Source: an uncultured archaeon (GTDB taxonomy: Archaea > Aenigmatarchaeota > Aenigmatarchaeia > GW2011-AR5). Taken from it: a stretch of 34,492 nt of DNA. Made by a program: the position numbers and the translations under genes. Location: the NCBI GenBank assembly GCA_964372695.1, contig CAYJRV010000001.1:1-34492 (forward strand), given 5' to 3'. Shown here piece after piece: positions 1 through 34,492 of this stretch (its first letter is position 1; every line of letters begins with the position of its first letter). The notes beneath the pieces are model-generated. The model worked only from the letters and a program-made list of their open reading frames with translations. It did no database searches and was not told where the DNA came from.

Positions 1-78
1 AACGTGATTTTTAAGGCTTTGAAAACAAAGCTTTATCAACTTTGCCAACTACTGTCCGTCCCAGGCCTTGCTGATTTT

Positions 79-2577
79 TTACTTCCTTTTCCTTGCTTCG
101 GCTTCCTTCTTCAGCCGCTCATAGCGCTCCTTCATTTCCGCTGTTTCCAGATCCGTGTCCAGCCACGAGTAGATCTTTCTTATCGACTCCCTTGCATACC
201 TCTTGATGCGGCCGTCCCTGTGGCCTTTGGTCATTTCTTCCAGCACAGGAATTGCCCTCTCGTCGCCAAGGTCACCAAGAGCAGCAACAGAGTAAAGCTG
301 TACAAGGATGGATTTCTCTTTGGTGCACTCCGTCAGGAAGTCCAGTACGTCTTTTCTCCCTTTCCCGGTCAGGCCAAGGTTTCTTATCGCGCTTAATCTC
401 GATTGTTCCTCATGGCCGTATTTTGCATGCTCCTTCAAGAGGTGTATCGATTCGTCCGTCTGCAGTTGGGCGATGCCGGCCAGCACGCCGGATTTTATCA
501 CGTCATTCCAGGATTGCACAGAAATATTTCTCTTGAGCAGCTGCATTGCTGCGTCCTGCCCTGTCTTGCCGGCGCTTTTCGCAGCTTCTGCAGGCACATA
601 GTAGCTGTTTTTGTCCTGCATGAGCCTTTTCAGCGTCTCAAGGGCTTTATCCGTCTTGAATTCCCCGAGCGCTGTGGCAACGGCGCGCCTCGCCTTCGGG
701 TTTCTTACGTCGGCCATTTTAATTAAAGCCTTCAGCGCATTCTCAGTCTTTATTGTCGCCAGCGACGATGCTATCTCTGCTTGGACGCCCCAGAACTTTT
801 CGCGTTCAAACCGCTTTGCAAGGGCGTTTACAGCCTCTGAATTCCCGAGCTTCGCAATTTCCTGCGCCGCAAATATCCTACCCAGGGGGTTTTCATCATT
901 CTCAAGCTGGTGGAGCCACATGGACTTGGGTTTGCTGAAGTCCATTTTTTTCAGCAGAAAGTTCTCGGGATCTATCCTCACGTCAAACGGCGGCGAGTTC
1001 AATTTGTACCTTAACTGTTTCTGTTTTTCTTCAATGGTCTCAAAAAATTTCCTTGTGCCTTCCCTCGTTGTTATTTCTATTGTTATGGGCAGTGAGAAGA
1101 GCGGCGTCTGCTCGTCTGTTTTTTGCGTCTGCGCAATGCGGATTACCGCTTCCCTGTTTTTGTCATCCCAGTAATAGGCTGCCTTGAGCTCGGGGTGGCC
1201 GGCGCCGTAGACCCATTGGTCGAAGAATTTCTTTATGCTCCTGCCGGACGCCTCTTCTATGGCCAGTATGAGGTCTTCGGTTTCCACTGTCCTGTTCTTG
1301 TGCTTTTCCACGTAGTGGTTGATGCATCTCCACCACACCTGCTCTCCGAGAATATTCCTGAGCATGTTCAGTACCAAAGAGCCCTTCTGGTACAGGTGCC
1401 GGTCAAAAATATCATTCGGCTCAAAAAATATGTTCGTGACTATGGGCCTCCTGTACCTGTCCCTGTCTTCCGCAAAATAGACCCTCGCATTGTCGTAAAG
1501 CTCGTAGAGAAATTCATCCCTGCCTTTGTCATGCTCCGCAAAAAGAGCGTCAAAGTATGTTGCGAAGCTCTCGTTGAGCCATACATGCGCCCAGTCCCTG
1601 CATGTCAGCAGGTCGCCAAACCACTGGTGCGCTAATTCATGCGCCACAAGGCTGTCATGGAATGCCTCCTCATGCGCGCGCTCATCGTGCAGTGCAAGGT
1701 CAGTTTGTGTAGTTGCGGTTGTGTGTTCCATCCCGGCAAAGAAGAAATCTGCGACAGCCACTTGCGCATATTTTTCATAAGGGTACCTCACGCCCGTCTT
1801 TTTCGAGAACAGTTCCATGATGCGCGGCGTCTTGCCGAATGCCCGTCTTGCATCAGCTTCCCTTCCTTTCTCGCAGTAGTACGTTATTGGTATTCCGTCC
1901 CACTCGTCCTTTATTTCAGAGAACTTCCCTATTGCAAACATGAGCAGGTAGGAGGCAACCGGCTGCCTCATCTTCCAGTGGTATGTTTTCTTCCCGCCCT
2001 TTTTGTCCTCCAGTACGTTGATGAGGATGCCGTTTGAAAGGGCAAAAAATTCCTGCGGCACTGTTATGACTGTCTCGGCCATGAATTTTTCATGTGGCGC
2101 GTCGTGGCATGGGTACCAGTAGCGCGCTTCCTCGGCCTCGCTGTGCGTCCATATATGAACCGGTTTCTTCGGGTAGTGTTTGTCGGGCTCTATGAAGAAA
2201 ACACCAAGCTGCGGGTTGGTGATTTTGTAGTCTATGCTTATTTCCATGGACTCTCCGGCAGAAGCCTTTGTTCTCAGGTAAAGTGTGATTTTCTCGCCGT
2301 CGTAGTCATGCTTCAAAATTTTGCCTTCCCGGTCTTTTACAGAGACGATTTTCATGCCGACTGCGTCGAAAACAAGCCTGTCGGCGTCCATGAACATTTT
2401 TGCCGATATCACGGCCCTGCCGAACACAATCTTCTTCTGCATGTCAAACGAGAGCTCAAGCCTTATGTGTTCTGTCCTAAAATCCCTGTGCGGCGGGTAT
2501 TGTGGCGCTGATCCGGGGAGGGCGAACCTTGGATCGGGAAGAGCGTCAAACAAAAATTTGTTGTAAATCCTGCACAT
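79..2577 (-). CDS. M1-family zinc aminopeptidase (aminopeptidase N / tricorn-interacting-factor-like) with C-terminal HEAT-like repeats
   Basis: Exopeptidase motif FAGMEHT. Zinc motif HELAH followed 18 residues later by E (WLNESFATY). C-terminal Ala/Leu-rich repeats ending ...LGDLGDERAIPVLEE. The track start at 2604 is TTG, so the first ATG (MCRIYNKF) at 2577 is used. Confidence 0.85.
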   Translation of the reverse strand: MCRIYNKFLFDALPDPRFALPGSAPQYPPHRDFRTEHIRLELSFDMQKKIVFGRAVISAKMFMDADRLVFDAVGMKIVSVKDREGKILKHDYDGEKITLYLRTKASAGESMEISIDYKITNPQLGVFFIEPDKHYPKKPVHIWTHSEAEEARYWYPCHDAPHEKFMAETVITVPQEFFALSNGILINVLEDKKGGKKTYHWKMRQPVASYLLMFAIGKFSEIKDEWDGIPITYYCEKGREADARRAFGKTPRIMELFSKKTGVRYPYEKYAQVAVADFFFAGMEHTTATTQTDLALHDERAHEEAFHDSLVAHELAHQWFGDLLTCRDWAHVWLNESFATYFDALFAEHDKGRDEFLYELYDNARVYFAEDRDRYRRPIVTNIFFEPNDIFDRHLYQKGSLVLNMLRNILGEQVWWRCINHYVEKHKNRTVETEDLILAIEEASGRSIKKFFDQWVYGAGHPELKAAYYWDDKNREAVIRIAQTQKTDEQTPLFSLPITIEITTREGTRKFFETIEEKQKQLRYKLNSPPFDVRIDPENFLLKKMDFSKPKSMWLHQLENDENPLGRIFAAQEIAKLGNSEAVNALAKRFEREKFWGVQAEIASSLATIKTENALKALIKMADVRNPKARRAVATALGEFKTDKALETLKRLMQDKNSYYVPAEAAKSAGKTGQDAAMQLLKRNISVQSWNDVIKSGVLAGIAQLQTDESIHLLKEHAKYGHEEQSRLSAIRNLGLTGKGRKDVLDFLTECTKEKSILVQLYSVAALGDLGDERAIPVLEEMTKGHRDGRIKRYARESIRKIYSWLDTDLETAEMKERYERLKKEAEARKRK

Positions 2578-2598
2578 TTTCAGCACCAATAGAATGCT

Positions 2599-2730
2599 GA
2601 CCAACGCAGGCAGCGCGGCATTAAACGAAGCTTAATCCGTGCACGTGAAACTTCGTTTCGTGCTGCATTGTGCGTCCACAATACTGCCAACTGGCGTATG
2701 CGTCTGTAGCCATACCAGTCCGCGTTGGCC
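2599..2730 (+). ncRNA. Candidate structured RNA of unknown class (strand tentative)
   Basis: GC-rich block with no ORF, lying between divergent genes. Five nested or adjacent helices of 6-8 bp can be drawn (coordinates in findings). One G:T pair is tolerated only on the plus strand. Confidence 0.4.
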
Positions 2731-2812
2731 ATCATCGTTCGATAAATGGATAACCCTTTGTGCTTACTATTTTCACATAAAGGTTTTAATAGTATTTTAT
2801 TAATCTTTTCTG

Positions 2813-4189
2813 ATGAAGCCGTCTGATGTAGCGCATATTTTCCGTTCCTATGATGTGCGCGGCGTTGTGGGCAGGGACCTGGGGGACGAGATTATGGAAA
2901 GGATAGGCCTTGCCTTCGGCAATTACGTGAAAAAGGATATTGTTATAGCGCATGATGTCCGGATTCCAAGCCCTTTCCTGAAGGACGCTTTTATCGAGGG
3001 GTTCTTGAAATCGGGCCATTCAGCGGAGGACTGCGGCTTTCTGAGCCTGGGTGCCGGAATGTTCCGCGCGTGGCAGGCCGGAAAGGAGTTCGCGTTCGTC
3101 ACGGCATCGCACCTTCCGGCAGAGTGGAACGGCGTGAAGTTTTTCCACAGCAACGGCGCGGGTTTCATGGAAAAGGAGAATTATGAAATCAGGGACGCTT
3201 TTCTTTCGGGCTCTTCAGAAGGCCATTTCGCTGGGGCATATGAGTCTTACCCAAATGCCGCCGTGCTCGCGGAATATATAAAATTCCTTAATTCTAAAAT
3301 CAAGCTCAGGAAAAAATTGGATGTGGTGCTTGACTGCGGGAATGGCTGCGCCTGCATTCTCGCGCCGCAGCTCTTCAGGGCCGCCGGCTGCAGCGTTAGG
3401 GCGATATTTGACAAAGTGGATGGCACGTTTCCCAATCGCCTGCCGGACCCGATAGAGAAAGAGCTCTCTGTGCTGAAATCAGAGATGCCAGGCAGCGACC
3501 TTGGAATAGCCTACGACGGCGATGCCGACAGGACGGCGCTTGTGGACGACAAGGGCAGGTTCATGATGCCTGAGGAAACGTCTTTCATTATTTTGCTCGA
3601 ACTTCTAAAAAAAGAAAAAGGCCCGGTAGTGGCAAATGTCGAGTGCACAAGAATTATAGATTCAATAGCGGCAAAATTCAAGAGGCAGGTTATTCGTGTC
3701 CCTGTCGGTCACACCTTCCTGATGGAAGCCGTGAATAAGCACAGTGCCTCTTTCGGAGTCGAGTCGGCAGGCCATTATGCTATGCCGTCAATAATCCCGT
3801 TCGACGACTCAATGGTCGTCGGGCTTTACGTTGCGCACGTTCTGGCCCAGCGGGAGGAAAAGCTCTCGGAGCTGCGCAAAGAGGTACCGGAGATGCATTT
3901 CGAGCGCCTCAGCTACGAATGCCCCGACAAAGCCAAGTTCGAGATAATGAAAGGTCTCATGCAAAGGCTGTCAAAAGATTTTCCCAATGTAAACAAAATG
4001 GACGGCGTCCGCGTAGATCTTGAAAACGGCTGGTGTCTGATCCGCGTTTCCAACACATCTCCCTACATCCGCCTGACTGTGGAAGGGAACACAGAGCAGG
4101 ACAAAAAAGAGTTGCAGAAGCAGTTCTTGGATTACCTGAGAGCGGAAATGAGAAGATTCAATTTGGAGCTCGTCCCGGAGCACAAATAA
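2813..4189 (+). CDS. Phosphohexomutase (phosphomannomutase / phosphoglucomutase / GlmM family)
   Basis: Active-site serine loop TASHLPAEWNGVKF. Metal-binding loop GIAYDGDADR. The sugar-binding and phosphate-binding regions are of typical length (458 aa total). Confidence 0.9.
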   Translation: MKPSDVAHIFRSYDVRGVVGRDLGDEIMERIGLAFGNYVKKDIVIAHDVRIPSPFLKDAFIEGFLKSGHSAEDCGFLSLGAGMFRAWQAGKEFAFVTASHLPAEWNGVKFFHSNGAGFMEKENYEIRDAFLSGSSEGHFAGAYESYPNAAVLAEYIKFLNSKIKLRKKLDVVLDCGNGCACILAPQLFRAAGCSVRAIFDKVDGTFPNRLPDPIEKELSVLKSEMPGSDLGIAYDGDADRTALVDDKGRFMMPEETSFIILLELLKKEKGPVVANVECTRIIDSIAAKFKRQVIRVPVGHTFLMEAVNKHSASFGVESAGHYAMPSIIPFDDSMVVGLYVAHVLAQREEKLSELRKEVPEMHFERLSYECPDKAKFEIMKGLMQRLSKDFPNVNKMDGVRVDLENGWCLIRVSNTSPYIRLTVEGNTEQDKKELQKQFLDYLRAEMRRFNLELVPEHK

Positions 4190-4227
4190 AGGCTTTGTTT
4201 TGTAGAGAGCCTTTCAGTGGCTGAATC

Positions 4228-4437
4228 TTTACTGGGTTATATTGAATCCACAAAAGATTCCGTACATGTTTCTTTTGTGGTTCGCTACGCGCGGGAAACT
4301 TTGTTTTCCGGCGCACCAGAGAAGCTCAGCTTCTCTGCGTGTATGTAAACTCAGTTATATTGCACCGATTTTTTAGAATCATGCAATTTGCACGAATCAT
4401 AAGATTCGCGCAATAATATCAGATTATTTACTGGGTT
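4228..4437. repeat. Hairpin-rich unit bounded by an 11-bp direct repeat TTTACTGGGTT
   Basis: Exact copies at 4228-4238 and 4427-4437. Three strong hairpins lie between them, and the pentamer GAATC/GATTC recurs six times. Confidence 0.5.
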
Positions 4438-4450
4438 TACAATAACTATA

Positions 4451-5191
4451 TCACAGGTTCTTCTCCGCGAATTCCCTCGCTCTTTCCAGAGCAGTCTTGT
4501 CCCCTATGTCAAACCAGTAGGTGTCGAAAACATGCCCGAACACTTCCGTCCTCCTTGAGAGCCAGTCTATGAAGAAGCCGGGCGCATCCTTGTTGTTGCC
4601 TGCTGTTATGTATTCCTTTAGTTCATGTGCGATCCCGCTTGGGAACAGATAGCAACACGTTGATACCAGTGTGCTTTCCGGCTCCTCCGGCTTCTCTTTG
4701 AAGCGCACTATCTTCCCGTCAGCATCAATGACGACCTCGCCCAACCTTTTAACTTCCTGCAGGTTCTTGATGTTGTAAACAGCAACCATCGGTTTTTTCT
4801 GCCGCTTGAACTGCGCTATCATTTCGTCTACATTCAGGCTTATGAGGTTGTCCCCGCCTATCACAAGGACCTCGTCTTCTATGCCCTGGTTTTCCAGAAC
4901 AAAGTGCATTCCGCCTACAGCGCCGAGCTTCTCACCTTCATTGTCACTCTTCTCAGCAACTATCTTCACAGGAGTTTTGTAGCGTTGCGCAGCCAGCCAC
5001 CTGGTGAAGTCGTCCTGGAACTTCTCATTAGTGGAAATTATGATCCCGTCTATATGCCCAGAGTTTTCCAGCTTGTCCATGAGGTAAGAGATGATAGGCC
5101 TGCCGTTGATATCCACGAGCGGCTTCGCCTGCTCGTGTGTGAGCGGCCACAGCCTCTTGGCGTATCCGCCTGCCAGCACTATTGCTTTCAT
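4451..5191 (-). CDS. Sugar-phosphate nucleotidyltransferase (glucose-1-P thymidylyl/uridylyl- or mannose-1-P guanylyl-transferase family)
   Basis: N-terminal signature MKAIVLAGGYAKRLWPLT, followed by the GGDN.. and EKP.. regions typical of NTP_transferase proteins. ATG at 5191 is preferred over the upstream GTG at 5230. Confidence 0.85.
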   Translation of the reverse strand: MKAIVLAGGYAKRLWPLTHEQAKPLVDINGRPIISYLMDKLENSGHIDGIIISTNEKFQDDFTRWLAAQRYKTPVKIVAEKSDNEGEKLGAVGGMHFVLENQGIEDEVLVIGGDNLISLNVDEMIAQFKRQKKPMVAVYNIKNLQEVKRLGEVVIDADGKIVRFKEKPEEPESTLVSTCCYLFPSGIAHELKEYITAGNNKDAPGFFIDWLSRRTEVFGHVFDTYWFDIGDKTALERAREFAEKNL

Positions 5192-5435
5192 AGTACCCTT
5201 TGCTCCTGGCGCCACAAATCGTGCCGCCACATGGCTTTCATAGCTTTTTCTTGGCGGATAGTTTTATATCCTTTTTAGGGTTGCACGGGCGTGTTTATTC
5301 GGCGTCGCGCATCAGAAGCTTTTTATGATGGGGCGTTGCGTTGCAGATTTCTTCATCAGAACAATGATGTGCCATCACTCTAAATTTATGAGAGGAGTGT
5401 TGATTTTCTGGATCTTTTCTTAAAAATAAGCTGCG

Positions 5436-5645
5436 TCAGGTTTTAGAATGTGATAAGTTTATCTCGTTCTTCTGCTTCGGGATTCCGCTTCTCTTCCGAA
5501 TTTCAATCCACCTATGATAAGAGCAAGTCCCAGAAACTGTCCTGCATAAAGGATCAGTGCTAACATCCGGATGATATTTTTTCGCAAGTGCCCTGTACGC
5601 AGCAGCAATCACTTCAGGTGGCGCGTCTCTGGTAACGCCTAACAT
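5436..5645 (-). pseudogene. J-domain (DnaJ-like) fragment, probably decayed
   Basis: (LY)[28 protein letters not shown] matches J-domain helices I-II plus the HPD tripeptide. Nothing J-like follows. A transmembrane-like 35-aa ORF (5459-5566) sits in the +1 frame immediately after HPD. Confidence 0.4.
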
Positions 5646-5740
5646 ATCGTATAATTGTAAGCATCCGTTGCATACAATAAATAGCTACTTGCACATGTTT
5701 AAAGATTTCTATCTTTAATTACTTATAAGTAATAACAAGA

Positions 5741-6124
5741 TTAACCAGGCAACTCTGTGCGCTCTATGGAGTCGGCCTGTATCTCCAGCTCGGACCTGTA
5801 AAGGGCTGCCTTGCCTTTCACTATCACATTGTCGCCTTTCCTGAGGTCGTATACGCCTTTTTGCGTTCTGGCCGTGCGCTCAAACATGACAATTTTGGCC
5901 TTTCCTGTCCCGTCGGCTAGGGTGATAAATACGTGGCCATCATCGTTCGTCGAGTAAGACGCTATGGTTCCTGATATTTCTACCACCCTGCCGAGCGTTT
6001 CTTCTGTCATGTTGGCAGCAGCCAATTTTTCAGGTTTGGCAGACTGGCCAAAGGCCGCAATGCCTATAATCCCGATAACGGCAATCACAAGGGATATTTT
6101 TCTTATCTGCTCGTCTGTTATCAT
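5741..6124 (-). CDS. Membrane-anchored OB-fold (tRNA_anti-like nucleic-acid-binding fold) protein
   Basis: N-terminal TM helix ISLVIAVIGIIGIAAF. An OB-fold pattern follows: VVEISGTIAS...GHVFITLADGTGKAKIVMF...GDNVIVKGKAALYRSELEIQ. The start overlaps the upstream gene by ATGA. Confidence 0.7.
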   Translation of the reverse strand: MITDEQIRKISLVIAVIGIIGIAAFGQSAKPEKLAAANMTEETLGRVVEISGTIASYSTNDDGHVFITLADGTGKAKIVMFERTARTQKGVYDLRKGDNVIVKGKAALYRSELEIQADSIERTELPG

Positions 6125-6651
6125 GTCAGATCAAAAACCTCCAGGTCCTCATGGAGCGGCCCGTGCTTCGTGAGCGTGGATTTCTTCAGCCTGATTTTGT
6201 CAGCGAGAAAGCTGCCAAATTCTTCATCATGGTGCCTGCCGGCGAAAGCCTGCAGCTGCTTGTTGTAAATCTGCGATCTTACCCTGGCCAGCGTAAGATG
6301 CGGGACAGGCTTCTCCTTTGGGAGCATGTCAGCAAGCAACTCATTTACAGCTATATGCAGGTTGAGGAATTGCTCTGACTCAGCGCCTGCCCAGACAACG
6401 CGGATGAAGCTGCTGCTTGGGAAGAAGCCGATACTCTTCAGAAGGACGGTAAACTGGCCGGTCTTAATGTTTCCAACTCTCTTCACGACAGACTTCGTTT
6501 TTTCTTCATCCAGTTCACCTAGGAACTTCAGCGTGAAGTGCAGGTTTTCCTTTTCAACGGGCTTGGCATCGAGCCCGGTGAGTTCCTGCTGCAGTTTTGA
6601 CATTCTGTTCTTAATGTCCTCAGGGACGTCAACAGCCAGGAAACAGCGCAT
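6121..6651 (-). CDS. thpR: RNA 2',3'-cyclic phosphodiesterase (2H phosphoesterase, LigT/ThpR family)
   Basis: Two HxT motifs at canonical spacing (HFTLKFLG and HLTLARV). Length is 176 aa. Confidence 0.85.
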   Translation of the reverse strand: MRCFLAVDVPEDIKNRMSKLQQELTGLDAKPVEKENLHFTLKFLGELDEEKTKSVVKRVGNIKTGQFTVLLKSIGFFPSSSFIRVVWAGAESEQFLNLHIAVNELLADMLPKEKPVPHLTLARVRSQIYNKQLQAFAGRHHDEEFGSFLADKIRLKKSTLTKHGPLHEDLEVFDLT

Positions 6652-6804
6652 TCCGATCAGATATAGTAATTATCAGGAATCTTTATTAAGTGTGTGAGTT
6701 TAATTCCGTAAAATGCCATATCTATCAAAATTCCCCGTTTTTAAGCCAGCTGTGCAGCAAAAAGCTTTTAGTATACACGTGTTCAAAAAATAAAGGTGTG
6801 AGCT

Positions 6805-7107
6805 ATGGGCAGGAAGAAAGGCTTTGACGAGAAGAAGATTTTGTCCATTGTACAAGTCCTTCTGGCGAATCAGGACGGCATCTGGCTGCGCCAGATAGCC
6901 AAGGAAACCCGGCTTTCCCCGGCCACAGTAGGCAAATACCTGGATACAGCGCTAAAGCCGCTTGTTGAGGAGAGTTCCCTGGGCCGGTCAGAAAAGCCGC
7001 TGCTCCGCGTTGTCAGGCTCAAGCCCTTTGTTATTGAGAGGCTTCAGGAGGGCAAGACTCTTGCCGACATCATGAAAATTCTGCGTCTGGTGAGCAAAAT
7101 TAGCTGA
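6805..7107 (+). CDS. Small winged-helix DNA-binding protein
   Basis: HTH-like stretch LRQIAKETRLSPATVGKYL, 100 aa. An AGGTG Shine-Dalgarno-like box lies upstream of the ATG. Confidence 0.55.
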   Translation: MGRKKGFDEKKILSIVQVLLANQDGIWLRQIAKETRLSPATVGKYLDTALKPLVEESSLGRSEKPLLRVVRLKPFVIERLQEGKTLADIMKILRLVSKIS

Positions 7108-7680
7108 CTTTTATGATATTAAAACGACTAAATTTAGCTTTTTCTAGCCTAAAATGGTTAAAAATAGACTATTTTACCAAATTTATTAAATTTAATAAGA
7201 AAATTTTATAGAAAAGTATTATTTAGTGCTCACGAAAACTATTAACTAGCTCACTAAAAAACATCAAATTCACGAAGTGCTCATGAATATCACGTGAACT
7301 TAATGAATATTCATCAAAATTTTCATGAATATCATATGAATATTCATTTTTAGACTCACACTTTATGAATACCCACAACATCAGAAAATAGCAACACTCA
7401 CATTTTCCTCACTATTCACAGAATCCTTCACTTTTACTTCATAAACCTTCATAAAATGTTCATAAACCCTTCATAAAACCTTCACGTAGTTCATCAAATT
7501 TTTCTATGAATTCACGTGAAATTCATATGAAAGATAATAAAAAAGATCAATTTTAATATATATTCACAATAAAATTTATATTTTTATGAACATCTAGACA
7601 AAGAACCTAAATATTCTGTGAATAGATATGAACTTAAAAACATAAATGCTTTAATACTCTGTTATACAAATATAGTGAGC
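7108..7680. other. AT-rich, repeat-dense non-coding field; candidate replication origin or large regulatory region
   Basis: About 570 bp without an ORF and visibly far more AT-rich than its surroundings. It contains roughly twenty TCAY cores, two copies of the 12-bp palindrome ATGAATATTCAT (7303-7314, 7336-7347) and the palindromes TCACGTGA (7290-7297) and TTCACGTGAA (7511-7520). It lies directly upstream of an AAA+/winged-helix gene. Confidence 0.45.
7415..7529. repeat. Helically phased array of TTCAY(A/G)NA units
   Basis: TTCA(C/T) units start at 7415, 7427, 7438, 7448, 7459, 7470, 7481 and 7490, giving intervals of 12, 11, 10, 11, 11, 11 and 9 bp. Two more start at 7511 and 7522. Four consecutive units are exact TTCATAAA. 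Confidence 0.8.
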
Positions 7681-8871
7681 ATGGAAGACGACATGGCTAG
7701 CAATGAAAACAAACCTTCAGAAGAACCAATTAAAGCAGAGCAATTTACTCCTGGTATAGCCAGTAATGATAACATTGTTATAGAAGAAAAACAAGAACCG
7801 CAACAGGAACTGCCCAAAAAAAAGCTGACAGTCGCCGAATGGTTCTCGGAGATGCACTGGACCGGCAATCCTTTCACGTTTTCTATCATTCCTGATCTGT
7901 TCGTCGGCTACAGGCGCCAGGTTGAGCGCCTGCTCATGGCCCTCGAGGAAAGACATAAGTTTGTCTATTTGGCCGGGCCCACAGGCTCAGGAAAGACCAC
8001 AATGTTGAAGTGGATTTCCGAGCAGATGCCCAAAGAATTCGACGTTCTCTATATCGCAAAGCCGCCAGAGCGCCCTGAACAGTTCATAGACATCTTCAAG
8101 GCGAGATACAGGAAGTCCTGGTTTGCCTTCTGGGTCTCTAACATGAGAAATATCTATGAGATTCCCGATCACCTTAATGAAAAATTAAAGGGAAAGCATC
8201 TTGTCGTCATGTTCGACGAAGCCCACGAGAGCGAGATCGAGGTTCTGGAATGGCTGCGCGTGCTCAGCGACCAGGTGGACAACATGTCCGTTCTGCTCTC
8301 GGGACTTCCTGTATTTGAAAATCATCTGAAGGACAAGCTGGAGACTTTCCGCAGGCGCATCGCCGCAAAAATAGAGCTTGTATCCCTCACAAAGGAAGAA
8401 ATGCAGTCGATGATAAGAAAAAGAATTCAGCACGTTGGCGGCTCTGGCAGCGAATTCTCGCCAGAGCTCATGGATTTCATCTATGCGCAGTCAGGCGGCT
8501 TCCCGCGCGAGGTGCTGCGCATCTGCGACGAGCTTGTGAACCAGGCGATTCTTGCAGGAACAAAGGAATTCGCGACAGCGCCGGCGGCGCAGGAAGAGGT
8601 TGCATCACAAATCTCCCTGAGCATTATAGACGACATGACGCCGATGCAGAAGGAGATTATCGAGTTGCTTACAAAGAGCCCCATGTCGCCCGGAGACATC
8701 GCGAACTCCATAGACCTCCAGAAGTACAAGTCCCGCCAGCACGCAGTGCGCAGCATGAACAACATCATGAAGCGCCTCTACGAGGACGGATACCTCGAGC
8801 GCAGGCGCTCGGACAAGGCATACATATACTCGCTGTCGGGCAAGCTGCGCACCATCGTTGTCAAGGCCTGA
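7681..8871 (+). CDS. AAA+ ATPase with C-terminal winged helix; Orc1/Cdc6-like architecture, with ExeA/AAA_22-like features
   Basis: Walker A GPTGSGKT and Walker B LVVMFDEAH. Sensor-like regions SVLLSGLP and GGFPREVLRICDELV. C-terminal wHTH (MQKEIIELLTKSPMSPGDIANSI...YLERRR). The track start at 7618 is GTG, so the first ATG at 7681 is used. The N-terminal ~75 aa are polar and low-complexity. Confidence 0.6.
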   Translation: MEDDMASNENKPSEEPIKAEQFTPGIASNDNIVIEEKQEPQQELPKKKLTVAEWFSEMHWTGNPFTFSIIPDLFVGYRRQVERLLMALEERHKFVYLAGPTGSGKTTMLKWISEQMPKEFDVLYIAKPPERPEQFIDIFKARYRKSWFAFWVSNMRNIYEIPDHLNEKLKGKHLVVMFDEAHESEIEVLEWLRVLSDQVDNMSVLLSGLPVFENHLKDKLETFRRRIAAKIELVSLTKEEMQSMIRKRIQHVGGSGSEFSPELMDFIYAQSGGFPREVLRICDELVNQAILAGTKEFATAPAAQEEVASQISLSIIDDMTPMQKEIIELLTKSPMSPGDIANSIDLQKYKSRQHAVRSMNNIMKRLYEDGYLERRRSDKAYIYSLSGKLRTIVVKA

Positions 8872-9024
8872 CCATCTCTCACATAAGAAAACCGGAAAAC
8901 AGTAGAGCATCAGATGTAATTCCTGCGTAATTGAATAGCTGGCAAGGACTTCTGCCTTCGGCACCAAACAAATTATTTAAGCATGCATCCGCAATTAATA
9001 GCAGTAACATCAAAGGTGATAAAA

Positions 9025-9279
9025 ATGATGAGCAGGGGAAAGGACGTTATCGGAAAGGTCATAGTTTCCGAGGAAACAGGCAGGAAGTTCGGCGTTGTCG
9101 GCGACATGAACTTCGTCTCCGAGAGCGGCGAGCTTCTCAACCTGGTCCTCGTCGAGCCGACGAAGCACATCGGCGACCTCACGCTTGAGAAAGACGAGCA
9201 GAACCGCCTCCTTATCCCGTTTTCCAGCGTAAAGAGCGTCGGCGACTTCGTGATAATCTCCGAGAAGGAGATCGTTTAG
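9025..9279 (+). CDS. PRC-barrel domain protein
   Basis: The pattern GKDVIGKVIVSEETGRKFGVVGDMNFVSESGELLNLVLV...LLIPFSSVKSVGDFVII is typical of small archaeal PRC-barrel proteins. A GGTGAT box lies 5 nt upstream of the ATG at 9025. Confidence 0.75.
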   Translation: MMSRGKDVIGKVIVSEETGRKFGVVGDMNFVSESGELLNLVLVEPTKHIGDLTLEKDEQNRLLIPFSSVKSVGDFVIISEKEIV

Positions 9280-9315
9280 GTTCTATTTTTATATTTTTCG
9301 GTCTTTAATGTTTCT

Positions 9316-9726
9316 ATGAACGTCGACCCGTTATTAAGCTTTGACGAATTTATCCCCCACAAAACGGCTGTTACAACTACTCGTGGTTACAATAACATGT
9401 TTACCTTCTTTACTGATCAAACAAAATACGGCTGTAGGGATGAACACCATGCATACAGAGCCCTGCTACGGGAGAATCCGAAATTGGTAAACAATCTCAA
9501 AAAGAAAGTTGCAAGATTTGTCAAATTACAGGATAAGTGGGTAGCTGAGTATCATAAAAAATACCATCGGCAGATAAACGAACGTAAAATAGAGGCATCG
9601 GCGGCATTAGAAGCTTTGGATAAAAAGTATATGGTACAAGAAGTGCGGCATGCATTCGAACCGGAGCTATACGAAGCCTACAAACTAATGAGATTGCACG
9701 TTGAGCACGACGAAGATCTATTTTAA
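9316..9726 (+). CDS. Hypothetical protein (helical, Lys/His-rich)
   Basis: 136-aa ORF with no motif I recognise. Lower GC than its neighbours. Its stop overlaps the radA stop in convergent orientation. Confidence 0.45.
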
Positions 9727-10754
9727 TCCTCAACACCCTTCTCCGTGAGCTTGAAGACCGCTTCGCCTTCCGGCAGGTTCGGGCTGTCTATGAGCCTTGC
9801 TATTCTCGTGTTGGCCTTGCTTTTCCGGAGGTACATCCGAAAAGTGCTCATGTGGCCGATGATATGGCCACCGACGTGTGTTGTGGGGTCGCCGAACATG
9901 ACGTCCGGCCTTGCCATCACCTGGTTGGTCATGTAGACAGCAACATTATGTGTATCTGCCAATTTCTGCAAAGCGTGCATGTGCCTGTTCAGCTTCTGCT
10001 GCCTCGGAGCCAGCTCGCCCCTGCCCGAATAGTCGCTGCGGAAGTGAGACATCATCGAGTCAATTATTATAAGCTTTACATTATTGTTTTGAATGAGCTC
10101 TTTCGCTTTCTCCGCGAGTACGATCTGGTGATCCGAATTATATGCCTTCGCGACAAAGATGTTCTTCAGCACCTTTTCCGGATCAAGCCCCTTTGCCTCA
10201 GCAAGTTGTATTATGCGCTCCGGGCGGAATGTGGATTCCGTATCTATTATCAGGCATGCACCGTCTAGGCCGCCCTCGCTTTTCGGCATCTGGACGTTCA
10301 CAGCTAGCTGGAATCCTATCTGCGATTTTCCCGAGCCGAAAGCCCCGAAAGCCTCCGTTATTGCCTGTGTCTCCACGCCGCCGCCAAGCAGGGCGTCAAG
10401 GCTCTGGGAGCTTGTTGTTATTTTCCCGATTTCCTTCCTTTTTTCCATGACGTCGGCGGCGGTCTTGAAGCCCATGTCCAGGACCTGCCTTGCGGCCTGC
10501 ACGATCTTCTCGGCTGTCGCTTCGCCGATCTCGCATGCAGCCGCGACCTCGCCAGCGCTTGCTGCCGCTATGGACATGAGCTCGACATAGCCGGCTTCCC
10601 TGAGCTTCTGCGCGCCCTTTGGCCCTATGCCTGGCAGATCTTCAATAGTAAGGTCATCTGTATCTTTTTTCTTTTTCTCTGTTACAACAATATCTGCCTC
10701 TTCCATCTGCGCAAGCTCTTCCTCAGGCGTCGGTTTCTTCTTAAATCGTGGCAT
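9723..10754 (-). CDS. radA: DNA repair and recombination protein RadA
   Basis: N-terminal HhH domain ([20 protein letters not shown]), Walker [10 protein letters not shown] and Walker B LIIIDS. A GGAGTGAT box precedes the ATG at 10754, and the upstream in-frame extension is rejected. Confidence 0.95.
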
Positions 10755-10833
10755 AAATATCACTCCTTCTAATTTCCTTGGCAAATCCTGGGAAACCCAT
10801 CTCAAGTATCAAATATTTTTCATGCACGCCTCA

Positions 10834-11049
10834 TCATCTACAAATGTTGAGGCTTCCTGGTGCGGGCCTGACAACCACATAATTGATTTCTTCTCCGTTT
10901 AATTCATCCAGATAATCGCCAAGAATTTTACCAGCAACACGCCATGCATTATTTCCATCATCAGGAATTACCACAAATCTCCTATTTTCGACTACAACTT
11001 GTAGTTCATGCGCGTCTATATCATGATAAATTGTAACTGCATCTTTCAT
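10834..11049 (-). CDS. Hypothetical 71-aa protein embedded between rpa and radA
   Basis: The ORF starts 17 nt after the rpa stop and ends 79 nt before the radA start, on the same strand. No recognisable motif. Confidence 0.45.
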   Translation of the reverse strand: MKDAVTIYHDIDAHELQVVVENRRFVVIPDDGNNAWRVAGKILGDYLDELNGEEINYVVVRPAPGSLNICR

Positions 11050-11066
11050 GTTTACCACTTTTGATA

Positions 11067-12032
11067 CTACTTCTCCAATTTATTTAACATCATCTCTATC
11101 TCCCTCTTCACATCCATTTCCTTCACGTCGCTTGCGATGAACTCAAGCCTGTCGAAGAAGCTGTTCCTGCGCGCCTTGCCCGTTATCAGGAAATCCCTGC
11201 CGAGCGGCACGTTCTCGATGACCGTGCTCAGTTTCTTCTTCCGGTCAAACAGCTTCTTCGCCTCGGCCTTGGTCATGCCAAGAAGTTTTTCCGTCTGTTC
11301 GTTGAAGAAGACAGCGCGGATATTTCCCGACCCGTCATCAACAATGCCTGAAATTATTATGCCGTACTCGGGCTCGACATCGCCATGTTCAGGGCATTTG
11401 TATTCGGTCTCTTCCTTTAGCCTTGCTTTGCACTCCGGGCATATCTCGTAGAATACATTGCCCTCAAAAACCTGCACAATGGCGGCCCTTATCTCCGTGT
11501 ACTGGCCCTCACGCAACTCCGATATCTTTGCGCGCTCCGTTTTGCGCTGCCTTATTTCACCGACCTTTTCATCGCTCTTTGCAATGAGCCCGTAGCGGCC
11601 AAGCCGGACCTCAGGCCTACCAAGGTTATCTTCTTTTACATAGCCTTTCATCCTGATGACGTCGCCTTCCACGAGATCCTGCAGCTTGTCTGTTTCCTCG
11701 TTCCACAGAGATACCCTGACTGAGCCCGTCTCGTCCGCTATCGTGACGTTGGCCACGCGGCCCTGCGCCTTCTCGGTCTTGAATTCCCTGATCGGGGATA
11801 TCTTCACGATCTTTCCGACAACATCCACATTCTGCATGCCTGGCATGACGCTCTCTATGTTGAGCCGCTGCTGCTGGGCCACCTCGATGCCCATCTCCTT
11901 CGCGACCAGGAACGCGGCGCCCTCGTCCGAGATGAGCCCGGACAGCTCCGTTTTTTTGTCCTCTATTCTGTTGAGCACTTCTTCTTCGCCCATGCCGGTC
12001 GCGAAGCATATCCTTTTGACAATCTCTTCCAT
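11067..12032 (-). CDS. rpa: Replication protein A (ssDNA-binding, OB folds plus zinc ribbon)
   Basis: N-terminal helical domain (EEEVLNRIEDKKTELSGLISDEGAAFLVAKEMG). OB fold (VDVVGKIVKISPIREF...GRVANVTIADETGSVRVSLWNE). Second OB fold interrupted by CPECKARL...KCPEHG. ATG at 12032 lies 26 nt from a TATA-like box. Confidence 0.85.
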   Translation of the reverse strand: MEEIVKRICFATGMGEEEVLNRIEDKKTELSGLISDEGAAFLVAKEMGIEVAQQQRLNIESVMPGMQNVDVVGKIVKISPIREFKTEKAQGRVANVTIADETGSVRVSLWNEETDKLQDLVEGDVIRMKGYVKEDNLGRPEVRLGRYGLIAKSDEKVGEIRQRKTERAKISELREGQYTEIRAAIVQVFEGNVFYEICPECKARLKEETEYKCPEHGDVEPEYGIIISGIVDDGSGNIRAVFFNEQTEKLLGMTKAEAKKLFDRKKKLSTVIENVPLGRDFLITGKARRNSFFDRLEFIASDVKEMDVKREIEMMLNKLEK

Positions 12033-12049
12033 GTATAGGAATAACCAGA

Positions 12050-12104
12050 AAAATAATTTAAACCCGAGCCGGGCGCACTTCTCGTGAGAAGTGGCATTTA
12101 AATG
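12050..12104. promoter_or_regulatory. Back-to-back TATA-like boxes flanking an 8+8 bp palindrome (candidate operator)
   Basis: TTTAAATT (12055-12062, minus sense) is centred ~26 nt from the rpa ATG. TTTAAAT (12097-12103) is centred ~26 nt from the ATG at 12126. CACTTCTC (12076-12083) and GAGAAGTG (12086-12093) form a perfect inverted repeat between them. Confidence 0.5.
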
Positions 12105-12125
12105 TTTTGCTTTCATCTCTATTTC

Positions 12126-12737
12126 ATGGACTTTTCAGAAAGCTACATACGCCTCTTTGGAGTTGGCATAGAAACGCCAACAGGCGGCACAGTAAGGCTT
12201 AACCGCAGGCGCGCACTGGTTTTACAAGCATTGTCTGCCAGGAACTGTTACTATTGGCAGATAGTGGGCGTTACGAAATTGGGGAGGCACAGCGTAGAGA
12301 GTGCATTGGGAAAACTCGAGAGCGGAGGCCTTGCAGCCGTGACATGGCGACTGGACACGGAAGCCGGCCAGCAGCCTGGCCCTAGCTATTACGAAATAAC
12401 ACATATTGGAAGAGAAGTGCTTCGCAGAGGAATGGAGGAGTATCCCGGTTTGTGGGCACCGGACAAGAGCACGCTGCGCAACATTAAAGTGCTTAAGGCT
12501 GTTGCCGATGGCCATGAATACGTGCAGCAAATCATTCCTATGACCGGACTGAAAATTCATGTTGTGTACACGAGACTGTATAAGTTGGAAGGTGCGGGTT
12601 TTGTGGATGTGGGAGAGGAACCACGCGAAATCGTGGAGCGCGAACGACGACGACCGCGCGCCCGTTACACATTGTCTACCAGAGGAAGGGAAGAATTGCA
12701 GCGCTTGATGACGCAATACCCGACGGCAAAACCGTAG
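12126..12737 (+). CDS. Tandem winged-helix (PadR/MarR-like) DNA-binding protein
   Basis: Two repeats of a wHTH-like pattern: ...YYWQIVGVTKLGRHSVESALGKLESGGLAAV...YYEITHIGREVL and ...EYVQQIIPMTGLKIHVVYTRLYKLEGAGFVDV...RYTLSTRGREEL. Visibly GC-rich. The start is set at the ATG 26 nt from the TATA-like box. Confidence 0.55.
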   Translation: MDFSESYIRLFGVGIETPTGGTVRLNRRRALVLQALSARNCYYWQIVGVTKLGRHSVESALGKLESGGLAAVTWRLDTEAGQQPGPSYYEITHIGREVLRRGMEEYPGLWAPDKSTLRNIKVLKAVADGHEYVQQIIPMTGLKIHVVYTRLYKLEGAGFVDVGEEPREIVERERRRPRARYTLSTRGREELQRLMTQYPTAKP

Positions 12738-12822
12738 CCTTTTGCCTTTTGTAGAGCGCTCTAAAGAATGAGAAAACCGCAGGTTCTGATCTTGCGGCAC
12801 TGAGTATTCTTTTCCTGGCATG

Positions 12823-13032
12823 TCATCTCTTCAAATTCCTCGCGGCCATCTTCACGTCCCTGCGCATCACCGTGCGCCGGCCGGCGTGCTGGCTGAGCCT
12901 CTGCGCCTCCAGCGCTATCTGCGCAGCGCGCTCCTCCATGAGCTTGCCAAGCTCTTCCGCGGCCTGGTCGCTGATCCTCTTGCCGCCGGCGCGCTTGAAC
13001 ATGCGCCTCAGCGGCTGCAGGGTGAGTTCCAT
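12823..13032 (-). CDS. Archaeal histone (HMf family histone fold)
   Basis: MELTLQPLRRMFKRAGGKRISDQAAEELGKLMEE...AQRLSQHAGRRTVMRRDVKMA aligns position-for-position with the HMfB pattern [24 protein letters not shown]...HAGRKT. Length is 69 aa. Confidence 0.92.
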   Translation of the reverse strand: MELTLQPLRRMFKRAGGKRISDQAAEELGKLMEERAAQIALEAQRLSQHAGRRTVMRRDVKMAARNLKR

Positions 13033-13034
13033 TG

Positions 13035-13277
13035 TTATCGTTTCCTCTTTGCCGATCTGCGGGCCATTGATATTGTTAGTAATGCCAGCGAAAGGATAAG
13101 TATTATAAGTCCGGCAGCTAACGTTGCAGCATCAGAAACTTTAGAGCATGTATTGCAATTCGGGTTTGTTTCCGGGCATGCAATTTTTGTGCAGACCTCG
13201 CTCTGGTAAACAAAGGAATATGCAACTAGAATCAGCCCCAACACAATACCTGCATATGCAAAATATGCGTAATTCAT
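13035..13277 (-). CDS. Small two-TM membrane protein with a Cys-rich loop
   Basis: TM1 is YAGIVLGLILVAYSFV and TM2 is LAAGLIILILSLALLTI, with the loop CTKIACPETNPNCNTC between them and a basic tail. The stop lies 2 nt before the histone start. Confidence 0.6.
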   Translation of the reverse strand: MNYAYFAYAGIVLGLILVAYSFVYQSEVCTKIACPETNPNCNTCSKVSDAATLAAGLIILILSLALLTISMARRSAKRKR

Positions 13278-13620
13278 ACCTTCCAGTAAATGTATTGCTT
13301 TTCCGTGTATTAATGTCTTTGTTTATTGTAGGGTCTGAAAGCATGCTTTTCTTATCGGCTCTGGTTTTTGATGCCCATATTTATTAACGCAACGCGCGAG
13401 ACTTCATTTATTGCCGCCAAAAAATACTACAGGAAATATATGTTATTTAAGCTTTCATGTAATATATATTTTAATAGCAACAATTGGTACCAAAAACACA
13501 CTATATAAAAGATGTTTTATAATATATATTATATAAAAGATATTTTTCAGCCATGCATCTCTCACATCGGAAAATCAAAAACATATTTATACCCGGAAAT
13601 CTAAGTAAGAGCAGATAAGA

Positions 13621-13923
13621 ATGGTGCAAAAAACGGATAAAATAGAGCTCGAGGAGATGTTTCTCAGGAAAAAACCGGTTCGCCTGCTTCTCAACATAAA
13701 GATGGGCAGCCAGAAGTACGTTTCTGTGCTCGCCAAGGAGACCGATTGCACGTATTCGCACACTGTGAAGCTCCTGGACATGTTCCAGGAGCTAGGCATA
13801 GTCGAGTTCGAGAAGCGCGGCCGCATAAAATTCGTCAAGCTGACTGAGGATGGTACTGCTTTGGCCGGCGATTTCGAGTCCGTGCTGCGGAAGTTCGCCA
13901 AGCTGAAGCCCAGGAAGAAATAG
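13621..13923 (+). CDS. Small winged-helix DNA-binding protein
   Basis: HTH-like YVSVLAKETDCTYSHTVKLLDMFQELGIVEF, followed by a wing (RGRIKFVKLTEDG). Length is 100 aa. Confidence 0.55.
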   Translation: MVQKTDKIELEEMFLRKKPVRLLLNIKMGSQKYVSVLAKETDCTYSHTVKLLDMFQELGIVEFEKRGRIKFVKLTEDGTALAGDFESVLRKFAKLKPRKK

Positions 13924-14044
13924 TTGTTATTTTTACAGCTTCTGTAATAGTATATTTTGTCAACAAGCCAGAAAAGCTATCATACTCTCAGAATCTTTTT
14001 CCTCTCTTTAACGCTTTTAAGAAGTTTCCTATTTTACACAAATT

Positions 14045-14500
14045 ATGCCTTCGTATAAACCTGTCCAAAAAGCACGAGCAGTTGCGCATAAATTGGCTGA
14101 AATATTAAGTAAATATTCGGGAAAAGTTAGCTCTACTATACTCCTTGATGAACTCGATAGCGAGGATTTTGTAGAAAATGGAAATATCGCAGTTGTGAGC
14201 ATCTCATATGAAATAGGGCTGACAGATGGTTTTGGCTCGGGCAGTATGGACGTACGTTATGATTTTGATGCTTCAGGATCAAAGAAAAAAAGAAACTGGA
14301 ACAATTTCTATGTAGCTGGTCCAATAGTCGATTTTTCTGATATGGAAGATACACCCGTTTCATTAGACCGTCTTAAACATGCCGTAGATTCTACAGAAGA
14401 TGCAATTAATGATGCAAATAATTATCTAAATTCTATCGGAAGAAAAAGAAGAGATGGTCAAATCAAGAAGTGGTATGTAATGGCGAAAGCGAAAGTCTAA
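14045..14500 (+). CDS. Hypothetical protein (orphan-like, AT-rich)
   Basis: 151-aa ORF with no recognisable motif. It is flanked by long AT-rich non-coding stretches. Confidence 0.45.
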   Translation: MPSYKPVQKARAVAHKLAEILSKYSGKVSSTILLDELDSEDFVENGNIAVVSISYEIGLTDGFGSGSMDVRYDFDASGSKKKRNWNNFYVAGPIVDFSDMEDTPVSLDRLKHAVDSTEDAINDANNYLNSIGRKRRDGQIKKWYVMAKAKV

Positions 14501-14850
14501 AAGTTCATTCCTATTCTATTCTGAAAGAATTACCTTCATCCCTAACATCAAAAAACGCATTTTGAGCCCATTATTGTCTTTGCTAGGAATTCCTCTCAAG
14601 GATACAAATAAATAAAAATGTCCAGGACAAAAGATGTTTGCGCATAGGCAAGGTTATGTATCCAAGATATGCAAATCAGGGCCTTTCAACCAGCCACTCC
14701 TGGTAAATAATGATATGTTTTTTGGTGTTTTCATGACTCCTACTAACAGAAAATCAGCAAATTATAACGCCGTTTTTGCTGCCTGCTCATCTCTCACATG
14801 TGAAAAAAAGCCTTTTATTGCATGAAAACAATAGTAAACAGGTGACCCAA

Positions 14851-15348
14851 TTGACGCAAGATGTTTATCAAAGTGGGGGAAAAAGGCCGGATTGGGACGA
14901 GTATTTCATGGAAATTGCCCGCGCAGTGAAAGCTAGGTCCAACTGCAGCTCGCCTGCGAAGGGTGCGATCATTGTGAGGAATAAACAGATCGTATCCACC
15001 GGCTATAATGGCACGCCAAAGAACGTGAGAAACTGCACTGACGGCGGCTGCCAGCGCTGCGCAGACGCACGCCAAGGAAAAATAAAGTCCGGCGACCAGC
15101 TGGACAAATGTGCCTGCTCACATGCAGAGGAGAATGCAATAGTCCAGGCAGCACTCCACGGCATCGCTACCGATGGTGCCACGCTTTACACGACATTCAG
15201 GCCCTGCACAGCATGCGCCAAGATGATAATTAATTCAGGAATTATGCGCGTCGTTGCCGAGGAGGACTACCCACATGATCTCGGCGTCGAGCTTATGAAG
15301 GAGGCAGGGATTAGGCTGGAAAAGTTTGAAAACGGTGGTGCAAAATGA
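14851..15348 (+). CDS. Deoxycytidylate (dCMP) deaminase
   Basis: Zinc motifs CSHAEENA and PCTACAKMI, with an extra CxxC region (CTDGGCQRC) typical of dCMP deaminases. The TTG at 14851 is preceded by AGGTGA with a 5-nt spacer and is preferred to the track TTG at 14776. Confidence 0.88.
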   Translation: MTQDVYQSGGKRPDWDEYFMEIARAVKARSNCSSPAKGAIIVRNKQIVSTGYNGTPKNVRNCTDGGCQRCADARQGKIKSGDQLDKCACSHAEENAIVQAALHGIATDGATLYTTFRPCTACAKMIINSGIMRVVAEEDYPHDLGVELMKEAGIRLEKFENGGAK

Positions 15349-15887
15349 AAAAGAAACTCTCCGACATAGTTTTCCAGCGCGTGAGCCCGCCTGATCACAA
15401 AGGCGTTCTTACATCAGAAGACCTGTCTCACGTTCTGGTCCGCAGGCTTGGCCTGAAAAGGAAAGAATCCAGGGCCCGGCACGATAAGCTGCTTCTTGAG
15501 CTGCTGAAATATCGCAAGGATAACATTCCCATGAGCATAGGGCAGATTGCGCAGATCCTTTCCGTGTCGCAGAGCCAGACATACGAGGAGATAAGAAAGT
15601 GGCGCACCCTGGGCCTCATAGAATTCGTTAAGATCCCAGCAGGCACAGGGTTTATCAAGGGCTACATGCTGACAGGCAACACAGTGAACCGCATGCTGGA
15701 CCGTGTGGAATCGTCCACAAAGGCTTTCTTCCGCAAGACGCGGCGCATCGCCAAGGATTTTGATGATCTTCTTATGTTAGAGGTCACGCGCTCCAGCCGG
15801 GCCGACGTTTCAGCCAAAACCCCGGAAGAGGTCAAGGAAGAAATCAGGGAAGAATCCGAGAGCGAGCCGGAATCCGAAGAAAACTAG
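15345..15887 (+). CDS. HTH/winged-helix protein with an acidic C-terminal tail
   Basis: HTH-like SIGQIAQILSVSQSQTYEEIRKWRTLGLIEF. The tail is EEVKEEIREESESEPESEEN. The start overlaps the dCMP deaminase stop (ATGA). Confidence 0.55.
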   Translation: MKKKLSDIVFQRVSPPDHKGVLTSEDLSHVLVRRLGLKRKESRARHDKLLLELLKYRKDNIPMSIGQIAQILSVSQSQTYEEIRKWRTLGLIEFVKIPAGTGFIKGYMLTGNTVNRMLDRVESSTKAFFRKTRRIAKDFDDLLMLEVTRSSRADVSAKTPEEVKEEIREESESEPESEEN

Positions 15888-15993
15888 CTTCTTCCTCTTT
15901 TTACCAACATTTCTTTTGTTAGAGATGGAGCCTGCCCAATGGGCGAAGAGATGCCGCGACAGAAATATATATTTCCTGTAAGTAATTTTATAT

Positions 15994-16174
15994 AATATAT
16001 TTCTAGAAGAATTTTATCAAATAAGTATTTTTAATAATATATTTTGAAGATACAATTTCTTTTGTGAGGGTTTGGGGTCAAAAATGTGCTGCAGAATATA
16101 TTTTAAAACAGAGTCTTTATATTATATATGATAAAAAATATATTTTTTAGAAGTCACACCCGTTTGTGAGGGTT
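15994..16174 (+). repeat. Repeated TATA-like modules (AATATATTTY x4); two are followed at 25-26 nt by TTTGTGAGGGTT
   Basis: AATATATTT(T/C) occurs at 15994, 16036, 16095 and 16137. TTTGTGAGGGTT occurs at 16061-16072 and 16163-16174. The region lies between the 3' ends of two convergent genes. Confidence 0.6.
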
Positions 16175-16322
16175 CAAGCAGATGACTATATTGTATTATC
16201 TTATATCATAAAAAGCCTAGGGAGACCCTTTCTATCGTCCTTCGTATGAGGTAACGGCATACACAAGCATTGCTTGCAAACCTGCTTCAACAAAAAGAAA
16301 AATACAAGAAAAAGACAAAAGC

Positions 16323-16559
16323 CTATTTCTTCTTGCCGCCGTGCTTGTGCGCTTCCATGCCTTTCCACATCATCATCTTGGCCGCTCCGAGGAAGAAGAA
16401 CGCAACCGCGTACTGGACGAAGAGCACGCCTATTTCACTGGTCGTTCCCCATACACCTGCCCATTTGAATTGCAGCCATAGGCCATTGAAGAAAAGCACG
16501 CCGAAGATTGCGGCGAAAATAGCTGCTATTACTCCGTGTCCGAAACAAGTTCCGCACAT
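16323..16559 (-). CDS. Small two-TM membrane protein, N-terminal MCxxC, Lys-rich tail (paralog A)
   Basis: MCGTCF..., two hydrophobic helices, and the tail KGMEAHKHGGKKK. It is a paralog of the adjacent ORF. Confidence 0.6.
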   Translation of the reverse strand: MCGTCFGHGVIAAIFAAIFGVLFFNGLWLQFKWAGVWGTTSEIGVLFVQYAVAFFFLGAAKMMMWKGMEAHKHGGKKK

Positions 16560-16591
16560 GCCTATTACTTTGTTTTTGGAGCTAATATCCT

Positions 16592-16879
16592 TTACTTTCG
16601 TTTCTTTTGCCGGGATTTGTGCAGATCGACACCTTTCTTGATTGCATGCAATGATGCGCCAAACAAGGCAAACGAAACCGCATATTTGATGACCGTCACA
16701 AAAACAAAGGACGGATCAAGGCGCCACTGCTCCGCCAGCGCCTCATATCTGAGGAAATTTCCGCCGCTGTCCCGCTCCGGTCTCCACACTTGTTGCACGG
16801 TTGTATTAACAAGCAGCGTCATGAAAACTCCTGCAAGCACGACACCAACCACGAAATAATCCAGGCAGCTGCGGCACAT
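16592..16879 (-). CDS. Small two-TM membrane protein, N-terminal MCxxC, Lys-rich tail (paralog B)
   Basis: MCRSCL..., two hydrophobic helices, YAVSFALFGA (compare YAVAFFFLGA in paralog A), and the tail KGVDLHKSRQKKRK. A TATA-like ATATTTAAG is centred ~26 nt upstream of the ATG. Confidence 0.6.
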   Translation of the reverse strand: MCRSCLDYFVVGVVLAGVFMTLLVNTTVQQVWRPERDSGGNFLRYEALAEQWRLDPSFVFVTVIKYAVSFALFGASLHAIKKGVDLHKSRQKKRK

Positions 16880-16914
16880 AAAACCAATTTATCTGGCCGA
16901 CTTAAATATGTATG

Positions 16915-16954
16915 GCGAATTGCATTTTTTCAGGTCATAAGCAACGCAATTCGC
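16915..16954. promoter_or_regulatory. Perfect 9-bp inverted repeat (terminator hairpin or operator)
   Basis: GCGAATTGC (16915-16923) pairs with GCAATTCGC (16946-16954) across a 22-nt spacer. It sits between the stop of the 16980-17399 gene and the TATA-like box of the next gene. Confidence 0.4.
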
Positions 16955-16979
16955 TATAAAAATCAGAGCGTTCGCATCC

Positions 16980-17399
16980 TTACTTCTTCACTTCATTCTT
17001 CTTAGGTTCAACTATTGGAAACGCTATCGGCGGCGGAAGCCTGAGGTCGTCCGCAATCTGCATGCCCTTCGACATGCACTTCCTGAAGATGGCATTGAGC
17101 ACTTCTACCATTATTTCATCTTCGAGCTTCTTGTTTTCCTTCCAGTATTTCATAAATTTCTTGGCATCTTCTGCCTGGAAAATTATATCCCCATTGAAAG
17201 AAATTTCCGCCACTTCGGGCTCATAGACCGTCTTGAAAGAGAATTTTATTATTATTGCCTCTTTCATGCCTGCAAACAGGAATTCCCTTCTCTCGACGTC
17301 CTCCACCTTCGGTGTGGACTTTATTTCTACATGCCCAGTGCGATTCTCGTCGTTTATTTTGGCGTAAATTTCATTTATATTCACTCCGACAATGGGCAT
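16980..17399 (-). CDS. Hypothetical protein, tentatively SecB-like chaperone fold
   Basis: AGGTGAT precedes the ATG at 17399. The N-terminus VNINEIYAKI resembles SecB FQIQRIYTKDI. The C-terminus VLNAIFRKC...DDLRLPPPIAFPIV resembles SecB NILFPYARE...FPQLNLAPVNF. The similarity was judged by eye only. Confidence 0.5.
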   Translation of the reverse strand: MPIVGVNINEIYAKINDENRTGHVEIKSTPKVEDVERREFLFAGMKEAIIIKFSFKTVYEPEVAEISFNGDIIFQAEDAKKFMKYWKENKKLEDEIMVEVLNAIFRKCMSKGMQIADDLRLPPPIAFPIVEPKKNEVKK

Positions 17400-17560
17400 C
17401 AAATCACCTTCTCTAACTTCCATCGATAAACATTTAAAATAAATTTCACATCTTCCAGATGGCATCCAATAAACATATGGTGCCTACTGAATCATAATGG
17501 ATTCAACACTACCCCCAAACTCCCGACAATTATAAAAACACCCTATTACAAAAAAGTCTT

Positions 17561-17821
17561 ATGGCAGGGTTGAGCAAACTGGAAGAAAAAATTCTGAAGA
17601 AAGTGGCGGACAGCCAGCTGATCACCAAGGCAGAACTGAAAGTATTCCTGAAGAACAACGGGTCTTCTGACAAAGATGGAAGAGACCTGACTCAGGTTGT
17701 CGACTCGGCCACGAAGGGCCTCATCGAGAAGAAGCTCCTCAACGCCATAAGCCCCGTCGGCTCGACCTGTTACATCATCACGCAGAAAGGGACTCGTCTT
17801 CTTCAGGACTTGGGAGATTAA
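17561..17821 (+). CDS. Small winged-helix protein
   Basis: 86 aa. The pattern LEEKILKKVADSQLITKAELKVFL ... GLIEKKLLNAISPVGSTCYIITQKGTRLL looks like an HTH plus wing. Confidence 0.5.
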   Translation: MAGLSKLEEKILKKVADSQLITKAELKVFLKNNGSSDKDGRDLTQVVDSATKGLIEKKLLNAISPVGSTCYIITQKGTRLLQDLGD

Positions 17822-18141
17822 GCTTCTGCATTCCATAACAAAACTGTTCTATACTGAAGGACATAAGTTTTCAGGCATATTATAATGTCCTTCAGATATA
17901 CCAAAGACATTAATTGTACGAATATTAATGTCTTTGAGTATAGCACCTTTTCATGTTCAGGCTGTAAGCCAGGCTTACCGCCATGATGCACAATATCAAT
18001 GTTTCCTTCTTCTGGCGAGAGAGGATAAGCTGAATATCCATTGTTGTGAAGAAAAGAAATAACACCAAGAACGTCATCGACAGTTATGCCACTTCTTCCC
18101 GAGGAGAACAGCTTGTATTGAACATGATGGTTTTCTTCCAT
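17818..18141 (-). CDS. Doubtful hypothetical ORF
   Basis: The ORF has no motif. Its last ~39 codons run through the two perfect palindromes, which argues against coding there. Confidence 0.25.
   Translation of the reverse strand: MEENHHVQYKLFSSGRSGITVDDVLGVISFLHNNGYSAYPLSPEEGNIDIVHHGGKPGLQPEHEKVLYSKTLIFVQLMSLVYLKDIIICLKTYVLQYRTVLLWNAEA
17854..17936. repeat. Two tandem perfect inverted repeats with related arms
   Basis: CTGAAGGACAT (17854-17864) pairs with ATGTCCTTCAG (17885-17895). CAAAGACATTAAT (17902-17914) pairs with ATTAATGTCTTTG (17924-17936). All arms share the core AAG(G)ACAT. Confidence 0.85.
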
Positions 18142-18199
18142 GGATATTATCAAACAGTTTAAGGTTATAAAACCATTTGCATTTAATTCTAGCTATTAC

Positions 18200-18286
18200 A
18201 GCCCCGTAGTCTAGAGTTAAACGGAGTATGGTCAAGGATAGCTGCCTCTGGAGCAGCGGACCCAGGTTCGAATCCTGGCGGGGCTA
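18200..18286 (+). tRNA. tRNA-Gln (anticodon CUG) with a 12-14 nt insertion in the D-loop
   Basis: Acceptor AGCCCCG/CGGGGCT with discriminator A, then U8 A9. D stem GTCT/GGAT. Anticodon arm GCTGC-CTCTGGA-GCAGC. T arm CCAGG-TTCGAAT-CCTGG. The D-loop is 23 nt where 7-11 is expected. A TATA-like GGTTATAAAACC lies ~30 nt upstream. No CCA is encoded. Confidence 0.8.
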
Positions 18287-18316
18287 TTGAATAATAATAA
18301 TAAAGAAGCCGGTGCT

Positions 18317-18967
18317 ATGAAACTTCTCCTCACTTCTGCAGGCATAATTAACGCGTCTCTTGATAGGGCGCTGAAGAAGCTGGTGAAAGGAAATGTAAAA
18401 ATTGCCTTCATCCCAACTACTGCAAATGTTGAAGACGGGGAAAAAGACTGGCTGATTAAAGACCTTAATGACTGTAAAAGACTGGGTTCGGTGGATATCG
18501 TCGACATTTCTGCTGTTCCAAAAAGTATTTGGCTGCCGCGCTTGAAGAGATCGAACGTCATAGTTGTTGGTGGTGGAAATACTGCTTACTTGATGAATTG
18601 TATTATTTCTTCAGGGCTGAAAGATGAAATACAAGGGCTGCTAAGAAGCAGGGTGTATGTCGGCATCAGCGCCGGAAGCATTGTCATGAGCAAAACAATT
18701 CAGGCATCTTCCGAGTTTCTTTATGGAGACGAGGTAAGGCAAGCTCCAAAAGGACTTGGAATCATAGATTTTAACATCCGTCCGCATTTATATTCCCGGC
18801 ATTTTCCGAAGGTTAATGACAAGAATTTGAAGAAAGTGATGGGAAAAGTTGAAGGGGACATTTACGCCATTGATGACGATTCTGGCGTACTGGTCGTTGG
18901 TAATAAAATCAAAATCGTGTCGGAAGGAAAATGGAAGATATATAGGAAAAATGACAGGACAGAGTAG
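18317..18967 (+). CDS. Peptidase S51 family protein (dipeptidase E-like)
   Basis: MKLLLTSAG..., IAFIPTA-like, VVGGGNT, and the catalytic-serine context GISAGSIVM. ATG at 18317 is preferred over the track TTG at 18287, which abuts the tRNA. Confidence 0.8.
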   Translation: MKLLLTSAGIINASLDRALKKLVKGNVKIAFIPTTANVEDGEKDWLIKDLNDCKRLGSVDIVDISAVPKSIWLPRLKRSNVIVVGGGNTAYLMNCIISSGLKDEIQGLLRSRVYVGISAGSIVMSKTIQASSEFLYGDEVRQAPKGLGIIDFNIRPHLYSRHFPKVNDKNLKKVMGKVEGDIYAIDDDSGVLVVGNKIKIVSEGKWKIYRKNDRTE

Positions 18968-18976
18968 GCGTATCTT

Positions 18977-19414
18977 GTGGCAGAAATCATCATGGTGGCA
19001 AGCGCATTGATCGAAAGGGACGGAAGGTTCCTGCTTGTGAACGCAAAGGTAGGCATGCCTAAAGGCCTCTGGAATCTTCCTGGAGGCCATCTGGACGATG
19101 GCGAAACGTTTTCCAAGGCCGTTCTGAGAGAAGCAAAGGAGGAGACAGGACTGGATATCGAGATTCTGCATCCGCTCTGCATAGTTCACCAGAATTTTCA
19201 GGGGAGAAATACGCTGATCGTATCGTTCAGCTCAAGGATAATTGGCGGCTCTGTCAGTCCGCCTGCCGAGGAGATAGAGGAAGCCAGGTGGTTTTCATTC
19301 GAAGAAGTTGAGGCCTTGGGCAAAAGCAAAATAACAGGAAGCGCGTATAACTCCATTCTTGCTTTTAAAAAGAATAAGCAAATGAATTATTCTACCGACA
19401 GGATTACTGCGTGA
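18977..19414 (+). CDS. NUDIX hydrolase
   Basis: Nudix box GGHLDDGETFSKAVLREAKEETGLD. GTG start at 18977, with an alternative ATG at 18992. Confidence 0.85.
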   Translation: MAEIIMVASALIERDGRFLLVNAKVGMPKGLWNLPGGHLDDGETFSKAVLREAKEETGLDIEILHPLCIVHQNFQGRNTLIVSFSSRIIGGSVSPPAEEIEEARWFSFEEVEALGKSKITGSAYNSILAFKKNKQMNYSTDRITA

Positions 19415-19419
19415 TTCAC

Positions 19420-19890
19420 ATGAAAAAATCAACTAAAAAGACGCTAATGGCTCTTGCAATAATACTTATATTCGGCATATCTACGATAGCCTTCGTCGCC
19501 ACTGGAATTTTCAACGGTGCCGGCAACCAGCAGAGTCAAATCACGCCGCTTGAAGGCTACGTGATAGACGGGACCATAAATCCCAACACAGAACAGGCTT
19601 ACATACAGGGCCAGTTCACTTTTTTGAGGTTCTACTACAAGGAAAAGGACGCCCTTTATGATTATGTATCACAGCTGCCTGACATAACTGCGCTGCCAAA
19701 CGGCCAGCCTCAGCTGATGGTAAACCGGCTTGAGACAAATGAGACGCGGGCAGAAATAATAAATCTGAACGGCAATGTGGAGATAGAGAATTTGACGGAC
19801 TCGGGACTTTTCTCAGCTCTCTGCCAGAACCTTTTGTTCACGCCCACAGACTGCCTGCTGGCCGGAGCTGGCGTAAATAAGTCATCCTAG
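19420..19890 (+). CDS. Membrane-anchored hypothetical protein
   Basis: N-terminal basic segment plus TM (KKTLMALAIILIFGISTIAFVATGIF), followed by a ~120-aa extracytoplasmic domain with two Cys. No motif recognised. Confidence 0.55.
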   Translation: MKKSTKKTLMALAIILIFGISTIAFVATGIFNGAGNQQSQITPLEGYVIDGTINPNTEQAYIQGQFTFLRFYYKEKDALYDYVSQLPDITALPNGQPQLMVNRLETNETRAEIINLNGNVEIENLTDSGLFSALCQNLLFTPTDCLLAGAGVNKSS

Positions 19891-20004
19891 CTGTTCTTTC
19901 ATGTCTTCCAGTTCTTTCTTGAGCCTGTTTAGAGTTTTCGGCACGTCCTCGCGGCTCACGCTTAGCATCCTGCTGATCTCCCTGAGTATTTTGTCCTCTC
20001 TCAT
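19882..20004 (-). CDS. Possible 40-aa ORF translationally coupled to alaS
   Basis: The ATG overlaps the alaS TGA (ATGA). The peptide is MREDKILREISRMLSVSREDVPKTLNRLKKELEDMKEQLG. It is below the length cutoff of the ORF track. Confidence 0.3.
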   Translation of the reverse strand: MREDKILREISRMLSVSREDVPKTLNRLKKELEDMKEQLG

Positions 20005-22688
20005 TCGAGTTCCTCCAATATTTTTCTTACGCGGTCCACATCAGGGTCCTTTTTGTAGACACCCTGGGCAAAAGTCGCTGAGCCGCCTCCATTGCCGTCT
20101 AGATCGCGGGCGATATTTTTCACGGCAGTTCCGATGTTTATCTTTCCATTGCCTGCCGCAACAATAGATCTGTCGCTCCTGCCGAAAAGCACTATGGCCT
20201 CTTTCCTGAAGCCTTTCGTGATATTTTTCAATTCGGCAGCCGTTGAGGGTAGTATTTTTACAATAACGTTTTGGTCCAGGTCTATTTTTTCCATCATCTC
20301 GACGGATTTCTTCTCGGCTTCCTTGTAGACCTTCTTTCTCAGCTTTTTCCATTTGTCAAAAAGAGCCCTTGCGGATTTTATTGTTCCCACGCCTTTGGCT
20401 CCAAGTATTTTCTCGACGCTTTTCATAAGATCTTTTTGCCTTTTCATATACCCGTCCGCTGCGGGGCCCGCAACGAATGTAATCCGTGAGATGTTGTCCT
20501 GTATGTGCTCCGATGATATTATGATTATTTTCCCTGCTTCTGCCGTTGAGTCCAGGTGAGTGCCTCCGCATGCTTCCACATCCGTTCCAAGTATGTTGAC
20601 TATTCTCACCTCTCTGCCGGGGGCCACGCCACCCTGGTAAATTCCCACCCCATACTTCTTTTCAGCCTCACCCTTTTTCATGAAGCACTTTTTTATTCTC
20701 ACAGATTTTTTTACAATGTCATTTGCTATCTTTTCTATTTTGTCCAGTTCATGGTCGCTAACAGCAGCATAGTGAGTTATGTCTATATGCGCCTTGTCCA
20801 CATCCTTGAATGCGCTTGCCTGGTTCACGTGATTTCCCAGTACACGCCTTGCAGCCTCGTTTATGATGTGAGTTGCTGTGTGGTGCTTTGTGAGTTGCAG
20901 CCTTCTCTTGATGTCTATCTGCACTTTTACGTTGTCGCCTGCCTTGAATTTCGGCTTCTCCTTCATCTGATGGACTATAAGTGAACCGTGCTTGAATACG
21001 TCTACAAATTCTTCGCCGTTTATAGTCCCGACATCGTGAAGCTGCCCGCCCGATGTCGGGTATGCAACGGTTTCGTCAAGGACTACACATTTGTCAGTTG
21101 TGCTGAGGACTTTTGCAGTGTTCTCACCCCTTTTATAGTCAGCGAAATACAGAGCCTTCGTCGCAGGCAATTCGCCGAAATCTATGTCTGTTTTCTTTTT
21201 AGTGGCGTGCTTCTGTTCCTGCTTTCCGTGAAGCTCTGATACCATGGAGTAGAAATTTTCAGGAACTTTGACGTTTTTGCCTAGATTTCTGGCTTCTTCC
21301 GCTATCAGTTCCGGCTGTATCCCTTGGGAATCATAAAGCCTCACAAGGTCGTCTACCATGATCTCTTTCCCGAGTATTCTGGAAACAATTTGCCTGGATT
21401 TTTCCTTCGTCTTTTCATATTTCTCTTTTTCTACATCGAATATCTTTTTCACGTTATCGAGATTCTGTGAAAGCTCCGGATACTGCGGCTTCAGGTATTT
21501 TGCATGCAGTTCGAACAGCTTGTGTACGTCTATGTCCCAGCCGTATTTGTCGGCGAAACTTAGCATGCGCCTGAGTATTATGCGCAGGTTATAGGAGTCG
21601 CCTACGTTTGAAGGAAGCCCGCCGTCATTGAAGACGGTGAGAAGCGCTCTGCTGTGCTCTGCAATGGAATATATTCCTGCAAGAGGAAGTATGTTGCTCT
21701 TGAGCGTCTCAACATCGCTTCCAACTTTCTTCGCAACTGTCTGCCACGCTTTGTCTATGTTATCGACTTCATCAAGATTCAGCAGACCAGAATACGGAAC
21801 ATATTTGCCGATAATTTTTGTGTCGAATTTTAGTCCTGTTTTTTTCAAAAGATAGTCTACTACACTTGGAAATGCGGCATCGTACTGTGTATTCACGCCC
21901 TGAGAGAACCATGCATTGCGCTCCTGTCCCATTCCCATGTCCAGCACTTTCAGGTCAAGGCCTTTTATTTCATTCCCTGCCTGCTCATACATCATGTAAA
22001 CCTGGTTACCAAGTTCGTTTCCTCTGGAAAAAAATTCCATGCACGGCCCTAGATTGCCGCCGCCTGCCCAGGCGTCTTCGTGGAATGTTATTTCTTCATT
22101 TGGCAAACCAAGCCCTTTCTTCAGCCATGTGTGTATGTGTTCGAATGCAAGATTCTGGTCCCACTCCTTTGGCCGCACAAACATGTGCTGGCCGATCATG
22201 CAGAACACAGTGTTGTGCGATCCTGTTATGCCGACGTTGTCTATGTCCACGGTTCGGAAGCACAGCTGTGGTATCACCAGCTTCTTTGCGGGCGGCTCTG
22301 CTTCGCCTGAAATGACGTATGGCTGGAATGCTGCGATAGACGCGTTAGTGTACTCCATCGTTGGGTTCCATCTCGCTACTATCGGGTATCTCTTGGTCGG
22401 CGTGTAGCCGAACTTATTGAACATCTTGCTGAATTTCGACCAGACTTCTATGTAGTCCATCGGCCTCTTTGCAGGCGTGCTGCCTATGAAGTTGAACGGA
22501 ATTTCGCCGCATGCGGGGTCGCCGCAGACTTTTCTTTCAGTGTCTACGTTCCAGAAAGGCTTGCCGCAGCTGCCGCATATGTTCCTCGAGAACCCCTCTT
22601 TTTTCAGCACTTCTGTCGCATAGTATTTGTCTGGCTGCTTGTAGAATTCATCGCGGTATTTATTCTTCGCCTCTTTGTCTGTGAGCAT
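20001..22688 (-). CDS. alaS: Alanine--tRNA ligase (archaeal type)
   Basis: 895 aa. The N-terminal class II catalytic core has the archaeal-specific zinc-like CGSCGKPFW..CGDPAC segment. The editing domain carries HHTATH and CGGTH motifs. A DHHA1-like region forms the C-terminus. Confidence 0.95.
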   Translation of the reverse strand: MLTDKEAKNKYRDEFYKQPDKYYATEVLKKEGFSRNICGSCGKPFWNVDTERKVCGDPACGEIPFNFIGSTPAKRPMDYIEVWSKFSKMFNKFGYTPTKRYPIVARWNPTMEYTNASIAAFQPYVISGEAEPPAKKLVIPQLCFRTVDIDNVGITGSHNTVFCMIGQHMFVRPKEWDQNLAFEHIHTWLKKGLGLPNEEITFHEDAWAGGGNLGPCMEFFSRGNELGNQVYMMYEQAGNEIKGLDLKVLDMGMGQERNAWFSQGVNTQYDAAFPSVVDYLLKKTGLKFDTKIIGKYVPYSGLLNLDEVDNIDKAWQTVAKKVGSDVETLKSNILPLAGIYSIAEHSRALLTVFNDGGLPSNVGDSYNLRIILRRMLSFADKYGWDIDVHKLFELHAKYLKPQYPELSQNLDNVKKIFDVEKEKYEKTKEKSRQIVSRILGKEIMVDDLVRLYDSQGIQPELIAEEARNLGKNVKVPENFYSMVSELHGKQEQKHATKKKTDIDFGELPATKALYFADYKRGENTAKVLSTTDKCVVLDETVAYPTSGGQLHDVGTINGEEFVDVFKHGSLIVHQMKEKPKFKAGDNVKVQIDIKRRLQLTKHHTATHIINEAARRVLGNHVNQASAFKDVDKAHIDITHYAAVSDHELDKIEKIANDIVKKSVRIKKCFMKKGEAEKKYGVGIYQGGVAPGREVRIVNILGTDVEACGGTHLDSTAEAGKIIIISSEHIQDNISRITFVAGPAADGYMKRQKDLMKSVEKILGAKGVGTIKSARALFDKWKKLRKKVYKEAEKKSVEMMEKIDLDQNVIVKILPSTAAELKNITKGFRKEAIVLFGRSDRSIVAAGNGKINIGTAVKNIARDLDGNGGGSATFAQGVYKKDPDVDRVRKILEELE

Positions 22689-22689
22689 A

Positions 22690-23382
22690 TCACCACTCTA
22701 TCTCAGTAGTATTTTTGTCAAGTATAAATGTCTTGATTTCTCCACCACAGAATTGTTCTATCAGTGCAGCAAGCTCCTTCACAGCTTTTCCTACATCTTC
22801 GTCGAACCCTTCCAGTACAATTACCGCATTTTTTGTTTTCTCGGTAAGTTTAGTCTTGTCAGACTCCCTCCAGTTCCATCTCCTACAGAGAACGTTTTCA
22901 GAATCATCGCAATAGATTATTTCACCCCTGTAGGGCTTTTCCTCGTCAGAGGTATTGAGCTGGACAAAGCTTTCCGTACCACCTGCAGCTTTCAGTCTTA
23001 TACTACCCTCCACTTTGTCCAGGTCTTCGCCGCCTGCAGGGATCACATACTTTAGCGAAATAAAACTGTAGAGGTTGACAAGCTTGTTTATGCTGGCGAT
23101 TGTTCTGCCTTTTAGCACGCTCCTGATAAGCGCTTCTGCGGAACAGTTGTAGTCGCTCGGCTTTGAGCCGAAGCGCGAATAAATCTGCCTCCATCTGGCT
23201 ATCGTCGGGTGCCCTTTTATCGATTCAGCAGAGAACCCGTCCTTTATGCGTTCCTGTATATCGAAAAGGATGGAGTCTATTTCACCGCTTTTCCCGGTGT
23301 TGTCGATATCACTGGCCACTATTACACCTATTTTTATGTCTGTAAAGTCCTTGGCAACATGCTCGTCTATTGATAGTTTCAT
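22690..23382 (-). CDS. Free-standing B3/B4 domain protein (homolog of the PheRS beta-subunit tRNA-binding/editing domain, COG3382-like)
   Basis: HPTIARWRQIYSRFGSKPSDYNCSAEALIRSVLKG...INKLVNLYSFISLKYVIPAGGEDLDKV...GEIIYCDD..VLCRRWNWRESDKT matches the B3_4 pattern as I remember it. The stop lies 1 nt before the alaS ATG. Confidence 0.75.
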   Translation of the reverse strand: MKLSIDEHVAKDFTDIKIGVIVASDIDNTGKSGEIDSILFDIQERIKDGFSAESIKGHPTIARWRQIYSRFGSKPSDYNCSAEALIRSVLKGRTIASINKLVNLYSFISLKYVIPAGGEDLDKVEGSIRLKAAGGTESFVQLNTSDEEKPYRGEIIYCDDSENVLCRRWNWRESDKTKLTEKTKNAVIVLEGFDEDVGKAVKELAALIEQFCGGEIKTFILDKNTTEIEW

Positions 23383-23386
23383 CCCA

Positions 23387-23806
23387 TCACAATTCCGAGA
23401 AAGGTTTTGTCACAGTGCGCTTAAGCCTGAACAGCTTCTTGAGCCGCATTATTTCTTTTTCCCTTCCGTCAAGAATCACAAAGTTGCCCATTTCCATCGA
23501 ATTAAATGAAATTTTTGTACTGCCTAATTTGTAAACACTTCTCCTGTTTGTCAGCTTTTTCCTTATTATAGAGCTTTCCAGAAGTTTTGCGTAGTGACCC
23601 TTGGTTATTTTCCTATGCTTAAGCCTGAAGAATCTCCCGCGCTTCCCGATTGCCACCAAATAGTGCCTTCCGTTGCGTTTTGTAAGCTTTTTGCCGTTTT
23701 CCAGATATGCATAGTGCTCGGTAAATCTTCCCTGAAAGGCAGCGCCTGATTTCTCCAGTGCTGCCCTTATTCCGCTGAAATTGGTGATTTTGAATTTTAA
23801 TTCCAT
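23387..23806 (-). CDS. Degenerate CYTH-like (class IV adenylate cyclase / triphosphate tunnel) domain protein, very basic
   Basis: MELKFKI...GAAF...FTEHYAYLE...RRSVYKLGSTKISFNSMEMGNFVILDG follows the CyaB-like pattern MEVEIKF...Q.D.YF...KKR..Y.l....v.lD.v..lG.FveiE. Most acidic residues are replaced. The start is set at the internal ATG at 23806, and the upstream extension overlaps rpl12. Confidence 0.5.
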   Translation of the reverse strand: MELKFKITNFSGIRAALEKSGAAFQGRFTEHYAYLENGKKLTKRNGRHYLVAIGKRGRFFRLKHRKITKGHYAKLLESSIIRKKLTNRRSVYKLGSTKISFNSMEMGNFVILDGREKEIMRLKKLFRLKRTVTKPFSEL

Positions 23807-23852
23807 ATCTATAGTTACAAAAACAAAATTTAAATGAAAAGAAAAGAAAAAA

Positions 23853-24158
23853 TTAACCGAACAAAGCTGACAGTCCGGCTGCAGCTTCCTCTGCCTTCTT
23901 CTCCTGCTCTTCCTCGCTCGGCTTGTCTTCCTTCTTCTCAGCTGTTGGCGTTGTTCCGGCAGCGGGTGCTGCAACAGCCATGGGCATGGCGGCCTTGCTG
24001 ATAACTTCCTCTATTTTGACGCCATCCAGTGCGGCGACGAGTGCCCTGACTTTTGATTCGTCAGGCTGCTCAACAGCCGATACGACTTTTTTTACGTTCT
24101 CCTCGTTTATTTCCTTGCCTGCCGAGTGAAGGAGCAGTGCCGAATATATGTAGTTCAT
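23853..24158 (-). CDS. rpl12: Ribosomal stalk protein P1 (L12e)
   Basis: [22 protein letters not shown]..., an Ala/Pro hinge, an acidic region and the conserved tail [15 protein letters not shown] precedes the ATG at 24158. Confidence 0.92.
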
Positions 24159-24196
24159 TTTTTTACCTCCTTCGTTGATCATCTTTGTAATGCACG

Positions 24197-25117
24197 TTAC
24201 TGTGCATTATTTTCTTCAGTATGTTTGACTTCCTTATTATCCTGCTGGTCGCTTTCACTGGCGTCAGCGATATTTTTGCCATCACCCAGAGGGCCTACTT
24301 TTCCTTCGAGGGCCTTTGCCTGCCTTATAGCCTTTGCGAGCACGTCATCGATGAAATCTTTTTCCATGGTATCCGTCTCTATGGCCAGAGACCGTGCTTC
24401 CATGAATACCTTCTGGATGGCGATCTCTGCGGTGAACTTTGTTATGTACCCAGTATTGAGTGAAAGGTTGACGGCCTGATGCACTGCAGCCTGAAGGTTG
24501 CTGATGTACTTGGACTGGTCAATATCGAGCACGTCTTTGCCGTAAATTACTCCTTCCTCGTAGGCAGCCACTAGATCCAGTCCGATCTCCATGGGCTCTA
24601 TCTTAAGCAGGTTCAGCACAGATGCGAGATCTTCACTGACAGCTTCACCAGCTTTGCAAACTACCTTGTCCTGCAAGACTGCTATCTTACCGCCCTGGAC
24701 GTTCGCCTTCAAGCCAACTTTCTGCAGTGTCGATATGGCCGGGCCAGGCGGCAGCGAAGTCGGCCCCTGCTGTATTATTATATCCTTTGGTGCGATATCT
24801 CCTGGCTTTGCGGCAGCCGGTGTTCTGCTGTCTTTCAGTATTTTATAGAGTCTGAAAGGATTTTCGTTGCTGAAGAGCAATGCCGGCTCCATTTTGATGC
24901 CGTCAAGTCTTCCATGGAGTTCCTTCTTACCCTCGAGTGATCTTTTCATTACCGTCTTCTTCGACATCCTTATTGTGGCCTTGCCCCTGAGGCTCTCCCT
25001 TATCTGCTGCAACTGCTTTGTTGGGAGCTTGTGCATGTTAAGTATCCCTATCACCTTATGGCTACTGGCAAGCTCTCTTATTTCCCTGACTTCTAACGGC
25101 TTTTCTGTCTTGAGCAT
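24197..25117 (-). CDS. rplP0: Ribosomal protein uL10 (P0)
   Basis: The N-terminal L10 domain and the archaeal/eukaryal P0 insertion are present ([24 protein letters not shown]...). It sits between rpl1 and rpl12. Confidence 0.9.
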
Positions 25118-25119
25118 GG

Positions 25120-25731
25120 TTACACCTTGAGTTTAACTGGCTTAGTCATTGTGAATTTCAGGTAAATATTCTTGATCTGCGCTTTGCCTGGCATCGATTT
25201 CTTCACCTCTTCTATAACGCGCTCGGCATTCTCCTTGAGCTGCTGGTCTGTCATCGCTTCCGTGCCCACAGTAACCTGTATGCTCGGCGAATCCCTGACG
25301 CGGATGCGCACAGAGTTCTTCGTCTCGTTTATCAGAGACGTCGGGTCCCTGTTTGGTGGCAGCAATTTTGGCATCTTCCCCTTTGGCGCCAGGTAGCGTC
25401 CGAGTGCCTTACCAACCAGGGGCATGAGAGGCGCCTCGCAGAGATAGAAATCATACTTCTTGACAAACTTTTTCATTTTCTGCTTGTCCCTTTCCATCTC
25501 TTCAATCTCACTCTTGCCCGTCCCGGCAGCTTCTGAAATAATGCAAACTTCGATATCTTTGCCGCGGCCGTGAGGCAGCATCACTTCCTTGGAGAACTTG
25601 TTCTCGGGCCTTTTGAGGTCTATACTTTTAAGCGTGAAATTAAGGTCAACGGACTGGTTGAAACCTTTTTTCTCGAATGTTCTGAGGTGCTTTAGAGCAG
25701 CCTCTATATTCTGGAACTCATGCGCTTCCAT
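25120..25731 (-). CDS. rpl1: Ribosomal protein uL1
   Basis: FNQSVDLNFTLKSIDLKRPENKF...LPHGRGK is typical of L1. AGGAGG precedes the ATG at 25731 by 8 nt. Confidence 0.92.
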   Translation of the reverse strand: MEAHEFQNIEAALKHLRTFEKKGFNQSVDLNFTLKSIDLKRPENKFSKEVMLPHGRGKDIEVCIISEAAGTGKSEIEEMERDKQKMKKFVKKYDFYLCEAPLMPLVGKALGRYLAPKGKMPKLLPPNRDPTSLINETKNSVRIRVRDSPSIQVTVGTEAMTDQQLKENAERVIEEVKKSMPGKAQIKNIYLKFTMTKPVKLKV

Positions 25732-25743
25732 CAAAATTCCCTC

Positions 25744-25765
25744 CTACAATGAGAATACATTGTAG
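25744..25765 (-). promoter_or_regulatory. Perfect 8-bp hairpin immediately 5' of the rpl1 Shine-Dalgarno box
   Basis: Plus-strand CTACAATG (25744-25751) pairs with CATTGTAG (25758-25765) across a 6-nt loop. On the mRNA it lies directly 5' of, and partly overlaps, AGGAGG. Confidence 0.35.
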
Positions 25766-25821
25766 TGCGCCTATGGCACGGGATTCAACTGTCTACAGCA
25801 GGAAAGTATTAAAAGGTTTTA

Positions 25822-26298
25822 CTAAACCTCGATTTCTCCGGCATTTATCGCGGCTATAACTTCTTTAGGGTTCTTGCCGTCAACAGTCACGCCGCCGCTC
25901 AGGCACGTGCCGAGAACCTGCTTTATGCGCGCCTTGAGATCTCCTGGCATCTCCTTGTTCCTCGCTATTTCTATAACTGATTTCAGTTTTATGTCCCCCG
26001 GGAGCGTCTTGTTGCCTTCTTTTATGTATGCAAGCTTCTGGACCTTCATTTCTTTTTTGATCATCGCAGAAACAGGCGGCGTCCCCACAGAAACTGTAAA
26101 CTTCTTCGTTTCTATGTCGACTATTATCTTAACAGGAACCTGCATGCCCGCGAAGCTCTTCGTTTTTTCATTTATCTCCCCCACCACTTGGCCTACATTC
26201 ACCTTCAGCTGCGATAGCGCCGGCCCTATCGGCGGAGCTGCAGTTGCCTTGCCGCCCTCAACTAGCACGTCAACGGTTTCTTTTCCCATGATTATCAT
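25822..26298 (-). CDS. rpl11: Ribosomal protein uL11
   Basis: VEGGKATAAPPIGPALSQLKVNVGQVV...VGTPPVSAMIKKE. The ATG at 26298 overlaps the spt5 stop (ATGA), with an alternative ATG at 26289. Confidence 0.92.
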   Translation of the reverse strand: MIIMGKETVDVLVEGGKATAAPPIGPALSQLKVNVGQVVGEINEKTKSFAGMQVPVKIIVDIETKKFTVSVGTPPVSAMIKKEMKVQKLAYIKEGNKTLPGDIKLKSVIEIARNKEMPGDLKARIKQVLGTCLSGGVTVDGKNPKEVIAAINAGEIEV

Positions 26299-26732
26299 CC
26301 TTTCTTCTTTTCAAGCCTGACGGAATTCATGGATATGGTTACAGGTATAGGTATTGCGGCTTCCAGGAATTCTACTGTAATTTCACTTTTTGTCTCGTCC
26401 ACCCGTGTGATTTTTGCCTTTTCGCCCTTGAACGGTGACCCGATAATCTCAACAATGTCGCCAACCTCGAGCTTGATCTCGCTTTTCTCGGGGACGAGAA
26501 ATCTTTCAATGTCACTCATTTTCACTTCCTTATTTATCAGTCCGCGTATGTGAGGTATACCTCTCATTGCAGTTTCTATTGCTTCTGTATCGCCTTCAAC
26601 GAATACATAGCCTCTCAGGTCTTCAGGGTGGAAGAGCGATTTGACTGGTATGTTTTCGCTCTTGACTCTCGACATTATGGACTCGATAACCACATTTTCC
26701 CTTCCAGTTGTGGTTCTTATGGTTAGCATCAT
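26295..26732 (-). CDS. spt5: Transcription elongation factor Spt5 (NusG)
   Basis: NGN domain (MMLTIRTTTGRENVV...GYVFVEGD) and KOW motif (GDIVEIIGSPFKGEKAKITRVD). The true start is the ATG at 26732, which overlaps the secE stop (TAATG). Confidence 0.9.
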   Translation of the reverse strand: MMLTIRTTTGRENVVIESIMSRVKSENIPVKSLFHPEDLRGYVFVEGDTEAIETAMRGIPHIRGLINKEVKMSDIERFLVPEKSEIKLEVGDIVEIIGSPFKGEKAKITRVDETKSEITVEFLEAAIPIPVTISMNSVRLEKKKG

Positions 26733-26911
26733 TATAGGCCGGCCCCCTGCGTCAAAAGCTGGATGGTAATGAATATGGCAAACCCTATTACGCCTATAAT
26801 TACGAAACCGAGACCCGTGATCTTTGCCGACTGCCTGAACTCCGTCTTGTCGGGCTTGCTTGCGATCAGAAGAACGCGCCTCATGCGTTCTATTGTGATC
26901 TTTATACTCAT
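26732..26911 (-). CDS. secE: Protein translocase subunit SecE (Sec61 gamma)
   Basis: This 59-aa ORF is not listed in the track because it is under 60 aa. The peptide is MSIKITIERMRRVLLIASKPDKTEFRQSAKITGLGFVIIGVIGFAIFITIQLLTQGAGL. It has the KP..EF motif plus a single TM, and occupies the canonical position upstream of spt5. Confidence 0.8.
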   Translation of the reverse strand: MSIKITIERMRRVLLIASKPDKTEFRQSAKITGLGFVIIGVIGFAIFITIQLLTQGAGL

Positions 26912-27035
26912 AGCTTCTATTTGTATGCGAAATGCTTAAAAACAAAGTAGCCAGCTATAGAGTGTGAATAAGTAATCAACCTATCTATAGCAGAGAGTGA
27001 CCAGAGCTGGGAAATGTCTGCATCTTTAACTTCAA

Positions 27036-28115
27036 TTACCGTTCAATAAAATCTATCCCAAAAATCTTCTCCGATTCTTTCTTCCTTTCTCTCTGCATAG
27101 AAACCGGTTTCGTGAACGGGGAGGATTTTATCCCTGTAACTATCAGCATAGTTCTTACGGAGTCGCCTAGTTCCTTCACTATCTGGGCTCCCCAGATTAT
27201 TTTTGCGTCTGGGTTCAGCCTTGTTGCCACGGCTTCCACAATCTTCTGGCATTCTCTTATTGTTATGTCTACGCCTCCTGAGACGTTGATTAATGCACCA
27301 TTGGCGCCGTCGATTGACACGTCAAGAAGCGGGTTGTTAAGCGCCCTTTCCACAGCTTCGACAGCGCGGTTCTCGCTGTCGCTGTCCCCCATGCCAATCA
27401 TGGCAATGCCGCCATTCGTCATTACAGCTCGTATGTCGGCGAAATCCAGGTTAACTAAGCCTGGTCTTGTCACGAGTTCTGTTATTCCTTTCACGGCATT
27501 TACAAGAATTTCGTCCGCGACCTTGAAAGCCGTGGCAAGGGATACATCCGGAACTATCTCGAGCAGCTTGTCATTTGGTATAACTATCAGTGTGTCCACG
27601 TTCTTTTCCAGCCTCTCGAGACCGCCACGCGCATTGTCCATCCTGCTTTTTCCTTCCATGCTAAAAGGCAGCGTCACTATCCCCACAGTCAGCGCGCCAG
27701 CCTTTTTTGCTATGTCTGCAACTACCGGAGCCGAGCCCGTCCCGGTCCCGCCACCAAGGCCGCATGTAACGAATACGAGATCGCAGTTCTCCAGGACTTT
27801 CTTCAGGTCGTTCTTGCTCTCCTTTGCAGATTCCTCTCCTATGCGGGGATCTGCGCCAGCTCCCAGGCCGCCTGTTATCTCCTTTCCTATGAGTATCTTG
27901 ATGTCGGCATCCGTGTACAGGAGGTCCTGCGCATCCGTGTTGATTGCTATGGCTTCCGCACCCACTATGCCGACCTGCATTAAGCGAGAAATAGTGTTTC
28001 CGCCGGCTCCGCCGCAGCCTATGACCTTTATCTCCGCCTTCTTCGATTCCAGTATCTTTCTAAGCTCTTCATCTGCCGGAGAAGTACCGGCTTCCTTACC
28101 AGTTAGAATACCCAT
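27036..28115 (-). CDS. ftsZ: Cell division GTPase FtsZ
   Basis: GCGGAGGNTISRL, the tubulin signature GLGGGTGTGSAPVVA, and the T7 loop region NLDFADI. Confidence 0.95.
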   Translation of the reverse strand: MGILTGKEAGTSPADEELRKILESKKAEIKVIGCGGAGGNTISRLMQVGIVGAEAIAINTDAQDLLYTDADIKILIGKEITGGLGAGADPRIGEESAKESKNDLKKVLENCDLVFVTCGLGGGTGTGSAPVVADIAKKAGALTVGIVTLPFSMEGKSRMDNARGGLERLEKNVDTLIVIPNDKLLEIVPDVSLATAFKVADEILVNAVKGITELVTRPGLVNLDFADIRAVMTNGGIAMIGMGDSDSENRAVEAVERALNNPLLDVSIDGANGALINVSGGVDITIRECQKIVEAVATRLNPDAKIIWGAQIVKELGDSVRTMLIVTGIKSSPFTKPVSMQRERKKESEKIFGIDFIER

Positions 28116-28282
28116 TTATGACCACCTTGCTGGCTATACTAAGCGTCTCAAATATTTAAAGATTCCAAGATCTTTAGTGTCATTTTTATAATAATAGTAG
28201 TAGTAGAAGATGTAATGCATGCGTAATTATTCATCTTGCCGCGCAGGAAAACTATAAATATAGTAGTAGTAATAGTAGTACA

Positions 28283-28405
28283 ATGAAACTGAAATGCCTC
28301 CACTGCTCTCATGTGTGGGAAACAAAAAAAGACAGGGTGCCAAGCGCCTGCCCTCACTGCAAGTACTCCACATACTACCACCAGCCGCTTGTCATTAAGA
28401 AATAG
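28283..28405 (+). CDS. Possible 40-aa zinc-ribbon protein
   Basis: MKLKCLHCSHVWETKKDRVPSACPHCKYSTYYHQPLVIKK carries CxxC-x17-CxxC. A TATA-like ACTATAAATA is centred ~27 nt upstream of the ATG. It is divergent from ftsZ. Confidence 0.45.
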   Translation: MKLKCLHCSHVWETKKDRVPSACPHCKYSTYYHQPLVIKK

Positions 28406-28414
28406 GCATCGGAC

Positions 28415-29065
28415 TCACTTTGGCTGTTTCTTTATGTAGCTGTCGATAAAGCTCACTTTTTCTATTCCTTCTATGTTTTCAATAATAAGCCCGCTTATTC
28501 TCCCCTTGAGCTGCTCCGGAACTTTGAGCATAATTTCTACTCCCTTTTCGGTAATTCTGACATCGGCATTATGCGCTCCAAAGAACTCCATTATTGCCTT
28601 GACTTTTTCTTCGGGCTCTTTTATCTCCCCTGTTATTTCTATATCGTATTTCAGCGTCTTGCCGGCAAGCGGGTTGTTGAAGTCAACCCTGATTCTTCCG
28701 GCTTCAACGCTCTGTATCCTGCCCTTCATGCCGGAGAAATCGACAACCATGCCAGGCTTCGGGTCCAGCTTGCCTTCAAAAACCTTCTTTGGAACTACTC
28801 TCACGAGCTTCGGGTCTCTTTGGCCGAAGCCTTCTTCCGGCTTCACTTCTATTGACTTCTTGTCGCCTACCTTCATTTCATGAAGCGCTTTGTCAAGGCC
28901 CGGAATCAAGAACCCGGCACCGACTATAACAGGAACAGGCTTGTATTTTACATGTTCGTTGTAGACGCCCTCTTTCTTGGCAACTTCTGCATCTGTCAGG
29001 TCGAATATCTCGCCGCTCTCCAGGCGGCCTATGTAATTTACCCGCACGAATTCCCCGTTTTCCAT
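28415..29065 (-). CDS. FKBP-type peptidyl-prolyl cis-trans isomerase (archaeal long type with IF insert)
   Basis: VRVNYIGRLESGEIFD..., GFLIPGLDKALHEMKVGDKK, ...AGKTLKYDIEI, plus a C-terminal extension. Confidence 0.9.
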   Translation of the reverse strand: MENGEFVRVNYIGRLESGEIFDLTDAEVAKKEGVYNEHVKYKPVPVIVGAGFLIPGLDKALHEMKVGDKKSIEVKPEEGFGQRDPKLVRVVPKKVFEGKLDPKPGMVVDFSGMKGRIQSVEAGRIRVDFNNPLAGKTLKYDIEITGEIKEPEEKVKAIMEFFGAHNADVRITEKGVEIMLKVPEQLKGRISGLIIENIEGIEKVSFIDSYIKKQPK

Positions 29066-29262
29066 CTTCGAGATTCAACTCCGCTGCAATTTCACTAAGA
29101 CTAAAGGAAGCCAAGGTTTATAAAACTAAAACCAATTACGCTGAGGCTTCGTATGAAATGCGCTCCTCCCAGGTGTCACGCTTTTAAAGATTTTTGTCAC
29201 TATTTAGTATTGAAATTGGGGTGTAAATGTAATGGAAAGAAAAAGTAAGGCGCTAAACAACT

Positions 29263-29469
29263 ATGCTGTTGGTGTCAGCAGCTACATCCAGTTTTGTGTT
29301 AAACAGACATATTAAAAATATCAAGCAGAATTTAGAACCTGATGCCGTGTATATTGGAATTGGACCGGGCATGGAATATAAAGACACAGATGGTAACGGA
29401 AAACTTGAATCCTATAGAATAGTAATGGGACCAGGAACTTATCAAGAGTACAAAGTCGTTAAAAAATAA
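29263..29469 (+). CDS. Hypothetical small protein
   Basis: 68-aa ORF, AT-rich, with no motif. Confidence 0.35.
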   Translation: MLLVSAATSSFVLNRHIKNIKQNLEPDAVYIGIGPGMEYKDTDGNGKLESYRIVMGPGTYQEYKVVKK

Positions 29470-29489
29470 TTAATTGAGGCGCGATAAAA

Positions 29490-29777
29490 ATGCTGTTCAA
29501 GACGACGGAAGACTGGAAACAGTTTCTCGCACCGGAAGACGAGGCCAAGCTGAACGATATCCTCCGTAAGGTGCAGAAGCACAGGTCCGCCTACAGGCAG
29601 GCTTCCGATATAAAGACAGCCCAGCTGTGGGTTGCCCTGTTAGAGACGAGAAAGGAAAACCAGGCTCTGCTCAGGAAGCTGCAGCGCATCGAGTTCATCT
29701 TCGACGGCATGGTGGAGCGCATCAAGAAGCAGCAGCAGGAAGATCGCGAGCTCGTAGAGAGCTTGGAGAAGTTCTGA
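29490..29777 (+). CDS. Hypothetical helical/coiled-coil protein
   Basis: 95 aa, with a GAGG box upstream. It is charged and helical (…LRKLQRIEFIFDGMVERIKKQQQEDRELVESLEKF). Its last 17 codons are duplicated 309 bp downstream. Confidence 0.55.
   Translation: MLFKTTEDWKQFLAPEDEAKLNDILRKVQKHRSAYRQASDIKTAQLWVALLETRKENQALLRKLQRIEFIFDGMVERIKKQQQEDRELVESLEKF
29723..29775 (+). repeat. 53-bp direct repeat, copy 1 (the 3' coding end of the 95-aa gene)
   Basis: 47 of 53 positions are identical to 30032-30084. All differences fall in a central decamer. Confidence 0.9.
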
Positions 29778-29794
29778 GATAAAGTTGGGAAGAT

Positions 29795-30055
29795 ATGCTG
29801 AAAAAAATTGCAGCCGGAATTGCCATTATGGCAGCGCTTGGTTATGGTACTTACTGGACTGCAACATATAGCGATACTTACAGAACGGCAGACGGAATGA
29901 AATATGTCGAGTACCACAGGGGCCCAAAAAAAGGTACAACTTGCATGTATCCTTCTCACGATAACTGGAATCAGTTCCCGATTATATGCGCAGATACCAA
30001 TATCATGATAAGAACATCTAATTATCGTAAACAAGAAGCAGCAGCAGGAAGATAA
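29795..30055 (+). CDS. Hypothetical small secreted or membrane-anchored protein
   Basis: N-terminal hydrophobic segment MLKKIAAGIAIMAALGYGTYW, and two Cys. It lies entirely between the two 53-bp repeat copies except for its last codons. Confidence 0.45.
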   Translation: MLKKIAAGIAIMAALGYGTYWTATYSDTYRTADGMKYVEYHRGPKKGTTCMYPSHDNWNQFPIICADTNIMIRTSNYRKQEAAAGR

Positions 30056-30084
30056 GGAATTCATAGAGAGCTTGGAGAAGTTCT
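30032..30084 (+). repeat. 53-bp direct repeat, copy 2 (orphan coding-end relic)
   Basis: It reads NKKQQQEDKEFIESLEKF-stop in a frame closed by stops at 30006-30011, so it is not attached to a gene body. Confidence 0.9.
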
Positions 30085-30097
30085 AGAGGCAAAGAAT

Positions 30098-30793
30098 ATG
30101 CAGAGAGTACAGATACAGGAATTCTATGTGCCAGCTGGCGTGGCCAAGGGAAATGTAGTAATGCCGCAGATGTTCATGTCTGACGTACTCCTGGTACAAA
30201 GAGCAGGAGATGGCGAAGGCAAAAAATACCTGAGGGCGTGCGAATATGGATTTTGGAGCAGGCCGACTCTTGCAGAACTGACGCACGGCTTTTTTGGCAA
30301 ATACCTCAATGGAAAATTCATAAGCCGGGGGCTACGAGAAAACATCCTTGAAGCGCGAGATGCAGAATGGCTTGCAACGTATGCCATAAAAGAAGGCAGA
30401 AAAAACAGGATCATCAGTAACCCGGCAAGCGTGTATCAGGCAAAAAGCGGCAGGTGGAAAACAAAAGGCGGCGAAGACGTATTAGTCAGCTATGTTCCTG
30501 AAGGATGGCCGATTGCGCGCGACACGAGAACAGGCTGGCCGCTTGAAATTTCAGAGGAGAAAGAACAGGCAACAGGGGTCTACGGAAATGATGCATCATA
30601 TTTTGTTCCTAATACTGCAGATGGGCAGCTGTCGGCCGTGTTGCGGCTCTTCGACTTCCTCGACAGCGGGCCGTTCTGCGTCGGCGCGTACTGCGTGCCC
30701 GACTACAGGTCTTCGGACATCGGGGGCCGTGCGTGCCGTAGGTTGGAGCAAGATGCGAAGCATCTTGCGACGCCGCTGCAGATTGCTGCATAG
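30098..30793 (+). CDS. Hypothetical protein
   Basis: 231-aa ORF, Trp/Gly/Arg-rich, with no motif I can name. The GC content rises toward the 3' end. Confidence 0.55.
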   Translation: MQRVQIQEFYVPAGVAKGNVVMPQMFMSDVLLVQRAGDGEGKKYLRACEYGFWSRPTLAELTHGFFGKYLNGKFISRGLRENILEARDAEWLATYAIKEGRKNRIISNPASVYQAKSGRWKTKGGEDVLVSYVPEGWPIARDTRTGWPLEISEEKEQATGVYGNDASYFVPNTADGQLSAVLRLFDFLDSGPFCVGAYCVPDYRSSDIGGRACRRLEQDAKHLATPLQIAA

Positions 30794-30834
30794 AACTTAA
30801 AAAATTTCTGAACTTCGCATGAACAGCTATAAAT

Positions 30835-33672
30835 CTATTCCAATAATATCCCGAACTTCTGCGGCGTGGCCTGCCTGGCCTTTGTATCCTGGCTTTTTTC
30901 TGCATCAGCTATCTCGACCTTAGCCCGGAACTCCTTTTCAAGGAATTCTCTTGCTTCTTCCAGGAGCTGCAGCTGTTTTGACCTGGGCAGCACAGGCTTA
31001 AGCTCGTTCAGCCTTTTGTAGAGCGACTGTATGTAAGCCACAGTCGCCTGCCCGTAGCTGCCCGAGCTCATTATTTCCCTTGTTATTTCATTTATTCCCT
31101 TGTCCTTGTTCTTCAGCACCTCTTGATAGACGCGGAACTTCCAGCCCTCGGCCACAAATATCTTCACCTTTTTCGGTTGCCGTATCTTTGACAGTTTTTG
31201 TATCTCTTCCACGTCTGTAATAGTCTGCTTGAGCATGCTTTCTCCTGCTTGAACATATCCAAAGGTTTTCATCTCGTCATACTTGGGCCAAGTAGAGAGA
31301 AATACCGACTTTCTATTTCCAAGCTGAGACCATAGCTCTTCTCCTAGATGCGGAGTCAGCGGTGCCACCATCTTGACTACTTTTTCCAGAACATCTGTAA
31401 GAACTTTTTTGTTCGCATTTTTCATTCCGCCTGCACGCCGCAGATACCACTTCAAATCATTGGTCGGTTCAAATAAGGCGTGCTGCACTGCTGAGCGGAA
31501 TTTCAGGATTTCATAAAACCCTGTTGAACTCATGGCGTTTTCATTCATCTTGCTTTGTAGGTAGGCATCAGCATTCCTGATTTTGCCGGATTTTGCTTTT
31601 TTCAGGTTCTTCACGAGCTCTGCAATGAATTCCAGCCGGTTTCTGTAGCCCTTTATGTTTTCTGCTCTCCAGTCAGCATCTTCCAGCCCTTCTGAAGAGC
31701 ATGCAATGTTTATGCGGACGAGGTCCGCGCCAAACTGTTTTACCAGGTCAATGAGCGGAATTATGTTCCCTTTGGATTTGCTCATCTTTTCCCCCTCCAC
31801 ATTCACGAAGCCGTTTACGCTTATGGCCTTTGGCCATTTATTTTCCGGCCAGATGGCCGCATGGTGGTACATATAGAATATGAGGTGGTGCTGTATCAGG
31901 TCCTTGCCGCTGTTTCTCATGTCCATCGGGTAGAAATGTTCGAACTCCGCCCTCATCATGAGAAGAATTTTTTTGTTTATTTTGGATACCTTGCTTATTT
32001 TGGTGGCATCTCCTTTGCCCAGAAAAATATAATCGAATACTTCACAGGTAAATTTTTCTGGTGGTATCCTGTATTTGGTAATTATGTGTGCAATCGTGTA
32101 GTAAGCCATATAGATTGTTGAGTCGCTCAGCGTCTCCACCATCCAGCCACTGTCCCACGGTAGCGGCGTCCCCAGGCCGCTTCTCCTTGCGCATGCCTTG
32201 TCCTTGAGCCAGTCTATTGTATTCTCGAAGTTGTTTCTCGCATCTTCCGGATAGATATCCATGCGTCTCAGATGCCGCCTTACTTTATTCTTCCACTCTT
32301 CGTCTGAATATTTCAGGAACCATTGGTTCTCTAGGATCTTCACATGGCACCTCGTCGTGCAGCGGCATACTACCCTGGCAGTTGGCTCCCACATGCTTGC
32401 TGCTATGCCCTTCTCGCTGAAATCTTTGTTGATGGTATCTTTAGCCCGGTTCACGGCCATGCCGGCGTAAGGCCCGCACCTCTCATTAAGCACACCTTGA
32501 TGGAATTCTTTCTTGTAAATTATGTTAGTTGCTTCGTCCAGTTCTTTTTCCTGTTTTGTTGATGTAATTTTCATCTTTTCAGTTATTTCTATTGCCGGAT
32601 GCTCTCCGAGCCTTGGAGTCTTAACAAGGGCGATAGGCTCCACATCCTGCTTCTGAAGGCCATATTGCTCCAGATCGTTGTTGTCTATCATTTCCTTTAG
32701 CGCTATCCAGTCATATGGAGCATGGCTCGGAACGCTCATTACAACGCCTGTTGCGTTCTGGGGGTCCACAAACCTAGAGGGAAGTATTGGTATTTCCCTG
32801 TTTCCAACAGGCTCGGTGCATTTTGCCCCGATAATTTTTCCTATGTCAAAAACTTTTTCCAGTGGCGTATATTGTATCTGGTCTTTCAGTTTTTCAGCTG
32901 CATATTTGCTTACTATCCATTTTTCTGTGTTAATTTTGAGTATGACATATTCAGCATCCGGGTTAACCCACATATTTGTTACGCCGTATATTGTTTCAGG
33001 TCTGAGAGTCGCAGCCGGCAGAATGTAATCATCGACCTTGAATTTGAGGACTAAATACTCCTGGGGACTTTCGCCTTCACCCTCCAGCCTGTCATGGTCA
33101 CCGGTCGGGCTCTGGTCCTTCGGGCACCATATCACCGGGTGAGTTCCCCGGACTACATAACCTTTTTTCTTCAACAGGTTGTACTGCCACTCGACAAATC
33201 TCGAAAATTGGGGCGTTATGGAAAGAATGAACTTTCTTCTCCAGTCTATGGAAAATCCTGCCGCTTTGAATGTCTCTTCCGTTTTCTTTGCCCAGAATTC
33301 AGCAACAAACTTTGGCCCTTTTTCCTTGAATTTCCGGATGTCCCTGTCAGTGGCGCCGTATAGCTTGAATGTGGATATCTGGCTCTTGTCGCCCTTTTTG
33401 AGGCGCTCTACAACGCCCACTATAGGCTCGCCGGTGGCGTGGAATCCCTGGGCAAGCAGCACATTGTAGCCCTGCAGCCGCTTGAATCTGGCGTAAGCAT
33501 CCGTACGTGTGTATGTGTATGAATGGCCTATATGCGCATTGCCATTTACATAGGGGATTACCATCGAAGTGAAGAACTTCTTCCTCTTTTTGTCCATGTT
33601 CGTCTCATGCAGCTTTTGCCTTTCCCAACGCGCCTGCCATTTCTTCTCGATTTTATTGAAGTCCATAATCAC
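30835..33672 (-). CDS. leuS: Leucine--tRNA ligase (archaeal type)
   Basis: HIGH motif (NGNAHIGHSYTY), KMSKS motif (GEKMSKSKGN), a CP1 editing insertion, and 945 aa. Confidence 0.95.
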   Translation of the reverse strand: MIMDFNKIEKKWQARWERQKLHETNMDKKRKKFFTSMVIPYVNGNAHIGHSYTYTRTDAYARFKRLQGYNVLLAQGFHATGEPIVGVVERLKKGDKSQISTFKLYGATDRDIRKFKEKGPKFVAEFWAKKTEETFKAAGFSIDWRRKFILSITPQFSRFVEWQYNLLKKKGYVVRGTHPVIWCPKDQSPTGDHDRLEGEGESPQEYLVLKFKVDDYILPAATLRPETIYGVTNMWVNPDAEYVILKINTEKWIVSKYAAEKLKDQIQYTPLEKVFDIGKIIGAKCTEPVGNREIPILPSRFVDPQNATGVVMSVPSHAPYDWIALKEMIDNNDLEQYGLQKQDVEPIALVKTPRLGEHPAIEITEKMKITSTKQEKELDEATNIIYKKEFHQGVLNERCGPYAGMAVNRAKDTINKDFSEKGIAASMWEPTARVVCRCTTRCHVKILENQWFLKYSDEEWKNKVRRHLRRMDIYPEDARNNFENTIDWLKDKACARRSGLGTPLPWDSGWMVETLSDSTIYMAYYTIAHIITKYRIPPEKFTCEVFDYIFLGKGDATKISKVSKINKKILLMMRAEFEHFYPMDMRNSGKDLIQHHLIFYMYHHAAIWPENKWPKAISVNGFVNVEGEKMSKSKGNIIPLIDLVKQFGADLVRINIACSSEGLEDADWRAENIKGYRNRLEFIAELVKNLKKAKSGKIRNADAYLQSKMNENAMSSTGFYEILKFRSAVQHALFEPTNDLKWYLRRAGGMKNANKKVLTDVLEKVVKMVAPLTPHLGEELWSQLGNRKSVFLSTWPKYDEMKTFGYVQAGESMLKQTITDVEEIQKLSKIRQPKKVKIFVAEGWKFRVYQEVLKNKDKGINEITREIMSSGSYGQATVAYIQSLYKRLNELKPVLPRSKQLQLLEEAREFLEKEFRAKVEIADAEKSQDTKARQATPQKFGILLE

Positions 33673-33733
33673 CAGCCAGCAAAAATAACGTGTATTTTAA
33701 GATTTATAAGACCAACATAAATAGTAGAGCCGC

Positions 33734-33822
33734 GGGCGTGTAGCTCAGCTTGGATAGAGCACTTACCATAAGGTGCAAGCCTTCTAAGCAAGGGGTCGCG
33801 GGTCCGAATCCCGTCACGCCCA
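33734..33822 (+). tRNA. tRNA-Arg (anticodon UCU) with a 14-nt intron at non-canonical position 29/30
   Basis: Acceptor GGGCGTG/CACGCCC with discriminator A. D arm GCTC-AGCTTGGATA-GAGC. T arm GCGGG-TCCGAAT-CCCGT. Removing ACCATAAGGTGCAA (33765-33778) yields a perfect anticodon arm CTTGC-CTTCTAA-GCAAG. A TATA-like ATTTATAAG lies ~30 nt upstream. Confidence 0.8.
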
Positions 33823-33825
33823 TAT

Positions 33826-34425
33826 ATGTCAAGTTCGATATGGGGCGAAGGCGACAGGTTAACGCTAAATTTACTGAGAAAAAAAGCGCTCAATGGCAAG
33901 TGGCTTGATTTGGCTGCCGGAGAGGGCCGTTATGTTAGTGAGATTCTGAAAAAGGCAGATCATCTTGTAGTAAGCGATATAGATAAAAAAGAACTGGATA
34001 AAATTCAAAAACTGGTTCCAAAAGAAGCAAAGTCTAAGGTTAAATCAGTGCCTTTTGACTTAACAAAGAAATTTCCTTTCAAAGAAAAATATTTTGATGG
34101 GGTCTTTTGTACTGGAACTCTACACATGTTTTCTCAAGGTGTTTTGTATCATATATTCGGGGAAATTTATAGGGTGTTGAAGCCAAAAGGCACAGTTATT
34201 TTGGATTTTGCAACAAGTGTGAAAAGAACAGAAAGAAACAAAAAAATGATAGACGAAAAATGTTATAAGCATGGGATTGCCAAGCGGCTTTTGATAGATT
34301 TGACAAGGCAGTACAGAATTAAGATGTACGGATCTACGTTCGAGGACGGTTTGACCGAAATCCCTGGGTATGGGTGGATAACAAGAGGCAGGTTTATACT
34401 GCTAGTTGGTCGCAAGCGAAACTAA
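33826..34425 (+). CDS. Class I SAM-dependent methyltransferase
   Basis: Motif I WLDLAAGEGRY, post-I VVSDID, and motif II/III-like DGVFCTGTLHMF and LKPKGTVILDF. The ATG lies 4 nt after the tRNA-Arg 3' end. Confidence 0.8.
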   Translation: MSSSIWGEGDRLTLNLLRKKALNGKWLDLAAGEGRYVSEILKKADHLVVSDIDKKELDKIQKLVPKEAKSKVKSVPFDLTKKFPFKEKYFDGVFCTGTLHMFSQGVLYHIFGEIYRVLKPKGTVILDFATSVKRTERNKKMIDEKCYKHGIAKRLLIDLTRQYRIKMYGSTFEDGLTEIPGYGWITRGRFILLVGRKRN

Positions 34426-34492
34426 ACACAGAGAGATTGACTCTCCATAAAAGTTGAATGCTAAGCTATTTTTTCTCCGAATTTCTATGAAA

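Follow-up and report, generated by a model that had tools for sequence, protein, structure and literature searches.

A phased repeat field beside an AAA+ winged-helix ATPase gene of Aenigmarchaeota as a putative chromosomal protein-loading site

The intergenic region and its repeat field

The stretch of DNA analysed here (the window) is the 34,492-nucleotide contig CAYJRV010000001.1 of an uncultured DPANN archaeon (Aenigmarchaeota), which is part of a core chromosome as it encodes AlaRS, LeuRS, the ribosomal proteins L1/L10, Spt5 and FtsZ. The region of interest, 7108-7680, is a 573-bp gap that runs exactly from the stop codon of one gene to the ATG at 7681 of the next. On its left lies a forward-strand gene (6805..7107) for a 100-amino-acid winged-helix protein, hereafter HTH100, that matches Pfam HTH_7 (E 3e-5). 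On its right lies a forward-strand gene (7681..8871) for a 396-amino-acid AAA+ ATPase with a lid and a C-terminal winged helix; its start codon is the ATG at 7681 rather than the GTG at 7618. Both products are candidate binders of the repeats described below. Other neighbours encode RadA, RPA, LigT and an OB-fold protein, and a PRC-barrel gene lies downstream. The GC content of the gap is 0.248, versus 0.466 contig-wide, which is the lowest value among all 573-bp windows of the contig. The gap is also the longest run in the contig devoid of open reading frames of at least 60 amino acids, so that the preliminary description of this DNA rightly called it the longest non-coding and most AT-rich stretch.

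The gap holds 15 TTCAY and 12 RTGAA pentamers, giving 27 sites (47 per kb) compared with 5.8 per kb in the remaining contig. In 2000 shuffles of 7108-7680 that preserve dinucleotide composition, the motif occurs on average 5.3 times (s.d. 2.2) and at most 14 times. Same-orientation pairs that are 9-12 bp apart number 15 in the natural sequence, whereas the shuffles yield a mean of 0.09 and a maximum of 2. Both the motif excess and its phasing are therefore far above chance, and the proposal that the repeats are spaced by about one helical turn holds.

The first part of the gap is an AT-rich segment (7108..7268) that carries no TTCAY or RTGAA site, with TCAC cores only at 7230 and 7251, and in which the GC content of a 40-bp window reaches its minimum for the gap (0.07). 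It is followed by array A (7269..7369), whose ten sites are mostly RTGAA. This array includes two copies of the palindrome ATGAATATTCAT, at 7303 and 7336, and one copy of TCACGTGA at 7290, which recurs at 7512; Tandem Repeats Finder reports a 21-bp period across 7281-7347. The spacer between arrays A and B (7355..7412, forward strand) contains CTCAC(A) boxes at 7355-7360, 7397-7402 and 7408-7412, each one base away from the field motif, and its 'ACTCACATTTT' box is kept across loci.

Array B (7415..7494, forward strand) consists of eight direct TTCAY units that start at 7415, 7427, 7438, 7448, 7459, 7470, 7481 and 7490, at intervals of 12, 11, 10, 11, 11, 11 and 9 bp, and further units start at 7511 and 7522. 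The units approximate the consensus AAC-TTCAY-RWA, and the sequence TTCATAAA occurs four times, at 7438, 7448, 7459 and 7470. Tandem Repeats Finder assigns an 11-bp period to 7437-7484. Because the A-tracts of array B are phased, this DNA is likely to be intrinsically curved. On rechecking, every motif and palindrome coordinate and every interval given in the preliminary description was correct.

The forward array meets reverse-oriented sites at a set of junction palindromes, ATGAATTCACGTGAAATTCATATGAA (7506..7531), among which TTCACGTGAA lies at 7511. Beyond the junction is a very AT-rich stretch (7533..7585) with a single TTCAC, at 7563. The final cluster of sites, array C (7586..7632, reverse strand), has RTGAA at 7586, 7618 and 7628 and lies just upstream of the promoter. 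By direct reading of the sequence, a TATA-like box, TTTAATAC (7650..7657, forward strand), is located 24-31 nt before the ATG, a distance from which we infer a leaderless or near-leaderless mRNA. The block 'TTTAATACTCTGTTATACAA' at this box is retained in one related locus (L008).

Conservation and distribution of the field

Relatives of the locus were found by scanning metagenome contigs with the winged-helix domain of the AAA+ protein. A scan of a genome collection that used full-length alignment was dominated by Walker A matches, and its useful yield was one sister-lineage locus (L001) and some bacterial ExeA-like loci. All core-clade loci of Aenigmarchaeota whose upstream DNA is usable have a strong motif cluster in front of the orthologous AAA+ gene. 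The sample comprises 36 core-clade loci with a measured gap, in which identity of the AAA+ protein falls to as low as 44%. In 35 of these the gap spans 360-780 bp and carries 35-70 sites per kb, compared with a background of 5-12 per kb; in the remaining locus (L022) the gene start has been miscalled, and the motif cluster is still there. The sites number 27-47 across 400-500 bp, and the majority lie farther than 150 bp from the promoter. Long contigs with the field include JACPJW010000001.1 and the JGI contigs Ga0209514_10000031, Ga0315289_10000006 and Ga0066345_12. The array is thus strongly conserved upstream of the orthologous genes, as the preliminary description had proposed to examine, in all core-clade loci covered.

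The phasing is shared as well. Among 33 loci, same-orientation neighbours are most often separated by 11 bp (276 pairs), followed by 10 bp (129), 9 bp (75) and 12 bp (62), and the 958 sites display an 11-bp period with harmonics near 21, 31 and 41 bp. De novo k-mer analysis recovers TTCAC (13-fold enriched) and TTCACG (28-fold), each in 32-33 of the 33 loci, and, for the junction palindromes, CACGTGA is enriched 87-fold in the gaps of these loci.

The loci also share a layout. Array A (RTGAA) comes first; a spacer that is poor in the motif and holds CTCACA boxes separates it from array B (TTCAY), after which come palindromes, array C, the TATA box and the ATG. In 28 aligned loci, the RTGAA array equivalent to A lies at -240 to -91. 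The pooled profile includes a motif-poor spacer of about 90 bp with GC about 10% below the locus average, and its minimum dGC is at +120 to +149, the equivalent of 7533..7585, which is one of three positions at which DNA of lowest stability is found repeatedly among related loci. The 40-bp window of minimum GC occupies three different places among the loci, and a DNA unwinding element (DUE) at a fixed position was therefore rejected. Because the same layout is present in every related genome examined, we consider the field a genuine, conserved chromosomal site for putative protein loading.

Sister lineages differ. Positional orthologues there (L181, L183 and L179) have upstream gaps of 34-303 bp without a field, and L001 has an 82-bp gap that likewise lacks an intergenic field, with a motif-rich LigT coding sequence. 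Gaps near the orthologous gene are at most 255 bp in five sister-lineage loci. These orthologues lack both the field and the flanking HTH100 gene. Consequently, the question of whether the array is absent next to orthologues receives a split answer: it is present throughout the core clade, but sister lineages have no field upstream. L182 shows TTCAC sites (including TTCACGTGAA) at the point where its contig ends.

Relative to L001 and L183, the HTH100 gene and the field together resemble an insertion between the LigT and AAA+ genes. The module seems to have originated alongside three other changes, namely the HTH100 gene, a disordered N-terminal extension of the ATPase and the fixation of its SRQHAVRS helix (see below), possibly by capture between the LigT and ATPase genes. 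The AAA+ protein family is absent from IMG/VR viral contigs, and matches of a five-unit DNA pattern to viral contigs were unrelated tandem repeats.

The field is essentially alone in its genomic surroundings. In 507 kb of related loci plus the 34-kb contig, strong clusters are limited to the field itself and two weak ones about 2 kb upstream of it, in L038 (where the cluster overlaps LigT) and L040. No phased sites were found at RadA, RPA or other promoters of the contig, and a regulon reading was rejected on these grounds. The uniqueness of the field within about 0.5 Mb likewise argues against an ordinary regulon.

Two candidate binding proteins

The AAA+ protein carries a Walker A motif (GPTGSGKT), a Walker B motif (DEAHE) and a GGFPRE motif that are invariant in 32 orthologues, as well as an invariant helix, KYKSRQHAVRSxNN. 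The SRQHAVRS portion of this helix is invariant in the field-bearing clade and variable outside it; L182, for example, has TREHAIRS. Relatives with other helices lack the upstream field, and there is consequently no alternative motif with which these helices could be compared. The phyletic co-occurrence of HTH100 with the field is as tight as that of the SRQHAVRS helix.

The preliminary description assigned this protein an AAA+ core with a C-terminal winged helix and likened it to Orc1/Cdc6. The architecture is borne out by an AF2 model (pLDDT 80), which shows an AAA+ base, a C-terminal winged helix and also a lid, and by Foldseek, from which the protein is predicted to adopt the Orc1/Cdc6 fold. 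The best full-length matches are archaeal Orc1/Cdc6 and eukaryotic ORC/Cdc6 structures (1w5t, 1fnn, 2qby_A and 2v1u), over 370-410 columns with E values of 1e-12 to 1e-9 and a TM-score of about 0.47; similar scores are obtained for the archaeal ATPases 2qen and 2fna. Orc1/Cdc6 proteins are distinguished by an initiator-specific motif, an extra helix between β2 and β3. By model coordinates alone, the protein has helices at 134-142 and 158-169 between strands at 120-125 and 173-178.

The likeness to Orc1/Cdc6 extends to fold but not to sequence. The window protein has no match to TIGR02928 at E ≤ 0.01, and the Cdc6_C family PF09079 is missing both from the 25 families that the 32 members match most frequently and from the matches of the first member. 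Sequence and profile searches of the PDB reach Orc1/Cdc6 at the P-loop only, and a distant relative (P0219) gives a faint 22-bit match to TIGR02928. The best sequence model is the ExeA-like TIGR03015 (E 2e-25), of AAA_22 type, at 89.5 bits compared with a curated cutoff of 324.5 bits, and the locus has no secretion or PEP-CTERM context. As judged by these models, the protein is an ExeA-like AAA_22 ATPase that falls outside Orc1/Cdc6, a placement that the preliminary description had named as counting against its origin proposal.

Bacterial ExeA-like proteins are also detectable by tblastn. The protein resembles the AAA_22 ATPases ExeA/GspA, TniB and TnsC in its best sequence models and in an N-terminal NPF...VGY lead-in, and its ATPase core matches TnsC with a target-normalised TM-score of 0.70. 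Unlike these ATPases, it has no membrane or peptidoglycan-binding part and possesses a C-terminal winged helix; it is also archaeal and encoded among replication genes, with no transposon or secretion genes nearby. PADLOC returned only P-loop-level matches of at most 22 bits, and an anti-phage defence ATPase was rejected as P-loop noise.

In every lineage, the AAA+ family has replication and repair genes as neighbours (RadA and RPA, PolB, PCNA, TopoVI-A). Canonical Orc1/Cdc6 is the rule in Lokiarchaeia. The AAA+ family occurs in one Lokiarchaeia genome and also in Nanopusillus, which belongs to a phylum for which canonical Orc1/Cdc6 has been reported in nearly all complete genomes.

HTH100, whose gene is always left of the field in the core clade, begins with a basic arm (MGRKKGF). 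Its AF2 model (pLDDT 81) is a winged helix-turn-helix with a β-hairpin wing, and Foldseek gives weak matches to small MarR/ArsR-type regulators. Of its 74 homologues, few have a named source organism, and those that do are from Aenigmarchaeota. The 11-bp pitch of the sites would be more easily accommodated by a 100-amino-acid winged helix-turn-helix protein than by a 45-kDa ATPase.

Possible functions of the field

In most lineages of DPANN archaea, the start and control of replication cannot yet be studied in culture. This locus offers a cis element that is sharply delimited and shared across the clade, together with two candidate binders for it. Archaeal origins consist of inverted initiator sites around a DUE beside the initiator gene, and at the level of sequence anatomy the locus has this arrangement, with inverted repeated sites around AT-rich DNA beside a candidate initiator gene. 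A role as the replication origin of the core Aenigmarchaeota clade is plausible and is the most likely function of the field, although we hold it with something short of even confidence. In its favour we count the excess, phasing and conservation of the sites, their inverted architecture and uniqueness, the fold of the adjacent protein with its clade-specific invariant helix, the replication and repair neighbourhood, the chromosomal setting and the cost of keeping so long a gap.

Under this proposal, about 27 half-sites (TTCAY, or TTCACG clade-wide), placed in three arrays on one helix face with an 11-bp repeat, would serve as nucleation sites at which a site-specific winged-helix protein assembles cooperatively into a filament-like structure. 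The binder could be the adjacent Orc1/Cdc6-shaped AAA+ ATPase, possibly aided by HTH100, or could be HTH100 itself. Inverted arrays (A versus B/C) would bracket easily melted AT-rich DNA, and the location of array C beside the TATA box suggests that the complex might also control the ATPase gene.

The nearest anatomical parallel is the archaeal oriC with ORB or mini-ORB elements beside orc1/cdc6, as in Pyrococcus, Sulfolobus and Methanothermobacter. Common features are a long AT-rich gap directly upstream of an AAA+ winged-helix gene, numerous short repeats whose inverted groups flank AT-rich DNA with few motifs, and a unique location among replication genes. Differences include the motif (TTCAY/TTCACG), the strict 11-bp phasing, the 27-47 copies and an AAA+ protein that fails Orc1/Cdc6 sequence models. 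An ORB/mini-ORB consensus, TTCCANTGGAAA, has 14 contig matches with up to two mismatches versus 15.2 expected, and none in 7108-7680, which agrees with the earlier view that the repeats are unlike these elements.

In bacterial oriC regions, DnaA boxes (9-mers 2 bp apart, hence an 11-bp pitch) act as the template for a filament of the AAA+ protein DnaA. The field similarly has one site per helical turn, with same-orientation runs that converge or diverge beside AT-rich DNA, and the ATPase, like DnaA, couples a DNA-binding domain to an AAA+ module with the potential to oligomerise. The two cases involve different protein families and different domains of life, and the parallel is one of analogy, not homology.

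A more specific version of the origin reading is that the core clade uses a non-ORB, DnaA-box-like 11-bp TTCACG origin with a non-canonical, lineage-specific initiator, either the ExeA-type AAA+ protein or HTH100; we regard this as possible and doubtful. Precedents for such pairs exist, in which the initiator is highly diverged or replaced. The oriC3-WhiP origin of Sulfolobus was probably acquired from an extrachromosomal element, and it also illustrates how a small winged-helix gene and repeats might be captured as a module, although HTH100 is much smaller than WhiP. Another precedent is provided by Methanococcales and Methanopyrales, which lack canonical Cdc6/Orc1 (PMC3914693). Our literature searches yielded no account of an initiator or origin in Aenigmarchaeota, nor of archaeal ExeA-like winged-helix ATPases.

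Nucleotide skew was surveyed over ±10 kb at 16 loci, for AT as well as GC skew, and reveals no origin-type GC-skew switch or divergence of gene orientation, with shared gene order as a confounder. GC skew averages +0.020 to the left of the field and -0.015 to the right, and strand-corrected skew (calculated by hand) drops from left to right in 15 of the 16 loci; both values are confounded by the same shared gene order. Also weighing against an origin are the placement of the AAA+ protein outside the Orc1/Cdc6 sequence models, the sister-lineage orthologues that have no field, the occurrence of the family in Nanopusillus and in a Lokiarchaeia genome, the equally tight co-occurrence of the field with HTH100 and the variable position of the most AT-rich 40 bp.

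The strongest competing reading is that the field is a very large operator unrelated to replication, a platform for cooperative repression or activation through which HTH100 and/or the AAA+ protein control transcription of the AAA+ gene and possibly also of the PRC-barrel gene downstream. In that case the ATPase would act as an Orc-like regulator, comparable with Sulfolobus Orc1-2, which regulates the DNA-damage response. Consistent with this reading, the field stops at the TATA box with array C abutting the promoter, HTH100 has a MarR/ArsR-like fold, RadA and RPA are nearby, and sister-lineage AAA+ orthologues work without a field. However, 27-47 sites that mostly lie far from the promoter greatly exceed the needs of autoregulation, and inverted arrays around a spacer are left unexplained. 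A gap of up to 780 bp would also be expensive to keep, given sister-lineage gaps of at most 255 bp, and the absence of sites at the other promoters noted above argues in the same direction. We therefore judge this explanation unlikely, while ranking it ahead of those that follow.

Less probable still is a centromere-like or chromosome-organising site, where HTH100 would coat the 11-bp iterons in the manner of ParR on parC or TubR on tubC, and the adjacent NTPase or another partner would handle the complex for segregation or chromosome folding. The parC site of plasmid R1 has two sets of five 11-bp repeats around a promoter, and tubC has 12-bp iterons bound by a winged helix-turn-helix protein of about 100 amino acids. 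The field is comparable to these sites in its 11-bp direct repeats clustered around a promoter, in its gene order (small winged-helix protein, iteron field, NTPase) and in its potential to be both operator and assembly site. Moreover, the site is unique, HTH100 and the field are gained or lost together, and the contig also encodes the PRC-barrel protein and FtsZ. In contrast to plasmid centromeres, the field is chromosomal, conserved across a clade and far richer in repeats. Its NTPase is of AAA+ type rather than actin, tubulin or ParA type, no ParA, ParM or TubZ-type motor is present, and we know of no AAA+ ATPase that serves as a partition motor. Sister lineages, in addition, have the ATPase without HTH100 or the field.

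A chance low-complexity spacer, a mobile-element remnant or a non-coding RNA gene, suggested by the AT-rich, repetitive sequence and the insertion-like appearance of HTH100 plus field, is effectively refuted as a sole explanation and retains a negligible likelihood, since the shuffle controls exclude chance, the motif, phasing and architecture persist at 44% protein identity, gene order and chromosomal context are conserved with the family absent from viral contigs, the gap has no Rfam family or tRNA (on which basis an RNA gene was rejected), and an 11-bp period is incompatible with coding.

If the origin reading is correct, another archaeal lineage has replaced or supplemented the pairing of Orc1/Cdc6 with ORB and has converged on the bacterial principle of placing one site in each helical turn. 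A non-ORB origin would add a third, independent case of archaea departing from the standard pair of initiator and origin. If the field is not an origin, it would still be a putative phased nucleoprotein platform of unusual size, kept in a genome that is undergoing strong reduction. The motif field could also be used as an origin or landmark marker for rotating and checking Aenigmarchaeota assemblies. In the 918,042-bp sequence JACPJW010000001.1, the field is located at about 375,632-375,994.

A phased repeat field conserved across a clade

The exact non-coding gap at 7108-7680 separates the gene for HTH100, a 100-aa winged-helix protein (6805-7107, +), from that for a 396-aa AAA+ protein (7681-8871, +), whose ATG lies at 7681. 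Its GC content is 0.248, compared with 0.466 for the contig; no 573-bp window of the contig is lower in GC, and the gap is also the contig’s longest run without ORFs of at least 60 aa. It carries 15 TTCAY and 12 RTGAA sites (47 per kb, versus 5.8 per kb in the rest of the contig), with an 11-bp period detected by Tandem Repeats Finder across 7437-7484. Among 2000 dinucleotide-preserving shuffles of the gap, motif hits averaged 5.3±2.2 with a maximum of 14 (27 observed), and same-orientation neighbours at 9-12 bp averaged 0.09 with a maximum of 2 (15 observed). The repeats reported in the preliminary description are therefore confirmed, since both motif count and phasing exceed the shuffle maxima, and all of its repeat coordinates proved correct on recount. 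Its impression that the repeats are unlike ORB elements, the known archaeal initiator-binding repeats, also holds, in that no ORB-like consensus was found within 7108-7680.

No further cluster of these sites was found elsewhere in the 34-kb contig. Four sites are grouped at 6482-6541, in the 5ʹ part of the minus-strand LigT coding sequence; we suspect a conserved coding motif behind part of this group, which may be related to clusters at two other loci (L038 and L001, below). Two other AT-rich gaps (GC 0.31) each contain a short tandem repeat, of a 14-bp unit (x3, 13504-13546) in the gap at 13210-13586 and of a 26-bp unit (x2, 15967-16023) in that at 15888-16269, and the TTCAY motif is absent from both.

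The repeat observation gains greatly in strength when loci are compared. Orthologous loci were obtained from exact-protein look-ups (L008 and L009) and by scanning metagenomes for the winged-helix domain, which yielded 48 loci. In 35 of the 36 core-clade loci measured, among which identity of the AAA+ protein falls to 44%, the upstream gap spans 360-780 bp and holds 35-70 sites per kb, against a background of 5-12; the remaining locus (L022) has a miscalled start and also carries the cluster. The array is thus kept upstream of the orthologous AAA+ genes in all 36. De novo k-mer counts, which recover the motif without prior assumption, gave enrichments of 13-fold for TTCAC, 28-fold for TTCACG and 87-fold for CACGTGA. 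In 33 loci with 958 sites in total, the commonest distance between sites of the same orientation is 11 bp (276 pairs), flanked by 10 bp (129), 9 bp (75) and 12 bp (62), with harmonics near 21, 31 and 41 bp.

The architecture is likewise conserved, with its parts in a fixed order. Array A, made of RTGAA sites, is followed by a motif-poor spacer of approximately 90 bp with lower GC and CTCACA boxes (‘ACTCACATTTT’). Next come the 6-8 direct TTCAY units of array B, then junction palindromes, for example TTCACGTGAA, and the more loosely arranged RTGAA sites of array C; a TATA-like box approximately 30 nt ahead of the ATG is the last element. Apart from the L001 case, 507 kb of related loci contain only two other motif clusters, both weak (14-20 sites) and both upstream of the main field by approximately 2 kb: one at L038 777-1408, where it overlaps LigT, and one at L040 3796-4094.

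The flanking proteins and their chromosomal setting

The contig is core archaeal chromosome, and its genes include those for RadA, RPA, AlaRS, LeuRS, ribosomal L1/L10, Spt5, FtsZ (27036-28115, -), M1 peptidase, phosphoglucomutase and LigT. Where homologues of the AAA+ protein come with a named source, the name given is Candidatus Aenigmarchaeota (DPANN), and many homologues reside on contigs of 100-918 kb. Gene order is kept from LigT to RPA across the core clade: LigT(-), OB-fold(-), HTH100(+), field, AAA+(+), PRC-barrel protein(+), RadA(-), RPA(-). Of the neighbours, the most conserved is the 98-aa PRC-barrel protein (8983-9279, +) encoded immediately after the AAA+ gene, at 70-96% identity where RadA shows 63-88%; it is a possible cell-division protein of the CdpB type.

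The preliminary description assigned the downstream protein an Orc1/Cdc6 architecture, and the modelled fold bears this out. In an AlphaFold2 model (pLDDT 80) the AAA+ base is joined by a lid and a C-terminal winged helix, and the PDB entries that match the model best over its full length are archaeal Orc1/Cdc6 (1w5t, 1fnn, 2qby, 2v1u) and eukaryotic ORC/Cdc6, with the archaeal ATPases 2qen and 2fna scoring close behind and TnsC matching in the ATPase core alone. By sequence, the protein matches AAA_22 (E 1e-13) and is not an Orc1/Cdc6 member, having no match to TIGR02928 (orc1/cdc6) or PF09079 (Cdc6_C). PF09079 does not figure in the most frequent family matches of 32 aligned orthologues, and when ten wider relatives were compared with NCBIfam, TIGR02928 gave one faint 22-bit match to a distant relative. 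PDB sequence and profile searches reached Orc1/Cdc6 at the P-loop only. The best curated model is ExeA-like TIGR03015 (E 2e-25), to which the protein does not belong, as its 89 bits lie well under the cutoff; tblastn does detect bacterial ExeA-like proteins.

Either flanking protein might read the repeats. Walker A, Walker B, GGFPRE and the winged-helix segment KYKSRQHAVRSxNN are invariant among the orthologues, and this invariance of the recognition helix favours the ATPase as a candidate reader. HTH100 (74 homologues, of which the few with an organism name are Aenigmarchaeota) is small, combines a winged helix with a basic arm at its N-terminus and bears a weak likeness to MarR/ArsR-type regulators; its strict co-occurrence with the field, and a small size that would suit an 11-bp pitch, favour it as the other candidate.

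Sister lineages and the wider family

Searching 1.8 billion representative proteins with a profile placed the ATPase in a wider family of AAA_22 plus winged-helix proteins of ~330-370 aa, which includes Nanopusillus/Nanobsidianus members and one from Lokiarchaeia. Positional orthologues in sister lineages (L183, L181 and L179) have neither the field nor the HTH100 gene, and their recognition helices differ from that of the core clade. The gap before the AAA+ gene is 34 bp in L183 (LigT upstream), 49 bp in L181 (OB-fold gene upstream) and 303 bp in L179, of Nanopusillus type, where an apparent minus-strand tRNA gene (9875-9947) stands in place of repeats, with PolB and RtcB upstream.

L182 and L001 are ambiguous cases. 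In L182, where the helix is TREHAIRS, TTCAC sites, including TTCACGTGAA, stand at a cut contig end. L001 (CP070662.1) encodes an orthologue of 39% identity with helix DKENALRS, preceded by a gap of only 82 bp, and has no HTH100 gene. Its LigT coding sequence (9334-9870) holds 18 TTCAY/RTGAA sites versus ~5 in other LigT genes (33 per kb, against ~9 per kb in 28 others); 12 of the 18 are TTCAC, at spacings of 9-11 bp, and the repeat field may overlap this coding sequence.

A LigT or OB-fold gene abuts the AAA+ gene in L183, L001 and L181 (gaps 34-82 bp), and the HTH100 gene and iteron field together (~0.9 kb, 6805-7680) look like an insertion relative to these sister lineages. Four features coincide in the core clade: besides the field and HTH100, its ATPase has a fixed SRQHAVRS helix and is extended at the N-terminus by a disordered segment.

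Possible functions of the field

We class the element with origin-like iteron fields, its partner being non-canonical. The putative origin role proposed in the preliminary description is plausible but unproven, and we adopt it tentatively. In its favour are the anatomy, in which arrays of inverted sites enclose AT-rich DNA and the gene downstream encodes an Orc-shaped protein; the uniqueness of the site; clade-wide retention of the field, set beside gaps of at most 255 bp near the orthologous gene in sister-lineage loci; the replication and repair neighbourhood of the gene family in all lineages (RadA, RPA, PolB, PCNA, TopoVI-A); and the precedent of lineages without canonical Cdc6/Orc1 (PMC3914693). 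Against it count the failure of the AAA+ protein in Orc1/Cdc6 sequence models, the orthologues outside the core clade that have no field, the lack of an ORB-like consensus in the gap, and the occurrence of the family in Nanopusillus, whose phylum, Nanobdellota, is reported to have canonical Orc1/Cdc6 in 206 of 208 complete genomes (bioRxiv 10.64898/2026.05.13.725050). Over ±10 kb in 16 loci, neither GC nor AT skew nor the orientation of genes gave an origin-type switch, a comparison confounded by shared gene order, and the 40 bp of lowest stability lie at different positions among loci.

Among known systems, the field would work most like an archaeal oriC beside its initiator gene, from which it differs in motif, strict phasing and protein family. 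The one-site-per-turn pattern resembles, by analogy, bacterial DnaA-box arrays. Full-text literature searches turned up no publication that describes the element, any initiator from Aenigmarchaeota or archaeal ExeA-like winged-helix ATPases.

A transcriptional super-operator is a less likely function, and since array C abuts the promoter, origin, operator and organising roles need not be mutually exclusive. More doubtful still is a centromere-like or organising site. The order of small winged-helix gene, iterons and NTPase gene is similar, by analogy, to plasmid parC/ParR and tubC/TubR. The locus is not a member of the plasmid partition cassettes. It also matches no PADLOC defence family. Chance, a mobile remnant or an RNA gene is highly improbable, and part of the total probability goes to none of the readings named here; the sole Rfam family on the contig is one tRNA-Leu, far from 7108-7680.

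Follow-up and report, generated by a model that had tools for sequence, protein, structure and literature searches.

The gene for tRNA-Gln(CUG) at positions 18200-18286 of the window, that is, of the whole 34,492-nt stretch of DNA that was analysed (contig C1), raises the question of why a tRNA with canonical arms should have a D-loop of 23 nt, and whether part of this loop is an intron that is removed from the transcript. The initial annotation had described a complete gene with canonical arms and this oversized loop, all of which can be read directly from the sequence; all features of the gene described here lie on the plus strand. The acceptor stem is formed by AGCCCCG and CGGGGCT (18200-18206 and 18279-18285), with A73 at 18286, and is followed on its 5' side by U8 and A9 (18207-18208). 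The D stem consists of GTCT and GGAT (18209-18212 and 18236-18239), and the anticodon arm, GCTGC / CTCTGGA / GCAGC, spans 18241-18257 with the anticodon CTG at 18248-18250. Next come the variable loop of 4 nt, GGAC, and the T arm CCAGG / TTCGAAT / CCTGG (18262-18278); CCA is not encoded in the gene. All stems are intact, as are the conserved tertiary positions (U8, A14, G15 with C48, G18 and G19), the T-loop UUCGAAU, A1:U72 and A73. The peculiarity is confined to the 23-nt AGAGTTAAACGGAGTATGGTCAA that separates the two D-stem strands (18213-18235). Upstream, the TATA-like box TTATAAAA (18165-18172, plus strand) lies about 28-35 nt before the mature 5' end and is a putative promoter; its distance from the gene is typical of the TATA-like boxes at this genome's other tRNA genes, most of which are preceded by TTTAAA or TTATAAA boxes at about -28 to -45.

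Our analysis, which draws on sequence comparison, indicates that this is very probably a functional tRNA-Gln(CUG) gene with a 14-nt protein-spliced intron, AGTTAAACGGAGTA (18215-18228), at tRNA position 15/16, whose relaxed motif would be processed by the splicing endonuclease EndA and the ligase RtcB. Exon 1 would then comprise tRNA positions 1-15 (18200-18214), namely the acceptor 5' strand, U8, A9, GTCT, A14 and G15, and exon 2 would comprise positions 16-73 (18229-18286), from the remainder of the D-loop to A73. Deletion of 18215-18228 leaves the D-loop AGTGGTCAA and restores a tRNA-Gln of 73 nt.

Standard tRNA finders do not recognize the gene in its unspliced form. On the window, ARAGORN called only the other tRNA gene, and Rfam at the gathering threshold also matched only that gene; the tRNA-Gln(CUG) was missed by both. 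With a loose E-value, Rfam gave a partial and distorted match to 18230-18286 at 24.2 bits, under the 29-bit cut-off. The initial annotation had claimed that deleting 18215-18228 restores a standard D-loop and had proposed ARAGORN as a check, and the program bears this out: with default settings, the unspliced gene yields no call, and the spliced version is called as a 73-nt tRNA-Gln(ctg). This agreement does not identify the exact junction. When deletions of 6-23 nt were scanned through the D region at a lowered threshold, nearly any deletion of at least 10 nt gave a tRNA-Gln, so the deletion scan cannot locate the junction, and exon homology was used instead.

For this purpose, we searched 40 related genomes at the DNA level and scanned all 44 family genomes for a pattern matching the 3' end of tRNA-Gln; 37 tRNA-Gln genes from related Aenigmatarchaeota genomes were parsable. 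In 19 of the 37, an insert separates A14-R15 precisely from the [C/T]GG of the D-loop. Its length is 13, 14, 15, 15, 19, 19, 23, 29, 32, 34 or 34 nt among the shorter examples and 45, 49, 49, 49, 54, 85, 100 or >229 nt among the longer ones, the shortest (13 nt) being that of genome G011. Among the insert-bearing genes are CUG as well as UUG isoacceptors, and three families of the order (f1, f5 and f7) are represented. The other 18 genes have no insert at 15/16 and read AG[C/T]GG[T/C]C[A/C]A there, a reading that the spliced D-loop of our gene fits. A site that is vacant in some genes and occupied in others by unrelated sequence of any length carries the signature of an intron, and inserts of at least 100 nt cannot be D-loops. 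Homologues share 79-92% identity with this gene in their exons and 32-73% in their introns. The closest intron is the 15-nt AGATAAACCGCATTA of G005, a member of another genus, which is identical at 11 of 15 positions. The initial annotation had placed a candidate mini-intron of 12-14 extra nt at about position 15-17, and the homologues now support 14 nt at 15/16.

The inserts also share a structure. In the canonical layout of an intron between positions X and X+1, the central helix H pairs exon positions X-5 to X-2 with intron positions n-5 to n-2, the 5' bulge consists of X-1, X and the first intron base (i1), and the helix h' starts with i2 and, on its 3' strand, directly adjoins H; this layout is consistent with the yeast anticodon-intron pair. 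With exon homology as the sole guide to the junctions, we placed the 19 genes in a mini-alignment of 26 columns, which covers tRNA positions 10-15, i1-i4, a spacer, the nine bases at the 3' end of the intron and the three bases with which exon 2 begins. When H is taken as positions 10-13 with n-5 to n-2, and h' as i2-i4 with n-8 to n-6, 84.2% of the cells are paired across the 19 genes. Column shuffles gave 60.1 +/- 3.0%, and none of 500 reached 84.2%, although the kinship of the sequences means that this support is overstated. Six slid registers paired in 19-56% of the cells. The covariation score was 0.638, compared with 0.201 in shuffles, a difference that is likewise overstated by the relatedness of the sequences.

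The individual pairs differ in how strictly they are kept. U13:i(n-5) is formed in 19/19 genes and U11:i(n-3) in 18/19, and the pair between position 12 and i(n-4) is unpaired in none, being G-C in 12 genes and C-G in seven. G10:i(n-2) is formed in only 8/19 genes and is absent in 11, including this one. All three h' pairs show changes on both sides across the 19 genes; i2:i(n-6) is paired in 15 of them with five pair types, and this covariation places the 3-nt bulge at A14-G15-i1. Among the relatives, an intron GGAx goes with a D stem GTCT, and GCAx goes with GTGT. Both states of pair 12 are found inside three genera, g1 (this gene and G001), g4 (G022 and G005) and g17 (G042 and G018), and these within-genus switches partly answer the concern about kinship. 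Judged from the alignment, pair 12-23 of the exon D stem and its copy in the intron have repeatedly changed in concert.

For the gene studied here, these data suggest the following course of events. In the precursor, U11, C12 and U13 (18210-18212) would pair with GGA of the intron (18223-18225) and not with their partner in the mature D stem. The 5' strand of H, G10 U11 C12 U13 (18209-18212), would thus face 18223-18226 before splicing, where the 3' strand GGAG is almost identical to GGAT, the 3' strand of the D stem; the pairs are U18210:A18225, C18211:G18224 and U18212:G18223, with G18209 unpaired opposite G18226. An intron hairpin of two pairs (h', 18216-18222; G18216:C18222 and U18217:A18221) with a UAA loop (18218-18220) would stack directly on H. 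The bases A14, G15 and i1 (AGA, 18213-18215) would be left as a 3-nt bulge, and the 3' splice region U-A-U16 (18227-18229) would lie in an open, BHL-like loop, since G18230 and G18231 cannot pair with A18208 and U18207, so that no outer exon helix h is formed and the 3' side stays open. The canonical cut falls between nucleotides 2 and 3 of the bulge, and from this rule we infer the 5' cut at 18214/18215; the predicted 3' cut is at 18228/18229. EndA, whose KKGPKS insert is described below, would cleave on the 3' side of G15 and on the 5' side of U16, and the exons would be joined by RtcB. The D stem would then re-form with GGAT (18236-18239), and the D-loop would become the family-typical AGUGGUCAA.

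The strict hBHBh' motif is not present in this gene: H has three of four pairs, helix h is missing and h' has only 2 bp. The initial annotation was therefore correct that a clean bulge-helix-bulge cannot be drawn here, but a motif of the relaxed HBh'/BHL class (nomenclature as in the definitions given in PMC5829648) can be, with H at 11-13, the bulge at 18213-18215, h' closing it and the 3' side open. Taken by itself, this motif is weak, and the case rests on the comparative evidence. A match of this quality in a fixed register occurs in 2.2% of shuffled 14-mer introns, and relaxed three-of-four motifs are common by chance once their placement is free (bioRxiv 10.64898/2026.10.13.758758). In RNAfold, pair probabilities were about 0.29 for H and about 0.05 for h', the bulge-helix conformer was 1.7 kcal/mol worse than an open region, and the minimum-energy fold was a non-tRNA structure. 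In so short an intron, folding neither supports nor refutes the motif.

Of the competing explanations, the one that survives best concerns only the exact ends of the same intron. In this second register, the helix would use positions 11-14 (UCUA with CGGA), and a 12-nt intron (18216-18227) would be removed by cuts after 18215 and 18227, leaving an 11-nt D-loop, AGAAUGGUCAA. tRNAs tolerate a D-loop of this length, and the two registers have five pairs in common and a similar overall score. The pair A14:i(n-6) is possible in 12 of the 19 homologues, and in G022, G028, G011 and G019 a hand reading gives 4/4 central pairs, compared with 3/4 in the first register. In our gene, however, A14 faces C18222, so that the second register also has 3/4 pairs and retains an h' of only 1 bp. 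Across the homologues, i(n-6) covaries with i2 instead, and an invariant A14 cannot covary. Furthermore, AGAAUGG, the reading that this register would leave, is found in 0/18 tRNA-Gln genes without an insert, all of which read AG[C/T]GG. The initial annotation had named GUCU/GGAG and UCUA/CGGA as candidate helices with three of four pairs each, which is correct for this gene, and the relatives favor GUCU/GGAG. It had also held that a GAGT direct repeat makes the boundaries ambiguous. The repeat exists (18214-18217 and 18224-18227) but plays no part in the motif proposed here, and the intronless homologues (AG[C/T]GG...) point to 15/16. Together, the covariation of i2 with i(n-6) and the D-loops of the intronless homologues place the cuts after 18214 and 18228, and we consider the second register unlikely. 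The GAGT repeat was also considered as a trace of a tandem duplication, and this was rejected, as homologues carry unrelated sequences at the same site.

The initial annotation had also raised the possibility of a decaying gene. On this reading, a longer intron would have shrunk until its motif became too weak for splicing, and CAG codons would now be read by tRNA-Gln(UUG). This gene does have the weakest motif of the set, with an H of 3 bp, an h' of 2 bp and a G-G mismatch. A tRNA-Gln(UUG) gene is present (C26:4600-4749), with two introns at positions other than 15/16, and its product could in principle read CAG by wobble. The inventory of tRNA-Gln genes that had been proposed as a check returned no second tRNA-Gln(CUG): the present gene is the only one in an assembly that is only 81% complete, and another copy could exist. 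Several observations nevertheless argue against decay. All stems and conserved tertiary positions are intact, the exons are as similar to those of orthologues as stated above, and the gene is preceded by a promoter-like box. G005, which belongs to another genus, has a near-identical 15-nt intron with a compensated position 12, and this points to long retention under selection. Since G10 is unpaired in 11/19 homologous introns, a three-of-four helix is the norm of the lineage and not a peculiarity of this copy or a sign of its decay; the effective central helix of the lineage would be one of 3 bp with an optional fourth pair. We regard decay as highly unlikely.

That the 23-nt D-loop is permanently enlarged and kept in the mature tRNA, another explanation offered initially, is extremely improbable, because the homologous site holds either inserts of up to 100 and >229 nt or none, because a loop would have no use for the covarying complement to the 5' strand of the D stem that this insert contains, and because contacts of G18-G19 with the T-loop would be perturbed. 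GatE is also present in the genome, and this organism presumably uses the GatDE route to make its tRNA-Gln; GatDE recognizes the D-loop of tRNA-Gln, and if it inspects the loop here, this is one more reason for removal of the insert. What favors a retained loop is that such stretches appear in the output of tRNA finders as unpaired insertions in the D-loop, as described for Asgard archaea, and in that work the enlarged D-loops are hidden introns (bioRxiv 10.64898/2026.10.13.758758). Our gene resembles the Asgard cases in that an annotated enlarged D-loop is an intervening sequence and in that D-arm inserts often lack a canonical BHB. It differs in belonging to another lineage and in that the covariation of homologues supports a specific relaxed motif. 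The intron with a relaxed motif, which was the remaining initial proposal, is thus favored by the variable inserts at an identical junction, by the covarying helix and by the presence of RtcB and of an EndA with a basic insert.

The splicing machinery of this organism is consistent with such an intron. EndA is encoded on the minus strand of contig C8 of this genome (G000:C8:7781-8410) as a protein of 210 aa with PF02778 and PF01974, the N-terminal and catalytic domains. In this 81%-complete assembly, neither the Pfam model, nor the NCBIfam beta-subunit model, nor a search with EndA as query detected a second subunit, and an (alpha-beta)2 enzyme is therefore unsupported, although a very divergent beta subunit could have escaped these searches. 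Among the 44 genomes of the family, 40 have an EndA match, with one strong match each, including genomes that are about 90-97% complete. The architecture appears to be single-unit and alpha4-like. The best structural relatives are the alpha4 enzyme of M. jannaschii (1a79, E = 5e-36) and the alpha subunit of N. equitans (3iey_A, E = 2e-30). Between the catalytic Tyr and His, our EndA reads YDRGVQLKKGPKSAKEH; the same stretch is YERGANI------DKEH in M. jannaschii and YDIGVIPKKGKRSEREH in N. equitans, the latter without gaps relative to our EndA. The basic insert of 6-7 residues, KKGPKS, aligns to KKGKRS of N. equitans, is absent from M. jannaschii and is kept in 76/80 Aenigmatarchaeota EndA homologues. 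The type of EndA, which had also been suggested as a check, is thus a single-unit enzyme with a basic insert that it has in common with N. equitans. The exon ligase RtcB is encoded at C53:3453-4769 (573 bits). The close homologues of EndA all come from Candidatus Aenigmatarchaeota archaeon entries, mostly groundwater metagenome-assembled genomes, which places the organism among the DPANN archaea.

Single-unit (alpha4) EndAs are classically strict in their specificity, and the basic insert may give this enzyme a broader one. Kaneta et al. 2018 (PMC5829648) describe alpha4-type EndAs with an 'L3' Nanoarchaea/ARMAN-2 loop in DPANN archaea whose tRNA genes are heavily disrupted, and their text suggests that the KKGPKS insert corresponds to L3. 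A broad specificity of the L3-bearing alpha4 form is put forward there as a bioinformatic inference. We also considered the Crenarchaea-specific loop (L1), and this was rejected because, according to that paper, L1 is not found in DPANN and the loop shared with N. equitans is L3.

Introns in the D-loop have experimental precedents. Those of the A. pernix tRNA-Thr and M. kandleri tRNA-Glu genes, at position 20b/21, are spliced in vitro and in vivo (PMC3241643, PMC5829648). As in our gene, the motif is built from exon bases of the D arm and intron bases, there is one proper 3-nt bulge with a relaxed opposite side, and removal needs only EndA. In contrast to these systems, where splicing was demonstrated experimentally, our intron is a predicted one; its site is 15/16 and not 20b/21, it is only 14 nt long, and in effect its central helix has 3 bp, G10 mostly being left without a partner. 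The enzymes differ as well, since the (alpha-beta)2 type with a Crenarchaea-specific loop stands against a single-unit EndA with a different insert.

Other DPANN archaea (ARMAN-2, N. equitans and those with an L3-loop alpha4 enzyme) likewise have small genomes with most of their tRNA genes interrupted at non-canonical sites, and the N. equitans alpha subunit has the aligning basic loop. The EndA of our organism is single-unit and alpha4-like, whereas N. equitans has an (alpha-beta)2 heterotetramer and ARMAN-2 an epsilon2 enzyme, which work by Fujishima from 2011 is said to describe as a three-unit type. The Thermoproteales, with their multiple and transposed tRNA introns (Sugahara 2008; Fujishima 2010, as cited in PMC4090602), also have many interrupted tRNA genes per genome at varied positions, with related introns across different tRNA genes and rapid gain and loss between close relatives. 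They belong, however, to another phylum and have another type of EndA. Position 15/16 is not among the intron positions listed in the review PMC4090602 (3/4, 20/21, 22/23, 25/26, 29/30 and others). Non-canonical tRNA introns with relaxed motifs are already known in DPANN, and the present case is not a new mechanism; what is particular is the 15/16 site, the length of 14 nt (13 nt in G011) and the systematic absence of the fourth central pair.

These features raise the possibility of a relaxed rule specific to the Aenigmatarchaeota lineage, in which an alpha4-like EndA with a basic insert cuts a 'half' motif. We hold this idea tentatively and would put it slightly below an even chance. Such a motif may have a single bulge of 3 nt, an h' hairpin, a central helix of only three pairs that leaves G10 unpaired, and an open 3' site. 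If the rule holds, introns could be as short as 13-14 nt, and 15/16 would be a recurrent landing site across tRNA species. The textbook view links the alpha4 architecture of EndA to strict BHB specificity; if the relaxed rule proved true biochemically, it would overturn this link and define a minimal substrate of an archaeal splicing endonuclease. The 19 homologous introns provide a motif-independent, covariation-based picture of what EndA apparently needs, namely a 3-bp helix, one bulge and h', and this picture supplies a substrate definition for testing the broad specificity of insert-bearing single-unit EndAs.

The same considerations extend to the other tRNA genes of the genome. Annotation by ARAGORN or Rfam would leave it without a tRNA-Gln(CUG), and most tRNA genes of the assembly (982 kb in 111 contigs, 49% G+C) are hidden from standard annotation in a similar manner. 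Rfam gave 12 tRNA matches above the cut-off over the whole assembly, and a simple scan for a T arm with a matching acceptor stem yielded 23 tRNA genes, of which four are 71-74 nt long and the remaining 19 are interrupted by insertions. Knowledge of D-loop mini-introns at 15/16 should therefore lead to better tRNA inventories of DPANN genomes. By hand reading, an insert follows immediately on A14-R15 in eight of the 23 genes (this tRNA-Gln(CUG), two genes on C32 and one each on C5, C12, C33, C65 and C66), which makes 15/16 a recurrent intron site in the genome, and G10 is unpaired in five of these eight introns.

Across the whole assembly of this Aenigmatarchaeota archaeon, interrupted tRNA genes predominate. 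A simple scan for a T arm plus acceptor recovered 23 tRNA genes, of which 19 are interrupted and only four have a length of 71-74 nt; two of the genes recovered lie on the present contig, at 18200-18286 and 33734-33822. Twelve tRNA matches to Rfam exceeded the cut-off, and ARAGORN assigned several of the assembly's tRNA genes wrongly, for example as 'Pyl', 'SeC' or an incorrect 'Gln'. The tRNA inventory of this genome needs to be curated by hand.

In this assembly, the gene for tRNA-Gln(UUG) (contig C26, 4600-4749, forward strand), which ARAGORN labels tRNA-Pyl(cta), carries two introns, one after A21 and the other in the anticodon loop, and has no intron at position 15/16. Just upstream of it, AGCCCTGTAC repeats part of the acceptor 5' strand, and the same partial copy precedes tRNA-Gln(UUG) in two related genomes (L047 in G046 and L052 in G015). 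In these two relatives' genes, an additional intron of about 24-31 nt also splits the D stem's 5' strand near position 10-11; with approximate boundaries, it would run from AGAAG to ACGGAA, between AGCCCCGTGG and TGTAGCGG. At least four different intron sites therefore occur in the tRNA-Gln genes of this Aenigmatarchaeota family. In another relative, a tRNA-Gln-like gene (L065, contig C13 of G012) contains a 15-nt intron at 15/16 and a further one in the anticodon loop, which reads CCCTGG..A and has C at position 33, where U33 is universal in tRNAs. Possible explanations for this gene are an error in sequencing, a pseudogene or an atypical tRNA.

One module, composed of T or A followed by GCAAATCCCTTTC, a hairpin, GAAAGGTC and CCCCAAAG, recurs in introns that interrupt different tRNA genes at 15/16 and at 37/38. 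It occurs in our assembly on C5 (1077, reverse), C32 (733, reverse), C33 (7625, forward), C65 (90, forward) and C3 (109, forward), and in related genomes in L036 (G008) and L044 (G043). The module appears to mark a family of introns that are mobile or have been copied, resembling that described for Thermoproteales. A further copy, on C55, lies directly 3' of a tRNA, after CGAGCCCA, outside any recognised exon.

The tRNA splicing endonuclease EndA (contig C8, 7781-8410, reverse strand) bears an N-terminal extension of approximately 35 residues in which Lys, Glu and Gln are abundant (MRIFMGKKNRQKNTEEQPEELDEKPEYVQWEQPKE). M. jannaschii EndA lacks this extension, and the alignment begins at residue 39.

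Follow-up and report, generated by a model that had tools for sequence, protein, structure and literature searches.

The window analysed here, a whole stretch of 34,492 nt of archaeal DNA, contains at 33734-33822 on the plus strand an interrupted tRNA gene, which we interpret from sequence comparisons, with a probability of about 0.88, as a tRNA-Arg(UCU) gene that is functional in its Aenigmarchaeota-like DPANN host, has a TATA-type promoter of its own and harbors a 14-nt protein-spliced intron of the EndA type at tRNA position 29/30. The identity of the tRNA, the intron and its position had been proposed in a first-pass annotation of this DNA, and are corroborated by orthologs with an empty site, by introns at the same site in relatives, and by covariation of the base pairs that span the insertion. 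With this intron a further clear-cut case is added to the known archaeal phenomenon of bulge-helix-bulge (BHB) introns; the mechanism is not new.

Gene structure and splice register

The precursor gene is 89 nt long, without an encoded CCA, and is detected by both ARAGORN and the Rfam tRNA model (RF00005), the latter matching it end to end (33734-33822, plus strand) with 45.2 bits against a gathering score of 29. Its acceptor stem (33734-33740 paired with 33815-33821), D stem (33743-33746 paired with 33757-33760) and T arm (33798-33814) are canonical, in agreement with the earlier reading of the sequence; the discriminator is A73 (33822), and the arms other than the anticodon arm are all perfect. 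The anticodon region consists of CTT (33762-33764), ACCATAAGGTGCAA (33765-33778) and GCCTTCTAAGCAAG (33779-33792), and spans 25 nt versus the 11 nt expected by the Rfam model, a surplus of exactly 14 nt.

Excision of the 14-nt intron ACCAUAAGGUGCAA (33765-33778, plus strand) yields the perfect anticodon arm CUUGC-CUUCUAA-GCAAG and a 75-nt tRNA-Arg(UCU), which ARAGORN recognizes as tRNA-Arg(tct). In this product A26 comes from 33761, C27, U28 and U29 from 33762-33764, G30 and C31 from 33779-33780, the anticodon loop CUUCUAA from 33781-33787 and the 3' stem strand GCAAG from 33788-33792, while the anticodon TCT is read directly at 33783-33785. The 5' exon (tRNA positions 1-29; 33734-33764, plus strand) and the 3' exon (positions 30-73; 33779-33822, plus strand) are delimited by the only excision that restores CUUGC/GCAAG, and also by comparison with orthologs, in which the 5' half of the gene is identical or nearly so. 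In a brute-force trial of single excisions, only removal of 33765-33778 gave five Watson-Crick stem pairs together with U33 and a 75-nt product; a second, independent enumeration, which took all excisions in the BHB register and filtered them for a valid Arg(UCU) cloverleaf, returned the same interval as its single solution. The excision put forward in the first-pass annotation is thus the only one that emerges from either procedure.

The register in question is defined by a simple rule, by which two strands of four bases pair with each other, one ending two positions short of the 5' cut and the other two positions short of the 3' cut. At the window intron these are GCAC (33759-33762) and GUGC (33773-33776), and all four pairs are Watson-Crick. 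When the exons and splice sites were held constant and the intron alone was shuffled, a 4/4 helix in register was reached in 0.18% of 200,000 trials (P=0.0018). The rule was not tuned to the window case, since it is followed by introns of relatives at other sites: the canonical 37/38 introns of the orthologous loci L104, L106, L102 and L006, where CUUC pairs with GAAG or GAGG and the cuts are UA/N and NN/A (the slash marking the cut), the 40/41 intron of L103, and the 53/54 intron of L105. The splice points, deduced earlier from the mature fold, therefore lie in the same register as the canonical 37/38 introns of this lineage.

A TATA-like box TTTATAA (33703-33709, plus strand) is read directly at a distance of about 28 nt (from its centre) upstream of the tRNA, and motifs of the form AAGATTTAAAT or resembling TTTATAA are found at the matching distance upstream of the tRNA in L083, L089 and L103; by sequence, the box is a likely archaeal promoter. 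At the other end of the gene, an open reading frame for a SAM-methyltransferase (33826-34425) starts 4 nt past the 3' end of the tRNA (33823-33828, CCA-TAT-ATG), and the junction between tRNA and reading frame is equally tight in L081 (about 2821-2823) and L102. This tight spacing in three loci suggests a tRNA-mRNA co-transcript, from which RNase Z, in cutting at the tRNA 3' end, would release a SAM-methyltransferase mRNA with almost no leader. A further peculiarity is found in the T loop UCCGAAU (33803-33809), where position 55 (33804) is C. U55, the site of pseudouridine 55, is near-universal in tRNA T loops. Among the orthologs, C55 recurs in L089, L103 and L104, with UUCGAAU or UUCAAAU in other relatives, and it is limited to tRNA-Arg(UCU): the tRNA-Gln of the window has the normal UUCGAAU.

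The window is archaeal in content, encoding RadA, FtsZ, AlaRS, LeuRS, ribosomal proteins L1, L10 and L11, and Spt5. LeuRS shares 59-65% identity with proteins named Candidatus Aenigmarchaeota/Aenigmatarchaeota and as much as 75% with metagenomic proteins, and its best match among species-representative genomes reaches only 57%; on the evidence of these protein similarities the source is a sparsely sampled, Aenigmarchaeota-like DPANN lineage. Neither an EndA nor an RtcB gene was found within the 34-kb window, whose only RNA-end-processing gene encodes a LigT-like 2H phosphoesterase of the 2'-5' RNA ligase family (PF02834, E=4e-24; 6121-6651, minus strand).

Shape of the bulge-helix-bulge motif

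The central helix is formed by a 5' strand from the exon, GCAC (33759-33762, tRNA G24, C25, A26 and C27), and a 3' strand from the intron, GUGC (33773-33776); it was noted in the first-pass annotation and is retained with all four pairs in the minimum-energy fold. The two 3-nt bulges that had been described on either side of it fared differently. The 3' splice-site triplet AA/G (33777-33779; A77, A78, G79) is indeed an open bulge, whereas in the 5' triplet UU/A (33763-33765), which the BHB model treats as a bulge, the two U residues pair with G72 and A71 in the minimum-energy fold. There U63.G72 and U64-A71 extend the central helix to a 6-bp hairpin, with the 5' cut at the helix-loop junction and only the 3' bulge open. 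L089 and L105 fold with both splice-site bulges open.

The flanking helices had been given as 1-2 bp. This holds for the inner element of the window intron, a single pair C66-G72 closing the 5-nt loop CAUAA (33766-33772), but not for the outer helix, which has 0 contiguous bp. The motif is accordingly not of the strict hBHBh' form, in which the 3-4-3 core is flanked on either side by a helix (h and h') of 2 bp or more. The strict hBHBh' motif is the substrate of alpha4 and alpha'2 enzymes. With an outer helix of 0 bp and an inner helix of 1 bp, the window intron is better described, as modelled, by the relaxed class (HBh'/BHL), and specifically as a BHL-like motif. The earlier wording "minimal or relaxed" is apt, given the BHL-like 5' site in the window and the absence of an outer helix in all six 29/30 introns of this gene.

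The 5' strand of the central helix takes up G24 and C25, which belong to the 3' strand of the D stem and make up half of that stem. The same two bases being used in both structures, formation of the mature D stem excludes the splicing-competent conformer, and vice versa. It was also observed that the D loop GCUUGGA (33748-33754) pairs over 7 bp with UCUAAGC (33783-33789) of the anticodon loop and stem in the minimum-energy folds of several precursors. As a folding model, this helix might act as a distal outer helix of the BHB; its bases are invariant, so it carries no covariation signal.

The following course of events would account for these features. An 89-nt precursor would be transcribed from its own TATA-type promoter, and G24-C27 of the exon would pair with GUGC of the intron in the 4-bp helix of a minimal relaxed BHB, or of a bulge-helix-loop. 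The archaeal splicing endonuclease would then cleave on the 3' side of U29 (33764) and of the final intron A (33778), an RtcB-type ligase would join the exons, and once ligation is complete the D stem would form, together with the anticodon stem CUUGC/GCAAG. Cleavage, ligation and the type of enzyme are predicted here.

Orthologs, rival readings and intron history

The tRNA-Arg gene lies 62 nt from the divergently transcribed LeuRS gene (30835-33672, minus strand), and this arrangement is conserved in relatives, where orthologs were collected via LeuRS and via a scan for the tRNA 3' half. Nine loci (L091-96 and L099-101) have an empty site, their uninterrupted GAGCACTTGCCTTCTAAGCAAGGGG being the exact predicted spliced product; the predicted spliced junction itself joins ...GCACUU to GCCUUCUAA.... 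The 29/30 site is occupied in five further lineages, by AGTTTAACGTGCAA of 14 nt in L105 (GCA_053536315.1), ATCAGCAAATGCTGAGTGTAG of 21 nt in L111-114 (GCA_013331845.1), ACCTGATGCGTAATTTAGGGTGCAA of 25 nt in L089 (GCA_936421775.1), ATCCAATTAGACGCTCTATTTGGAGTGGAG of 30 nt in L107-109 (GCA_018304605.1), and TGTTTTGTTGTTAGATATAACAAAACGTGTAA of 32 nt in L106 (Logan assembly ERR15087788).

The central helix is in register in all of these introns, with 4/4 pairs in five of the six (the window counted) and 3/4 in L107. The inner helix measures 1, 2, 5, 5, 5 and 10 bp across the six, the values of 5-10 bp belonging to the longer introns; the outer helix is 0 bp throughout, and the 3' splice triplet is AA/G or AG/G in every case. 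Among the four carriers that were aligned, the pairs spanning the insert (27-43, 28-42 and 29-41) all have substitutions in both partners, with pairing preserved at 100%. The central helix is likewise 100% paired in the four, C-to-U changes giving G.U pairs, and the first pair of the inner helix alternates between C-G and G-C (the latter in L105 and L106), a compensatory change.

A metagenome scan for 29/30-interrupted copies with an exact exon-flank pattern gave no matches, and one with the tRNA 3'-half pattern recovered the empty-site loci and no new 29/30 carriers. L002 and L115 have no tRNA upstream of LeuRS, and L083 and L110 are incomplete, contig ends falling inside the tRNA. Breaks of relatives' contigs within the tRNA-Arg gene (L083, 1-50; L110, 1-94; also L084 and L085), with contigs ending in ...GGATAGA or ...GAGCAT, may reflect strain-level variation of the intron region. 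Several loci also have mobile-element-like open reading frames near the tRNA-LeuRS locus (L105, 620-1390; L086-L088, about 6203-6724; L111/L113/L114, 4017-4502), comprising a LAGLIDADG_3-like frame adjoining the tRNA, a Y1 transposase and a reverse-transcriptase fragment.

These comparisons bear directly on the other ways in which the locus can be read. By default ARAGORN reports tRNA-Leu(aag) for 33734-33822, that is, a class II tRNA-Leu(AAG) in which the hairpin at 33759-33776 is the anticodon arm and a CCUU...AAGG hairpin the long variable arm, and the discriminator A73 fits this assignment. The program's own drawing, however, contains A.A and C.C mismatches in the 5-bp anticodon stem, and with introns allowed it calls the same interval Arg(tct) and not Leu. 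Moreover, the supposed anticodon arm is absent from orthologs or measures 21-32 nt there, while the supposed variable arm is the CUUCUAA anticodon arm, invariant in all orthologs. To our knowledge, tRNAs with A34 are not normally used by Archaea. The orthologs rule out tRNA-Leu(AAG), an artefact of the ARAGORN default to which we assign practically no chance of being right. A real intron lying 3 nt further 3' (33768-33781), with the anticodon stem CUUAC/GCAAG, corresponds to the i(35,14) reported by ARAGORN -i; in a manual reading CUUA (33762-33765) pairs with CAAG (33776-33779) at three of four positions, and the 3' end GCAAG of such an intron repeats the 3' strand of the stem. It would nevertheless create an A30.C40 mismatch where every ortholog, interrupted or not, has G30, and its central helix has 3/4 pairs and not 4/4. 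The GCAAG repeat is, in addition, missing from L105, L107 and L111, all of which have the 29/30 site. We reject this placement on the invariance of G30 and consider it very improbable.

A decaying pseudogene, in which the 14 nt are an unspliced insertion (for instance a footprint or a product of slippage) and a separate intact tRNA-Arg(UCU) serves the cell, is also improbable, if less so than the shifted intron. The unusual C55 could be taken in its favor, although L089, L103 and L104 share it, and so could the weak BHB with its absent outer helix, the C6.A67 mismatch in the acceptor stem of L089 and L105, and the restriction of the view to a 34-kb window. Against decay, lineages with LeuRS proteins of only 60-67% identity have preserved the site of the insert, the in-register helix and the promoter-like box, compensatory changes in the stems are a signature of selection on a functional RNA, and the remaining arms are perfect. 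The Arg(UCU) gene also keeps its syntenic slot in the relatives examined, L002 and L115 having no tRNA upstream of LeuRS. The functional tRNA-Arg(UCU) gene with a 14-nt intron at 29/30 is therefore the reading that we retain.

Orthologous tRNA-Arg genes are interrupted at other positions as well: on the D-arm side at about 19/20 (L098) and about 22/23 (L081, L087, L102), at 37/38 (L104, L106, L102, L006, L001), at 40/41 (L103), at 53/54 (L105), and in the T loop (L111). In L081, L087 and L102 the automatic 4/4 solutions for the D-arm intron are regarded as false, G18-G19 being deleted in them, and manual placement at about 22/23 gives a 3/4 helix. The tRNA-Arg(UCU) of L001 (about 3850-4045, minus strand) is interrupted three times (D loop, 37/38 and T loop) and was missed both by Rfam at the gathering threshold and by ARAGORN. 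In the close relative L103 (about 227-332, minus strand; LeuRS 73-74% identical), a 31-nt intron is located at 40/41, opposite 29/30 across the anticodon stem; its hBHBh' motif is complete, with an outer helix of 4 bp and an inner helix of 8 bp, and at pair 29-41 the U-A has become A-U. The suggestion of the first-pass annotation that non-canonical introns are widespread in this genome is thus supported at the level of the lineage, where orthologs of one gene have introns at seven positions.

In a neighbor-joining tree of LeuRS, a crude one that serves only to show the dispersal of carriers, those with the 29/30 intron occupy separate branches interleaved with non-carriers. Such dispersal suggests either an old intron that was repeatedly lost or recurrent gain at one site. 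The 14-nt form was probably shortened from an older, longer 29/30 intron, introns of 21-32 nt being still present in relatives.

The other tRNA gene of the window that was said to have an insertion of about 14 nt outside 37/38, tRNA-Gln(CUG) (18200-18286, plus strand), does contain an insert, but with a weaker motif than had been implied. Rfam scores it at 24.2 bits, below the threshold, because its D arm is interrupted and is missing from the match. ARAGORN makes no call on the unspliced gene and reports Gln(ctg) once the proposed 14-nt intron at position 15/16 of the D loop (18215-18228, AGTTAAACGGAGTA) is removed, an excision that leaves the classic D loop AGUGGUCAA. The layout of this intron, 1+7+4+2, is the same as in tRNA-Arg, and by manual reading its central helix of GUCU and GGAG is 3/4 paired; the strict 4/4 register solutions all destroy the D arm and were discarded.

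Relation to known tRNA introns

Protein-spliced tRNA introns at non-canonical sites have been well documented in Archaea, and the positions listed for them include 29/30 (PMC4090602), in accordance with its designation as a non-canonical site in the first-pass annotation. Relaxed HBh', hBH and BHL motifs are cut by (alpha-beta)2, epsilon2, or specific-loop enzymes; DPANN archaea, in whose lineages many tRNA genes are disrupted, have alpha4, (alpha-beta)2 or epsilon2 EndAs with L3 or L2 loops, the crenarchaeal L1 loop being absent (PMC5829648). In ARMAN-2 (Ca. Micrarchaeum), a 13-nt relaxed-motif intron at 59/60 of pre-tRNA-Cys is cut in vitro by the epsilon2 EndA (PMC3239211). Position 29/30, introns of 13-14 nt, and relaxed motifs in DPANN are all, then, already published. 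A literature search found no paper on the tRNA introns of Aenigmarchaeota, and the present case adds a DPANN lineage outside the published tRNA-intron and EndA surveys that we found.

A splicing endonuclease of broad specificity in this lineage, also suggested at first pass, is a reasonable proposal in the light of the literature. A stronger version may be formulated, which we regard as speculative and rather unlikely as a whole: the tRNA-Arg(UCU) of this clade has introns at no fewer than seven positions, its 29/30 intron occurs on several branches and was twice whittled down to 14 nt with an inner helix of 1-2 bp and no outer helix, and, provided that splicing of such minimal forms is efficient, the endonuclease must accept a bare 3-4-3 core formed by unfolding half of the D stem. 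Were this true, either the range of EndA would be broader than that of any characterized enzyme or the body of the mature tRNA would help, as in the eukaryotic ruler mechanism, and the lengths of 14, 14, 21, 25, 30 and 32 nt would constitute a natural substrate panel for the limit of EndA.

There is also a practical side, in that standard tRNA finders mis-called tRNA-Arg as Leu(AAG) and missed both tRNA-Gln and the three-intron ortholog of L001. Metagenome-assembled genomes of Aenigmarchaeota consequently seem short of tRNAs unless non-canonical introns are modelled. One syntenic gene with empty sites, a length series at the same site and alternative intron positions is an unusually clear natural experiment, and the tRNA-Arg series can inform studies of the gain, loss and shortening of introns and of the minimal EndA substrate.

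In Caldivirga maquilingensis, tRNA-Ala is split at position 29/30. The introns described here resemble those of Crenarchaeota, and of Thermoproteales in particular, in being of the protein-spliced type, in occupying sites outside 37/38 including 29/30, in their relaxed HBh'/hBH motifs, in the presence of several introns per gene, and in the rapid turnover of positions among relatives. In contrast to those systems, the host belongs to DPANN and not to TACK, none of the six 29/30 examples has an outer helix, and the EndA is expected to differ, having the L3 or L2 loops of DPANN and no L1 (PMC5829648). Pre-tRNA-Cys of ARMAN-2 is similar in its DPANN host, its very short intron (13 nt, as against 14 nt in the window), its relaxed hBH/BHL motif and its non-canonical site, yet the intron lies in the T loop there and in the anticodon stem here, the lineages are different, and it is in the present gene that D-stem bases build the central helix. 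Finally, the canonical hBHBh' motif at 37/38 has the same 3-4-3 core, cut two bases after the helix on each strand, whereas at position 29/30 the flanking helices are absent or 1 bp and the helix is made of D-stem bases and those of positions 26-27 instead of bases of the anticodon loop.
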